Source: Negaprion brevirostris
Lineage: Eukaryota
Direction of reading: 5' to 3'
NCBI GenBank assembly: GCA_030324005.1
Contig: JARDVH010000179.1
Coordinates: forward strand, 15,006,241-15,070,240
Length of the DNA stretch: 64,000 bases
This document shows, in pieces, positions 1 to 64,000 of this stretch (the first letter of the stretch is position 1; each line of letters begins with the position of its first letter). Both the position numbers and the translations under genes were made by a program. Under the pieces are notes generated by a model. That model was given only the letters and a program-made list of their open reading frames with translations, had not been told where the DNA came from and made no database searches.

Positions 1-250
1 AGGATGGTGAATGTGTGGAATTCACTACCACAGAAAGTAGTTGAGGCCAAAATGTTGTGTGATTTTAAAAAATTGGAAAATCTCTAGAGGCTAAAGGATC
101 AAGGGAAAGGGGGCAGTGAGGAAGGGGGGGGTGGTTAGGGGGTGGTGGTGGATCAAGATATTGAATTTGATGATCAGCCATAATGAAAATGAATGGCAGA
201 GCAGGCTTGAAGAACCAAATAGTCTACTTCTCCTTCTACTTTCTATGTTT
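1..250 (+). mobile_element. CR1-clade LINE 3' end fragment
   Basis: gtgaatgtgtggaattcactaccacag...gatcagccataatg...gaatggcagagcaggcttgaag...ctacttctcct tail; related tails at 3375-3445, 21090-21260, 25660-25760, 49830-49935 and 60490-60565. Confidence 0.7.
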
Positions 251-2084
251 CTGTGGCTTTGGCAGGGCCAAAAGATCCCACTGATGGCCAATGCAGAGCC
301 GTCTCCACAATGGGAAAACTCGCCACAGACTGCTGGAACATTTCAATCATTAATTAATAACTTTCCACTTTCTTCAAGGCTAATGGATTTCTGTGCTCTA
401 AGCCAAGCCTCATTGTGTGTTCTTGGCTGACAGCCCAGACATCCAACAGAACATTAAAACACCTGAGTCCCAGGGAAAACAACAAAAGCTTTTTTTTCAT
501 ACATACCTTACTGTCACCACAGGATTCATTGGTTCTATGCAGTATACAGCATGTGAATGAGCATAGCTAGGCATGAGGGGCTAGAAGGGTTGCTTGGGAA
601 GGCACACCTTGGCATGTTGGGTCATGAGGGGCCTTAGAGGGCATTGGGAGTGTATGGGTGATGAGGGAGTATGAGGGGTGAGGGTGTACGAAGGGTGAGG
701 GTTGGAGAACATTTCTGTTTTTATTACAACTGGGACAAAGTCCTACAGCACATTTTAAATAGCTCGCCTTTGCATTTTCAGTCCATGACAGCCTCCGAAC
801 TTTTTCTTAGGTCAGTTGGCCTGAATACAAACCACACCCTCCCCCACCATGAAAATGACATCCTTGTGGCCACCTTCTGCCAAGATGGGCAGGTTGAGCC
901 AAGAATTTTCTTGACTTCCACTACCATCTCAAGGATGAAAATCCAGCTCCAAAAGGCTTGGACTAAGGGCCCAGTTTACACTAACATAGTTTTATAGCAA
1001 TCCTCCAAGTTGTTATTGCTAAAATATGTAGGAACCGCACCACAGGGACATTTAAATTCTTCTTGATTCTAGTCTGGCACTGCCACATATTGTCCTGGAA
1101 GTAATCACACAAAGGAAGAGATGACTTCTTTTAAAGGCAGGAACTGCATCTTCCAGACCAATTTCTAAGCCTTCTCAAATACTGCTTCCTGGAATTACCA
1201 TTAGTGGGTGGGTTGCTCCATGACACTGACCAAAGGAGATAGTTGAAGTGTGAGAGCAGGACAGGAAAGGATTAATAATGCAAACTAAACTTGAAAAATA
1301 AACTACTGTGTGGAGAACAGAGAAACAGCTCAGGCGAGTTTGGAAGAAATGCTTTATTTTCATGCTTTAAAAAATTGATTTTACATACAAATCTAATTAT
1401 CAGAATAAACCATGACTATCACAAGGAGTGTTCAGCCTTTACTGACAGGATTGCTCACTATCTTACTCAACATTTGAAAGTCATATGTTAAAGTAAAACA
1501 GACAAATCTAAAAAGGCTGCCTCCTTACTCTGAGGTGAAAGACTCCTCTCCTGACAGCTGATTTGCCAATTGTCTAAGATCATCAGCATTTTTTTAGTTC
1601 TTTTGTTTCCCTTACCGGTTTTCTACACTTATTGAACAATGAATGCTAGCAGGCTTTCTGTCCATGGAAGGTCAGCATCATAGTTGAGACCAGTCCAATC
1701 CTCATATGCGCACTGTTCAGCACGAACATAATTCGGGGTTAATGTTCCCTGTTCCAAGAGTGGGGCAACTGAAGCTAATGATAGTTCCCCCATTGCTACC
1801 TTGGCTGAAAGCAGTAAAATGTTTGGACCTGTCCCTCCGGGAATGTGTGGTTTAGTATTATTGAACTGTAAAATTACATAGTTATTTGCAGCCTCTCTCA
1901 ACAAGGTCCCAGATTATGGAAAGGACCCATAGATTATCTGGCTCTTTGGCCGTAAATGGCACTTCATGTAACTCAATCAGCACAAGACATGCTTGAAACA
2001 AGGGGGCAATCTAGAAGTAACAAGATGGCTGAGGTTTCACAGTAATATGGATTACTCAGCTATGTTCAATCATGAGGCATAATC

Positions 2085-2445
2085 ACAAACCTAAGCTACA
2101 CCGTCTGTAACTGAACGATATGTATGAGATGGCCCAGGATTTGAGTCCTAATCACTGAGCAGACTGATCTCAGCTGGACAATGGTGCAAGCTCTGCAAGT
2201 GACCTGATCAATGGATTAGAAAGGGGAAAATCAGCTATGTCTCCTAATCTTTAGCCAATGTCCCTAAAAGTGTGACTGTGCTTCAAATAGATAGGTCCAT
2301 GATCAAATAGCCTTTCAATACTGCTGTCCAGATGTAGATATGAAAAGTTATCATTTAGGTGTGATACAAGTGGATGACTTAGCTTCCACAGAACTGTACA
2401 CTAGCCTAAATTAACACTTTCAAGAGATCAGGAAAGGATGAATGG
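2085..2445 (+). repeat. Old, highly diverged SINE-like interspersed repeat (unassigned family)
   Basis: Shares motifs such as aaagtg..tgtg, tcaaatagcct, gaactgtac and ttcaggagagg with 23290-23580(+), 35680-36010(+), 53830-54085(+) and reverse copies 2640-2990, 6590-6850, 30800-31075 and 53555-53800; matched by eye. Confidence 0.45.
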
Positions 2446-4019
2446 GGAACAGGCAAAAATGATTATAAAAAATGAAACAGTTGGATCCTCTGCACGAGTT
2501 ACTGTTTTGCATTTAGGACACTTATAATAATTGAAAGAAACAGTCCATTTCTATTCTGAAAACGTGTGTTTAAAAGTTGCTCTGGAAATTCAATGCTTTG
2601 TTCTTCCAACTTCCTCTTCTCTGATTCTTTCCCCCTAACTTTGCTGCCTCCTTCCTTTTCTGCATTTACTCAAATCTGCTGCCATTCTGTACAATGGACA
2701 TTGGCTACCCTCTTATACCACACCCAAATGCCAGTCATCAAATGCAAAACCATAGATTAAGTGCCAGCAAGTGCAGTCACAACTGAACATAAACTGGTCC
2801 TCCTCATGGTCTCATATTTTCAGCAGGAAATTGTGGACAGTAACACAGAACTGAAAATTCGGCTAACGTTTCTCCCTCCCTAATTCATGCTAATTGTGCC
2901 AACTCTCATCTTGACTGAGAATAACAGACTTATCAAACCTAGACCTTCCTGGTTGATATGATTGAGTGAGCTATTGGGAGCTTTCTTTTATGCCTTCGAC
3001 AACCAAGCATGAATAATTTGAGATACTGTGATAACTTGGAACTGTTTGCCAATTTGCCACTGTTTATCAAAGTCCAGGACAGCTGAACCAAGAGATCTGG
3101 TACATTACAGTCAAGAACTATTGAAATTGTAAGTTATATAGTTCACACTTTCAGCAGGTAAGGTGACAGTGTTGGAGAGTAGAACATTTTTAAAAAATTT
3201 TATATTCAATTTGGATCCAAAAAGCCTGGGCTGGATACCAGTTAGTACTAAACTGAATGTCTTCTTGATGTCCCNNNNNNNNNNNNNNNNNNNNNNNNNN
3301 NNNNNNNNNNNNNNNNNNNNNNNNNNNNNNNNNNNNNNNNNNNNNNNNNNNNNNNNNNNNNNNNNNNNNNNNNNCATGATCAGCCATGATTTTATCGAAG
3401 GGCTAGATGGCCTACTCCTGCTCCTATTTCATATGTTCTTATGATGTGTGCCCTGACAGTACAGTTCTTCAACTATTCAGCAGTGAAAGGCTGAGAAGTT
3501 TTCTTGCCGATGACTTTTAAAGCCATTATCCCCCCGGCTGTATTACAATACATTTCCAGGTCTATGATGTAAGCTGGGGAGGAGGCTTCAGAAAACCATG
3601 ATTTTGCTCCCTCTCTGTGCTTGGATTCAAAGGAGGTTGGGAGAAGGGGAGTTATTTCTTATTCTCAGCTCTTAAGCATTTTTTCTGATTAGTATCAGGT
3701 TGCTTAACTAGTGTTCCTAAAAGAGACAGCTCAAAAAGTGACTCCAAAATGGTCCTAGGAGCATTTATAGGCTCATCAATGCTGCCACCCACCTTGCCTT
3801 CTTTGTTTGGATCCCCCTCAATTTCTGACTTAGTTTCACAGAACAGTCACTTGACTCTTCCCTTCCAGAACCATTAGGCCTGGATGACCCATATTAATAT
3901 TGAGTTAAGTAGGAAATCTTCTAAAACCTGCACTGATGGGAGCAGGGTGGTAGGGAATTAGCCGTTTTATCGATAAATTTAAAGGTGAATCATTAAATGA
4001 GGTAGAACAAAAGATACTT

Positions 4020-4210
4020 TCTTTATGGAAGGAAATCTGTCATCCTTACCTAGTCTGGCCTACATGTGACTCCAGAGCCATAGCAATGTGATTGGCTCTC
4101 AAGTGCCCTCTGAAATGGCCTAGCAAGCCATTCAGTTCAATAGCAACTAGGGATGGGCAATAAATGCTGGCCAAGCCAGTAACATCCATATTCCACAAAT
4201 GAATAAAAAC
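4020..4210 (+). mobile_element. 3' half of a tRNA-derived elasmobranch SINE
   Basis: ggaaggaaatctg...tggcctacatgtgactccag...ggatgggcaataaatgctggcc; same family as 32190-32590, 40985-41340 and 55370-55680. Confidence 0.7.
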
Positions 4211-4779
4211 ACAGCCAGCCCACCCACTGGTTCAGAAAGCCTAAAGATGCAGCATCACTTGATTTATGGTGGCACGGTGGTTAGCACTGCTGTCTCACTG
4301 TGGGACATGCAGGGACCTATGTTCAATTCTGACCTTGGTGATTCTGGGCTTGGGTAAAATGCTCTTTTGCAGAGTTGGTGCAGACTCAATGGACTGAATG
4401 GCTTCCTTTGCACTGTGGGGATTCTGTGATCTGAACTTTGTAAGCATCAGTTGAGAAACAAGCATCATGTACACGTTAGACGGTAGGTGTAATCTTCGCA
4501 TGTTGAATCATAATGCACAAGTGCACAGGAGCCAGAATAGAGAGATAAAGTGTCACAAGTGTGAAGATATATTTTAGCTCTTTCTCCACTGGACTCAAGA
4601 TTCCAACTGTGAAGCCCCAGAATATCAATGAAGGCTTTGAGAATTCATTAGGGAAAGCTATGTGCGTTGGGCTGCTTGCCAACAAGTTTGTATGCAAATT
4701 GTTGAGAGTATGGAGTTTTTCAGCTCCAACTTATATTGATGCTTACACAGAGCATGGAGTCCATTCTGTCACGCATGGA

Positions 4780-4950
4780 GTGAATGATCTCCATGACAAC
4801 ACCTCAGCCAATCAGAGCTGACTTGTCAAACAATCAGCATCCTTTTCTCCTGGAGTATAAGTTGCTGTGATTTGAAATTTGGCATTCTTGTGTTTGTCCC
4901 GATGAGTGCAAGATGAAAAGCTTTGGCAACATGAATCTCTTCTCAGCAAT
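4780..4950 (+). mobile_element. Penelope-like terminal fragment with a decayed hammerhead motif (4895-4928)
   Basis: Reverse-complement homolog of 40080-40330; core reads CCGATGA (U to C change). Confidence 0.55.
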
Positions 4951-7900
4951 TTTCAAACTGGGAGGTATTGCTTCTGTCATCTGCTGTGGCCTGGAATTAA
5001 CTCAGCATACAAATTAAGGGCTCCGTGTCTTGGCACACACTGGTAGTGTTATCCAGGTTGTGATGCAAGGTTCCAGTCATGGTTGCAGTTGATGGCTTGA
5101 TAAGAAGCTTCCTTGATGAAGCACAGGAGCTACCTGCATTACTTTTCAGTAAAAGTTGACAGATCAGAGATTCTCTTTCAAGAGCTGCTGTGGGTATGTG
5201 CAGCACCCTTTTCCTTCTACTGCTTTCTCCTTTCTGCTCCCTCCTTACATTTCAGCTTCAAAGACAGACCTATGAGATCACCCATAACTAGAAACAGGAC
5301 TTCCAAAGCAGACAAGCGCAAGTTAGTACCAGCACAAAGTTATTCCCAGGACTCAGAAGTCACTTGTGAAATGTAGAAAAGACACAGAAATTAACTCGCA
5401 GCCTACAGAACAGGCAGAAATTAAAGTATAGGTGTCTAGGCTATTAGATTACGTGGAGTCTGTGCTGACATTAACATGAGTTTATTATGTGGTGAGCTTT
5501 GTGCTTTATGTGAAGACAATTTTTCAGGACACACTTTCCACCTTATTCTAATTCTGTGGTCTTGAAACATGACCAAACAGAACCTGTTTTGCTGGTACTT
5601 AATAACTCATAAGCCTTCAATAAGTAGAGAACAGAAAGTATATTTCTGGTCAGAAGCATGCTGCCTATAAATATTGGAAAAGCTGGAGAGGCATATATCA
5701 GGAGCACAGGAACATTTAAACTGCAGAATTATTTATAAAAATAGGACCTATTCTTGATTTTCATTTTCCAAAATGCTAAAAATGCACAGCACAATCAGCT
5801 ACTTGCACTCACCCCTCAGAGGCCCATTCCGTGCTGAGATCTTCAATCTCTCCTCATTCCTTTCTTAGCCTTAGAACCAATCTTTCCAAGGCCCAATTCC
5901 TTATTCTCAGAACTGGTCTTTTTCTGTGACCCAATCTTTTGTCTTTAGAACTGATCCTTCCCTGAGGCAGACACTCTCTCTCCACTGTACATACACCCAA
6001 GCCTGAAGAACCAATCTCTTCACGCAGGCCCTATATCCCTGCTTTCCAGGGAGCAATCCTTCACTGCCCTTTTGCCCCATACCCTCCCCATCCCAGGCTG
6101 CCCTTACATGAAGAATGCTGTGGAAATAATAGCTATCTGATCTAACTTCAATTTTCACTGTACTGGCATAATATTCAATCCAATGTACATCCTTGAACAT
6201 CTTTGTGCAGAGGATTAAACCTGAGCCCTCCCCATGTACCCTAAAATGGGAGGCCTGAAATTTCTGGGCCTGTGCTCTCACATCTGGGTTTTGGATTCCC
6301 CTAATTTGTTGTTCCCCATCTACCCTGTCAATTCCTGTCACTATTTTAAACATCTCGATCACATCAGCTCAGTGCTTCTTGAGGTCGCCGCTGATCAGAG
6401 TACAAGTCATTTTTACAATAATAGTAATAGTTGTATATCTCACTACTACAGGATAATGTAAACAATGTTCTGTGTAGTAATAAAGATGCTTTATTAGAGT
6501 CTTAACCATTTGGGAAGTTGTCTTGACAGCTTCATAATTAATATGAAGCAATGTGATGATCTAAATATTGCAATTTTCTTTAACCTCTCTCGAATTTCTC
6601 TCTTGTTCTCCTGAACATTCTAACTTCATGGTTTGATAGCTGCTTGTTGTCAAGTACTGCTTCCAAGTGACTATATTTCAACATGAACATAGGCAATCAG
6701 TACTAGCAGGGTATCTGATCTTGCAGTGTATGATAACCAAGTCCCATTGTCTTCATTCAGGCATCCAGAATTCTCTGAACAGTAAGCAGAGGGAACCTCA
6801 ACTAATTTGCCACATCACCTCCAGCTTGAAGATAAGAGGTCAACTATAAAACCCAAGGCAATTAATGTAGTGCAAGATGGGACTTCACTGTTTTTGCTGC
6901 CTAGTCCAAAACCACACAGTGTATTTTCTTTCACTCCAATTATTGTGATATATTGCCACTTTCCTTAAATCTAACCTGTGGCAGCAGCCTTCTGTCTTGC
7001 AAGACCATGGTTTTCACCCTTGTGGCCAATTCTGTGTTAAGTATTGCCTGGTGTGGTTTAGGAACTTCATCCTGACATGGCAGTCTCTGCGATATTTGCT
7101 GTAGAGGAAGACAATGACTGCATCAGAAGGTGCACGACTGGCTGGTCTCTGCTTTCTCTGAGTCATCTTCTTGGGCAGCTGAGCGTTGTGTTTCTGCTTG
7201 TCTCTTCAATGTCCTTCCAAACAGTCAGTCTCCAGAAACCACAGCCCTCAACGATTATCTCCCAGTTGTTAGTCTCAACACCTACATCTTCATATCTCAC
7301 TTGCCGCGGTCCTTGGCGTGGAGTATGAAGGCTCAACAGGTCATCAGCCAGTAGCCATTTCACCGTATTGAAAGTCTTTGGGTATAGGGCCATCATCTAT
7401 CTGATATGCATTATAAATTCAGGATGCTTGCAGACAGAATATCACATCAGGGGAGCTGACAACAAAATGTTGGTTAAGGCCACTTATTTTATCTTCTATT
7501 TTCCTCAGGATCCTCACATGCATCCTATTAATTTATGATATTTTGTCATCCTTTATCTTGGCTAATTCCCCTAATACTTTAATTTATTATATCAGCCCTC
7601 ATTTTGCTAATAAGCAGTTCAGAGCTTTTCTTATAGAAATGTAGAATATTTTCCTTAGTAAACACTCCTTGTCAGTTTTGGCATATCCCCTACAGCCTCA
7701 CCACCCTCTCCTCTCAAGGATCCCAATTCACATTCAATAAATCTCTAGTTATATATTTGTACAATACATCACTGTCCTTTTAACATTTTTGTAATTCTTA
7801 TTTTTATGCCCTCTTCTTCAGTGTAACTTCTTTATCTACAGCATACTGAAGTGTAGCTGCTTTTTTAATCGGTTATATATTTATTCTGCTGGTGTGGTTC

Positions 7901-10064
7901 CACATTTACTTGTTACTCATAAATCACAACAGTTCTATCTTTGTAGGCGTGCAAGTATACTGCTTAAGGAAAGTGACTGGTTAACATTATACTAATTCGA
8001 TTCACCCTTCTCCATTTGTACCTATCAATATTTGCTTTTCTATTTGCTCCTTCCTAAAAATATTATAGCCTAAGGTGTTTATTGCAGTAACAATACACTG
8101 CCTGAAACAAAACTGAGAACCAAGGGATCTGCCTAGCCCTCCATATGAAGAGTTGATGTGTGAAAGTTTTTCAGCTGACTTAATGAAGAAGGAACCAGTA
8201 TTTAGAAGCAGATTATTCTATAATCAGTTACTCAGCTGAGCACTGTCAGTACAGAAATGAGGCATCTCATACTTACCTCTGACAACCAATTTCTTTCTCT
8301 TCATAACCTTTCTTAGCTCTATGCTTTTGCTATTATGAGGAACATTGCTCCTCTGAGCTTTTCTCTATTACAAAGTTAAAAATAATAAAAACAAATATAT
8401 GTATTGTAATTAATACTGCAGTTTCTTAATTGACTGCCTGACCTGTAAGTGCCACAAGTTCACTTTTCTAGAATTCTTTAACAGTTAAATACCTACCCCA
8501 CTAAAGCTGCAGGATGTCCCTATAATACAGCATTACCTCTTACTTACTGGGAACATGGAATCTTACCACTATACAAAACCATATGTTAACATGTATCCAC
8601 CACATTTGAAATACCTCAGAAAAATCAGATAGCAAAGAAGTGTCAAAATCTTACCAAAAATGCCAATTTTCTGTAGTTTTAAACTGACCTCTCCTCACAA
8701 GCAGAAACTGTAAGTTGCTAATGCACAGAAACATCCCTCAACAATTAGCCTCTAATTGACCACAGGATCTGTCTGATAAAATCACAAAGTGTCTGAACAG
8801 TGACCGTAAGGCCAGGTTAAGTACAATTTATTCATAGCAGCTTAATGCTGCAACTGTGCTCCACCTCCAGATGTCAAGGGAGACCAACTAGTATTATACA
8901 AATGCTGGCATATATAAGTCTTATTGCCATTGCTTCAATGTGTGCTTTGAGTACAATTAATGTTTGCTGGTGTTGAACTTATTTCTAAAACCTGATGTTT
9001 CTAGTTATAACATTGATCATGTAGGCAAAAATTTAACATGGGCAGAGTATGGACTTAAGGCTGAGTCTAGTAATTGACTCATTCTCATTCACGTGAACAA
9101 TATAAGGTCACAATGCATTCAAAATAAATTCAAAAAGGGGCCAGATGCGGCAGACAGGCAGGGAAGGAACCAGCAGGGAACAAATGGAAAACCTCCAGGC
9201 AATATTTCCTGAAGAAAGCAAGGGATTGCTTAAACAATAGATATTGATAAACTTCTGATATCCGATAGGCTCAACCAATACTAAACAGCAAACTTCTTCC
9301 TTCAAAATGGGCATAAAAAGGAAACTTTTTTTTCTAATTTTCTTGCTGAAACACACTTTGTATTTTTGAACTCCTTGATTTTCAACTGTCCCAAAAAGTA
9401 ATTATTTGACAAACACTTTTTCACTGAGGTGATGGTGCTTTTATCCATCCATATAAACTTTAAAAGTATTTATAGTAAAAGCAAAAAAAACCATATATCC
9501 ATTATTTCAATTAACTCCAGCAAGAGTATTGGAAGGAGTGTGAGTTTTCATGACCTGTAAACATGGATCCTCATAAACCATATAGAAAGTTGAAATTCTT
9601 GCTCCTGGTATATCTCAAGTTGCTGATGCTAACAGATCCTCATGTTCCCAGAGCAACAATGCAAGGATAGCCCTTTCCAAAACTCCAGGCCCAAAAAATT
9701 TGAACAGAACAAACCAGCAAGTGAGAAATGTGTGAAAATTGAAACATGAGGCTGCATGGGCTGTATTGCCAGGACTTGCCAGCCACGTATGACCCATGAG
9801 CCACAGTTTGTATACCCCAGATTTGCTGAGATGCAAAAATAAATAACCAGGTTGGGAAATTAGTGCTATTAAAAATGTTCTATTCTCTATTACTGTGACA
9901 TCTAAAGCGAAACAGCATGGATGGGAAAGCGTAGAAAACATACATCAAGCAGAATTGGAAGCACAGCAAATTAAGGAAAGCTGTTTTTCTTTCTCTGTGA
10001 TTCTCTGTTTTGTTCTTTTTGGACAGTATGACATCATTTGCGATTCAATCATTTCCCTCCACTA

Positions 10065-10235
<171 letters not shown>

Positions 10236-10575
10236 TTATTGTTGGTTACACCTTCCCCCTGTATGTAGTATTTTCCCAAACATTTAGTAAATTTTTACTC
10301 ATGCTTCTTTCAATTTTCTAAAATCTGTTAATTTTCACATATCGAAGAAGTTGAGAAAATTTGATAACTGGCTCCACTCTGTCAACACCAAGGATCAACA
10401 CCAGATGAAATTAATAAGTGCAAATTACCCTGACTCTTTCCCAGTAGTGCCGCTCACCTGCTTCACACATAGCAATGACAGTGACATGGCAGGAACCTGT
10501 CCTTCCAGTTGGCACATTATGAAGAGTAAAGTAGTGATGCAGGAGAAACGGAGACTCTAATAATAATGCACTTAC

Positions 10576-10683
10576 ATTTGTGAGGCGTCACTAGTAGGTC
10601 AATTGTCTTCTGGGAGAGGTTCGGCCAGATAGACATCATCTCCTTTCTCAACTCTCGGTCCATTTGGTGTTTATCAGCCCCTC
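10576..10683 (-). CDS. CACNA1A: Exon 39 (108 nt): [36 protein letters not shown] (pre-IQ)
   Basis: Acceptor ttccttgttag, donor AAT|gtaagt; seen in ORF 10517..10711. Confidence 0.96.
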
Positions 10684-10800
10684 CTAACAAGGAAACAGAT
10701 TGGTAGAACATTTTGGAGTCTTAATGAGGCTGCAATTGTTGTAAAAATGTTTTTATGGCAACGACAATGGAGCAAGATTTCCTCTATGTGCCATATGATA

Positions 10801-11120
10801 ATCACAGATTCCCTACAGTGCAGAAGGTGGCCATTCGGTCCATTGAGTCTGCACCAACCATAATCCCACCCAGGCCCTATTCCCATAGCCCCACATATTT
10901 ACTTTGCTAACCCCCCTGACACTAAGGGACAATTTAGCATGGCCAATAAACCTAACCCACACATCTTTAGACTGTGGGAGGAAACTGGAGCACCTGGAGG
11001 AAACCCACGCAGACACGGGGAAAATGCGCGAACTTCACACAGTGACCCACGGCCGGAATTGAACCTGGGTCTCTGGCATTATGAAGCAGCAGTGCTAACC
11101 ACTGTGCCATTGTGCCACCC
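10801..11120 (-). mobile_element. HE1-type V-SINE, near full length
   Basis: tRNA-like head with A and B boxes (ggcacagtggttagcactgctgc...ggttcaattcc), V-domain gtttcctcccacagtc, CR1-like tail ctgcactgtagggaatct. Confidence 0.8.
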
Positions 11121-11509
11121 CTATCCTCTTCTTCATATGGATAGAGAACAGAGGGAAAGCTTCCCCATGTTACTTGGCAGTCTGTAATACATAAGTGAAG
11201 CAGTTGTGATACATAACCATGATGGTGTCTATATTTATATTTAAAATTAAGTAGTTGGTATTGGGGTACAGAGGTTTTGTGTGGGAGCACCTCCTTAGTG
11301 CATCAAACACAAATCTAAGCTATGATTTGCCTCTTCAGGGTGGATTAGTATGAGGTGTATTGGAATAGAGAGATGCTGAGCAGAGGTTATAATTTCCCAT
11401 AATGAAGGAGGCAGAATCATAACAGCTTCCCTAAACTTTCTGGCAGTTGATGTTAGAATGAAATTGAAAGAGGTCTGGAAGCTAGATATTTCCCTGCCTG
11501 GGAAAGAAC

Positions 11510-11830
11510 TGACTTACTTTTATTTAGTGTCTTAATGCATCTTTCAGAAGTAATTAATTAATGTGAAGTGCAGTAATGGCTACTGCCTTTTGTGTACATG
11601 GCAAGAGCTGAAAAATGGTAGTAGGTGGAATCATCAGTTAAGTCTGAGTTTTTGTGCTTTGGCCGAGGGAGGGCATCAGAAGAACAATCCAGTCTTCTTC
11701 AAATGGCACCAGGGCACCCTCCACCTGAAGCATTCGGCACAACAAGTCTTAGGTTAATTATGTATCTAAAGGATGGCATCTCCCCCAACACAGCATTCCC
11801 TCAGTATTTGACTGAATTGTCAGGTTAGGT
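11510..11830 (-). mobile_element. Diverged Deu-domain SINE (SacSINE1/AmnSINE1-like)
   Basis: Minus strand tactgagggaatgctgtgttgggggagatgccatcctttagat...caggtgga...tgccatttgaagaaga resembles the recalled Deu domain. Confidence 0.55.
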
Positions 11831-12475
11831 CAGGGGTCTGCAAGCTGTGACTCCAAACACCTGATTTGTAGCCACAAATCTTTCTGGCTGGATTTTATGA
11901 ACATGAAAAAAGCCTAAACAAAATCAAGGCAAGAAAAGTAGGAGCCGTGTTGTTACTGTGGGGATAAAATGCTCATCATGATGCTGCACTTTACAGTTTC
12001 AGATGATCATTTTAATGAAAGGTATCACTGTGCTCTAAATCTATTGAAGTGGGAGACTAACATCATTGTTGTTTAGTTTGAAGAATAGGTTTTACAGCTG
12101 TGATCATTATTGTTTCAATATAGCTGAGATGTTAAATAATCACGAATGTGCTATTCAAAGCCTTTTTATTGTGAGAGTTAATTGTTGACACAATTATCTT
12201 AATTCTATACATCTAAGTTAAAGTTTGTTTTAAAGATGAGTTTATTAACAAGATCACATTAAAAAATTCAAAATCTGTGATAATTCAGTTAGGCCTGTTT
12301 TAACTTTGATCTTTTTCGATTTTTTTCTATTGATATAATAATTTAGTACACATATTCTATGATTGATGAAAATTATGCATTCTACTTGGGACACTTGCCA
12401 ATTTGGCAAGTATTTGATTCAGAACTTTTTGACTTGTGGCAAGACGTTTCAGGTTAGAATGATCATTGACCCTTG
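11831..12475. mobile_element. Putative ancient hAT-type non-autonomous DNA transposon
   Basis: Termini CAGGGGTC...GACCCTTG (1 mismatch); 8-bp flanks ggttaggt and cactaggt; AT-rich interior. Confidence 0.35.
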
Positions 12476-12658
12476 CACTAGGTTATGGACATGAGACGTG
12501 AACCCCCTTTGGGGGCATTGACACAACAAAAAGACCTGTCAGTAGAGCCTCCAAACAATAAATGAATGCCCCATCTTTCATCTACGTGGTAACACGAAAT
12601 AATTGGACGCCTAGTATGTAAAAATCTTCACGAACTTTTCTTTGTTAGCCAATGACTA

Positions 12659-12892
<234 letters not shown>

Positions 12893-14099
12893 TTAGTTTA
12901 ACCATCGTCAACCAGCTCATTCCATTTGTGTACAGATGCAAGTACGCAGGTCATCATTGCAATTTGACACGATGCACACAAATAATCCGTGGAACAGTAA
13001 ACAATGCAATGGTCATTCCCAGTTCCACTTGAGGTACTGACATCCAGTTAACAAACACAAGTGATGCGGATGCATGCAGCATGCAGCACAAGTACCCCAC
13101 AGGACAAGCAGTGCAGTCAAGTTCAGACAGAAGCTTCTAAGGATAAGACATTGTGTTTCATTCACAGCTATGCTATAAATGCTATTGCTCAAAATCTGCT
13201 CTCTCAATGCAATGGAGCATTATTCAAGGATAATTAATAGCAGCATCCAGAGGTTCTTGAGTGTATTAGGGATGGACAAAGATTGTGCACTTGATACAAT
13301 TAAAGCCGGAAACTATGAAATGGTTTGCAGGTTATTTTTGTGGAAAGTGTAATGCAAATAATGGTGGGAGGGAGACAGAGTGCCAGAGATAATGGGGAAA
13401 AGAAGGTTGGCAGAGGCAGCATAGAGAGGGAGGATGAGACAGTGAGAGCTGAAAATGGCAGAGATATTTGAAGAAGTAACCAGAAATCAAGAAGTGCTGA
13501 ATTTAAGGAATAGCGGCACTCACTTAAGACATACATCTTCTAACTTGGGTTCCTTAGTGGTATCCTAGGGTTGTGAAGGATTTCTATATATTGCATTACC
13601 GACACATTTCTATTTCTGTACAATGATGAAAAGATCTCTGTGGTCATAACCCTGTGTTCCTATAAAACACTGAAGTTAGGACAGGGAATTGTTGGTCTTC
13701 AGTTTGTCAATATCACTTTTCCAGTTGGTCTTCAGTATATCAGTCTTGATCAACAGAAGTATGTAATCATTATTTTCAAAAGCTCTTAACCAATGTGAGA
13801 GATCTGGTACACAGAAAATTTGGAGGCTGGCTGAATCAAGCTATTTGTGCTGCAAGATGTAACTCTCTTAGGTACCCAGGTCCTGTTCATTACAGTGTGG
13901 TTAATTTTTGATCCAGGACCACAACCCCAAACAATGTCATGACTCAGAGGTCTGCTCTCAGGAATAATTGAACTTACTGCACTACCATGTGACACAGATA
14001 GGACACAGGATCACACCTCTGGACATCTCCTGAGGTGGGTCATATCACACTATCTAATGTGCATTCAACTTCCCAACTATGAGAACGATCATTAATTCT

Positions 14100-14670
14100 A
14101 AATCAGGGTGGAATGTGACTTGAAGGGGAAATTACATGTGGTGGTTTTCCCATGGATCTGCTGCCCATGTTCTTCTGGGTAACAGTGGATTTGGAAGGTG
14201 CCGTTGAAGGATCTTGCTAACTTGCTGTATTTTGTAGACGGTACACTGCCAAATTGCACTGGTGGTGGTGGGAGTGAATTTTTAAGGTGGTGATAGGGGA
14301 CCAACCAAGTAGACTGTTCTGTTATGGATGGTCAAAGTAGTTGGAGCTACACTCATTTAGGCAAATTGAAAGTGTTCTCTTCCAAGAATGTTGATGAAAT
14401 TCAGCAATGATATTGGTACTGAACATCAAGAGATGATGATTAGATTCTCTCTTGTTGGAGATGGTTATTGCCTGGCACTTATGTGGTGCAAATGTTACTT
14501 GTCATTTATCAGCCCAAGCCTGGATCTTGTCCAGGTCTTGCTGCGTATGGACACTGCTTTACGAGGAGTTGCAAATTATACTGAACATTGTGAAATCATC
14601 CATGAACATTCCCACTTCTGACCCTATGATGGTACAAAGGTCATTGGTGAAGCAGATAAAGATGACTGGG
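14100..14670 (-). mobile_element. Degenerate CR1/L2-group LINE ORF2 3' fragment
   Basis: Minus strand shows RT C-terminal-like remnants with many stops; resembles recalled shark LINE 3' regions. Confidence 0.45.
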
Positions 14671-16099
14671 CACTACTCTAAGAAAATCGCCTCTAAATAT
14701 GAGTAAATGGGTGGGCTTTATAATTATATAGGTAAAATAGAATAAGATCTATATGTTTGTTCACACATATAGTACCTCAAAAATCGCTTTAGAGATTAGG
14801 GGACATTGAAAGATGTTACAGAAGCATTCTTCCCATCAGCACAGAATTTCTAGATAAGCAGCATTGTTTGGAAGAACAGGAAATGTCAGAAAGGATTAGA
14901 GGACAGCAGGAAAAGCCCATGGATATAACAAAATAATCACAAAGGAAAATGTAAACATGGGAAGGTGAGGGAGAAAAGTTCAATGGGAATCCACTGGGTG
15001 GTGGTGCAGGAAGATGGAAATTTGATCTGTATTGATAGAGTTCTTTGTGCAAACCAAAATGAAGGGGCTAGCCTGGCTCCATTTCAATACCTTATCTCTT
15101 GAGAGTTGATTTTGTGAATATTGTGTTACTTTGCATGACTTTCACCGGGGAATTAGCCACAAATTGTGGAGTTTTTGCAAGCTAGCTGGGTTGTAAATGT
15201 TTAATGCACATCTTCGCTGCTATCATTCCTAACTCCCACCAATCACTGACCTTGTACTCTGATCCATTGCTCCACTCTCTCTTATACTGAACATAATCCA
15301 TTACAGTTCTCCCTCTTTAACTTTGAGGAGCCATAAAGTCTCGAAATGTTAACTGTTTTTCTCTCTCCACAGATGATGCCAGATGTGCTGAGTCTTTCTA
15401 GCATTTTTCTGTTTTTCTTTCAGATTCTAGCATCTATAGTAGTCTACCTTTATTTATATGAATGTTTAATTTTGGGATTATTTATTTTTGCTATTTTTAG
15501 TTTTATTTTTCACTTTTAGATCTACTTCAATTTTGAAATCAGAAGTCTGTTTACATATTTCTGTTGAACCCATAATCTTTCTGGTCTATACTGCAGCTCT
15601 ACAATGGGGGGAGTAATTAACCAAGGGAGGGTAGCCCTGCTTTTGGCTGAGAACTCATTGGGAAGGGTTGGTCTTATTAATACAATAAATATAAAACATA
15701 TCTATGTTCTGCTTTATGCTTATTTGAGGCTGGCTGAGCAAAATGTGGGATCACAGACAGAATGGTTCATGGGGTAATTAATCATAGTTTGATATTATTC
15801 AGTTGTGGAAACAGCTAAAATACTAACTGGACTGCTTATTTCTGAGGTCATGTAAAGGGTCAACACACAAGGTATGGAACAGGGGGGAGTGGAGAGCTTA
15901 ATAGTGAATGGGGAGGGAACATTTTTAAACTTGGATCACCCAGGGAAGAACAAGATAGGAGGAATAATTCTACTGGGGTAAGAAACAAGATCAGCCACTA
16001 CTGCTCATCAACAGTTTTTTGATTTGAATCACGGGCCCTAAGAGGCGCTTTGAGCGAACAGGAAGGACAGCTCCTGAAAGGAGGAGAGGTGATCAGGGA

Positions 16100-16530
16100 T
16101 AAAAACAGAAAACAGTGTAAACCTCAGTAGGTCTGGCAGTATCTGTGGACAGAGAAACAACATTAACATTTCGAGTCCATATACACTGAAGAAGTCATAA
16201 GGACTCAAAACATTCGCAGAAATCTTGCGGGCGTTTACACTGGCAGAATCTTACGGTCCCACTGGCAGCGCACCCCCACACCAGGTTTCTCAGCAGCCAA
16301 GGATGTATTCATTGGAAACCCCTGTTGACAATGGCGGGACCATAAGATCCCACTGCCAGTGAGTGGTGCACTGCCTCCTGCTGCCACGAAACACACCATG
16401 GAGGGACGGGAAAATCCCACCAAACAACTCTACAGTTTCTCTGTCCACAGCTGCTGCTAGGCCTGTTGAGTTTTTCCAGAATTTTTTATTTCAGATTTCA
16501 GTATTTACTGAAAGCAGTATTTTGCTTTTA
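16100..16530. mobile_element. Penelope-derived inverted-repeat element (third family) interrupted by a MITE at about 16216-16422
   Basis: Arm aaaacagaaaa...ctcagtaggtctggcagtatctgtggacagagaaac is complementary to gtttctctgtccacagctgctgctaggcctgttgagtttttccag; decayed core ctgaagaagtcataaggactcaaaac; the insert ends ggaaaatcccacc. Confidence 0.55.
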
Positions 16531-18324
16531 GCTTGGAGGTAAGCAGAGATGGCTGTGGGGCCAGCTAGGCTGCTCTCACTCTTTCCAAACAAGTTGCAGA
16601 ATCCCAGCTGTGGTGAGCCAGAAAGGGGCATGGGGAAGAGGGAGATCATATCGAGAAGGGGGAACAATTAAGCAATCATAAGAATATAATTGAATGGAAG
16701 ATTTGCCTTTTTAACATTTACAGTATTCAGTTAGAAGTACTGTCATCTCCCTTCAAATTCCGTTCCGATGTCTTCCTTCAAAAAGCCTTTCTCAAATTGC
16801 AAGGTTCAAGGTACAAAAATTTGTAGCCTGTTTCTGAGGTCCAGTCCCATTCCTAATATGCCAAAGAATGCAATTCCATCTTTCTAAGAGCATTCAACAT
16901 GATACAGATGATAAGCCAATGACAAGAAAACCTTGATTTGACTTGATTCTGGGACTGCCCAGTTGCAGTGTAGTGTTGACTGACATCCCAACACTGTCTG
17001 ACATATTTGAGGGGAATCAGTAAGCTGGCATTCAGTTGGAAAATTCCAACAATTCCATATGCTGAGGGACAATGTGACCAAATATCAGCCCTTATCTTCT
17101 GCCCAGGTGTCTAATACAAAATAGACTGGCATAATATGATTAACTATTGTTTGGAGTAAACTTTAAATCCTCAAACTTCGGTTGCAGGGAGTCGATAAAT
17201 TGAAGAAAACTTAATCGGCTATGATCTAAATATATACAGTGGAGTGATTTCTAAACCATGACAGCAATGTAATCTAGGCACTTTGGTAACCTAAACTAAT
17301 GTGCATTCTATTTATATATGTGCATTGTCCTCGCCTATAAACAAAACAAAATAGACACACACTTTCTGATAGCCCCTGGCATGGGCACAATGGCACAATC
17401 AGTTTGCCACCTATGTAAAAAACATGATTTTTCATCTTGAATGAATTTTCAAACTCAATTAATTAAGTGGGATATGGGGACATGCAAAGGGGAGGCCAAA
17501 GCTGGTGCCATCACATGGCACAGAGCTAAATAATCCATTGTGACACTAGCAATGCATGGTTACACCTTCATATATAACCACTCTTTACAGCTTTTTGAGA
17601 GTCTGACTCAGTGCACTGAATGCTATATGTAAATATCTGTACTGACGTTAGCAGACTGCACTGGTTGTTAACCAATCAGGAATCAAATGATAAGCTATCA
17701 GTAAATATGTTGGAATATTTTGAAAGAACGAAGGAGCGGATTTTTTAGAAATGCTCTTCATGAGTGTGAAATCCCTCTCTTTCCAATGTTGTTGCTGGGA
17801 GAACAAACAAAATCTGCCCCTGGACCAAAGCTGGGCACTAGGACATGGGTCACCATTGACCTGATAAGATTCTCCCTCCGTTTGAACTGTTCTACACCCT
17901 GAGGGGAGTAGGAGGATGCTTGGCATGTTTTCTATTTCTACCTCTCAGCATGACTAACATTGGTAGCTGAACTTTGCATTGGTTCCAGCTGGTTAACCTT
18001 TACCTATACGATGCCATTGCTATATTCCAATTAATTTCATCTATGCCGTTAAACAAGCAAGATGGTGCCTGCTGAGCTCCCATTGCTAATCCCTACTTTC
18101 CTGAAGTTGAAATTATTTTGTTTCTTTTGCTTTCAATTTTGACATGCCCTGTCTTCCAATTCAGGTTTGATGTGCTTCCAAGTCTAATTTCAACATTCCT
18201 AACAAAATGACCAACATTACCTTGAAGTTTCCTGGTGAATTTGGAGTGAGACTCACTGAATGAGTGGGCTGGACTGTGTGAACAGTCTATAGAAAGGATC
18301 ACAGTTGCTATTCGCCATCGAGTT

Positions 18325-19270
18325 TCACAGAATTTACTGGGCAGAAACAGGCCATTCAGCCTAACAGGTCTATAATGGCTCCTCTCACCTTATTTCATCT
18401 CATCCTCTCAATATATCCTACTATTTCTTTCTCCCTCATGTACATTAAATGTAGCTCTGCAATTCGCCTCAACTCTTTCAAAGCAGCAATAAATTCTAAC
18501 TACTCCCTAATTAATGAAATTTCTCCTGTTTTACCAATTTGATTTATTAATGGTTATTTTATATTTATAGTCCCTAGTTTCATACTCTCCTACAAGTGTT
18601 GAACACCTGAAAATTTTAAAGAGCTCCATCAGGACACTGTAGAGACCTAGGGAAAAAGAGCTCTTTCCTCTTCAACCATCCCTGATAATTATCACTTCTC
18701 AGTTCTGGTACCATCTTTGTGAATCTACTTTTGCACCTTCTCCAGTGCTTCTATAGCCTTTTGTGCAAGATGGAGGTTATATTTGTGCACTCCTACATGT
18801 GGTCTAACCAATATTCTAAATCAATTGACATAACTTCCCTGCATTTCAGTCATATTCCTCTAAAAATGTACTCTACATTGTTAACATTTTAAAGTTTTAT
18901 TAACCTGCTTTCCTAACTTTAACAATTTGTGAATCACCCTAAATCCCTTTATGCCAAATGGACTCTTATTTTTCAAGGAATATATTGCAAGTATCCAAAT
19001 GCCTCCTACCAAAATGCACCATTTCACACTTATTGGTATTGAAATCAATTTAGCATTTGCACATCCATTCTGCGTGTTTATTAATGTCTTCTTGTCACAG
19101 TTTCTTCGGTATTGACAAACCCCCGCAAATTAGCATCATCTGGAAATTTGAATAATTGGTGAATAACAGTGGGACTGGCACCAATCCTCGTCATTATTAA
19201 TCTGCTAGTCTGAGAAACTATCTTTATTCCCCTGCTCTGTTTTTCTATTTTGTAGTCAGTTTGCTATCAA
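18325..19270 (-). mobile_element. Old degenerate CR1 LINE 3' portion
   Basis: Tail gaaacaggccattcagccta followed by reverse ORF2 remnants (ttttgcaccttctccagtgc, tgtggtctaacca, aatgcaccatttcacactt). Confidence 0.6.
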
Positions 19271-22200
19271 TTTTGCTACTTGTCTGCTGATTGCTGTAAG
19301 AATTATCACTCATACTGCAGGTCTGAGATCGGCCTGAGTTACTGACTAGCCAATACCTGCACCTTTGACAGATTCCTTCCCAAGCAAAGAATCAAGCTGA
19401 AAACCGAGGAATTTGGAATTCTAGAGGAAACAAAGTATCCCTCAATATCAACTTGGAAGCAGCCAAGACTGACCACCACATAGATTAGGAACCATCAGGC
19501 AAACCATGGTCTTTCTTTACTTTCATTCTGACTAATATTTAAATAAACAGAGACGCATCACTCTCATATTTCCTACTTGGAAAATTATGTGTCTTGTGCA
19601 TTGTTTAGAATTACAGTTTTTAGGAATGATTAGAATCAAGAAGGCACAGTCTGAGAGTTGGTGGAAGCAGATTCAATTGTCATTTTCAAAAAGGTTGGAT
19701 AAAAATTGTGAGGCTANNNNNNNNNNNNNNNNNNNNNNNNNNNNNNNNNNNNNNNNNNNNNNNNNNNNNNNNNNNNNNNNNNNNNNNNNNNNNNNNNNNN
19801 NNNNNNNNNNNNNNNNNNNNNNNNNNNNNNNNNNNNNNNNNNNNNNNNNNNNNNNNNNNNNNNNNNNNNNNNNNNNNNNNNNNNNNNNNNNNNNNNNNNN
19901 NNNNNNNNNNNNNNNNNNNCAAGACTACAATCTGTGCCCAGCTGTGAGCATACTACTCTGAGTCACAATCCCTAAATCAGCTGCTGTCTCAGTCTACCAT
20001 TCTTCAGTACTCACTCTATCCCAATCCCCTTTGCAATCCTTGTTATGTATTATATGTTTAGCTTGCCTTGCTGTACTTTATAAGCCAGTGGATTGTGTGA
20101 TCAGAGAGAGGATCCATGTTTTCTCATTAGTTTGACTGTGATAGCAACAAGGAACATTTGCTGTGTTAATCATCTCCTGTGTCTACACGTGTACTGATTG
20201 ATCTTGAAACATACCACAATCAAAAACATACTCTTTTTGTTTTTTTTGGTCTCTATCATTCACACTGCCCACCTTTCACATTACATTATGCTTTACATCT
20301 CTTGCTTTGCCAGTCTATCTGATGGTGTTCCCCCCACTGATCTTTCTTCCTACAGCCCCACATACTTGAGCCCATCTATTCCATTACTCCCTGTTTGAAT
20401 CATTGATCACATCTTATCTAAAGCATCAAGACCATCTTGTACAGTTACCAATAATATCCTTGAGACTTCTCAACCCCTCCTTCAATTTTGGTACAACTGA
20501 TCCTTCCACCTCATGAGTAATGCTGTTTATTGGTTACACACTTATCAGAAAATGCTCTACTGTGTCTGCATTATCATGTCCAGCACATTCCAAGTTTTGA
20601 TTTTTAGCTATCCTTCAATTTCTAGTTTACATACTGCTTGCTGCATCCATGGCCTAGCTTCCATCTGTATGTTAACATTACGCAGCCTTTTCCCTTTGCA
20701 CCTGTTATTGTGTTAATTATTTAGCTGCATCAGACAGCAAGTCAAAGATATTCCACAACTTTCTCAAAGACAGTAACAGCATGTTTGAAGCTTCCCCATG
20801 AGAAATTGCTCAGTGCAGGCTAAAGCCACAAGTTCACATTTTCAGTGTCCCATATTACCCTCAACTGAGCAATAAAATCCACATTTGGTTTCATCACTAT
20901 ATATTATCACCGTTGCAATATCTACTTCATCTCTCCTGATTATAAAACCCTCCAATCTTGACTTCACCAAGTCAGGCTCCTGAAATCTTTCTGTCCTGCA
21001 GTTCCAAGGAAAGGCCAGCTGTATTTGCAGCTGCAACTTGTAAAAAAATAATCTTGACCTTGTTGAAAGCAACTATTTATAGATGTATAGAAATATAGAA
21101 ACTAGAAGCAGGAGTAGGCCACTTAGCCCTTCGAGGCTGCTCCGCCATTCATTTGAATCATGGATGATCATCAAATTCAATATCCTGATCTCCCCTTCCT
21201 CCCATATCCCTTGATCTCTTTAGCCCTAAGAGCTATATCTAATTTCTTCTTGAAATCAGACAACTTTTATATGAAACAGTTTGTGCTGTAACTAAATCAT
21301 CCTTGTTAGAAAGTGGGTAAATGCATCCCCTTTGAGGATTTATTTCTCAAAGTTTCAGGTATTTGCTGGGGTTCAGCTTTTAGAACCTGAACGGTATTAA
21401 CTCAAATGCCCTGGCACTTACAGGGGTATTCCTAGGGTCAAAATCTTGTGAAAGACAGAATTAATTGGTTCAAGGGAAGTGCAGGATTATTCACCATTCT
21501 CACCTCATTACCAAATACTTGATCCCAGATTTCTGATTATGGACACATTTTGTAGAAATCCACATGACCCATTAAACATTAATTCGTACCAAAATTATTC
21601 AGGTCTTTTTGGTGCTAAGGGCTGATGTCATGAGCAACACTGAGTAGCAGGCAAGTGAAGGCCCACAGGAATGGAAGATAAAAATTACAGGAGTAACAGT
21701 ATTTAAAATATACGGTCTATAAGAAATTGCTTTCTTTTGCCCTACGAAGGCCAATCTAAATGCATTCCTTGGCCTTTACATCCTCACAATAAAGACAAAG
21801 TTATGGATTCCAACTCTGGTGATATCCCACAGCAGAGCAGGGCACATGGCCCAGAGAACGTGGTGAGGGCCATGGATGAAAGGCTCCATGGGGCATGCAG
21901 GTGTCCCCAAGTCAAAACAAGAGTATCTTTGCCACAAATGGAGTATGCATATTTTATCTAGTCAGCTTGCAGGAGGACATATGGAATTTAATAGTAATAT
22001 TTGTTAAACATCCATTCTGTTGTCTAAAAATTGAAAACATGTGTCATCCTGAGGCAAGAATGGGGTAGAAAATGTTGAAATTAGGAGAGGAATAAGGAAC
22101 ATAAAAGAAAGATTATCCATGGGCTGGAAAAGAGAGGTTATGTATGGCTGGAAAAGAGAAGGGGACATATGGGCTGGATTATGTGGATTTCAGTGGGGGA

Positions 22201-24327
22201 CCGTGACTGAGATGGATGCACTGATGTGCCAACATTTCAACCTTTAACTGCAGTGAACACTCCACTACAACCAATCATGAGGCAATCTAATTCCTAATAT
22301 CAAGGCAAACATAGTTTACAGTGCTTGTAAGCAAATAAATAAATGGAGTTGACTTCAGCATTAAAATGCTGTGAAATAGATAGTTGGAAGCCACGTATAA
22401 AAGCATCAGAAAAATTGGTAGAGGGTAAGTTTTAGTATTGGACAATCTCAACAGTACCATATTTTGCCCACTTTCTAATGACTGCCTATTAGTGTTGGCA
22501 CATCTTTACATTGCAGCATGCAGGACAGAGAGAGAGGAGAAAATACCAGGTGATTAACCAGGTGTATTATGTAGGAAAAAGGGACCAATACAGGTTAGAA
22601 CTGCATTGACAGAAAGAAAATAGGAAAAAGCTTGAAAAGTTAGTAACAGTTAAACGGTCAGAGGTGAACTTGAAAATCAAAACTATTTAGTGCTGTAAAA
22701 ATTCTAATCTTCAGCCTGAATACCTGAAGAGAAATTGATTTGCCCTCTCTGAAACACACAACAATCATGCAACCCACAGGAAGGGGAGTGTGCTTGTTGT
22801 AAAACAACTTTTCTATATTGAACTCTTTTTAAAATTTTATTCACATCAATCAATGAACTTTTCTTTTCTGATTCAGGTTACACCAAGCTAAGGAAGGCTG
22901 GATTTAAACTCGGCTTTGCATTCAAAATATAAAAGCAATAATGGTAGAGTGGTGAAACTTTGATGATGCATTTTCTGTGCAACATTCAGATCTCTCAGCT
23001 TCTCTGGAATCTCACTTCTCCTAACTCTTCAGGGGAAGGATTGTCCTGGGCCACAATGTGTGGAAACTTTAACTGCATGTGAGGCTTCTTATCTGTAGTG
23101 AAACTGTGAACACATTCTAAATGAAGACTTACTGAAGGGGAAGCTTGCCGTGACAGATAGAAAAATTCTGTCTTTGGTTGTGAAGGTAACAAAACAAGAC
23201 AATTTGTTTCAGGGCATTTTGATTTGGGATTCAAATACTAGTTTAAAAGAATCATGTAACATGATCCTTAAAGGTTCATGTAGTGAGTAAATGTATGGAT
23301 TACGGCAGATACTGTGTCATAAAGTTCAGCAAGGTCTCAGGTTCCATCCCTGACATGTGTTGAATCAGCTGATCTCTGATGGGAAAGTGAGTAAATTCAC
23401 TATCCCCAACATAGGGAAAAGCCAAAGTTGTCATACTAGTGCTGCACAATGCATGTGTGTGGATGTCAATTGACGGCATGGCCACTAGGCTGTGGAGACC
23501 CTCACCACTCCGTGAGTCAAATAGCTTGCCAACACTTACTACCTGGTTTATCCGCAAAGAGTGGGCACCCAGGTGGAGTGTTAAGACTGGAATCTGTATT
23601 GTGGTGGTTAAGTGTGCCTCAAACGTGATGGGAGAAAATTGGAGGGAACAAAGGACTTACATTCACTTTAATTAATTGCTGTTCAATTTAGGATAAGTAG
23701 ATCTTGGATAAAACTAACTTGAGTGGCTGTTGAGTGGTTTGTTGGGGGTAGAGGGGGTATTTTCCCCTCCCTTATTCTTATATGAAAATACATCTTCCAC
23801 CAGATATTCCAAAAGGAAGATTGACACATTTGCAGATTGCGTGTTAGTTCTTCTGGTGCAGTGAACTTCTGAGACTGATCTAAAGGGACTACTAAAAATA
23901 TAAAAACTGGAGAAAGGACCCAAGACAGTTTGGCCCTGTGAGATGTAGTGAGTTTTTTTCTCCAGAACACACTGATAACAAGATCTGTAAATGCTAAAGG
24001 CAAAGGAAAAGCCCAATATCACACCCAAAAGCAAGCTGTTTGCTCAATTTTTAAAAACCAATTGTTGGATCAAATACTGCAGGCAGGAGGAAAATAGTGG
24101 TTTCAAATAAAAGAAAGTAATTGAGTTTGGGCAATAAATTAAATCTTGCTAAAAAAATTGAGGTATGATTTTTGGATAAGTATTCCATCAACTAATAGGT
24201 AAATCACATTTATTGTCAACCCTCTCAGACTCCTCCCACTTCTTTTGGACTGCACGATCCCTAATCCTAACAGTTCAAAGGTCACAGATTTTCTCCGACA
24301 CACTGAACACTAAGGACACATTTCTAC

Positions 24328-24424
24328 CTTATAAGCAACTCGCGCAGGGCATTTCTTCCCCAGGCCTAAGGGCGGAGACATGTGTCTCAACATCTCATAC
24401 ATATCAGTGTAACTGATGCGGCCA
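24328..24424 (-). CDS. CACNA1A: Exon 37b, EFb (97 nt, mutually exclusive): (R)[32 protein letters not shown]
   Basis: Long pyrimidine tract ending gctacaaag; donor AAG|gtagaa; same length and phase as 37a; seen in ORF 24310..24504. Confidence 0.95.
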
Positions 24425-24886
24425 CTTTGTAGCAGAAATGAGGCAAAAAGGAGATGTATCCAAGACGAACGAAAAGAAAAATGGAAGGAAACAAACAAAA
24501 ACAAAAAAATTACAAGGTTATTCTTAATGGGTCTGTCAATTGCAGAAATTCACCCAATATCTATGCAATGTCAAAATATTGCATAGGAATACAGAGAGCA
24601 TTTTCTTTTAGTCTTGATGGAAAAAGTCCTCTGCCTGTTGTGAGGAGATGCCAGTCTTTGTCAATGCAGTTTCTGTCCCTACAGTAATGAACACTACTAT
24701 ACCCAAGATGCCGAGTGATATTGGTTACGACAAGCAGCAATGGCTGAGGTTGAGGTTGGTCAGTGCATTTCCATGCTATTTTCTCTAGGTGACTGCATTT
24801 TCCTGCACATTCTACTTCAAGAAATGCAAAAAAAGAGAAAGCACACTCATTCATTGATGCTTAGGTTGGTAGGTTAGTGGAAGTCA

Positions 24887-25003
<117 letters not shown>

Positions 25004-26428
25004 TCAGTTAGTGAAAACAAGGCCCTGAGATTAAAACAGAGCAGAACGTCACAAGTTAACATATAGGAACTTAATTTAAAACAGTGTAAAACACATCACA
25101 TCAAAGCACTGAGAATCTAATTAGCTGGTTTGTGGAGGTCAATCAACACATGCCTAGAATCCATCTTAAACAGAGTTTCATTCTATCAGTCAGTAATTAG
25201 AATATAAATCAGATATCTAATCTCTTACATTGTCCAGTCTTTTTCTGATATTGAGGTGTTTGTTATTAAAGGTTTTCATTGAATTTTCATCAGCAGTAAA
25301 GCAACCATCAGATTTAAAGTCAGGACACCATCTCCAGCTGCCCTTTGACAATTTTTGGGAAAAGATGAGGAACTAAGCATGCTTTTCAATGTAGGTAGAA
25401 GTGGCCTTGATGTTATATGACTTGCAATGACTACAAATCAATTCCATGTGATGTCACTGCTCTGCACAATGATGATTTTTAATTGCAAAGACCTGATCTT
25501 GATTAAATTTCTTTTAAGGGTTTAAAGTTTGGGGTTAAAATAATGTTATGTTATGACTTGCTTCAGAATCTATGTTACATGGAGTGAAGTTGGAAGACAC
25601 AAGGAATAACAGCTGAAACTGCCTAAACTACATGAGAACAGAGTTTTTATTTTAACAACATGGGAATGTAGGTTTGAGGTTACAATCAGACCAGCCATGA
25701 ACTTATTGAACTGGTGGAGCAGATTCGAGGACCTGGGTCGCCTACTCCTGCTCCTAATTTGTATTCAACATGAAATGGCCATGAGGCCCAACAAGTCCCA
25801 TTCCTCTTCAAGGTTGACTCTGTCCTCTTGCTCACCTATAAATTAGGATAATGTATGAAGTGCACCAGGTATTTGCGGATGTTGTAAGTCTGTTCACACA
25901 ATGCAAACTCATCCTGTTCAATTCGGTTACGTTCACCTTAGTGATGGAAAGGGATAGGCATGAACCTAGGGTCAGTAGTTTCAGCTGGGGGAAGNNNNNN
26001 NNNNNNNNNNNNNNNNNNNNNNNNNNNNNNNNNNNNNNNNNNNNNNNNNNNNNNNNNNNNNNNNNNNNNNNNNNNNNNNNNNNNNNNNNNNNNNNNNNNN
26101 NNNNNNNNNNNNNNNNNNNNNNNNNNNNNNNNNNNNNNNNNNNNNNNNNNNNNNNNNNNNNNNNNNNNNNNNNNNNNNNNNNNNNNNNNNNNNNNNNNNN
26201 NNNNNNNNNNNNNNNNNNNNNNNNNNNNNNNNNNNNNNNNNNNNNNNNNNNNNNNNNNNNNNNNNNNNNNNNNNNNNNNNNNNNNNNNNNNNNNNNNNNN
26301 NNNNNNNNNNNNNNNNNNNNNNNNNNNNNNNNNNNNNNNNNNNNNNNNNNNNNNNNNNNNNNNNNNNNNNNNNNNNNNNNNNNNNNNNNNNNNNNNNNNN
26401 NNNNNNNNNNNNNNNNNNNNNNNNNNNN

Positions 26429-26580
26429 GGGCAATTTAGCATGGCCAATCCGCCTAACCTGCATGTTTTTGAAGTGTGGGAGGAAACCCACACAGACAGG
26501 GGGAGAATGTGCAAACTCCACACAGTCACCCAAGGCCGGAATTGAACCCCTGGAGCTAAAACCATTGTGCCACCGTTTGC
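26429..26580 (-). mobile_element. HE1-type V-SINE fragment next to a gap
   Basis: gggcaatttagcatggccaatcc...gtgggaggaaaccc...aattgaaccc; homologous to 10801-11120. Confidence 0.75.
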
Positions 26581-27544
26581 CTAGCAAAGCCGCTACCAGA
26601 GCTTTAATTACATATTTGGGTTTCTTCCTTTCTAGTCCTTCATCATCTCTTCCAGCGCTGCAGCATCGCTTTCTAGTACCAGGAACCCTCTCTTATTGGG
26701 TTGGGGTGGTGGGATGGTAGCTTCACCTCAAGATCCGATGTGCCTCACAAATTGAATCCTGAATTAGGAAAATGGATTTGGTTTCCTTCACATTGAAACT
26801 CCACCCCAAACAGGAAAATCCATCCCTGGAATCAGCTTTAGTCAAATGAGGGAATCAGAAGCTGGGGTGATTCTTTATTTGAAACTGTGGTGCTTACGTT
26901 TTCTAGAAGAATCAAATATCGAGCTATAATATATGGTAAGCAAAAATAATGTCATAATGGCTATTATATTTAACAAATAGTTTGTTCAAATAGAAACAGA
27001 GCTGTGATTTTGTGATTCTGTGATTCAGACAGGAAAAATCCTGATTTCTCGTTAATCTTGCCTCAATCACTTTCTGATACCCTACTACGCACCCCTGAAT
27101 ANNNNNNNNNNTTAGCCTGAGAGCAGATACTTTGTGTAGCACTGTTCCTGCTGTTAGGGTACAAAGCTTTGCTCCAATGACACCATCAACAGGGAGCACC
27201 ATCTATTAACTATTGTCTTGGTCACAAATGCGCAGCTATCTGTCTTTACAATCCTTGTATTTTGGGAGAAAAGCCACGCACTATCCATCCTCTTTGGTCA
27301 TCTGGAGACTAGCTTTAATCCACTATAAAATGTGTAGTAATATCTCTAATGCATTCCTATGAATGGATATAAAGAAGCAGGCAGGCGCTGTATTATTACT
27401 ATATGTACTGAAATGCAAGACCGAGCAAGAAGAGAAACAATGCTAGTAAACTTTCCTTAGTTTCCTTTCAAAAGTTCAAGATATCAGAATTATCAAGTTA
27501 CTGTCAAAAGCAATGGTGAGGCCCAACCTGTTAATCTCTAATAG

Positions 27545-27680
27545 GTTTGACAACAAGTCATCTGGACTCAAAATGTCAGCTCTTTTCTCTCCTCACAGAC
27601 ACTGCCAGACCTGCTGAGATTTTCCAGCATTTTCTCTTTTGGCTTCAGATTCCAGCATCCGCAGTAATTTGCTTTTATCC
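27545..27680 (+). mobile_element. Single arm of the Penelope-derived (third family) repeat
   Basis: gtcatctggactcaaaatgtc...cacagacactgccagacctgctgagattttccagcatttt...ttcagattccagcatccgcag; similar copies at 15325-15450, 57085-57170 and 60160-60320. Confidence 0.6.
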
Positions 27681-30600
27681 TGTTATTCTATAAATTCACA
27701 CAATTTGGTCTTGAGGATCAGAGTTCAGTCTCCAGACTCAAATACTTTCATCTATTGTGCAAATCGGTGGGTATTGTCTACTCCTGGCCAGGTTCCCAGA
27801 TAGGGAAGGCTTTATCCTGGCAGATGAACAGGGAATGGCAAATAAGGACCGATAAATTGGAAAGATGAACTATATAAGGGCCCACAGACTTATTCATATC
27901 TCTTTCTCCTGCTGCTGCAGGAAGTGTGACAATAAAGTTGCTCAGCATGTCACTTAAGGCAGGAAGTCAAGGATGGCAAACTCAAATTTTTTTTATAACA
28001 AGAAATCTATGATTCAAATTTGAGAAACTGCATTAAAAGAATTGCCCAGAATCTTAAATGCCACAAAGATAAAGATATATGTATAATTATAGTTATCCTC
28101 CCTGTTAGTGTTTATGATTTACAACTGGTGTTTAGTAAAAGCATGTGGTGTAAAACACTTCCTCCTATCATATTCCGAATCGGAATAGTGGACCGGGTGT
28201 AGTAATTCTCCCTTTATAGTGTGGTGCGCAGAGATGATCCCAGTTCCTGGATGTTTCTGCTTTCAATCTGCGTTCCAATAAGTGGTGATGCAAAGATATG
28301 AGCAAAGAAACCTCTCACAGCGCTGTGTTGCATCTCCCTCTGTACAACACAGAGATTGAGATATCACAATCCATATTCTATCCCATTAGATTTCAGGGGC
28401 TTTTAACAGGAGCCCTGAGTCCAGCACTTCCCTATTTTCACTCACACAAACCCTATAATTTTCACCAAATTAGTAATTAGAAAGGAAAAATAAACAATTC
28501 AACAGCCATACGAGCGTTCCTAAAATGTTAACCCAAGCTGTAGGCAGGATTCTCCGCTCTCATCTGTGGCAGGACCTATTGCAAGCGAGAATGGAAAAAT
28601 TGGCATTCCAGCCAAAACTGCATTCACTTTCAGTAGCACTGGAAAATCCCAGCTGTCAACGAGGATGGAAGATTCTGGCTTATGTGTCACAGTACAGTCT
28701 TGGTCAGTTAAATTGCAGGTGAGACCTGCATTCCTTAGAGATACATCCAAAGCTGCTGCAAATAATGGCCTAGCCTCCCACCTACATTGCAAACTGACAG
28801 GATATTGCTAAATAATATTTTTAAAAAATCAGGTTTGCATTTGAGAAAAGAGATAGGCTATAGGCAGAGCATAATTTTCAAGATTTATATTGTACACTTA
28901 GAATTGTACTTGATCTATGATTTCATCAGTTGCCACATCTGTGGAGATTCAAGAAGGCAACTATAACAGTCAAGGCTTCAGCTTGTGTATCTTTGTCACA
29001 GTGCAGCTTGTGTAGCTGTGTCAGTGCAGGTAAAAACTAGGCTTGTTCACTGCATAATTAGAACTTCATNNNNNNNNNNNNNNTAGGTAGATTTTGCCTC
29101 TAAAGAACTGTAGAGTTACTGTCGAACTGAGGAATGAGCAAATAAACCAGCTAATTAGATACTTAAAGTTGTAAAGTATGGTAAAGGCCAGGGCTTAACT
29201 TGCCAAACTCACTGAAAAGTATGACTGATCCTGTTATATCTGACTGATTTATTTTTCTCGGTGTGGCTTTTGGTGGTAGCACTAAATTTATTACAACACT
29301 TAATAACCTAATTCTTCAAGTAAACTGTGCCAGAGAACTCCACTTACAAAGGTGGCAGCAGGACCAAACAACCCATGGATCCAGTAACTAGATGATCTCA
29401 GAAAAGTAGGGGCCCACAAGGCAAATGCCATCCCTGTCCACTTGTAAGGAAAAGAGTGGTATGGCCTGTTACAGCAGCTTTTTGCCGAAGTAACTTTTTA
29501 CTACTGTAAGAAACTGAACTATGAGTTGTATCTGCTGAAATTGTGTCCATGTGTTCTTTATAAATACATTTATAAATTTAGTATACAAAATCTTCTTTTC
29601 TAACGTTTTGTAAAGATTTCAGGATTTAACCAATCCATGGATGGACTACACCATCTTCACTTGCTGATTACACGTACCTGCCATATGCCAAATACAAAGG
29701 GATCTTGTTACATTCCTGTATTAAGACTCTCAAAGGAGCTTGGAGGAGGGAGTGGAGTCAATAATTACTGTAAATATGCTAGACTGTAATAATGTGCTTG
29801 GTGGACTGAGGCCTTTCTCACTCCAGTCTTTTTTGGTTCCTGTTGAATGTTCTTTCGATTTAATTTTGTTTCTTCATTCATAGTGACATCCTCTGCATGT
29901 AAAAGTCTTATAAATGACACTTTCCAGAATCTAAGGGAAAATTTAACTGCTCCAGTTAGGTAAACTGTTGGGGATTAATGAACCCAAACTGAATCATAAG
30001 AACCCTAATGTAGTTGGTCAAATTTATGTTCTAAGTAAATTACAAGTGCAACTGGGCAGTTTAACCCATGCACAAGTGCAATCTGGGAAATTGTCACAAG
30101 GAGAGGAAAATATGCAGACAGGGATTTTACAGATCACAGTGGATCTGTTCACTGGCTGGAAAGACATAAAGAACCTTACTTCAGTCATTTCTGGAAGCCC
30201 TGACCAGATTTTTCTAGGTTTTTGGGCTCTTATGCCATTAAGAGATGTGATCCTGTCCCCAAGAGTTGCCAGCCAATGACAGAGCTTTCAGATCTTAAAT
30301 TCCAGTAGCACCACCAAGAAAGATAGCCACGGCTGGGACTGTACCTGGCCCAGAGAAGTATCATGGATACTGCCCTGGATTCAAGGTAAGTAAAGTCTGG
30401 GTTGCCAGGCAAATTGGGCTACTCCTGGCGAGTGAGAACGGGAGGTGGTTGGTGAGTGTGAGGTATTGTTCCTGTGGGGTCAGCACATGTTGCTGAGGAT
30501 TTGGCCACAGGGTTCTCCATCTAGAGGTCATACCACCTCCAAGCCCCAAGGAGATCGCCAATCTATACCTGACAGTCTTCCCTCACGTTAGAGGGCCTAC

Positions 30601-31515
30601 CCGCTGCTTGATCCAATGAAATTAGGTTTCTCAGTTTTCATTTAATACAAATAGTCTTTTCCTTTTTCAATAAATTCTGAGGACAATTAGATATTGATTT
30701 GGGTGTTTAAACTGGTATGTTCAACCACAATTTTAAGCTACCTCATTGATTTTCAGCCATAAAAGCCTAGCCTTCCTGTTATCATAATTATTTGTCTCAT
30801 TTTATCCCCTCCTCCCCTGAAAAAGTTCCCAATTGTTGGGGTAAAATCCACATTGATTGTCCATGTTTAAGCGGTCATTTCTAATGTGTGTCTAGCTAGT
30901 AGACACTTCACTGTAGGCTCTTCAGCAAAGGTAAGTGAGAGGTATCACAGCTGAGCTACTTATCTTGGCCTCACTCTGGTTGTTATGTATTTTTTCTAGA
31001 CAGGACTCTGATTGTTGCCCTGGCAGAGGTTCAGCACAGGACTGTAAGTGAAGCTGGGCCTTTTCTGGCCTGTGTTTTTATGATGTTTTAAATTAATGAC
31101 ATGATTTTATAACATCCTGGAGCAAGGTCAGGCCTTGACAATACAATACAACTTTAAATTTTGCAGAATGAAGTTGAGATTAGGCATGTATTTTCAGTAC
31201 AAAACTGGCTCTAAACATTTTTTTCAAACAACGTAAGTTTATACAACAATGACTTTACTGAACAGTAATTGCTTCACAACTGACAAAACCAACAGGGTTC
31301 ACATATAACATCAGATGCTGGGGACAGACAAGGCTTGAATATTCCTGAGGAGCTTCAATTAGATAAAGAAGCACAAGAAAGATGAGGCTGATTCAAACTA
31401 TTTATTATTCAGCTGATGGGAGAGGCAGGAGGGGATTATATCTTGGACAGGATGTCAGTGATCAATCTATTTTCTCCACTGATGAATTTAGCAGCCATTC
31501 ATTGTATTTTAGTTT

Positions 31516-32040
31516 ATAGAATCCTTACACTGTAGCAAGGAAGGAGGCCATTTGACTCACTGGCCAGAATTTTACAGTCCCGTCCGTGATGGGAATCAGA
31601 ATGGGCGAGGGGCAGACATTGGAAAGGTCCATTGACCTTGGGCAGGATTTTAGTGTTTCAGAACGAGTAAGGCCGTAAGATCCTGCTCATTGAGTCTGCA
31701 CCAACTCTCCAAAAGAGCATTCCACCCAGACTATATAATCTCGCCCTCCCCGATTCCCCCACAAACCCCCAACCTCCCCCACAACCACCATCCTATCTCT
31801 GTAATCCCCATGCAATTACCATGGCTAATCCACCTAAACTACACATCCCTGGACACTAAGGGGTATTTTAGCATGTCCAATCCACCTAACCTCCACATCT
31901 TTGGACTGTGGGAGGAAACTGGAGCACCCAGAGGAAACCCACATAGACACAGGGAGAACATGCAAACTCCACAGAGGCAGTGATCCAAGACCAGAATTGA
32001 ACTCGGGTCCCTGACTAATCACTGTGTCATCGTGTCGCCC
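31516..32040 (-). mobile_element. HE1-type V-SINE with a MITE (about 31560-31689) inserted in its tail
   Basis: The SINE tail is split between ggccatttgactca and ttgagtctgcacc; the insert has imperfect inverted ends ggccagaattttac and gtaagatcctgctc. Confidence 0.7.
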
Positions 32041-32189
32041 TTTATTCAAAATCAATGCCTTCAAATGATTTCAGTTATTACTTCAGTGTTAAGTTGGCAC
32101 CTAAAGAGCCACCCACCAGAAAGGAGATGATATTTTCAAAGGCAGTTACTGTGAGCAGCTGAATAGAATCTAATTTGACCCAGGATAGG

Positions 32190-32590
32190 GGGAGATGTGG
32201 CATAGTGATAATATCACTGCACTAGTTCTACAGAGGCCCAAAGTAATGCTTTGGATTTGTAGGTTCAAATACCATCACAACAGTTGGGATGAGATGTGAA
32301 GGCCTGAGTGAAGATGCTCTAAGAATTGGTGCAGATCGATGGGTCGAATGGTCTTCTTCTGCACTGTAGGGATTCTATGAGAAACCCAATTAATGTCCTT
32401 TAGGGAAGGAAATCTACCATCCTTACCTGGTGTAGTTTACATTTGGCTTCAAACCCACAGCAATGTGGTTAACATTTAACTGCCCTTGGAAATGACCAAG
32501 CAAGTCACGCAGTTCAAGGGCAATTAGGGATGGGCAATAAATGCTGGCTCAACCAGCGACACCCATGTCCCATGGAAGAATTTTTAAAAA
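32190..32590 (+). mobile_element. tRNA-derived SINE containing an HE1/CR1-tail insert (about 32290-32380)
   Basis: Head tggcatagtgataatatcactg...ggttcaaatacc; 3' part as at 4020-4210. Confidence 0.7.
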
Positions 32591-33885
32591 TGCTAGATGC
32601 TTAATAGGTGCAACATTTACTTTATGTACTGGGAACTAATGGGATAAATAAGGACAGTGACTTAAACGGACACACAATATGGTATTGGAGGGCCACCATC
32701 AGGGAACTGAGCTCCTGATCCAGAAATTGGAGAGTTTCTAATCTACCCATGTCTGAGAACAGGCCCCTGGTTATACTTGTAATTAATAATCTANNNNNNN
32801 NNNNNNNNNNNNNNNNNNNNNNNNNNNNNNNNNNNNNNNNNNNNNNNNNNNNNNNNNNNNNNNNNNNNNNNNNNNNNNNNNNNNNNNNNNNNNAATAATC
32901 TATAATTGTCCCCTTTTCCAGGTGTACGATGACTAGCTTCCATTATCCTACTCCCTCTTTTCAGTCAGGATGACAATGAGTTCACTCCTGCACAGTAACC
33001 AGGAGTCACTGGCAAAAACGTTCTCCAATAGAATCAACACTGACGGTACTCAGTCACTCAGGACTTCACTCAGCAAGAAGCTTGCCTAGTGATGACAAAC
33101 TGACTAGATTGATCAATTTTGGTCTGGGATTCTGGTTCTCTCATTTATCCTGTTACAAGAGAATGTTGAAAAGCAAGGTCATTAGTACTTTTCTAAAACC
33201 TTAGCTAAGTAGTTTGCATCTCATGTTCAATATGTTCAAGAATGAAAATCTCTCCCCACTCACACTTACGATAACTGGGCTCAGAAGTGATCCAAAAGTC
33301 ATAGTTAAAGGACTGATAAGTGTTGGTGAGTGACAATATTAACTTTATCTCATAGTCATGAATATATCCTGTGACTTTGGCTTTTAGGTGCATTCTTATT
33401 CCTGTTACAATGTTGTGACCACATGCAATTGCTATGCCATGTGAGGAGTATATTTTTTTCCAGGAAACTCATCAGAGGCAAGAGAAATTGCACTATCTCT
33501 GTTAATACCCAGATTTCATACACACTGACAATTTAATTAAATACATATCATCTATATTAAAGTCATGAAGGTAGATGAAGTGAATTGCTATCAGTGATTA
33601 GGAACAGGAGGAAACTCTAGCAACATTACTGTGGTTCGCCCATTATGACAGACAGGCATCCAGACAACCGCCTGAAAAATGGAGCTCATAGGATAGTCAG
33701 TCTAGAAGTTCAGTCAAAGACTTCTTTTTTTCCCAAAACCAATCAGGTGGCCTCTCTGCAGCTGAGTAATTCTGGAACCAGTTTTATCGGATCTCCAACA
33801 GATCACAAACAGCTGGCCTGTCAGCAGGGAGCATACATATTGAACTCAGCAGCATGGTGTATGTAGATAGACGTCTGCATGGGAA

Positions 33886-34005
33886 GTGGGAATTTTCCCG
33901 TCCCAAGCACCACAGGAATTGTAGTGAGTGGGGGAAGGTGGGCCTTGCAAAAGCCCATTGATGGTTTTCCGGTCTTGGGGTGAACACGGCCGGAAAATCC
34001 CACCC
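33886..34005. mobile_element. Short MITE-like element
   Basis: Inverted ends gtgggaattttccc and cggaaaatcccac; related to inserts at 16216-16422 and 31560-31689. Confidence 0.5.
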
Positions 34006-34479
34006 ATGATGTTAGAAACTTAAATGTTTTAAATGTTTACTTAGGCCATGTGGAATTTAGGCTTACAAGTCAGAAACTCTCATTCAGATTGCACCGTCAT
34101 TGGAAGGTTTCCATACAGGTGCTAGAGATGTTTCTAAAATGTTTAAAAAGAATAATTTCCACGTGGGCTGTATGGATAGAATGGCAGTTTGGTGATATCT
34201 TATTAAAACCAATCATCCAGCTCTTCTCCATTGGATCTGAACTTGGATACATGGCTGACTCATACCAGCCTGTCACTAACCTCCAGAACAAAAAAAAATG
34301 AATTCAAAACGAACATTTTAACACTAATTTTAATGTGAGCAGTGAACCCATTGTTGTGTATGCACACTGCTTCTGACCACAATTCAGATGTAGCTAATAG
34401 TTCTCATTTCCAATTCCCTCAGATGCCACCCTGTGGTACAGAAGTTTAAGGAAGGAGGCTTGCTAAGGATAGATGCTTA

Positions 34480-34611
<132 letters not shown>

Positions 34612-35265
34612 TTATGTAAAAATTGAAGAAGCATGAACTGGGGTGCTGCAGTAATCAACTACATATTATTAACTGTTTAATAGTTAACTGAAGGAGTGGA
34701 GACCCATATTCTGCGACACAAAAGTAAGATGCAGGATTCATAATGTAGCAAATTGTCAATCTTAGCAGTGACACCAGTTCCATGCTGATATCATTATAAG
34801 TTAAAGCAGCAGTGAATGCGAATGAAGAACCACTCAGTCCTGCTTGTTACTTAGATCATCTACAATCTACTCTAATGTCGATGCTACACACATTAAACCT
34901 ATTCAGGGAACGGGAATATTCTCTAATCCTCAGTGATATCAAACAACTCCAGAATATTCATCCAACCCCATTTTACAGAATCACAGAATGGTTACAACAC
35001 AGAGGCAATGATTTTTGAACTGATAGAGACATTAATTACAAAAAGCTAATTTGACTGACAACTGTGGAGCAATAATAAACTAAAAAAGCTGAGAATACAT
35101 AACCAGTAATCAGGATCTTTAGCAGGATGTTTCATCTCATGCTTTTGGTGTGAAGGGTGCATATTCAGAACAGATAGAGACATACTTTGTGTATATCCAA
35201 CACTTTCTGTTTTCAGGTTATTAAATCATGAGATTGACAAGAAACAGGATGCATTCGATACTTAC

Positions 35266-35416
35266 CAGGAAGGAACAGAAGAAAATGAAGGAGACAAAAT
35301 AGAAATAGGCAAACTCATTGCCACATTCGTTTCCTGCGATGCCAGATTTTGGATCACATGGTTTGCCACCCAAACATGATAACATGATACTATGCCATGC
35401 CTCTCCTGTTGCACTC
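35266..35416 (-). CDS. CACNA1A: Exon 35 (151 nt): [50 protein letters not shown] (repeat IV selectivity-filter Glu, IVS6)
   Basis: Acceptor tatttcag, donor CTG|gtaagt; TGEAW pore motif; seen in ORF 35221..35493. Confidence 0.97.
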
Positions 35417-36049
35417 CTGAAATACACATACAATCTTGTTACAGTAACGGCAGTCAAGGAAGGCAGATGAAAACCAATAGGAAATTCACACACTTCCTTT
35501 AATAATTCACCTGAAAGACATCAATTTGATAAAAGCCCCAGTATAGGTGATTCTCAATTCTGGGTAAAATATGAGGCTGTGTCCAGACTCATTGGGTCAG
35601 AGATACCTCCTCAAATTGTGCACTGGTTTTCGATAACGTACTTAGTAACAGAAAAAAATCATCCTGTCTGAGTCCTTCTCTGTGATGGCTCAGTGGGCTT
35701 GCTGTCATACTGAGCTCTACAAATCAGAAAATATCAGTTTCAATCTCTGGCCTAGCCAGGGAAGAATCAGGGAGCATGGGAAAGAGTGGTGCCTTCATTA
35801 GCTAGGGAAACAAGGAACTGGATTTGCCAATATTCATGCTATTAATCATTACACAGTGATCGTTGCTGAAAAGTGCATGCGTCTCCATGGCAGGTGAGAA
35901 TTGGAGTCGGCTGTGGTACCTTCTGTACTTTGATAGCTTGCTGACAAACATTACTTAGGCTGCAGGGGAAGAAGTGTCTGGTATCTATGGAACCTTATTA
36001 AAAGATATCAAAAGAAATTAAGAGGCAAATAAAGTTGATGGTTTTTTAC

Positions 36050-36147
36050 CGGAAGAGGAGTATCAGGGCTTGGAAGAATGTTCTGAAGTTGTTGTGGTGA
36101 TTAATTTCACTATCTTCATCATCATCAATTGCAATATTTCCAAATAC
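36050..36147 (-). CDS. CACNA1A: Exon 34 (98 nt): [33 protein letters not shown] (IV extracellular loop and pore helix)
   Basis: Acceptor ttttattttgcag, donor CCG|gtaaaa, phase 0-2; HNNFRTF motif. Confidence 0.95.
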
Positions 36148-36392
36148 CTGCAAAATAAAATGAGGCTATTTCAATTCCAAGTTCACTTTATTGTCCATAC
36201 AGAAATTTATTTCAGTGCATTACTCATTTATTAAAAATTGCATACAAGTGAATAACAATAAAAGAAAGAAAATCACCCAAAGACGTCTAACTTTAAATCA
36301 AATATCTATTCAAAACTGCATTAAAATGATCAGCCAACATTCCCATCCACACATCAAACTAAGTTCTTACAGAGAAGAGCACATTGAATTCA

Positions 36393-36697
36393 GGTGGTAG
36401 GGTGGCACAGTGATTAGCACTGCTGCCTTACAGTGCCAGGGACCTGGGTTCGATTCCCAGCTTGGATCACTGTCTGTGTGGAGTCTGCATGTTCCCACCA
36501 TGTCTGCGTGGGTTTCCTCCCACAGTCCAAAGATGTGTGGGTTAGGTGATTTGGCCATGCTAAATTGACCCTTAATGTCAGGGGGACTAGCTAGGATAAA
36601 TGTATAGGCTTATGGGGGATAGGGCCTGGGTGGGAGTGTGGTCGGTGCAGACTCAATGGGCCAAATGGCCTCCTTCTGCACTGTAGGGATTCTATGA
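36393..36697 (+). mobile_element. HE1-type V-SINE, full length
   Basis: ggtggcacagtgattagcactgctgcc...gggttcgattccc...gccatgctaaattg...ctgcactgtagggattctatga. Confidence 0.85.
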
Positions 36698-36829
36698 ATT
36701 GATTTGTCCTGTATCTGAGGGATTGTAGCCTTTCAACTGAACACAGCCATCAGTAATACTGAAAGAAGGGATGATTCTCATTGTTCATGACACCACTTTT
36801 ATCAAGAAAAATCTGCTTATTAAATATCC

Positions 36830-37650
36830 TTCTTACCTGGTTCAATAATCTTTGTACCTTTAAAGTGTCTATTTTCAGAAGGCAACAGCACCAGAAAAAT
36901 AGCACTCTCAAGATCTACTTGAAATGTTTTTAATTTTCTGAATAGTATAATCATGTATGTTCCTTGGCCATCACATCTGTATATTCTTCCCTCCAATTCA
37001 ACTTATAATCTACTTTGACATCTAGAAACTTGTGTTAATAGCTATTTCAATGTCCACATCATGAATCTTCACAGGAACAATATCATTAGCTACTTTTTTC
37101 CTAAAATCTATAACTAATTTCATCTTGTTTTCGTTCAGAACATTTTACAACCCCCTCCATCAAATTCCTGGTTTCCTTCACTATTCCCTATGAGACCCAC
37201 AAGTTCCGTATTATCAGCACACTTTTGGATTGTTATGTACTTTGACTGACAATCATTCATATAGAGAATGAAAAATAAAGGTACACAACCCTGAGGAGAT
37301 CCAGTGTTAGTTAACATAGGCTTCCAGAAACTCTCCCCCGTTGTCATGTTATGAAGTAAATCATTGTTTCAAAATATGAAGTAGGATTGATATCAATGTT
37401 TTTAAATTTTTCAATAAGCTGGAATGGTTATGGAGTATGAAAACTTGAAGAGAAAACAACAAAGGTAGCAAAAGCATAGTTGCCTAATCTATCCCCTGGT
37501 ATCAGATAGAGCAAGATCAGAATAGCATCAACCACTGACTTATGACGACATTGATAAGCAAACTGATCAATATGTGGAACAAGAGGATCAAAAGGACAAC
37601 TTTTACTATGCGCTCAAAGCAATTCATGACTATTGATGTAAGAGCAACTG
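36830..37650 (-). mobile_element. Ancient Rex1/Babar-like LINE reverse-transcriptase remnant
   Basis: ORF 37135..37347 contains NTGSPQGCV.PLFFILYMNDC and KCADNTELVGLI, degenerate PQG and (Y/F)ADD RT motifs. Confidence 0.6.
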
Positions 37651-38202
37651 GTTGGTATTCTGAAGTTGAGATATCTTGATTATTGTGTCCACACAAGTAC
37701 TCTGCTCACAGAGAGAAAAAGAAAAATATAATGAAAACTTAGCAGCAAGGAACAGCTCCAGAACTTGTATGTTTTGTTGTAAAAGATTGTAACCTTTTTC
37801 TGCGTCTGCTGAATGCAAGTGAGATTGGAAGGGCATAGATTTTCCACTGAACTACATCTTTTCAGGACCACAACAGAACCTGTTAGAATTCCAAGTTTTT
37901 TAAATGGATAAAGTTAACAATATGGCTGGCAAGGTTAAAAAGAACAGGGAAGAATCAGTTAAATTGGATGGCAAATTTGGGTTTTAAAAACCTGTAGATT
38001 ATAGTTGGAAAGGAAGACTGAGTGAGGGACGAGAAAAGTTCTGGGAAATAATGAGTTAGAAGTTATAGTTACTTCTAATTAAAATCTTGATTTTAAAACA
38101 GTGAGGATGTAGAAAGAAGATTCTGTTGTACGCGTGGAACCAGAATAACATATCAGTGTTTGGCAAAATGGTGTCAATGTTTTTCAATAATCAAACATAA
38201 AA

Positions 38203-38229
38203 GTGTGTGTGTGTGTGTGTGTATGTGTG
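38203..38229 (+). repeat. (GT)n microsatellite
   Basis: gtgtgtgtgtgtgtgtgtgtatgtgtg. Confidence 0.9.
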
Positions 38230-38239
38230 CCATTCATAG

Positions 38240-38990
38240 GAGGAGAGAAGTGATCCCCTTTGAGTGAGCCCTTTCAGCCTGCTCCACCACTCATTATCTT
38301 GGCTGGTCATTCAACTCAATAGCCTGATCCCACCTTCTCCCCATATCCTTTCACCCCCTTCATCCCAAGTGCTACATCTAACTCCTTCTTGAAAATATAC
38401 AATGTTTTGGCTTCAACAGATTTCTGTAGTAGCAAATTCCAGAATATTACCACTTGCTGCATGAAGAAATTTCTCCTCATCTCAGTCCTAAAAGGTTTAC
38501 CTCGTTTCCTTCAACTATGGCCCCACATCATCAGGAACATCCTTCCTGCATCCACTCTGTCTAGCCGTGTTAGAATTTTATGGGTTTTTATGGGATTTCT
38601 GTATTTTGTTCTTGTCCTTGATTCCTCCTGCTTTGACTCCTTGCAGAGGTCCCCACCCCCCTGCTATTTTAGTTTAAATTCTCCTCAACCACTCAGCAAA
38701 TACTTCCCAAGGACATCAGTCCTGGTCCTGCCCAAGTGTAACCCATCCAGTTTGTACTGGTCCCACCTCCCTCAGAATGGATGCCAATGTCCCAGGAATC
38801 TGAAACCCTCACACCATCTATTCAGCCATATATTCATCCTATATATCCTGCTATTCCTGCTCTGACTAGCAAGTGGCACAGGAAGTATTCTTCAGATAAC
38901 TACCTTTGAGGTCCTACTTTTCAACTTACTTCCTAACTATATTCTGCTTTTAGGACTTCATCCTTTTTAACATGAGTCATTTGTGCCAGG
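38240..38990 (-). mobile_element. CR1 LINE fragments (3' tail joined to an upstream portion)
   Basis: cagcctgctccacc...ccccatatccttt...gaagaaatttctcctcatctcagtcctaaa tail followed by a further CR1-like segment; explains ORF 38389..38865. Confidence 0.6.
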
Positions 38991-39088
38991 ACCATAGGAA
39001 CACAGCTAATATTATGCTTCAACTCCACTATGCTGCCTGATCCCTATGTTCCTCGATTCCCCATAAGACCAGAAAACTTGGGCATAGT

Positions 39089-39250
39089 CCATCCATGTAG
39101 ACTAACCCATCCCTGTAATCCAGCCCATTCATGTAGACTAGTCCGTCCCTATACTCCAGCCCATCTACATAAACGGGCCCATCCCCGCACTCCGGCTCAG
39201 GCCTGTAGATGAGCTCATGCCTGAAATCTAGACAATCGCTGTAGTCTAAC
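39089..39250 (+). repeat. Degenerate 18-bp tandem repeat, about 9 units, with A/B (36-bp) alternation
   Basis: ccatccatgtagactaac / ccatccctgtaatccagc / ccattcatgtagactagt / ccgtccctatactccagc / ccatctacataaacgggc / ccatccccgcactccggc ... Confidence 0.8.
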
Positions 39251-40079
39251 CCAAACCAAGTCTACCCCAGTAGTTGTGCAATGCTGCCTTTACCTTTTGG
39301 CAAAAGGAACTACACAAGTTTGATGTTCAGCTATATATCTACATTGAGCCACTAGATGGAAACAGCACACTGGAAACTACACCACAACCATGTCCACAAA
39401 ACTAGGTAGGAGAGTTCACTCTTCATTTCAATCACTGGAAATCACCAAAAATAGCTGCTCAACAGGGTCTGGGTATTGACATGATTTCTTTTGCCCCATT
39501 TTTATTTATTGAATCTTATTTGCTAGCAGCTTACTCAAAGATATAAGGAGGTGTAATATCTCAGAAGGAACTATTTAAAAAAGAAAGAAAATTGTTAATA
39601 GGTTACTCTAATTCTATCACTGCATCATTTTCAACGAATCAATTATTTTTATTTCTAATGATATTGATTTATTGGAGTTACTTACTGATTGAGGTTACCT
39701 AATTAGGATCAGGTTTGTAACTGTGGGCTCTACCCACTGGAAACTGAAATGACACTCCCCCTGTCCCATTTCAAGTACAAGTTGTGCAGAACTTGTACCT
39801 GAAGCTACATTCAGTCTGGTTTGGATTTTTCAATTGTTATATATATATTATGATTTTTCAAATCAGCATGTTGAGACTTCCTGTTTGTTTTGGAATACTT
39901 CATTGTCTTTCCTCACTAATCAGTTCCCTCTCTCTCCTCTGATTAGACTGCTTCAGTTGGCCAGCTAACTACCACCTTGGTGCATGTTGGCAACACTACG
40001 GCTTGTTTGATTCCAGATGTCCTGAACAGAGTTAGAAGACAGTTCTCAAATCAGTTTCCTCCCTTTCTCCCACATATCT

Positions 40080-40340
40080 GCATTGCTGAAAGAGAGAGAC
40101 ATGCTGCCAAAGCTTTTCATCTTGCACTCATCAGGACAAATTCACAAGAATACCAAACTTGAAGGAAACAACAATTTATACTGCATGAGAAGAGGGTGCC
40201 GATTGTTTGGCAAGTGAATTCTAATTGGTAGAGGAGTTGCCAAGGAAAATGAACCAGAGAACAGTTTGCTGGCAAGCTTTTGTTCAATTTCAAATCAGGC
40301 AGGTCGACCCTGATTGATCAAGACATTGCCATGGGGAGTG
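40080..40340 (-). mobile_element. Penelope-like terminal fragment carrying a hammerhead motif
   Basis: Homologous to 4780-4950 in the opposite orientation. Confidence 0.6.
40105..40138 (-). ncRNA. Minimal hammerhead ribozyme motif (second family), sense to the CACNA1A pre-mRNA
   Basis: tgtc CTGATGA G tgcaaga T GAAA AGCTT T ggca: core intact, stem I UGUC/GGCA, palindromic AAGCTT. Confidence 0.6.
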
Positions 40341-40684
40341 TTGTTTATTCCAATAGAAAAACATGTTATGTGAATGTCAGTGAGATTCAGTTTGGACTCT
40401 GTTCTTGTTGGTNNNNNNNNNNCACCTCTACATGTCATTCAATTAAGTTACTATAAATTAATTATAACAAGGAATCACCATCATGTGATCCATGTAATAC
40501 ATTAATTAACATGAACCAATTACATTGAATGGAATGTCTTTTTATTCATGAAAGTTTTAAACATAATCTAGAAATAAAATCTCACATTCAACATTCTAAA
40601 AGAACATTCCGTTTATGATCTTGCCAAATTAACTTATATTAAATAGAAAGGAATGTTCAGGGCAATAGTTGTTCAAAATGCCAA

Positions 40685-40900
40685 CTTGGTTTAATTGGTA
40701 CACTCCTGCCACTGAGTCAGAAGTCCATGGGTTCAAGTCTTGAATCCAGGACTTGGCACACGATATCAGCTGACAGCCCAATGCATTACTGAGGCAATCA
40801 AAGAGCCATCCTCCAGATAGAAATTAAATGAAGGACATATCTGCTTCCTATTACACTATTCGGAGAAGAGCAACTAAAGCCACCAAGAAATGGGTGATCT
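40685..40900 (+). mobile_element. Deu-domain SINE (SacSINE1-like), 5' part
   Basis: ctgagtcagaagtccatgggttcaagtc head, then cagctgacagcccaatgcattactgagg...gccatcctccagatagaaattaaa. Confidence 0.55.
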
Positions 40901-40984
40901 CATCATTCATCTCATCTCCACTTGTATGCAAAATGGCAATCATTGGGTTTTTCATGTATATGTGATGGATAGATCTTGTTAACC

Positions 40985-41340
40985 AAATGTATTTTTTCTT
41001 TATCTTTTTCATAGGATGTTGGCACCATTGGCAATTGTTTCCTATTCCTAATTGCCTTTGAACCAAGGAGCTTGCTCAACCATTTCAGAGGGCAGTTAAG
41101 AGTCATCCATATTGCTGTGGGTCTGGAGTCACATGTAGGATAGATTTTCCCTAATGGACATTACTGTACTAGATGGGTTTTTATGACAATGACAGTTTCA
41201 TTGTCACTATTATTGAGACTTGCTTTATATTAAATTAAATTCCACTAGCTGCTGTAGTGCGATTTGAACCCATGTCTACTGGACATTAGCCTGGGCTGCC
41301 AGATTAATAGTCCAGTGGCATCGCCACTACACCACTGTCT
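40985..41340 (-). mobile_element. tRNA-derived SINE, near full length
   Basis: Reverse complement of the 32190-32590 family; head at gatttgaacccatgtc...ccagtggcatcgccactacacca. Confidence 0.75.
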
Positions 41341-41783
41341 CCCTTTAGGAATTTGGGTCAAAAGCAGTTGCATCAGATCAGAACTCACTGAATGACAGAA
41401 CAGGCCAGAGGGGCTAAAGCAGCCTGCTCCTATATGGGTTTTAAGGTATTGTTTAAATTCTCTGTTCACGAATATAACATTTCTAAATATCAAATTTTTG
41501 ATCCAAAAAAGACATGCTCTTTTGGAGCCCCGAGTCTCTACGTCATAAGTTCACTGAAAGGAAGCAAATTGAAATGGCCTTACTGCTTGCAGCAAGACTG
41601 AACCTCCTACTGAGTTTCACAGTCTGTGGAATATCTTCTTGCTGAGTTCCAGGGGTGAGAGGAGGACACCAATTTTAGTTTTATTTAAACTAGTGCATTG
41701 ATGGTAACATTTTAGAAACAGATTTTCAAAGGTTTTGGACATTTTTCTTCTAGATTATGAATAGAAAAGAAATTCTGTCTCAC

Positions 41784-41849
41784 CTGCATTCCGATAATCG
41801 CATAAATGAAGAACAGCATTGCGATCAGGAGACAGACGTAAGGCAATGC
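41784..41849 (-). CDS. CACNA1A: Exon 33 (66 nt): [22 protein letters not shown] (IVS5)
   Basis: Acceptor ctttttttcag, donor CAG|gtgaga. Confidence 0.96.
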
Positions 41850-42443
41850 CTGAAAAAAAGATTCAATTACCCATTCCACTCAATTCTCCAAGTGACTCAA
41901 AAAGCAAATATTATGTATCACACAATATGATATTTCAAGTTTTATGAACATATTGATCAGGTTGTTTCCCTACTGGGAAAGCTGCTAGGTAAAATTAGAC
42001 ACCGAGATGCTGGTACTAAGAATGGAACGTCTTCAATCTTCGCCACATATTGCTGTAATTTTTTTTCTCCACGTTTCTCAGATCAATCAGCCTATAAAGC
42101 TAGTTAAAAAGCTGATTGATAAGCTGTTCGTTATTGAGTGAGAAAGCCTGCAGCATGAAGGATGATGTTAGCATCAAGAATTTCTAAATAAGTGTTGTGT
42201 GATTAGACAGAGTAAAGCTCCCTCTACTCCAACACAACCTCCCAACACCAGCCATCCTAGCAGTTCTCTTAGGAACTTACATCTTGATGTATTTTTGTGT
42301 TGTGGGCATGTACCCAGTTATACTGAAACTGGCCAAACATGGAATTCTACATCTGAAGCAGAATTTCATTCTTTCAGCCTGTACCAAGTTTGAAGCTAGT
42401 TCCCAAAGAGGAAAAAACAGCGTGTAATCTTCAGAAAAACCTA

Positions 42444-42629
<186 letters not shown>

Positions 42630-44374
42630 CTATAAAAGCGAGGTCAATGAACAAACAGGACAGTTAAACATTAATGTCTCCTTGTCTCTGCTGGTTGCAT
42701 TTGACAAGAATGGCACTTAAAGAAGACTCCCAAAAAACAAGTCTGGCCATCATCCAATCATGTAAAAGAATGGGTTTCCTTGTTAAAATATATATAGGTA
42801 TATATNNNNNNNNNNNNNNNNNNNNNNNNNNNNNNNNNNNNNNNNNNNNNNNNNNNNNNNNNNNNNNNNNNNNNNNNNNNNNNNNNNNNNNNNNNNNNNN
42901 NNNNNNNNNNNNNNNNNNNNNNNNNNNNNNNNNNNNNNNNNNNNNNNNNNNNNNNNNNNNNNNNNNNNNNNNNNNNNNNNNNNNNNNNNNNNNNNNNNNN
43001 NNNNNNNNNNNNNNNNNNNNNNNNNNNNNNNNNNNNNNNNNNNNNNNNNNNNNNNNNNNNNNNNNNNNNNNNNNNNNNNNNNNNNNNNNNNNNNNNNNNA
43101 GTTTATCAGTGGTCTGATTCAACTATCAAATACCCTCAGAATGGCAAAGAAAAATTAAAGTTGAGCAGACTTATACATATTGATATGTATAAGAAGAAAT
43201 CAAAATAAATCCTTTAACCTAACCCACTGGCTCTTCATTCATCTCATCTTCCTTTTTACTTGTTTCCATTTTGCTCTTGCCCTGCTTGTTTTAAAAACTT
43301 GTGCTTCTTGTTTCTTACATTGTTTCTTCATGGTGCTTTTTCCAAACCATATCCTTTGACACACAGTTAAGAAAGAAAGAGGCAGCAAGACTACACTACA
43401 AGGATTCTTGGGCAGATGATTATGTTCAGCACATGGAGTGGTATGAACATTTCAATTGCCTGGACACCAGGATAAAAATGTAAAAGGCTGACACAGCAGT
43501 CTTTTGGCAAGGACCATCCCACTCTTGGAACAGATTTTTATAAACACGAAAAAGTTTTTTACACTAGGCAGACGATAAATTCATTTACTTTGGGACCCTT
43601 ATTATAGAAACTTTCACCATCATTATAGACTAGATTCAACTCGGGTTTTAAAAGGTGAAAGGACACTACTAATTCATCGCTCAATATTGTCCCATCCTAA
43701 TGTATTTAATAATTTTGTTCAAATAAAGTATTCGTATTTTATTTAGTTTGCTACTTTTTAAAATTTCAAATCGTCAATGGATCACACATATATCATCAGA
43801 GTGTTAATCTCTTTCAATATATTGCTGTTTGTATGAAGGATTCTTAATAAGTCGCCCACAGATGTTTCAAAATCTCCATCACCCATATCAGGTAACAGAG
43901 GCAGCAGGTCAGTCATACACATGCATAAGTTTTAAATGCATCAGTGACCAAACACAAGGAAAGGGCCCAAAGCAGGGAGTGAGGTCCACAGGCTTGGAGG
44001 AGAAACACGAACCAAAAGGATTTTTTTCTGGCTCTAAAGCTCTAAAAAGTAATCCATTTAAAAAAAAGTGTATGTAAACAAGTGCGTTGCAATTTCAGTA
44101 CCTGTGGTAAAATCCCTTTCCCTTTAATATAATCTCATTGTATTTGATAATCCAACTATTGAAGCGTGTAGGGAAGATGCTGTTAAGATTGAAAGATAGG
44201 TTTGAGTTGAATGGTGTATTTTATAAAGGAAGAGTTGACATTAGAGAGGTGATCATAATAGGCTGAGGGTTGACAAGCTCCTTATAGATTGTGATAGTCC
44301 CTGAGCTACTACAACCTCCTCATTGAGTAAAACATTTAAAAAGGATGTCTACTGTAGGATATAACAATACGTAT

Positions 44375-44605
44375 TCTGGAGTGTAAACAAAACGTGCTGA
44401 AAAATTCAGCAGGTCTGGCAACATCTGTGGAGAAAGAAACAGAGATAACATTTCAAATCCAATAGGATTTCTTCAGAACTGAGAGTACCAAAGTCATATT
44501 GGACTCAAAACATTCAATTCTGTTTCTTTCTCTACAGAAGTTGCTGGATCTGCTGAGTTTTTTCCCAGCATTTTCATTTCTATTTCATATCTCCAGCATC
44601 TGCAG
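44375..44605. mobile_element. Penelope-derived inverted-repeat element (third family)
   Basis: tgctgaaaaattcagcaggtctggcaacatctgtggagaaagaaacaga pairs with tctgtttctttctctacagaagttgctggatctgctgagttttttcccagca; decayed hammerhead halves in the centre. Confidence 0.65.
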
Positions 44606-44868
44606 TTTCTATCTACATATTTTGGAGCTTTGTTTTTACCTTTGAGGATAAAGAGAAATTTGCTAACCCTTCCTCTGCAGATTTAATTAACTGGTTAGGC
44701 TTCACTATGCAGCAGTTAGAACAGTGAAAGTTGGAGGTTTGTTCTGCTAAATTGACTTTACACCAGTANNNNNNNNNNNNNNNNNNNNNNNNNNNNNNNN
44801 NNNNNNNNNNNNNNNNNNNNNNNNNNNNNNNNNNNNNNNNNNNNNNNNNNNNNNNNNNNNNNNNNNNN

Positions 44869-45170
44869 TAACCCCCATGACTTGCCTGGGCTTGCAAAAT
44901 CTCACTAACTGTCCTGTCTGGAGACAATACACATCTCTTTAACCTATGCTTAAAGCTATCTCCACTCACATTGTCTGCACCTTTAAGACTTGATTAGCTG
45001 TAAAAACTCGCATTCTAATCAGTATTCCGTAAACTGAGTCTTTACATCCCCTGTTTGTGATCAGAACTCTCTACTCACCAGACGAAGGGTCAGAGGCCCG
45101 AAAGCTAGTGGCTTTTGCTACCAAATAAACTTGTTGGATTTTAACCTGGTGTTGTGAGACTTCTTACTGA
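44869..45170 (+). mobile_element. Penelope 3' terminal region with a variant hammerhead motif (45076-45110)
   Basis: Homologous to 49303-49607; ends ctaccaaataaacttgttggattttaacctggtgttgtgagacttcttact. Confidence 0.7.
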
Positions 45171-45471
45171 GCTGGATACAATAAAGGGAATCTGGCATGG
45201 GATGTATTGTCATCCTAACCCACACTGCACTTCTATAGAAACAAAGGACTTAATCGCCTTGGAATAAGTTCAATGCTACTGGGGTGTGGATTTGATGCAA
45301 TTCTTTAAGAGAGAGCTGGTGCAGGCTTGGGTGGAAGCCACAACAAAATCCAAAGCCATGCCAAAAAACACAATCCAAGTAAGCGCCAGCGATTCACAAT
45401 TCAGCGCTGCATAGCATGCCAAGGGTACTTAGTTTGTGTATGCATTAGGCTCAAAAAAATTACAAACCAAC

Positions 45472-45477
45472 CGTGGT
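45472..45477 (-). CDS. CACNA1A: Candidate 6-nt alternative microexon e31a (ACC ACG = Thr-Thr) in the IVS3-S4 loop
   Basis: Minus strand reads catctacatatag|ACCACG|gttggtttg. Phase 0-0, located in intron 31, upstream YCAY cluster, non-repetitive context. Inferred; no transcript evidence. Confidence 0.65.
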
Positions 45478-45479
45478 CT

Positions 45480-45620
45480 ATATGTAGATGTTGTTGATGG
45501 ATGATTGTAATTGGATTGCATTGGGATTGGTTTGCAACCAGTTTTAAAATTAGTTGGCATGGACACACAGACGGATACATGGATGACACATGAATTTCAT
45601 AGTGCATTTTGATTGGATGA
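45480..45620 (-). promoter_or_regulatory. YCAY cluster (putative Nova-binding splicing element) upstream of the candidate microexon
   Basis: About 7 TCAT/CCAT motifs on the pre-mRNA strand, e.g. tcatgtgtcatccat and tcatccatc. Confidence 0.5.
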
Positions 45621-46859
45621 ATTATTTCAGAAGGCGTTGTGCCAATAAAGCACAGATTAAAGACAGCATGTGAAAAGACAAAACAAGAAATACAGCAATC
45701 ATTATTGGCAGTTCGTTTTCTTTTATCGGCAATGATCTATATCAAAATACAATAGCAACAGACTGGTTCAGACAGTAATAGTGCACACTGGCTGCAGATT
45801 TTGGTCAGGAAATAACAATTAACACACGTGTATACATATACACACATTATTAGTCGACAGTTTGTTTTTAATTTGCCCTCTGGATATTTGGCACTATTTT
45901 CCTCACAATGTTTGCATAGTGATTATATAAAAAGCACCCATTAGCAGAGATTTTTCTCATTTTCTTAATTCTGCTACTAATTTGGATAAAAATAACTGGA
46001 AAGATCACACCATACCCAATTGGAAAATTGTCTGACTTCCAGGTTGAAAAAATAGTGCCCAAAAATAACCATCAGGTGGTGAGAGAGCACCAGTACCATT
46101 CAAAGGTAAGTGTTAGTATAGTNNNNNNNNNNATAGTTGATTTGTTTCAGAAGGCCTGTATATTGTTAAGTCTCTGTCAGTATACATATCGCTTATATAC
46201 ATTAAGGTTAGGTAAAAAAAACTGGTTACAGCAAACCTAATTCCTCATTTTCTCGTTTCTGCGCAATGCCCAAGTGGTTGGACCAATCTTTTACTATATA
46301 ACAATGATCAGGTGTCTCGCAAAATATCCATTCCATTTCTCACTTTTACATAGCCTTCCCAAAAGGCTGCTAATAATTGAACAGGTGCTTGGCAAACTCC
46401 TTATTTGCATTTATAAACGCACAATACAAACATTGTAGGGGTACTTAAACACAATATTATAATGAAGATAAGGCATGGTCCTTCACTCTCCCAAATACTT
46501 TTCCACTAAGGCATTGTCTCTTTGAAATGTTTAAGACTTTCATCCTTTAATTGTAAAAGTGCTTACAACACATAACAAAATGAGAACATCTATGTGTTTT
46601 GATCCATAACACTATGTACTATTTTCTATTTCTGCTATTCTTCTTTGCTAAACAGGAGTGGACAAGTTTACTTCTTGTTATAGAATATACCATTGCACAA
46701 AGTTTCATATCATATTTTAACAACATTTCATCCTGAAGAAGTAAAATATGGGAAATTTGTAATTTCTTTAAAATGTCAGCAGAATCTGTAATTGCTTTAA
46801 AGAATGTTTGAACTTGCATCAATTGTAAAGGGATTAGTTAGCAAGTATTAGCGAGAGAC

Positions 46860-48055
46860 AACATGGTTTTGTGAGGGGAAGGTCATGTCTCACTAACTTG
46901 ATTGAGTTTTTAGAAAAAGTGATGAAGATGATTGATGAGCGGAGGGCAGTGGATGTTGTCTACATGGACTTCAGAAAGTTCTTTGACAAGGTCCCTCACA
47001 GCAGACTGGTACAGAAGTTGAAGTCGCACAGAATCAGAGGTGAGCTAGCAAGATGGACACAGAACTGGCTCGATCATAGAAGACAGAGGGTTGTGACAAG
47101 TGGCGTTCCTCAGGGATCAGTGCTGTTTGTGACATATAAAAATGATTTGTAGAAAAATGTAACTGGTTTGATTAGTAAGTTTGCAGACGACACAAAGTTT
47201 GGTGGAATTGCAGATAGCGATGAGGACCGTNNNNNNNNNNNNNNNNNNNNNNNNNNNNNNNNNNNNNNNNNNNNNNNNNNNNNNNNNNNNNNNNNNNNNN
47301 NNNNNNNNNNNNNNNNNNNNNNNNNNNNNNNNNNNNNNNNNNNNNNNNNNNNNNNNNNNNNNNNNNNNNNNNNGGCAGAGGGATCTGGGTGTACACGTAC
47401 AGAGGTCACTGAAAGTGGCAACGCAGTGGAGAAGGTAGTGAAGAAGGCATACGGCATGCTTGCCTTCATCGGCCGGGCATCGTTTAAAAATTGGCAACAA
47501 ATTGGCAGTTTTATAAAACCTTGGTTAGGCCACACTATTTCTCAATTCTGATCACTGCACTACCACAATAATGTGGAGGTTTTGGAGAGGGTACAGAAAA
47601 AATTTACCAGGATGTTGCCTGTATAGAGGACATTAGCTTTGAGGAGAGATTGGAAAAACTTGGTTTGTTCTCACTAGATTGATGGAGGTTGAGGGGTGAC
47701 CTGAAGTTTACAAGATTATGAGGGGCATGGACAGAGTGGATAGTCAGAAGCTCTTTCCCAGGGTGGAAGAGTCAATTACTAGGGGGCATAGGTCTAAGGT
47801 CCAAGGATCAAGTTTTAAAGGCAAGTTTTTCTTACACAGAGGATGGTGGGTGCCTGAAACTCGTTGCTGGGGAGGTAGTGGAAACAAATGCAATTATGAC
47901 TTTTAACGGGTGTCTGGACAAAAATATGAATAGGACAGGAATGGAGGGATGTGGTCCCCAGAAGGGTTGGGGATTTTAGTTCAGACAGGCAGCGTGGTCG
48001 GTGCAGGCTTGGAGGGCCAAAGGGCCTGTTCCTGGGCTGTAATTTTCTTTGTTCT
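46860..48055 (+). mobile_element. CR1 LINE, 5'-truncated (RT plus 3' tail), gapped
   Basis: RGRSCLTNLIEF, AVDVVYMDFRKFFDKVPH, SGVPQGSVL, ISKFADDTK, RDLGVHV; tail gggccaaagggcctgttcct. Confidence 0.9.
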
Positions 48056-48509
48056 AATTGTACTTTTCTTGGATAATGGGACATACTAGTCCATGTGACC
48101 TAGCAACCTTTAACATGGAAGCAGTACCAACAGAAAAGAAGTTAAGATCTGCTTGCCAGGTGGACAGACACAAAGGAAAGATGCAGGCATAAAGGGCAAC
48201 TGCAAGCATAGGAGCTGCAGGATGAAGGTGATCAGTGCACAGATGTAGACACAAAGAGAAAGCAGATAAAGACAGAAGTAGAAACTCAGATATCCTGCGA
48301 GAAGAAACAAATCTTTCTCCAGAAGAGTTCACTTTTTCTGTTTGGCAGAGAAGGAAGCAGGAGCATTTGGAGGGATTGTTGGGGCAGGCTTGATGGGCTG
48401 AATGACCTCCTTCTGTACTGTAGGAATTCTGGCTAGAATGATGTAAAGCCTGGAAAGTTGTGTGAATAACTCAGAGACACTGCTGGCTGCTTTCTGAGAA
48501 GTGGCCAAA

Positions 48510-49645
48510 ACATCTTGCCAGGGCCATCCCCACACCCCCACTTCTTGCCTTCAAACAACCGCACAACCTCAAACAGACCGTTGTTCGCAGCAAACTACCC
48601 AGCCTTCAGGAGAACAGTGACCACAACACCACACAACNNNNNNNNNNNNNNNNNNNNNNNNNNNNNNNNNNNNNNNNNNNNNNNNNNNNNNNNNNNNNNN
48701 NNNNNNNNNNNNNNNNNNNNNNNNNNNNNNNNNNNNNAAGCTAATCCCAATTGCGCATGTTTGGCCCATATCTCTCTATATCCATCCTATGCATTTAACT
48801 GTCTAAATGCTTTATAAAACATTTAAAATTGTACCCGCCTCTACTACTACCTCTGATAGCTTGTTCCAGACACTCACTACCCTCTGAGTGATAAAATTAC
48901 CAGCATGTCTTTCGGACTATGGGAGGAAACTGGAGCACCCAGAGGAAACCCATGCAGATATGGAGAGAATGTGCAAACTCCACGCAAACAGTGACCCAAG
49001 CCAGGAACGGAACCCGGTCCTGGGAGGAGAGAAGAAAATGTTAGATTTCCTTGTATCCTTTGTGCTAAGAAGTGTTTCCTGACATCACCCCTGAACAGTG
49101 TAGCTCTAATTTCGAAGTTTATCCCCTCGCTCTGCACTTCCCCACCAAGGAAAATAATCCCTCTGACCTTCGGGTAAGCGTTCTCCAAGGTGGCCTCCAT
49201 GACACACGACAGCGCAAAGTCGCTGAGCAGAGACTGATAGCCAAGTTCCGCACACGTGAGGACAGCCTCAACTGAGATCTTGGGTTCATGTCACACTACC
49301 TGTAACCCCTACGACTTGCCTGGAGTTGCAAAATCTCACTCACTGTTCTGGTTGAAGACAATACACATCTCTTTAACCTGTGCCTAACGCATTCTCCACT
49401 CACATTGTTTTTACTTTTAAGACCTGATTACCAGTAAAGACTCACATTCCAGCCATTATCTTGTAAATTGAGTTTGTGACTTTATATGCCCAGTTAGTGA
49501 ACAGAGCTCCCACTTACCTGATGAAGGAGCAGTGCTCCGAAAGCTAGTGGCTTGTGCTACCAAATCAACCTGTTGGACTTTAACCTGGTGTTGTGAGACT
49601 TCTTACTGTGTTTACCCAATCCAACGCCGGCATCTCCCCCTCATG
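48510..49645 (+). mobile_element. Penelope-like retroelement 3' portion (linker, GIY-YIG C-terminus, terminal region), interrupted by a gap and CR1/HE1 pieces (48740-49160)
   Basis: PPLLAFKQPHNLKQTVVRSKLP at 48535-48600; SDLRVSVLQGGLHDTRQRKVAEQRLIAKFRTREDSLN*DLGFMSHY at 49162-49300; hammerhead at 49515. Confidence 0.75.
49515..49549 (+). ncRNA. Minimal type I hammerhead ribozyme motif in a Penelope terminal region
   Basis: tac CTGATGA a GGAGC agt GCTCC GAAA GCT A gtg: intact core, 5-bp stem II, palindromic AGCT in place of stem III, short stem I. Confidence 0.7.
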
Positions 49646-50029
49646 ACAACTTTCTTCCCAGCAGGTTGGTTGCTATGGATCTCCAGCCCTTTCTGTCCAG
49701 TGTTGTCCTTCCACCTCCCACAATAACCCACTGCCTCGAGTCCATTATATCCATCATCCATTTTCTCTTCTGCTCCCCTCTCCTACCTTTTCTCTCGACC
49801 CATCTCTCCAATTATTGATGAGACTACATAGAAACACAGAAATATAAAAATGAGAAGCAGGAGTAGGCCATTCAGCCCTTCAGGCCTGCTTTGCCATTCA
49901 TTTTAGTCATGGCTGATCATCAAATTCAATATCGTGAACCCGCCAACTGCATCTCGAATACTGAATACTGTTCTGATTGCCTCATTTGAGGAAGGATGCA
50001 TATGAGTTGGAGGCAGTTCTGAGGAGGTT

Positions 50030-50402
50030 TACTCAATTGATGCCTGGAATGAGCTGATTTATGAGGATAGGTTGGACAGGCTGGACTTGTTTCTGCTGGA
50101 GTTGAGAAGAGTGAAGGGTGACTTGACCGAAGAATAGAAGATCCTGAACGGTCTTCACAAGATGGACGTGGAAAGGATGTTTCCTCTTGTGGGTGAGTCA
50201 GAATTAGGGTGAATTGTTTTAAAATTATAGTAAGAAGTCTCACAACACCCTGATCAGAGAACCTTCCGCCCACCTGACAAAGGAACACCGTTTCTGAAAG
50301 CTTGTGGGATTACTATCAAATAAACTGGTTGGACTTAAACCTGGTGTTGTGAGGATTCTTACTGTGTTTACCCCAGTTTAAGGCTGGCATCTCTACATCA
50401 TG
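50030..50402 (+). mobile_element. CR1 fragment (50030-50222) followed by a Penelope terminal fragment with an inverted 5' piece and a hammerhead motif (50271-50306)
   Basis: agtaagaagtctcacaacacc at 50229 is the inverse of ggtgttgtgagacttcttact; cac CTGACAA a ggaac acc gtttct GAAA GCTT gtg. Confidence 0.65.
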
Positions 50403-52339
50403 CTAATTCAATCCAGGGCCGGGAGAGGATGGTGCAGTCCTAATCATCTGGGTGCCTGCCTTCAGGGGCAGAGGCTTGGGCAGCACTGCACCCTTTCTCA
50501 AGGGGTCACCTGCTTGCTGGATGTGCACCCAATCAAGTGGGTAGTGGTTCCAGCGTTTGAAATCTGATCGGCCTGGAGCGAGCATTCAAGTCTGAGTGGC
50601 CATTTGCTTTGATAGGTGCATTCTGGTTGGTGTAGTCCTCTCTTGACCCTCCTCTTGCCCTCCCACATAGGTGCCAGCCCATTAAAGAGCTACAGGAATC
50701 AAGGAGGAGAAGCTAGGAGGAGCAGCAACAGTGAAGTCCAGGACAGCTGAATTATTAGACAGGGTTCTGAGGAAGAGTATGAGGATGGAACATTCTTTAT
50801 GGGCTAAATGGCCTTTTTTGCTTTGATTTCTTAAATTTATTTTTTCTTATGATTCATAATTTAACAATTATTTAAATCTTGTTTATGGCTGATGCAGAGT
50901 AAACATGACCTCTAAGCTATGGAACGTGAGAAATTACTTAGTACAAACTTGTGATATAGTTTGGGAGTATGAGGAGAAGTAAAACATTAAGAAGGGAAGT
51001 CTGTATTCTGTACCATTTTGACTGAACTCCTTTTGGCTGATGTTGATTCACAATGCCTAGTTTCAGATGAAGATATTTTGCAGCCACTTTAATTGGGATC
51101 AATTTTAACAGCAAGTGTGCAAAGACAGGCAGGTGCGAAAGAGGGTAGTTGGGAAAATAACACATAATGATTCCTACCAGTTGAAGATTGGATGGTTGTG
51201 GGCATAGGAAGTCCTTACTTAGTGTCGTTAATTGGTTCTGGAAAATGCAACATTCTGAGGCTCAAAAGTACCTTGTCAGATTGCTTGCTCCCCACCTTAC
51301 CTGAGACCCAGCTGTTGCAGGTTCAACAGGGGAGAATTAATGCAAAACAGCAGCAATGCAATGCAAAAGAAGAGTTCTAATTGGAGAGTGGAATTAAAGC
51401 AAAAAATTCTACAGAGTGACATTATAATGTGGAGAAATGTTCTCAAAGGTTCCTGCAGAAGGGACGAGGAGCTTTTCTGGGCAATAAAGGCTTTGAGTTT
51501 CTTTGTTGGAACTGAAGAAGCATTCCTTCTCTCCAGGTCCGGGATGCTATGGTAGTTCCTTTCTCAAGCTCCAGTTGAAATGCCATCAGGACACATTGAC
51601 ATCAAATGATCCTGTTTATCATTTATGCAGGAGGACCACACTCAAGTCCAACAAATGTATCATCTACTGCCAAGACCAGCAAGATCAGAACAAGAGATAG
51701 AGCCATCCTATTTTAATTGATAATCACCCACTAGCCCCTCCCACAGTAATTCTGTGAACAGTAATGTTGAGTCTCACAACTTGAGATTGAAAATAGTGTT
51801 AATTAGCACAAACAAATTATGAGTAGAAATAATTTATGAAATAGATCAGAAATAAATGTTGCAATATCCTAAATTAAGATTTTTGATAGATTGAGGCACT
51901 ACATTAGTGAATCATCAGAGGCATACGATGCTGATGTAATAATGATGCAAAACAAAATGATTCAGTAACAGATCTGGAGGGAGCAGTAGTTCCAACCTCG
52001 TCCCAATAAGCATATAGTGGCCGAGAATAAAGAGCAATGGTTTTAATGAACTACATTCTCAAGGAGCTTACTTTGGGAGGTCCTCACATGACGAAACAAT
52101 CCCTATCCTACCTAATCCGCTTGGTAGCATATTGCTTCCAATTTAAGATTCCTGTCGTCATATTAAGCTCACTTCATGGACTCTCCCTATTTCTGCAAGT
52201 TCCTCTATCCCTATGTCTTCATACTAAATCCTGTTATTCTCACTTTGATCGCTTGTTTATTCCCTGACGTCCGTTTCCCTATCCCTTTGGTTATCATGCC
52301 TTCAACTGCCTGGATTCCACAACTTTTTTCTGTAAAATA

Positions 52340-53215
52340 TAGAACTGATCTCAGAGAGCTATCTAATTCATCCCTCTCCTCTGGTCTTTCCCAATAGCCT
52401 TGTAAGTTGCTCCTTTTCAAATATATATTTAATTCTCTTTTGATTGCTACAAATTGAATCTACTCCTTTTGAACAGCAATTTCATGTTATAACAACACGT
52501 AAAAAACACCTCCTTCTGTTCTTTTTGCCAACTATGTTAACTCTCTGCCTTCTGGTTTCTGAATCCCTTGCCAGTGCATACCGTTTCTCTTTAATTATTC
52601 CATCTAAACCATAATTTTAACATCTGTATGAAGTTACACATTAACCTTCTCTGCTCAAAGAAGAGTCCCAACTCTTCAGTCTATCTACATAACTGAAATC
52701 CCTCATCACTGGTACCATTCTAGCAAATCTCCTTCTGCACCCCGTTCAAGCACTTGACATCCTTGCTACAGTGCGATGCTCAGATTTGTCTACAACCTGT
52801 CTACACTTCCCGCTGCCTCGGCAAAGCAGCCAGCATAATTAAAGACCGCACGCAACCAGACATTCTCTCTTCCATCTTCTTCCGCCAGGAAAAAGATACA
52901 AAAGTTTGAGGTCACATACAAATTGGCTCAAGAACAGCTTCCTCCCTGTTGCTGTCAGACTTTTGAATGGACTTACCTCGTATGAAGTTGATCGTTCTCT
53001 ACACCCTAGCTATGACTGTAACACTACATTCTGCATTCTCTCGTTTCCTTCTCTATGAACGGTAAGTTTTGTCTGTATAGTGTACAAGAAACAATACTTT
53101 TCACTGTATGTTAATACATGTGACAATAATAGATCAAATCAAATCAGATTTGGACACAATACTCAAGCTTAATCTATGATAAATAAGGGTTTAACGTCGC
53201 CTCCTTGCTTTTCCT
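52340..53215. mobile_element. Old CR1 fragment (minus) with a younger Rex1/Babar-like 3' end inserted at about 52795-53147 (plus)
   Basis: CR1 sequence resumes after the insert with tcagatttg repeated on both sides; the insert reads cgctgcctcggcaaagcagccagcataattaaagacc...tcaagaacagcttc... and has a (tcaaa)n tail. Confidence 0.65.
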
Positions 53216-53334
53216 ATTTCTTCATCATGTGTTATTAAATTGTGAATCTCACTCAGAAACAGAAGTAGAGTTATGTAGGAAATGGTGTTGTCATGGTTGC
53301 TTTTCATTGCATAAGATTTTTAATGTATACTTAC

Positions 53335-53418
53335 CCAGAATTCCGTCACTAATATATCAGTGACACTGCCCAGGACTGTGACAAAATCAAATATATTCCA
53401 AGCATCCTGAAAATAGTT
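53335..53418 (-). CDS. CACNA1A: Exon 31 (84 nt): [28 protein letters not shown] (IVS3)
   Basis: Acceptor ttttgctttgcag, donor TGG|gtaagt; WNIFDF motif of S3. Confidence 0.95.
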
Positions 53419-54122
53419 CTGCAAAGCAAAAGATAACACGGTTAGAAATGCTGAATTTTGAAGCAATTTTCTCCCTCGTCCCCTGTGCTGGCTTACCCTG
53501 AACTATGGACCTCACTAGTTCACCTGTATCTCCCATTGTACTTATTTATGTATCATTTCAGGCAGAGTGTGCTGGGAAATTATTGGGACTATAAGGCACC
53601 ATAACAAAGCTTGGTTCTGTCCTCAACCTGATATCCATAAGCACACTTTTCTGCATGAACCATTTGACACTGATCAGGACTGAGAGTCTTGGATACTTTC
53701 CCTCCCTTTTCTTGGGCCAGAGTTGCTACAGCCAAATGCAGCAGAAGCAAGTGCTACCTTAGTTTGATCAACTGATTCAGAGGATCTTGGAAGGAATGCT
53801 ACAGTTGATTTCAATGTTCCTTCGCTTGGAAGGGAAAAAAAAATCAATTGGTTTTGCCATTCACATTCACTGTCCAGTATTGTCAGCTGAAAAATGCATG
53901 CGTGTAAATGTTGGTAAGGATGTGTCCAGTGTCCAGGTAATGCCCCCTTAGTTGAAAGGTCCCCAACACTTATGTCTACTCACATATCAAGAATAGCCAC
54001 TTAGTTCAGCAAAGGATCAGTTTCAGCATCTGTAGAACTATATCCTGCAAGAATCAATGTTTTCAGGAGGAGGGGAAGGGGGACAAAATTTAGAGAATAG
54101 AAAATTCATTCCATGTACTCAC

Positions 54123-54233
54123 CAGAATTCCAAAGGCAATAATTTTCAGGATACATTCACATGAGAACAAAACGGTGAACACCATATTGAGATACTTTAG
54201 AACGTCATCGTAAGACTGTGGCTGACCTGAAAA
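54123..54233 (-). CDS. CACNA1A: Exon 30 (111 nt): FSGQPQSYDDVLKYLNMVFTVLFSCECILKIIAFGIL (IVS2)
   Basis: Acceptor ttcttggtttag, donor CTG|gtgagt; ECxLK motif of S2. Confidence 0.94.
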
Positions 54234-55369
54234 CTAAACCAAGAAAAAGAGGATTTAGTTACTAACGCTACATGTCCATTATATGGGTAATGGAGGCAGG
54301 AGGGAAAGATCATGAAAGCTTGTTAATTGACACGTTGGCACAAGTGAGGTTATCTATCATGGTGTCACTGGAGAATCAAAACCGCCGATTTTAGCAGTCA
54401 CCATAGAGTTTACAGCATATATATATATACAGACTATTAACCCATTATGTCAGTGCTCATTCTTCACTAAAACAATCTAAAATGAGTCCCTGTGCTTTCC
54501 CCAAAGTCCTGTATATTTTTCTAATTCAAATATCCATCCATGCTTCCCTTCAAAGTGCGATGTTTACTGTTCAAACTGCTTCTTGTGGTAAAGCATTTTA
54601 TGTAAAAGAAATTCTCCACAAAATATAAATTATCCTGACCTCACTCTCATTAAACTTGAAACTTTCTGATTCTGCACCAACAGAAATAGCTTGCTGTACT
54701 GGACTGTTCAACATTCCTCACAGTTTTAAAACCCCCATTAAATTTCCTTTTAGCATTCTCTTCTTCAGTGGAAACAAGGAATTGATTGGTGACTGGGAGA
54801 ATTCTCTACATAAAGGCATCACTGTTGAAATAGCCCCATTAAATGTCATCAACTGTAATCTGTCACATCATTTGTAAAACTTGCGCTGCCTCAGTAAACA
54901 TTACCTTTGGTAGCCAGTTGTCTATTGCTGTGGAATAAAAACAGAAAATGCTGGAAAACTCAGCACGCCAGGCAGCGACTGTCAAGAGGCTTGGTTGGGA
55001 AGTGGGAGGTGCAGGGGAATCCCAGCATTCTGCTAAGTGAGATGGTCAAAATCAAGAATTGGGGAGAGAATAAGGAAAGGAATCCTTGGGGTGGGGGATC
55101 AATGGCTTTGGGGGGGGATGCCTTGGAGAATGACTGGGGATGAAGTGAGAGGCCTTGGATGGAGGAGTTGAGGCCTCATAGGGAGAGTCAAATGTGGGTG
55201 GAGGAAGGGTGCCTAATTGCAGGCAGGCACGCTAGATCCAGCAGGTAAATAAAGAGGAAGTCACCTTCAAAGTCTGGCAGCGCTTCCTGAGATTATCTGC
55301 CAGGTTTCCCAAGGTTCAGGAAACACAAACACCCACAGTAAAATTTCCAATGGGGCTCTACTATAATGG

Positions 55370-55680
55370 GGCCAACATTAATTACCAATTCCTAATTGCC
55401 CTTGATGAGGTGATGGTGAATGGCCTTCTTGAACCGCTGCAGTCAGACTTTCTAACGATTTGCTAGGCCATTCCAGGGCAGCAGTTAAGAGTGAACCATA
55501 TTATTGTGGATTCGGAGTTACGTGTAGGTTGGACCAGGTAAGGACAACAGATTTCTTTCCCTAAAGGACATTGTTGAAGCACACAGGTGTTTCTGACAAT
55601 TGACAATGGCTTTAGAATCACTATTAGTGAGACTAGTTTTTAATTCCAGAATTGAATTAATTGAATTTAAATTCAGCACC
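55370..55680 (-). mobile_element. tRNA-derived SINE or partner-LINE tail
   Basis: cctaattgcccttga...gcagttaagagtgaaccat...ttccctaaaggacatt; same family as 40985-41340. Confidence 0.65.
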
Positions 55681-56380
55681 TCATTTTGATCAAACACATA
55701 TAGTTTGCAATGCCTCCCACCTGCTACTTCATGCTGATCTATTCAGCCCACCCAAGGTGTGACTCCCATCAAAAAGGCTGATCTGGAAAAACCAACCCAC
55801 ACAATGCAATTTCCACCTAGGCAAATGACACAACGAACAAGTACCTGGTCTCAAACCTAACCCAACAGCTGTTTCTGGTTTCAACCTTCCAAGCTAAAAG
55901 TGCTCTACCCTCAACAGGTTCAGGACCAGCCACACCTGATTGTCCAACCACCACAGATGGGGCATTAGTGCCACCCCTTATGTGTCTGTGGGAGAGAGCA
56001 AACTACACATGACATCATAGAAGTGTGTCCAATCCACAGACTCAGCAGAGGCCTATCTGCACTCAACACAGTAGGACCAGAAAAAAACTGCTTGGCTTAT
56101 GGACTTTGCAATTGCTAAATAAATAAAATAAATTAGCCTGGATTACTAGTCCAGTGACATTACACCATCTCTTCAGATAAAATACATTGATATAGCTGAT
56201 AAAGAAATACATGAATAGGGTATTTATGAAGTTGAATAGGGTCATGTTAAATTTAAATTTAAATGTTAAATTTAAGCCAGTCTTTAGCTGTTCACAGGAA
56301 GCATACAATGTCAACAAATCGAGCATTTATCACCCATTCCAAAGCAACTCAGTGGCTTATTAGGCTATTCCCTAGGGAAG

Positions 56381-57055
56381 TTAAGAGGGGTTGGAAAAAA
56401 ATAGGTCAGGGATAGGTGGGAGGTAGGAGAAGAATGTCACCTCTGTGGGGTTTGTCATTGATTCAATCTGTTGTTCATGTATCCCAGTTTATCCAGCCTT
56501 TCCTAATAACTCAAACCATCAAGTCCCAGTAGCATCCTAGTAAATCTTTTTTGCACTTTTTCTAATAATATTTGCCACGAATTAACCAGACTTGCAAGGA
56601 TGGCAAATTTCCTTCCCTAAAAGATATTAGTGAACAGATGGGTTTTTACAGCAATTAGTAATAGCTTTTTTTCCAGACTTATTTCATTAATATTAAAGAG
56701 GAGTCACAGATAAACAAGATGGTGAAGAACACATTCAGCATGCTTGGTTTCATCGGTGAGAACACTGAAGACAGGAGTTGGGACGGCTTGTTGAAGTTAT
56801 ACAAGACATTGGTAAGGCCACAATTGGAATACTGTGTACAGTATTCCACTCAATTATAGAAAGGATATTATTAGAAAAAGTGCAAAAAAGATTGATTAGG
56901 ATGCTACTGGGACTTGATGGTTTGAGTTATTAGGAAAGGCTGGATAAACTGGGATACATGAACAACAGATTGGATCAATGACAATCCCCACAGAGGTGAC
57001 ATTCTTCTCCTACCTCCCACCTATCCCTGACCTATTTTTTTCCAACCCCTCTTAA
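56381..57055. repeat. Long inverted repeat: 191-bp arms (56381-56571 and 56865-57055), 293-bp spacer
   Basis: Arms aligned by eye with about 4 mismatches. Confidence 0.92.
56700..56955 (+). mobile_element. CR1 LINE ORF2 fragment
   Basis: cattggtaaggccacaattggaatactgtgtacagt (LVRPQLEYCVQ) motif. Confidence 0.75.
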
Positions 57056-57293
57056 ACACTATAAAATCCATCACACCTCTCCCTCTCATATGGGCTCAAA
57101 ATGTTAACTCTGTTTATCTTTCCACAGACGCTGTCAGATCTTCTGGGTTTTTCCAGAATTTTCTGTTTTTATTCCTTTGGTATTGATAGTCACCTGGAAG
57201 CGTGTGTCAATAAGATAATGAGAGGCATTGGTGCCAGAACGCAAACAGCAAAAATTTGAAGCAAAAGGCAGAAAACCAAAGAATGGAAATTTA

Positions 57294-57467
<174 letters not shown>

Positions 57468-60400
57468 CTACAAAAGATAAAATAATAGGTCAATTCAGCA
57501 GAAACAAAATCATAACATTGTATAACATATATATTCCTTCCGATACAAGGAAGTGCTGAGCTCTTTCCTAAGCAACATCATTAAGCTAAATACTTGCTTT
57601 GCCCATCCCAGTTAACACTGTGCTCCCCACGAAGAAGTCTACCAATTTACTGCCATTTTCACATTCCATCTACACTGACCATGATCGTGATTCAGACTAC
57701 CCTAAATTCAATGCAGCAGGAACCTACAACCAACTGCTTTTTAATCTCTCCATCTGAACTGGATTCAATAAATTTCTGAGCTCTGAGGAATCGTAACTAG
57801 GAGGGTATCCCAAAGATGCAGTGGGGCCCACTTCTTGTGGGTGCCCACATAATCAGCGCACAGCAATTGCTTGGAAAGTTCAACCTCATGTTGGGCAATG
57901 TTTTTGCAAGTGGAACCATCCTAAAGGAAGATATAAATCAGAAACTTAAGATGCTTCTCATTTTATTATGGTAATTGTTCCCCAGAAAAAGTCAGAAATA
58001 ATTAGAACCACTTCTGGATTCTGCGTAACAATAGTACTGACACTCCACTCTACCACAAGTGATTCCTCCCACCTCCCTGACACCCCAAGGTACATCCCTA
58101 ACTCACCCTCCACCACCACCTGATTAATCCCTCCTGCCCCTAGCCCGCACAGATCTCCCCCCACACTGCTAACCAGCCCCCACAAGACCCCCCGTACCAC
58201 TCATGAACCCACCGTCCTCCCCATCCCATGTGATTCCATGCCAATGAAACACCCTAACTATGAGCCCCTCTCCCTACTGACCCCCAATCCTTTCCTACAT
58301 CCCCCCAAAACCCCTCTGAGAAGCCCCATCCAACTAGTCCTCAACCCCCATGGGACTGCCCGAACTCCCACGATGCTCCAAGACTGCCCCCTCCTCCCCC
58401 NNNNNNNNNNNNNNNNNNNNNNNNNNNNNNNNNNNNNCACCTCCTGGTCCATGTCCCCTCTGACCAAACCCACCCCAATCCAACCACCTGAAGTCCAATC
58501 CTATGTTTTTACATAACAAACATGCCTTCTCGCTGGCTTCTCAAAGCGGCTGGACCTTTAAACGTACCTACTTTATAGCAGTTGTGCCATAACAATGGTG
58601 CATTTCTTCTTTATCTGACTCAGGTTCCCTTGATACAAGCCCTCAGGAACCTCCTGAATTATACCTGCCCAGCCTGAGTTGGAAGATTGGATGAGCGGTT
58701 TCATTTCTGGGTAATTAGGTAAAAAAGGAGTGACAGTCCAACTCTGATTACTCCTCCACAAAAGGTTTGGATAGAGTGTCATCTAGTTTCCACAGAGAAG
58801 TTGCACCAGATTCAGGACACACTCCCATTCCCAATAACAAAGCAACAGGTCACATCATTCTATAGTGGCATAGCATCTCATGTAAAAAAGACTTTTTTTT
58901 TATTACATAAAATATAAATGTAAGGTGCAGTACTGACCCAATCTTCGGATAATTTTTTTAACTCTTGTGGTTTATATAACATTATTGGACCCTTATGATA
59001 AGATCATTAGTTGATAATTAACTTATCAATATTCACTCTCTTCCTCTCTGTCTCTGTGAACGATTAAAGCACCTGGATGCTGTGATGGGAACACTGGATG
59101 ATCTTTCTGGGAAGATGAGTTATAAAAGGTCAACTGGTCTTTCATATCCACATTGATCTTGCAAAACTGCTTTGAAAACTGCCTTTATATGGAGATATAT
59201 TTTGTCTGAACGTCACGCTATTAGTTCAAATACCTTGGTGGGAAATATAAAGGGAAGTAAGTCAAAAGTTGGAAGCAAGTGTCAGCTCATGAAAAGGGGA
59301 TCTGAGACAACTTAAAAAAAACAAGATTGTATTATGTTTGTTACAAAGGTTGATTACGGCTGTACTGGTCCACAGACAACTGGGAAAAGCAACATAAAAC
59401 TAGATGGAACAGTGCGTATATAAAATGCAAAATCATTGAGAGTTACTAGTCTCTGGACAGGGGAGATGGAATCTAACATGTCCCAGAACCAAGGCTGCAG
59501 TATAAATCAGATCCCAACAGCCAGGAGAGGTGTAATTTTAGCTGGTCCTTGCAAGCAGAAACGAACTATATCCAATATTCCAGGTACCTGGGATGATTTA
59601 TAATGTTTTATTAGGTTCCAAAATCAACTCAAGCTACAAATACCTTTATAACATATGTTCCCATAAATAATGTGATGCTTATCCCAATGTTACTCTCAAC
59701 CGTGTCAGTCATCATTCACTTCAGAGGACATTTTTAAGGCTATGAGGAGATTTGACAAAATTGGTTTAGAACAAACTTAACTGCGGTGAAGAGTTCAAGT
59801 ACCAGATGATACAAATTAAAAATTAGAAAATTTACTTGTATTACATTCCCCAATTTGAGAAACAATTTGATTAATCCAAGACAAAAGTTGCATTGTGCAA
59901 TACAAAAGGAAATTAACAGACAATCTTTTCGAGGAGGATAGTAGTACTGAAACTGAAGCATACTGGAGTTTAAGAGACAGTTGGGTGGCTGTGAAAAGGG
60001 AAAAAAGTTGTGGAGGTGAGGTTGAGATCTATTAAATAGAGCAGGCTGATTGAACCCAATGACCAGCTCCTGATCCTAGAAATTCTTGTGTGTATTCTAG
60101 AGAAACTTAACATCCACAGGCCAAAGAACAACACTGACGTAAGACAGCAGCCAGCAACGTAAACAAAAACAGGAAATGCTGGAGAAATTCAGCAGGTTTG
60201 ATAAAGGGTCATTCAGACTGAAACAGTGCCTCTATTCTCTCCACAGATGCTGTCAGACTTGCTGAGTTTCTCCAGCATTTTCAGTTTTTGCTTCAGATTC
60301 CTGCATCCGCAGTGTTTTATCTTTAACCAGCAACTTAACCCAGCTCCTAGAACAATGACAAATACTACCTTGTGCATACTATAAAGGGTTGTCTGAGATA

Positions 60401-60849
60401 CCATGCAGAAATTCAATCTTGTGCTTCAGATTAAATTGAATCCTCGAATGCAGTTAGTACCCCAGACATAAGGTTTAGGGTGATTTACGAACATAAGAAC
60501 ATAAGAAATAGGAGCAGGAGTAGGCCATCTAGCCCCTCGAGCCTGCCCCGCCATTCAATAAGATCNNNNNNNNNNNNNNNNNNNNNNNNNNNNNNNNNNN
60601 NNNNNNNNNNNNNNNNNNNNNNNNNNNNNNNNNNNNNNNNNNNNNNNNNNNNNNNNNNNNNNNNNTTTTGAATAATAATCCCTCCTACTATTATGTATGC
60701 CAAAGTGGATAACCTCACACTTGCTAACATTATACTCCATGTATTATCATTTCAGATGTAATTCCATAATCCCTCACATAATCCGCAATTATTGTGCTGG
60801 AACACACTCCAATATTTTAGTGCTGTGTCCAAGTGTCAGCATCAAGGAT

Positions 60850-63135
60850 TGCCAGAGAACGTCAAGGAGTTGAGAAGGGATTGCAAAGGTTAGGCTGGAT
60901 CTGCCCAGACCAGCTGGGAGTGTACGGGAATATGCTGCTAGATGGCAACATGGCACAATCCATGGGGAAAGGCATCATTACCCTCATCTACAAGCAGAAG
61001 GGGGAGAGGGATAAATTTAGAAATTGGCGGCCCATTTCACAGTTGAACATGGACTATAAAATTCTGTCCAAGATCATTTCCAACCAGGTCAAGTCTACTC
61101 TGGAGTCGGTGATCCATCCTGACCTGTGCTGTATCCAGCAGGAAGATCTCGGATAGCCTTGCAATTCTCAGGGATACAACTGCCCAAGTGCAGGAAAGGA
61201 GGCGGACACCCTCTTCATCAGCCTGGACCAGGAGAAGGCATCTGACAGAATATTGCACATTTGCATGCTAGATGTGGTCTCCAAAATGGGGTTTGGGGAA
61301 TAAATCCACAGTTGGATCCAACTGCTCTACACAAACATTAGTAGCACAGTTAAATCAATGAATGGGAATAAGAAGATTTTCAGATCAAATCTGGATCAGG
61401 TAGGGTTACCCTCTCTCTTCTGTCCTGTTTGTGTATTGCATTGAGTCTTTTGCCGAATCCATCAGGCAGGATCCGGGCACAGGAGGAGTGACGATCCCAG
61501 GCAGCGGATGCACATAGGTCAAAACCTTCCTGTACAAGGATAATGTCACTGTTTTCTGCTCCGATCTGATATCATTGCATGGGCTCCTGAATGGCTGCAG
61601 CCAGTTTGAACTGGACTTGGGAGTCAAGGTAAACTGGGGCAGAAGCGAAGCCATGTTCTTTAGGAACTGGGACGACCGATCCTTTGCTTCTTCATTATCA
61701 GAACAGATTTCCTGAAGGTGCTGGGAATATGATTCGGAGTAGCTGCAGCATGCACCAAAAACTGGGAGGATCATACTGCCAAGGTAAAGCTGGGAATGTG
61801 GGAGCAATGTTTCCTCTCCATTGCAGGAAAAAAACCTGGTCATCCGGTGTGAGGTTCTCTCGGCGTTGGTGTATGTAGCACAGGTCTGGCCCATACCCTG
61901 AATCTGTGCGGTATCAGTCACCTGAGCCATCTTTAAATTCACTTGGAGATCCAGAAGGCACCATGCACAAATTTCTGGATAAGGGAGGAGAAAAAGTACT
62001 CAATGCCACCCTCATCCTGGTGACCACGTTTGTGCGCGGTGGCATCAAGTTGTGTGTAGATCCTTGGTATGCAAACACCAAGTGTCGCCACATACAGAGA
62101 TTCTACCTTTCCCTGATGTTGTGGGGGATGCGCTGGCCACATTGCCATGGAATGCTTCAAGTAGTTGGACCATACCTTATCACCTGTCCCTCATGGAAAG
62201 CTTCATGCCAAGAAATACCTTTGACCACAAGTCGATCAAGCAGTGGCCTGAGCATAATGTCCTCAAGGCCCTGAGGGAAAAGGAGATGGGAGATGGTTCT
62301 TGAGCAGATTGTAAAAACAATTTTGGCAGAAAGCCTCATCATCAGAACTTTCAAATAAGCACCCAGACGTAGTCTGGGTTGTGGTGAGAAGGGCACTAGC
62401 CACCTGATCCTTCCTATACGCCCAAGTCTCTGCACCACCACACACTGTCCTCAAAGTGGCTGTGAGGAGAGGGGAAATGATACAGTCACAGACCATGCCT
62501 TTACAAAGGTCTGGAGAGAGATGCGGTGATATTTGTTGAGGTTCATCCCGAGTGATGCAGGATTCTGTGCTTTGCGGATTATTTCCAGGGACGTACACTG
62601 AGACAAACATCAGCTGCTGTTGGAGGATCATCAACTCAGTGAAAGACACTCTTTGGTCTGCCCAATAGCTGTTGATCTACCAGTGCAAAGGACTGTCCTC
62701 CACCGAGTGTTTCAGACTGGCACATTCCAAGGTCCAGGACTATGTGCTGAGGAACACTCTCCAGCTTGGGGTAGCCACCATCAAGGTGCAATGGGGAAAG
62801 GCCAGTATGTAAGGTGTTTCAGCCAATGTACTCTGAGTGGCTAGTAATTGTGTAAAACCGCCTAGACGGAGTGTTTAATTCTAACTGCACATAACTGTAT
62901 TGAAGCACTGCAGAGTGCAACATGACCAATGTATATAGTTTGTAAAGAATTGTACTCTCGAGATTTAAAATATTGAAATGTTTGTGATGTACTTATTCCT
63001 GAATTGAAGCACCACAGGGTGTATCTTGATCTCTAGAGGAAATATGAACAGCATTGCACTTCACTGTTATAACTATTTGACATGTTTTGTAATGTTTCTT
63101 TCAGATTATTTTATGAACAAAGTATATTTTTGCAA
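60850..63135 (+). mobile_element. Tx1/L1-clade non-LTR retrotransposon, 5'-truncated, ORF2 pseudogenised
   Basis: GIITLIYKQKGERDKFRNWRPISQLNMDYKILSKII, LDQEKA.DR, G.PLSSVLFVYCIESF, multiple stops and frameshifts; 3' UTR ends aacaaagtatatttttg. Confidence 0.85.
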
Positions 63136-63340
63136 ATGAAAAACCTTTCACTGTGACCCAACACCATAATCAGAAGCTGCACTGCTCCACATTTCCCTTT
63201 GAGATTCCTCCCAGGCTGTATCTATCATAGCGTCCACCTTATGAACTACAACATTTCTAATTCAACACTAATTATTTATAGCCTACATGTAATTAATTCC
63301 TGACCATACATTAGTTTGACTTCCAAAGAGTACATTGCTA

Positions 63341-63850
<510 letters not shown>

Positions 63851-64000
63851 TTAGTCAGGGGGTGGGGGCTAGTTAAGGTTTGTCGATGGGGGTCAGGTGG
63901 TCAGTGGGACTGGGGAGGTAGTTGGGACTGGGTGTAGTCGAATGATGACGGGGAGAGTGTGGGCAGTAGTCAGGAGTGAGGCGAGGTTACTGGTGGAGGA

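Follow-up and report, generated by a model that had tools for sequence, protein, structure and literature searches.

A very probable six-nucleotide microexon at the e31a position of an elasmobranch CACNA1A gene

Introduction

The optional exon e31a is a classic example of how two residues can tune a presynaptic calcium channel. In mammals it lies at the exon 31/32 junction and encodes Asn-Pro (NP) in CACNA1A (Cav2.1) and Glu-Thr (ET) in CACNA1B (Cav2.2). The 64-kb stretch of shark DNA analyzed here (the window) holds, within an intron of a calcium channel gene, six nucleotides between an AG and a GT that would encode Thr-Thr (TT). This raises the question whether so short a unit is a real exon and, if so, whether it is the elasmobranch form of e31a.

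Gene identity

The minus strand of the window carries a voltage-gated calcium channel gene from exon 28 to exon 40, numbered by the mammalian convention, including:

57467-57303, minus strand, exon 29
54233-54123, minus strand, exon 30
53418-53335, minus strand, CACNA1A exon 31 (84 nt, IVS3; ends in ...TEFW on a whole codon, phase 0, with a strong GTAAGT donor)
42629-42513, minus strand, CACNA1A exon 32 (117 nt, IVS4 voltage sensor; opens at a codon boundary with KNII...)
41849-41784, minus strand, exon 33
36147-36050, minus strand, exon 34
35416-35266, minus strand, exon 35
34608-34481, minus strand, exon 36
24986-24890, minus strand, exon 37a
24424-24328, minus strand, exon 37b
12805-12700, minus strand, exon 38
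10683-10576, minus strand, exon 39

The translation (375 residues) was 97.3% identical to sawfish Cav2.1, its nearest named protein, 96.5% to catshark Cav2.1, 88-89% to coelacanth, bowfin and mouse Cav2.1 and 78-82% to five Cav2.2 proteins. A 17-row tree, from which 4 of the 20 chosen proteins (lamprey among them) were lost through trimming patterns, grouped the window gene with the two elasmobranch Cav2.1 proteins (100/99) and kept Cav2.2 separate (100/99); within this group the gene was closer to sawfish (84/85, not starred). Comparison with PDB sequences of Cav2.1, Cav2.2 and Cav2.3 gave bit scores of 83.6, 61.8 and 59.2 for exon 35 and of 118.5, 104.4 and 105.2 for exon 29, while exons 31 and 32 taken singly did not discriminate among the Cav2 paralogues. 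Judged by tree, bit scores and percent identities alike, the gene is the elasmobranch CACNA1A (Cav2.1) orthologue, as the original prediction had assumed. Of the database proteins, P0342 and P0274 are taken here to be from Callorhinchus and Diplobatis, respectively.

The candidate unit in intron 31

Exons 31 (IVS3) and 32 (IVS4) flank intron 31, a phase-0 intron of 10,705 nt in which five gaps account for 647 N. The candidate, ctacatatag/ACCACG/gttggtttg on the sense (minus) strand, places its 6 nt at 45477-45472 and consists of the following parts:

45472..45477, minus strand, candidate microexon e31a (ACCACG, Thr-Thr, phase 0-0)
45478..45479, minus strand, acceptor AG (TAG), with no adjoining pyrimidine tract and with YCAY twice, at -27 and -23
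45458..45471, minus strand, weak donor GTTGGT, overlapped by a rival donor, GTTTGT, that starts 4 nt later

These coordinates and the ends of the flanking exons confirm the predicted phase-0 AG-6nt-GT unit on the sense strand of an intron of about 10.7 kb. Insertion of the 6 nt keeps the reading frame and yields a stop-free FW-TT-KNII, and the rival GT 4 nt on is out of frame. The encoded dipeptide is TT, neither the NP of Cav2.1 nor the ET of Cav2.2. The surrounding island had been described as non-repetitive, and this was borne out, since blastn and nhmmer found no second copy in the window and scans of the intron returned no tandem repeat and nothing relevant in Rfam.

By itself, the AG-N6-GT pattern is at chance level, with 52 such units (28 with YAG) among the 678 AGs of intron 31. 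The donor of the 6-nt exon pairs with U1 at -5.2 kcal/mol, which ranks eighth of the 52; the 13 coding-exon donors of the window range from -4.9 to -12.2 kcal/mol. The unit rises above chance because a 240-nt stretch free of AG closes exactly at its acceptor.

The AG exclusion zone

Three features were defined upstream of the acceptor:

45480..45719, minus strand, AG exclusion zone (240 nt, ending at the microexon acceptor)
45655..45704, minus strand, putative distant branch point region and U-rich tract, at the zone's 5' end
45549..45554, minus strand, ACTAAT, an alternative proximal branch-point-like site (A at 45550, -73)

Among the 4,190 AGs on the sense strand of the window, this zone is the longest N-free gap (runner-up 142 nt), and the longest antisense AG-free run measures 168 nt. 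Its own composition predicts 8.9 AGs where none is seen; only 3 of 100,000 shuffles of the zone were free of AG, and none of 300 order-3 Markov introns reached 240 nt (mean 97, maximum 171). The 240-nt bins beside it contain 10-24 AGs each, and the AG-free zones of the gene's coding exons span 16-96 nt. The G content of the zone is 12%, but TG, GT and GC occur at or over expectation, so G is not simply missing. Runs of comparable length exist in the window for rarer dinucleotides (AC-free 251 nt, GA-free 230 nt). Among the 12 longest AG-free zones, a donor with G at +5 within 30 nt was found at the microexon zone only. The next-longest zones on the minus strand, at 14849, 13312 and 38122 (142, 134 and 133 nt), also end in YAG, but a good donor is missing from the 160 nt around each.

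Distant-branch-point exons are characterized in the literature by a long AG exclusion zone (PMC1431707). In the same work, zones of at least 150 nt were reported for 165 of 67,334 human introns and the exons behind them were more frequently cassettes, though Gooding et al. estimated that only between a half and a fifth of zones of at least 100 nt mark distant branch points. At 240 nt, the zone described here exceeds the 150-nt threshold. A putative branch point region also lies where PMC1431707 would place it, with a candidate branch A at 45702 or 45699 (TAAT/TGAT, -225/-222, imperfect consensus), another at 45657 (-180) and a U-rich tract from -222 to -183 that includes two successive 20-mers of 15/20 pyrimidines each. 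The CTAAT at -73 matches the consensus better, but no pyrimidine tract follows it. The exons characterized in that paper (PTB exon 11 and GABBR1 exon 23 among them) share with the candidate the long zone and the lack of a proximal tract, and may also share its U-rich tract and putative branch A near the 5' end of that zone; they differ from it in that the candidate exon is only 6 nt long and its branch point is read from sequence. The main text of PMC1431707 contains no occurrence of CACN genes.

On the evidence of this zone, the claim that the unit is a true exon is very probably correct: it very probably represents a real six-base optional exon at the spot occupied by e31a in mammals.

Inserts at the exon 31/32 junction

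The proteins compared at this junction comprised 286 named non-primate homologues (unnamed and primate matches were excluded), 255 of which span it. No insert was present in 238 of these, while the remainder carried NP (4, all mammals), SP (1), NL (2), M (1), VS (8) or VST (1). SP was found in coelacanth isoform X3 and NL in wolf eel cacna1ab isoforms X2 and X6, with isoform X8 of the latter lacking an insert. The single Met occurs at the e31a position of a cichlid Cav2.1 (isoform X2, P0117) and suggests that one teleost paralogue has the microexon in a form of just 3 nt. The VS and VST inserts were discounted, as they fit read-through of a GTRAGT donor; the exon 31 donor of the window itself reads V-S. 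The nine proteins concerned (P0170, P0183-P0185, P0188, P0191, P0197, P0199 and P0338) look like cases in which annotation read-through has replaced an unseen microexon.

A TT insert was found in none of the 255 named proteins spanning the junction. Both elasmobranch Cav2.1 proteins read FW/KNII without an insert; they are the sequences read here as representatives of two clusters, which contain 26 and 7 further sequences. Among the 150 matches listed for the 50%-identity representatives, none exceeded 87% identity. At the paralogous junction, the Cav2.2 PDB chain 7mix contains ET, and no ET was present among about 110 named Cav2.2 proteins, which indicates that protein sets often leave out a real e31a. 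The expectation that annotation would easily miss the exon agrees with its absence from both elasmobranch representatives and with the report that the human NP exon was novel to Ensembl, its splice sites being conserved in mammals and Xenopus (PMC4317164).

The predicted e31a position was upheld by alignment of the junction with the named Cav2.1 proteins and with chain 7mix. Since SP, NL and M occur in Cav2.1 of non-mammalian species, the dipeptide does not define e31a outside mammals, and the short inserts at this junction in named Cav2.1 proteins, together with ET in Cav2.2, make an in-frame TT exon the best reading. Compared with mammalian CACNA1A e31a, the candidate agrees in gene, exon 31/32 junction, 6-nt length, phase 0 and two residues, and differs in having Thr-Thr without proline and FW/KNII instead of FG/NNFI as flanks. 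With mammalian CACNA1B e31a it shares the paralogous junction, two residues and Thr as the second of them (7mix alignment), but that exon belongs to the other paralogue (the window gene is 78-82% identical to Cav2.2 and 88-97% to Cav2.1), and the first codon of the candidate is three changes away from any Glu codon. We consider it highly likely, from these comparisons and the AG exclusion zone, that the unit is the elasmobranch orthologue of the CACNA1A cassette microexon e31a, encoding an in-frame TT.

Alternative readings

The acceptor could be genuine and yet serve mainly a 10-nt exon, in which case the resulting frameshift and premature stop (69 codons past the start of exon 31) would make it a poison exon that tunes the amount of Cav2.1 and not its gating. 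The donor of this longer form, UUG/GUUUGU, pairs with U1 at -6.1 kcal/mol versus -5.2 for the 6-nt donor, and a GTTTGT donor is in use at exon 28 of the same gene. This difference in pairing energy is small for a crude U1 model, however, and every trustworthy insert at this junction of a named protein preserves the frame and adds one or two residues, which leaves the poison exon very unlikely.

Highly improbable, too, is that the unit is a chance product or dead relic, a G-poor, CAA-rich island without AG that happens to end in AG-6nt-GT. The number of such units in the intron, the low G content of the zone and the unseen TT isoform among the 255 proteins would all fit an accident. Against this stand the rarity of AG-free shuffles at the zone's own composition, TG, GT and GC frequencies that are not below expectation, and the placement of the window-wide record zone in the sole intron expected to hold a microexon, where it ends in an in-frame 6-mer.

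That the true e31a lies elsewhere in intron 31, as the Asn-Pro unit at 50766-50761 (preceded by a pyrimidine tract), as the TP unit at 47913-47908 (AG-free zone of 92 nt) or inside one of the five gaps with their 647 N, is the least credible of the readings, as the donors of the two units rank 51 and 47 of 52, with no U1 pairing and no G at -1 or +5, and nhmmer finds dispersed copies of the sequence around each of them elsewhere in the window (E 5.5e-4 and 4e-6). Donor rank and dispersed-copy setting were the grounds for rejecting both as e31a. These minus-strand units appear to be chance units in dispersed repeat remnants with non-functional-looking donors, and as such are a trap for motif-only searches. 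The original prediction had also named an AATCCG-like exon as a possible competitor; the sole sense-strand AA[CT]CCG hexamer (43647) is not part of an AG-6nt-GT unit.

Regulatory motifs and RNA folding

Nova2 represses e31a of both genes in mouse (PMC12149502, PMC5633781), although one table row of PMC12149502 gives Cacna1a exon 31 as '+', whereas its text speaks of skipping. The exclusion zone contains eight YCAY motifs, including those at -27 and -23, an enrichment that was not significant (shuffle p 0.18; matched by 3.5-25% of windows of the same size). Downstream of the microexon, two RBFOX-like motifs were noted:

45357..45419, minus strand, two GCATG motifs, at +53 (45419-45415) and +111 (45361-45357)

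Two GCATG per 200 nt are found in 0.9% of 200-nt windows. The full TGCATG, for which enrichment is reported in the sequence that follows alternative microexons (PMC4317164), is absent downstream of the microexon. The nearest UGC lies at -43, and there is no proximal pyrimidine tract; UGC is not strictly needed for SRRM3/4 microexons (bioRxiv 2024.09.17.613571). The candidate resembles SRRM3/4-dependent neural microexons in falling within their 3-27 nt size range, in being in frame and in having its putative branch point and tract away from the AG (PMC12871342, bioRxiv 2024.09.17.613571). It differs from them in its UGC at -43, its weak donor and a spacer far over the 93 nt examined by the SRRM3/4 authors.

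Folding of the region predicted a helix that would hide the donor:

45525..45539, minus strand, 5' arm of a predicted 15-bp helix (-62..-48; 11 Watson-Crick and 4 G-U pairs)
45472-45458, minus strand, 3' arm of the predicted helix, spanning the last exon base and the donor

Pairing probabilities of donor positions +1 to +8 were 0.83-1.0 in four window sizes, with a different upstream partner in the largest. The predicted duplex between donor and zone reached -19.0 kcal/mol versus about -11.6 for shuffled sequence (3 and 9 of 2,000 shuffles were as good) and was equalled by 5 of 490 overlapping genomic windows, two of which were its own; the donor duplexes of 12 other exons ranged from -8.7 to -17.5 kcal/mol. 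Folding of the whole region was not significant (z of +0.37 for 361 nt and of -0.6 to -1.9 for 100-260 nt), so that the duplex at the donor is the sole exceptional element of the fold. The donor-hiding helix (p about 0.002-0.005, post hoc) is treated here as a lead only, because it was tested after the fold had been seen and because the whole-region z-scores are weak.

Proposed mechanism

In the mechanism that we propose, the branch point and U-rich tract would lie about 180-225 nt upstream of the microexon acceptor. After branching, the spliceosome would scan to the first AG, and the first GT beyond it would delimit 6 nt; scanning of this kind would entail selection against every AG in the zone. 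The lack of a proximal pyrimidine tract combined with the weak donor would make skipping the default, and the skipped product would correspond to what both named elasmobranch proteins show. Binding of regulators to the spacer and to the GCATG motifs downstream may bring about inclusion in some neurons. Inclusion would add two residues to the extracellular IVS3-S4 loop (FW-TT-KNII), just ahead of the S4 sensor. In Cav2.2, e31a slows activation and gating charge movement (0.28 versus 0.14 ms; PMC2311404). By analogy with the ET insert of rat Cav2.2, inclusion of TT might slow voltage-sensor movement and opening.

Ancestral dipeptide and toxin sensitivity

The second Thr had been suggested to reflect the state before duplication of the Cav2 genes. 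Assuming that the exon ends in G in other species as well (Thr ACG, Pro CCG, Leu CTG or TTG), Thr and Pro differ by one base (ACG/CCG) at position -3 of the donor, which commonly holds either A or C. Under parsimony (Thr in the elasmobranch and in mammalian Cav2.2, Pro in coelacanth and mammal), an ancestral Thr takes one step and the alternative two, which favors the suggestion; its weak side is that the comparison turns on a single nucleotide at a splice-site position and that the first codon points the opposite way, ACC being one change from Asn or Ser codons and three from Glu codons. We put the odds of Thr as the pre-duplication second residue at about even, in a comparison that represents Cav2.2 by its mammalian exon. 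A bolder proposal joins this history to the fold: the elasmobranch exon would have kept the pre-duplication x-Thr, with Pro arising only in bony vertebrates, and would also act as an RNA switch, in which the 15-bp helix, as long as no neuronal RNA-binding protein has opened it, loops out the microexon, hides its 5' splice site and blocks scanning from a branch point more than 200 nt upstream. We regard this combination as rather unlikely.

NP is said to lower omega-agatoxin IVA affinity and, reportedly, can replace ET, in work ascribed to Bourinet and to Lin, both of 1999. The P/Q difference has been attributed to splicing (reviewed in PMC3210452). Zebrafish Cav2.1 is reported to respond relatively little to omega-agatoxin IVA (PMC7939481), and the P/Q label therefore need not hold for fish; this, together with the FW/KNII versus FG/NNFI difference at the insertion point, weakens the 'P- versus Q-type' label originally attached to the candidate. 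In the IVS3-S4 loop (53340-53335 and 42629-42618, minus strand), elasmobranch Cav2.1 reads FW/KNII where tetrapods have FG/NNFI, and a Trp recurs at this position in many teleost Cav2.1 proteins (LW, FW, IW, VW). This loop difference may affect the binding of gating modifiers independently of the microexon.

Relation to known microexons

A search of the literature found no paper joining microexon, CACNA1A and shark; most subscription papers lay outside this search, and splicing databases or cartilaginous-fish RefSeq isoforms may already hold the exon. In zebrafish data, no cacna1a or cacna1b microexon was present in 12 of the 13 supplement files of PMC12626420, and 12 supplement files of PMC12626424 likewise held no cacna1a/b microexon, only a 97-nt exon. 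Excerpts of PMC2014790, PMC11580629 and PMC7555146 contained nothing on e31a beyond references.

The comparisons above are best explained by a site and a short in-frame length that were kept across vertebrates while the residues varied (NP, SP, NL, M, TT, ET); the switch looks old, and its two amino acids look to drift. If the elasmobranch e31a is real, the switch would be present in each of the two main branches of jawed vertebrates. Together with the SP, NL and M of other fishes, it would indicate that position and short length were kept but not the residues, proline included. Such drift would be unusual, as microexons are generally described as highly conserved, and would provide a set of natural variants with which to ask if the domain IV sensor is slowed by the length of the loop or by its chemistry. 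The finding would extend known biology without a new mechanism, its novelty being the Thr-Thr dipeptide at e31a, and the AG-free zone could offer a cheap route to unannotated microexons in species without neural RNA-seq.

Other features of the locus

Comparison of positions 1-10070 of the window with the named elasmobranch proteins revealed neither exon 41 nor any later exon; either intron 40 extends beyond the end of the window or exon 41 lies inside the gap at 3275-3374. Exon 30 (54233-54123, minus strand) is the most lineage-specific exon, matching elasmobranch Cav2.1 at 35-36 of 37 residues and any other Cav2 protein tested at only 20-25 of 37. The mutually exclusive exons 37a and 37b are both in the window, 465 nt apart. 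Exon 37a is the form found in the sawfish and bowfin proteins, whereas 37b is that of catshark and coelacanth (identical); the latter exon has an AAG acceptor and, at 96 nt, the longest AG-free zone among the coding exons.

Follow-up and report, generated by a model that had tools for sequence, protein, structure and literature searches.

A long inverted templated insertion in an intron of a CACNA1A-like gene and its probable origin in a local template switch

Short-range template switches are mutations in which a short ancestral stretch is swapped for the reverse complement of pre-existing nearby sequence, with short homology at the switch points, and a spaced inverted repeat can thereby be built in one step. 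Among the orders in which the switch points may fall, type 1-4-3-2/3-2-1-4 creates an inverted repeat and has been reported for 31% of high-confidence human-chimp events, with inter-strand switching favoured in the four-point model (PMC5453318). A human individual carries 3,049–3,934 template-switch patterns, with a mean of about 12 bp in unmasked sequence and a longest pattern of 318 bp (PMC9435742), and a gold-standard set from apes has a median of 12 and a maximum of 128 (PMC7954356). Another described system, MMB-TI, comprises inverted insertions placed near their template, with 2–12 bp of microhomology at both junctions, and these have been reported among germline variants (PMC8421209).

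The locus described here lies in a window of 64 kb, by which is meant the whole stretch of DNA that was analysed, and to judge from the sequences compared it is a genuine inverted templated insertion of 182 nt, specific to this lineage, which provides a long new example of this known class of mutation. Most probably it arose when DNA synthesis in the lineage of this species underwent a single local switch of template, and the stem that it produced is probably neutral. The order of its switch points is type 1-4-3-2/3-2-1-4, with the ancestral flanks colinear and point 1 before point 4. Both the 182-nt tract and the jump of 297–478 nt place it in the far upper tail of short-range template switches, for which size maxima are 97–180 in unmasked human sets and 318 with repeats included, the genome here being non-mammalian; since the longest reported event is 318 and a typical one about 12, the insertion is long but within the range of its class. 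The resemblance to MMB-TI extends to an inverted insertion near its template and to microhomology at both junctions (7 and 2 bp here), but the template limit in that search was 100 bp, as against 293 bp here, and no larger rearrangement is seen at this locus.

As a class, such a mutation is unsurprising, thousands of shorter events having been catalogued per human genome. What the locus offers is a well-resolved long template-switch mutation outside mammals, with its ancestral allele, its donor and both of its junctions in hand, and it supports the view that long intronic RNA duplexes can be built at a single stroke, without the insertion of a second transposon. A limited search of the literature on template-switch inverted duplications and on CACNA1A RNA editing did not find this locus, which does not prove its absence there.

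The inverted repeat and its host intron

The repeat consists of two arms of 191 nt, at 56381–56571 and 56865–57055, which are complementary at 187 of 191 positions (98%) and are separated by a spacer of 293 nt (56572–56864, plus-strand numbering) made up of the remaining SINE and the 5′ part of a LINE fragment. It is the longest of the 39 inverted pairs found in the 64-kb window, 25 of which were listed. A preliminary description of the window had put the identity of the arms at about 98% and had noted that nearby transposable elements are more diverged, and both statements hold: among local pieces, paralogs elsewhere in the window reach 70–88% identity for the SINE, 62.6% for the LINE piece and 67–83% for a third repeat. 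The arms mismatch at four positions (56451/56985, 56463/56973, 56540/56896 and 56542/56894). When folded as RNA, the repeat gave z = -53.8 on the plus strand and z = -30.9 on the sense (minus) strand, with none of 20 shuffles equally good in either case.

The right arm (56865–57055, plus strand) runs from the 3′ fragment of a LINE, through about 50 nt of single-copy sequence, into the start of another dispersed repeat. The LINE fragment is presumably a CR1 element, and two open reading frames within it had no match in Pfam. The left arm interrupts a SINE copy on the minus strand at 56318–56691, delimited through alignments to four paralogs in the window; a tRNA-like head is absent at 56318–56691 and was seen only in a paralog, with its B box at 41270. 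Farther away, in the upstream intron, a reverse-transcriptase fragment of a broken LINE occupies 60821–61156, with a match to Pfam RVT_1 (E 1.1e-05) that falls short of the curated cut-off.

The duplicated unit crosses the boundary between the LINE fragment and unrelated sequence, as had been noticed from the window itself. Moreover, 5 nt present in contigs of the LINE family are missing from both arms (in each of the four sequencing runs compared below, a loose end follows 56564), and because both arms share this deletion the left arm must have been copied from the neighbouring LINE fragment rather than inserted separately. The shared deletion, together with the crossing of the element boundary, rules out two independent insertions of transposable elements. 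The middle of the unit, 56959–56995, is covered by one contig in each related organism, at depths of 7.9–12.8, as against LINE bins with a summed depth of 1e5–1e6. A dispersed terminal repeat is thereby rejected as the source of the arm, so that recurrence of the unit as a transposon end, which by the preliminary description would have told against its reading, does not apply. The terminal repeat of a DNA transposon or MITE was likewise rejected: the empty site lacks the left arm only, 8 nt were lost there, and a target-site duplication is lacking.

Both arms lie within an intron of 3,069 nt on the minus strand (54234–57302), as placed by its boundary coordinates. The exon upstream of it, at 57303–57467 on the minus strand, is 165 nt long and encodes 55 amino acids, and a PDB match marks it as CACNA1A-like (Cav2.1). 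The best PDB match for its last 42 amino acids is the P/Q-type channel alpha-1A (E 2.2e-25), as against 3.8e-21 for the R-type and 1e-20 for the N-type channel; Pfam returned no match for this same 42-residue piece, which together with the two LINE-fragment frames makes three unmatched proteins among six submitted. The exon is taken here to be exon 29 and to encode the end of the III-IV linker together with IVS1, and the source organism is presumed to be a shark. The hairpin begins 247 nt past the exon donor, close to the 250 nt or so given earlier, and ends 2,146 nt ahead of the true acceptor. No real splice site lies in the arms or the spacer, no exon lies between the arms, and a search of Rfam over 50000–64000 gave no match at E<=1.

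Empty site, junctions and age

Contigs of four among 21 listed public runs (X1, X4, X9 and X15) were aligned over 55900–57500, and the orthologous pieces were hand-picked among the matches listed, with short, more diverged pieces left out as paralogs. Over these hand-picked pieces, the window differs from X1 at 3 of 952 bases, from X4 at 21 of 973, from X9 at 18 of 1,039 and from X15 at 70 of 1,131. X1 is nearly identical to the window and may be the very sample used for its assembly; X4, X9 and X15 represent three related organisms that are about 1.7–6.2% diverged from it. In each of these three, one contig joins 56387 directly to 56570 and skips 182 bases, with eight letters between the two positions in X4 and X15, the runs for which the letters were listed, and presumably also in X9, whose contig is identical in length and layout to that of X4. 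The right arm is joined to the exon-side flank in all three (56925–57500 in X4, 56917–57500 in X15 and 56925–57173 in X9). Because these relatives have the right arm in place and are without the left arm, the right arm is identified as the donor, with the left arm as the later addition. The left arm is thus missing from the orthologous site in all three relatives compared, as the preliminary description had anticipated for related species, and an empty site beside a donor in place is what its proposal of a microhomology-mediated template switch, with the left arm as the new copy, had called for.

The event added 182 nt and removed 8 nt of ancestral SINE sequence. The new sequence, at 56388–56569 on the plus strand, is a reverse-complement copy of 56867–57048, and the donor tract lies 297–478 nt from the insertion. 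At the outer junction, the 7-bp microhomology TTAAGAG (56381–56387, plus strand) pre-existed in the SINE and is the reverse complement of 57049–57055; that this 7-mer is common to the SINE and the donor end had been recognized from the window itself. At the inner junction, the microhomology amounts to 2 bp (56570–56571, plus strand), or to six of eight bases when imperfect matches are counted, and 56570 is where X4, X9 and X15 resume. Homology of at least 7 bp at a random junction had a chance of 0.0006 in 2,000,000 draws, and homology of at least 2 bp occurred in 16% of draws. Each arm appears to be 191 nt long because seven outer and two inner bases matched already, and the 191-bp duplication reported earlier is therefore correct as to the length of the arms but not as to the amount of new sequence. 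The same description had roughly 40 bp of the SINE replaced, and here the orthologous contigs correct it to 8 nt. Relative to other copies of the SINE, the locus is seemingly short by about 23–37 nt, and beyond the 8 nt this shortfall is older than the event because the relatives are without those bases too.

The four differences between the arms probably represent three events, those at 56894 and 56896 probably being one because they are two bases apart. With three events, divergence amounts to 0.8% per arm (95% CI 0.16–2.3), and window-specific changes elsewhere come to about 1.0% (5 of 523 bases, hand-counted among the rows listed). The insertion is younger than the split from the relatives that are 2% diverged and may fall anywhere on that branch, with a point estimate that is early. 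A mutation rate reported for sharks, 7e-10 per generation with a CI of 1.4–14.1e-10, comes from a single species and is too loose for dating (PMC10587355). All of the arm differences (56894, 56896, 56973 and 56985) are apparently derived on the donor arm, with polarity set by outgroups for two of them and by a single paralog of 62.6% identity for the other two. The two-sided p for this bias is 0.25 with n=3 and 0.125 with n=4, values for which it is taken as chance rather than as a trace of error-prone synthesis.

Template switch, break repair or artefact

The mechanism that the junctions point to is a polymerase switch. The growing strand would halt at TTAAGAG in the SINE and re-prime some hundreds of bases farther on, where the opposite strand offers the complementary 7-mer. 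A tract of 182 nt would then be copied backwards from the donor, and synthesis would return to its original template through the 2-bp (6/8 imperfect) match, with 8 nt skipped. A mirror route, beginning at the inner junction and using the 7-mer last, would lead to an identical and indistinguishable product. In either case, the outcome would be a 191-bp intronic stem, for which hyper-editing on transcription and removal with the intron would be probable.

Another means by which the same product could be made is the repair of a double-strand break, whether by snap-back SD-MMEJ, by a polymerase-theta type of joining or by MMBIR. A resected right-hand end would fold back and be extended by 189 nt, after which its new 7-nt end would anneal to the left-hand end. 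The small net deletion (8 nt) and the combination of a weak match at one junction with a longer match at the other correspond to the layout of snap-back SD-MMEJ (PMC5728401), and inverted templated insertions with 2–12 bp of homology do occur in the human germline (PMC8421209). Moreover, this route is kept in play because a tract of 182 nt, taken from 297–478 nt away, far exceeds the usual size of a template switch. The structures reported for SD-MMEJ, however, are found no farther than about 30 bp from the break and are mostly less than 10 bp apart (PMC5728401), whereas a loop of about 297 nt and synthesis of 182 nt would be needed here, well beyond that priming distance. Break repair by any of these routes is thus considered unlikely, and so is the particular fold-back of the right-hand end just described; replication switch and break repair leave products that are the same in sequence and are inseparable by that means alone. 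Less probable again, to the point of being very unlikely, is an assembly or library artefact, such as a chimera produced by fold-back, or a mosaic built from two haplotypes or from an inverted one. The window does contain assembly gaps (14 N runs, 1,655 N), and no listed piece covers the whole stretch; no X1 piece among the 32 rows listed covers the inner junction, and X1 has zero depth at the listed sites in 56959–56995, a gap for which the collapse of both arms into one contig would account. Nevertheless, an X1 contig at 56134–56515 crosses the outer junction and reaches 128 bases into the arm, at a depth (8.9) like that of other single-copy X1 pieces (5–12), which upholds the earlier reading of the left arm as genuine, with the proviso that X1 is possibly the window's own sample. 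The joint from 56387 to 56570 is absent from the X1 contigs, a form of assembly from which variants may be dropped.

An artefact is also unlikely because the arms differ from one another at four sites, as against the 3 of 952 bases at which X1 departs from the window, because the left arm has the base of the relatives at both of the sites that can be checked, and because the inner junction coincides with the very position at which the relatives pick up again. At 56973 and 56985, X4, X9 and X15 all have A, which is the state on the left arm, and a copy of the present donor made during assembly or amplification is therefore disfavoured. A 2-bp match would, in addition, presumably be too short for an assembler to join upon.

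A smaller structure of a similar kind lies 16 bp from the inner end of the donor. This perfect palindrome in the LINE fragment (56825–56848) has arms of 11 bp around a loop of 2 nt, and perfect short-loop palindromes of this arm length number two in the window and zero in each of 10 shuffles. Because contigs of the LINE family depart from the sequence of the window after 56842, a few bases were apparently overwritten to perfect the stem, and the palindrome is probably a second, small template-switch event. The only other such palindrome in the window, at 43170–43193, is AT-rich.

Possible consequences for the host transcript

The hairpin is most likely neutral, a reading that follows from its absence in the relatives, the lack of any exon between its arms and the distance of 2,146 nt to the real acceptor. 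If transcribed, the 191-bp duplex would likely be hyper-edited, as would be expected of any long duplex. The preliminary description had drawn attention to A-C mismatches, and these are indeed present, at two of the four mismatched positions on the sense (minus) strand (the others being one A-A and one U-C). Their adenosines stand in GAA and AAU contexts, with UAG at neither site. Across animals, repeat-derived duplexes are reported to undergo hyper-editing commonly, and coding regions to be nearly free of it (PMC5625713), a pattern that speaks against editing of the exon.

It is conceivable, but highly improbable, that the hairpin is functional in Cav2.1 transcripts, either by recruiting ADAR to a stem in the upstream exon or by masking a strengthened cryptic acceptor. 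The precedent for the former is Gabra-3, in which a 66-bp intronic stem located 150 nt from the edited site induces editing (PMC3479170). The predicted arrangement here is similar in having a long intronic stem shortly downstream of an ion-channel exon, and an intra-exon stem is predicted to form between 57366–57385 and 57412–57430, about 310 nt from the duplex, with pair probabilities of 0.75–1.0 and with adenosines at recoding positions T14, H16, M17, Q19 and Q30 of the exon. In contrast to the conserved Gabra-3 element, the hairpin is absent from all three relatives; there is no known edited site in the exon, and the distance between the duplex and the exonic stem is roughly double. Moreover, the exon with its flank folds no better than shuffled sequences (z -1.59; 6 of 100 as good), and none of these adenosines is preceded by a 5′ U.

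The candidate for masking is an acceptor-like site on the minus strand at 56372–56412, for which the SINE provides the AG (56373–56372) and the insert a pyrimidine tract and a branch-like motif. Judged by two crude pyrimidine counts, which served as the only measure of splice-site strength, this AG ranks first among 182 in the intron, with 17 of 21 and 31 of 39 pyrimidines, as against 16 of 21 and 24 of 39 for the true acceptor; in like-for-like windows, the relatives have 15 of 21 and 23 of 39 and the window 17 of 21 and 32 of 39. The pyrimidine tract is predicted to be paired in the hairpin (unpaired probability 0.03), and the hairpin may therefore mask a signal that the insert itself brought, a possible reason why the allele is tolerated. 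Against any functional use of the site, no GT that comes near the donor consensus, as judged by eye, lies within 320 nt downstream, and before the event the AG already came close to the true acceptor, with 15/21 pyrimidines as against 16/21. The boldest version, in which one switch would have equipped a single species with an RNA regulator of Cav2.1 that needed no further steps and combines ADAR-induced recoding with a stem-hidden acceptor open to unmasking by editing, is very unlikely.

Other roles were considered and rejected. Template-switch hairpins that became miRNAs share with this locus an intronic position, an origin in one event and transcription with the host gene, but their stems of about 35 bp and short loops differ from the 191-bp stem and 293-nt loop seen here, and annotated miRNAs number 57 among 6,054 suitable hairpins (PMC10710096). 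A miRNA precursor was dismissed on account of size, and exon looping or circular RNA formation because there is no exon between the arms. The fragile site suggested in the preliminary description is unlikely as well, given the long spacer of 293 bp: stalling of eukaryotic forks is reported with a 12-bp spacer and not with one of 52 bp, and a repeat spaced by 280 bp is reported to be stable in wild-type yeast (PMC7999016).

Should the duplex alter the editing or splicing of Cav2.1 after all, its weight would be greater, because relatives only 2% away are without the hairpin and offer a natural with/without comparison as a direct control. Older and weaker intronic inverted repeats also occur in the window, at 44400–44562, 60161–60293 and 15333–16182, as head-to-head pairs of one dispersed repeat (41–85 nt, 71–86%). 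The same family, which appears to resemble the end of a Penelope-like element, covers about 57008–57176.
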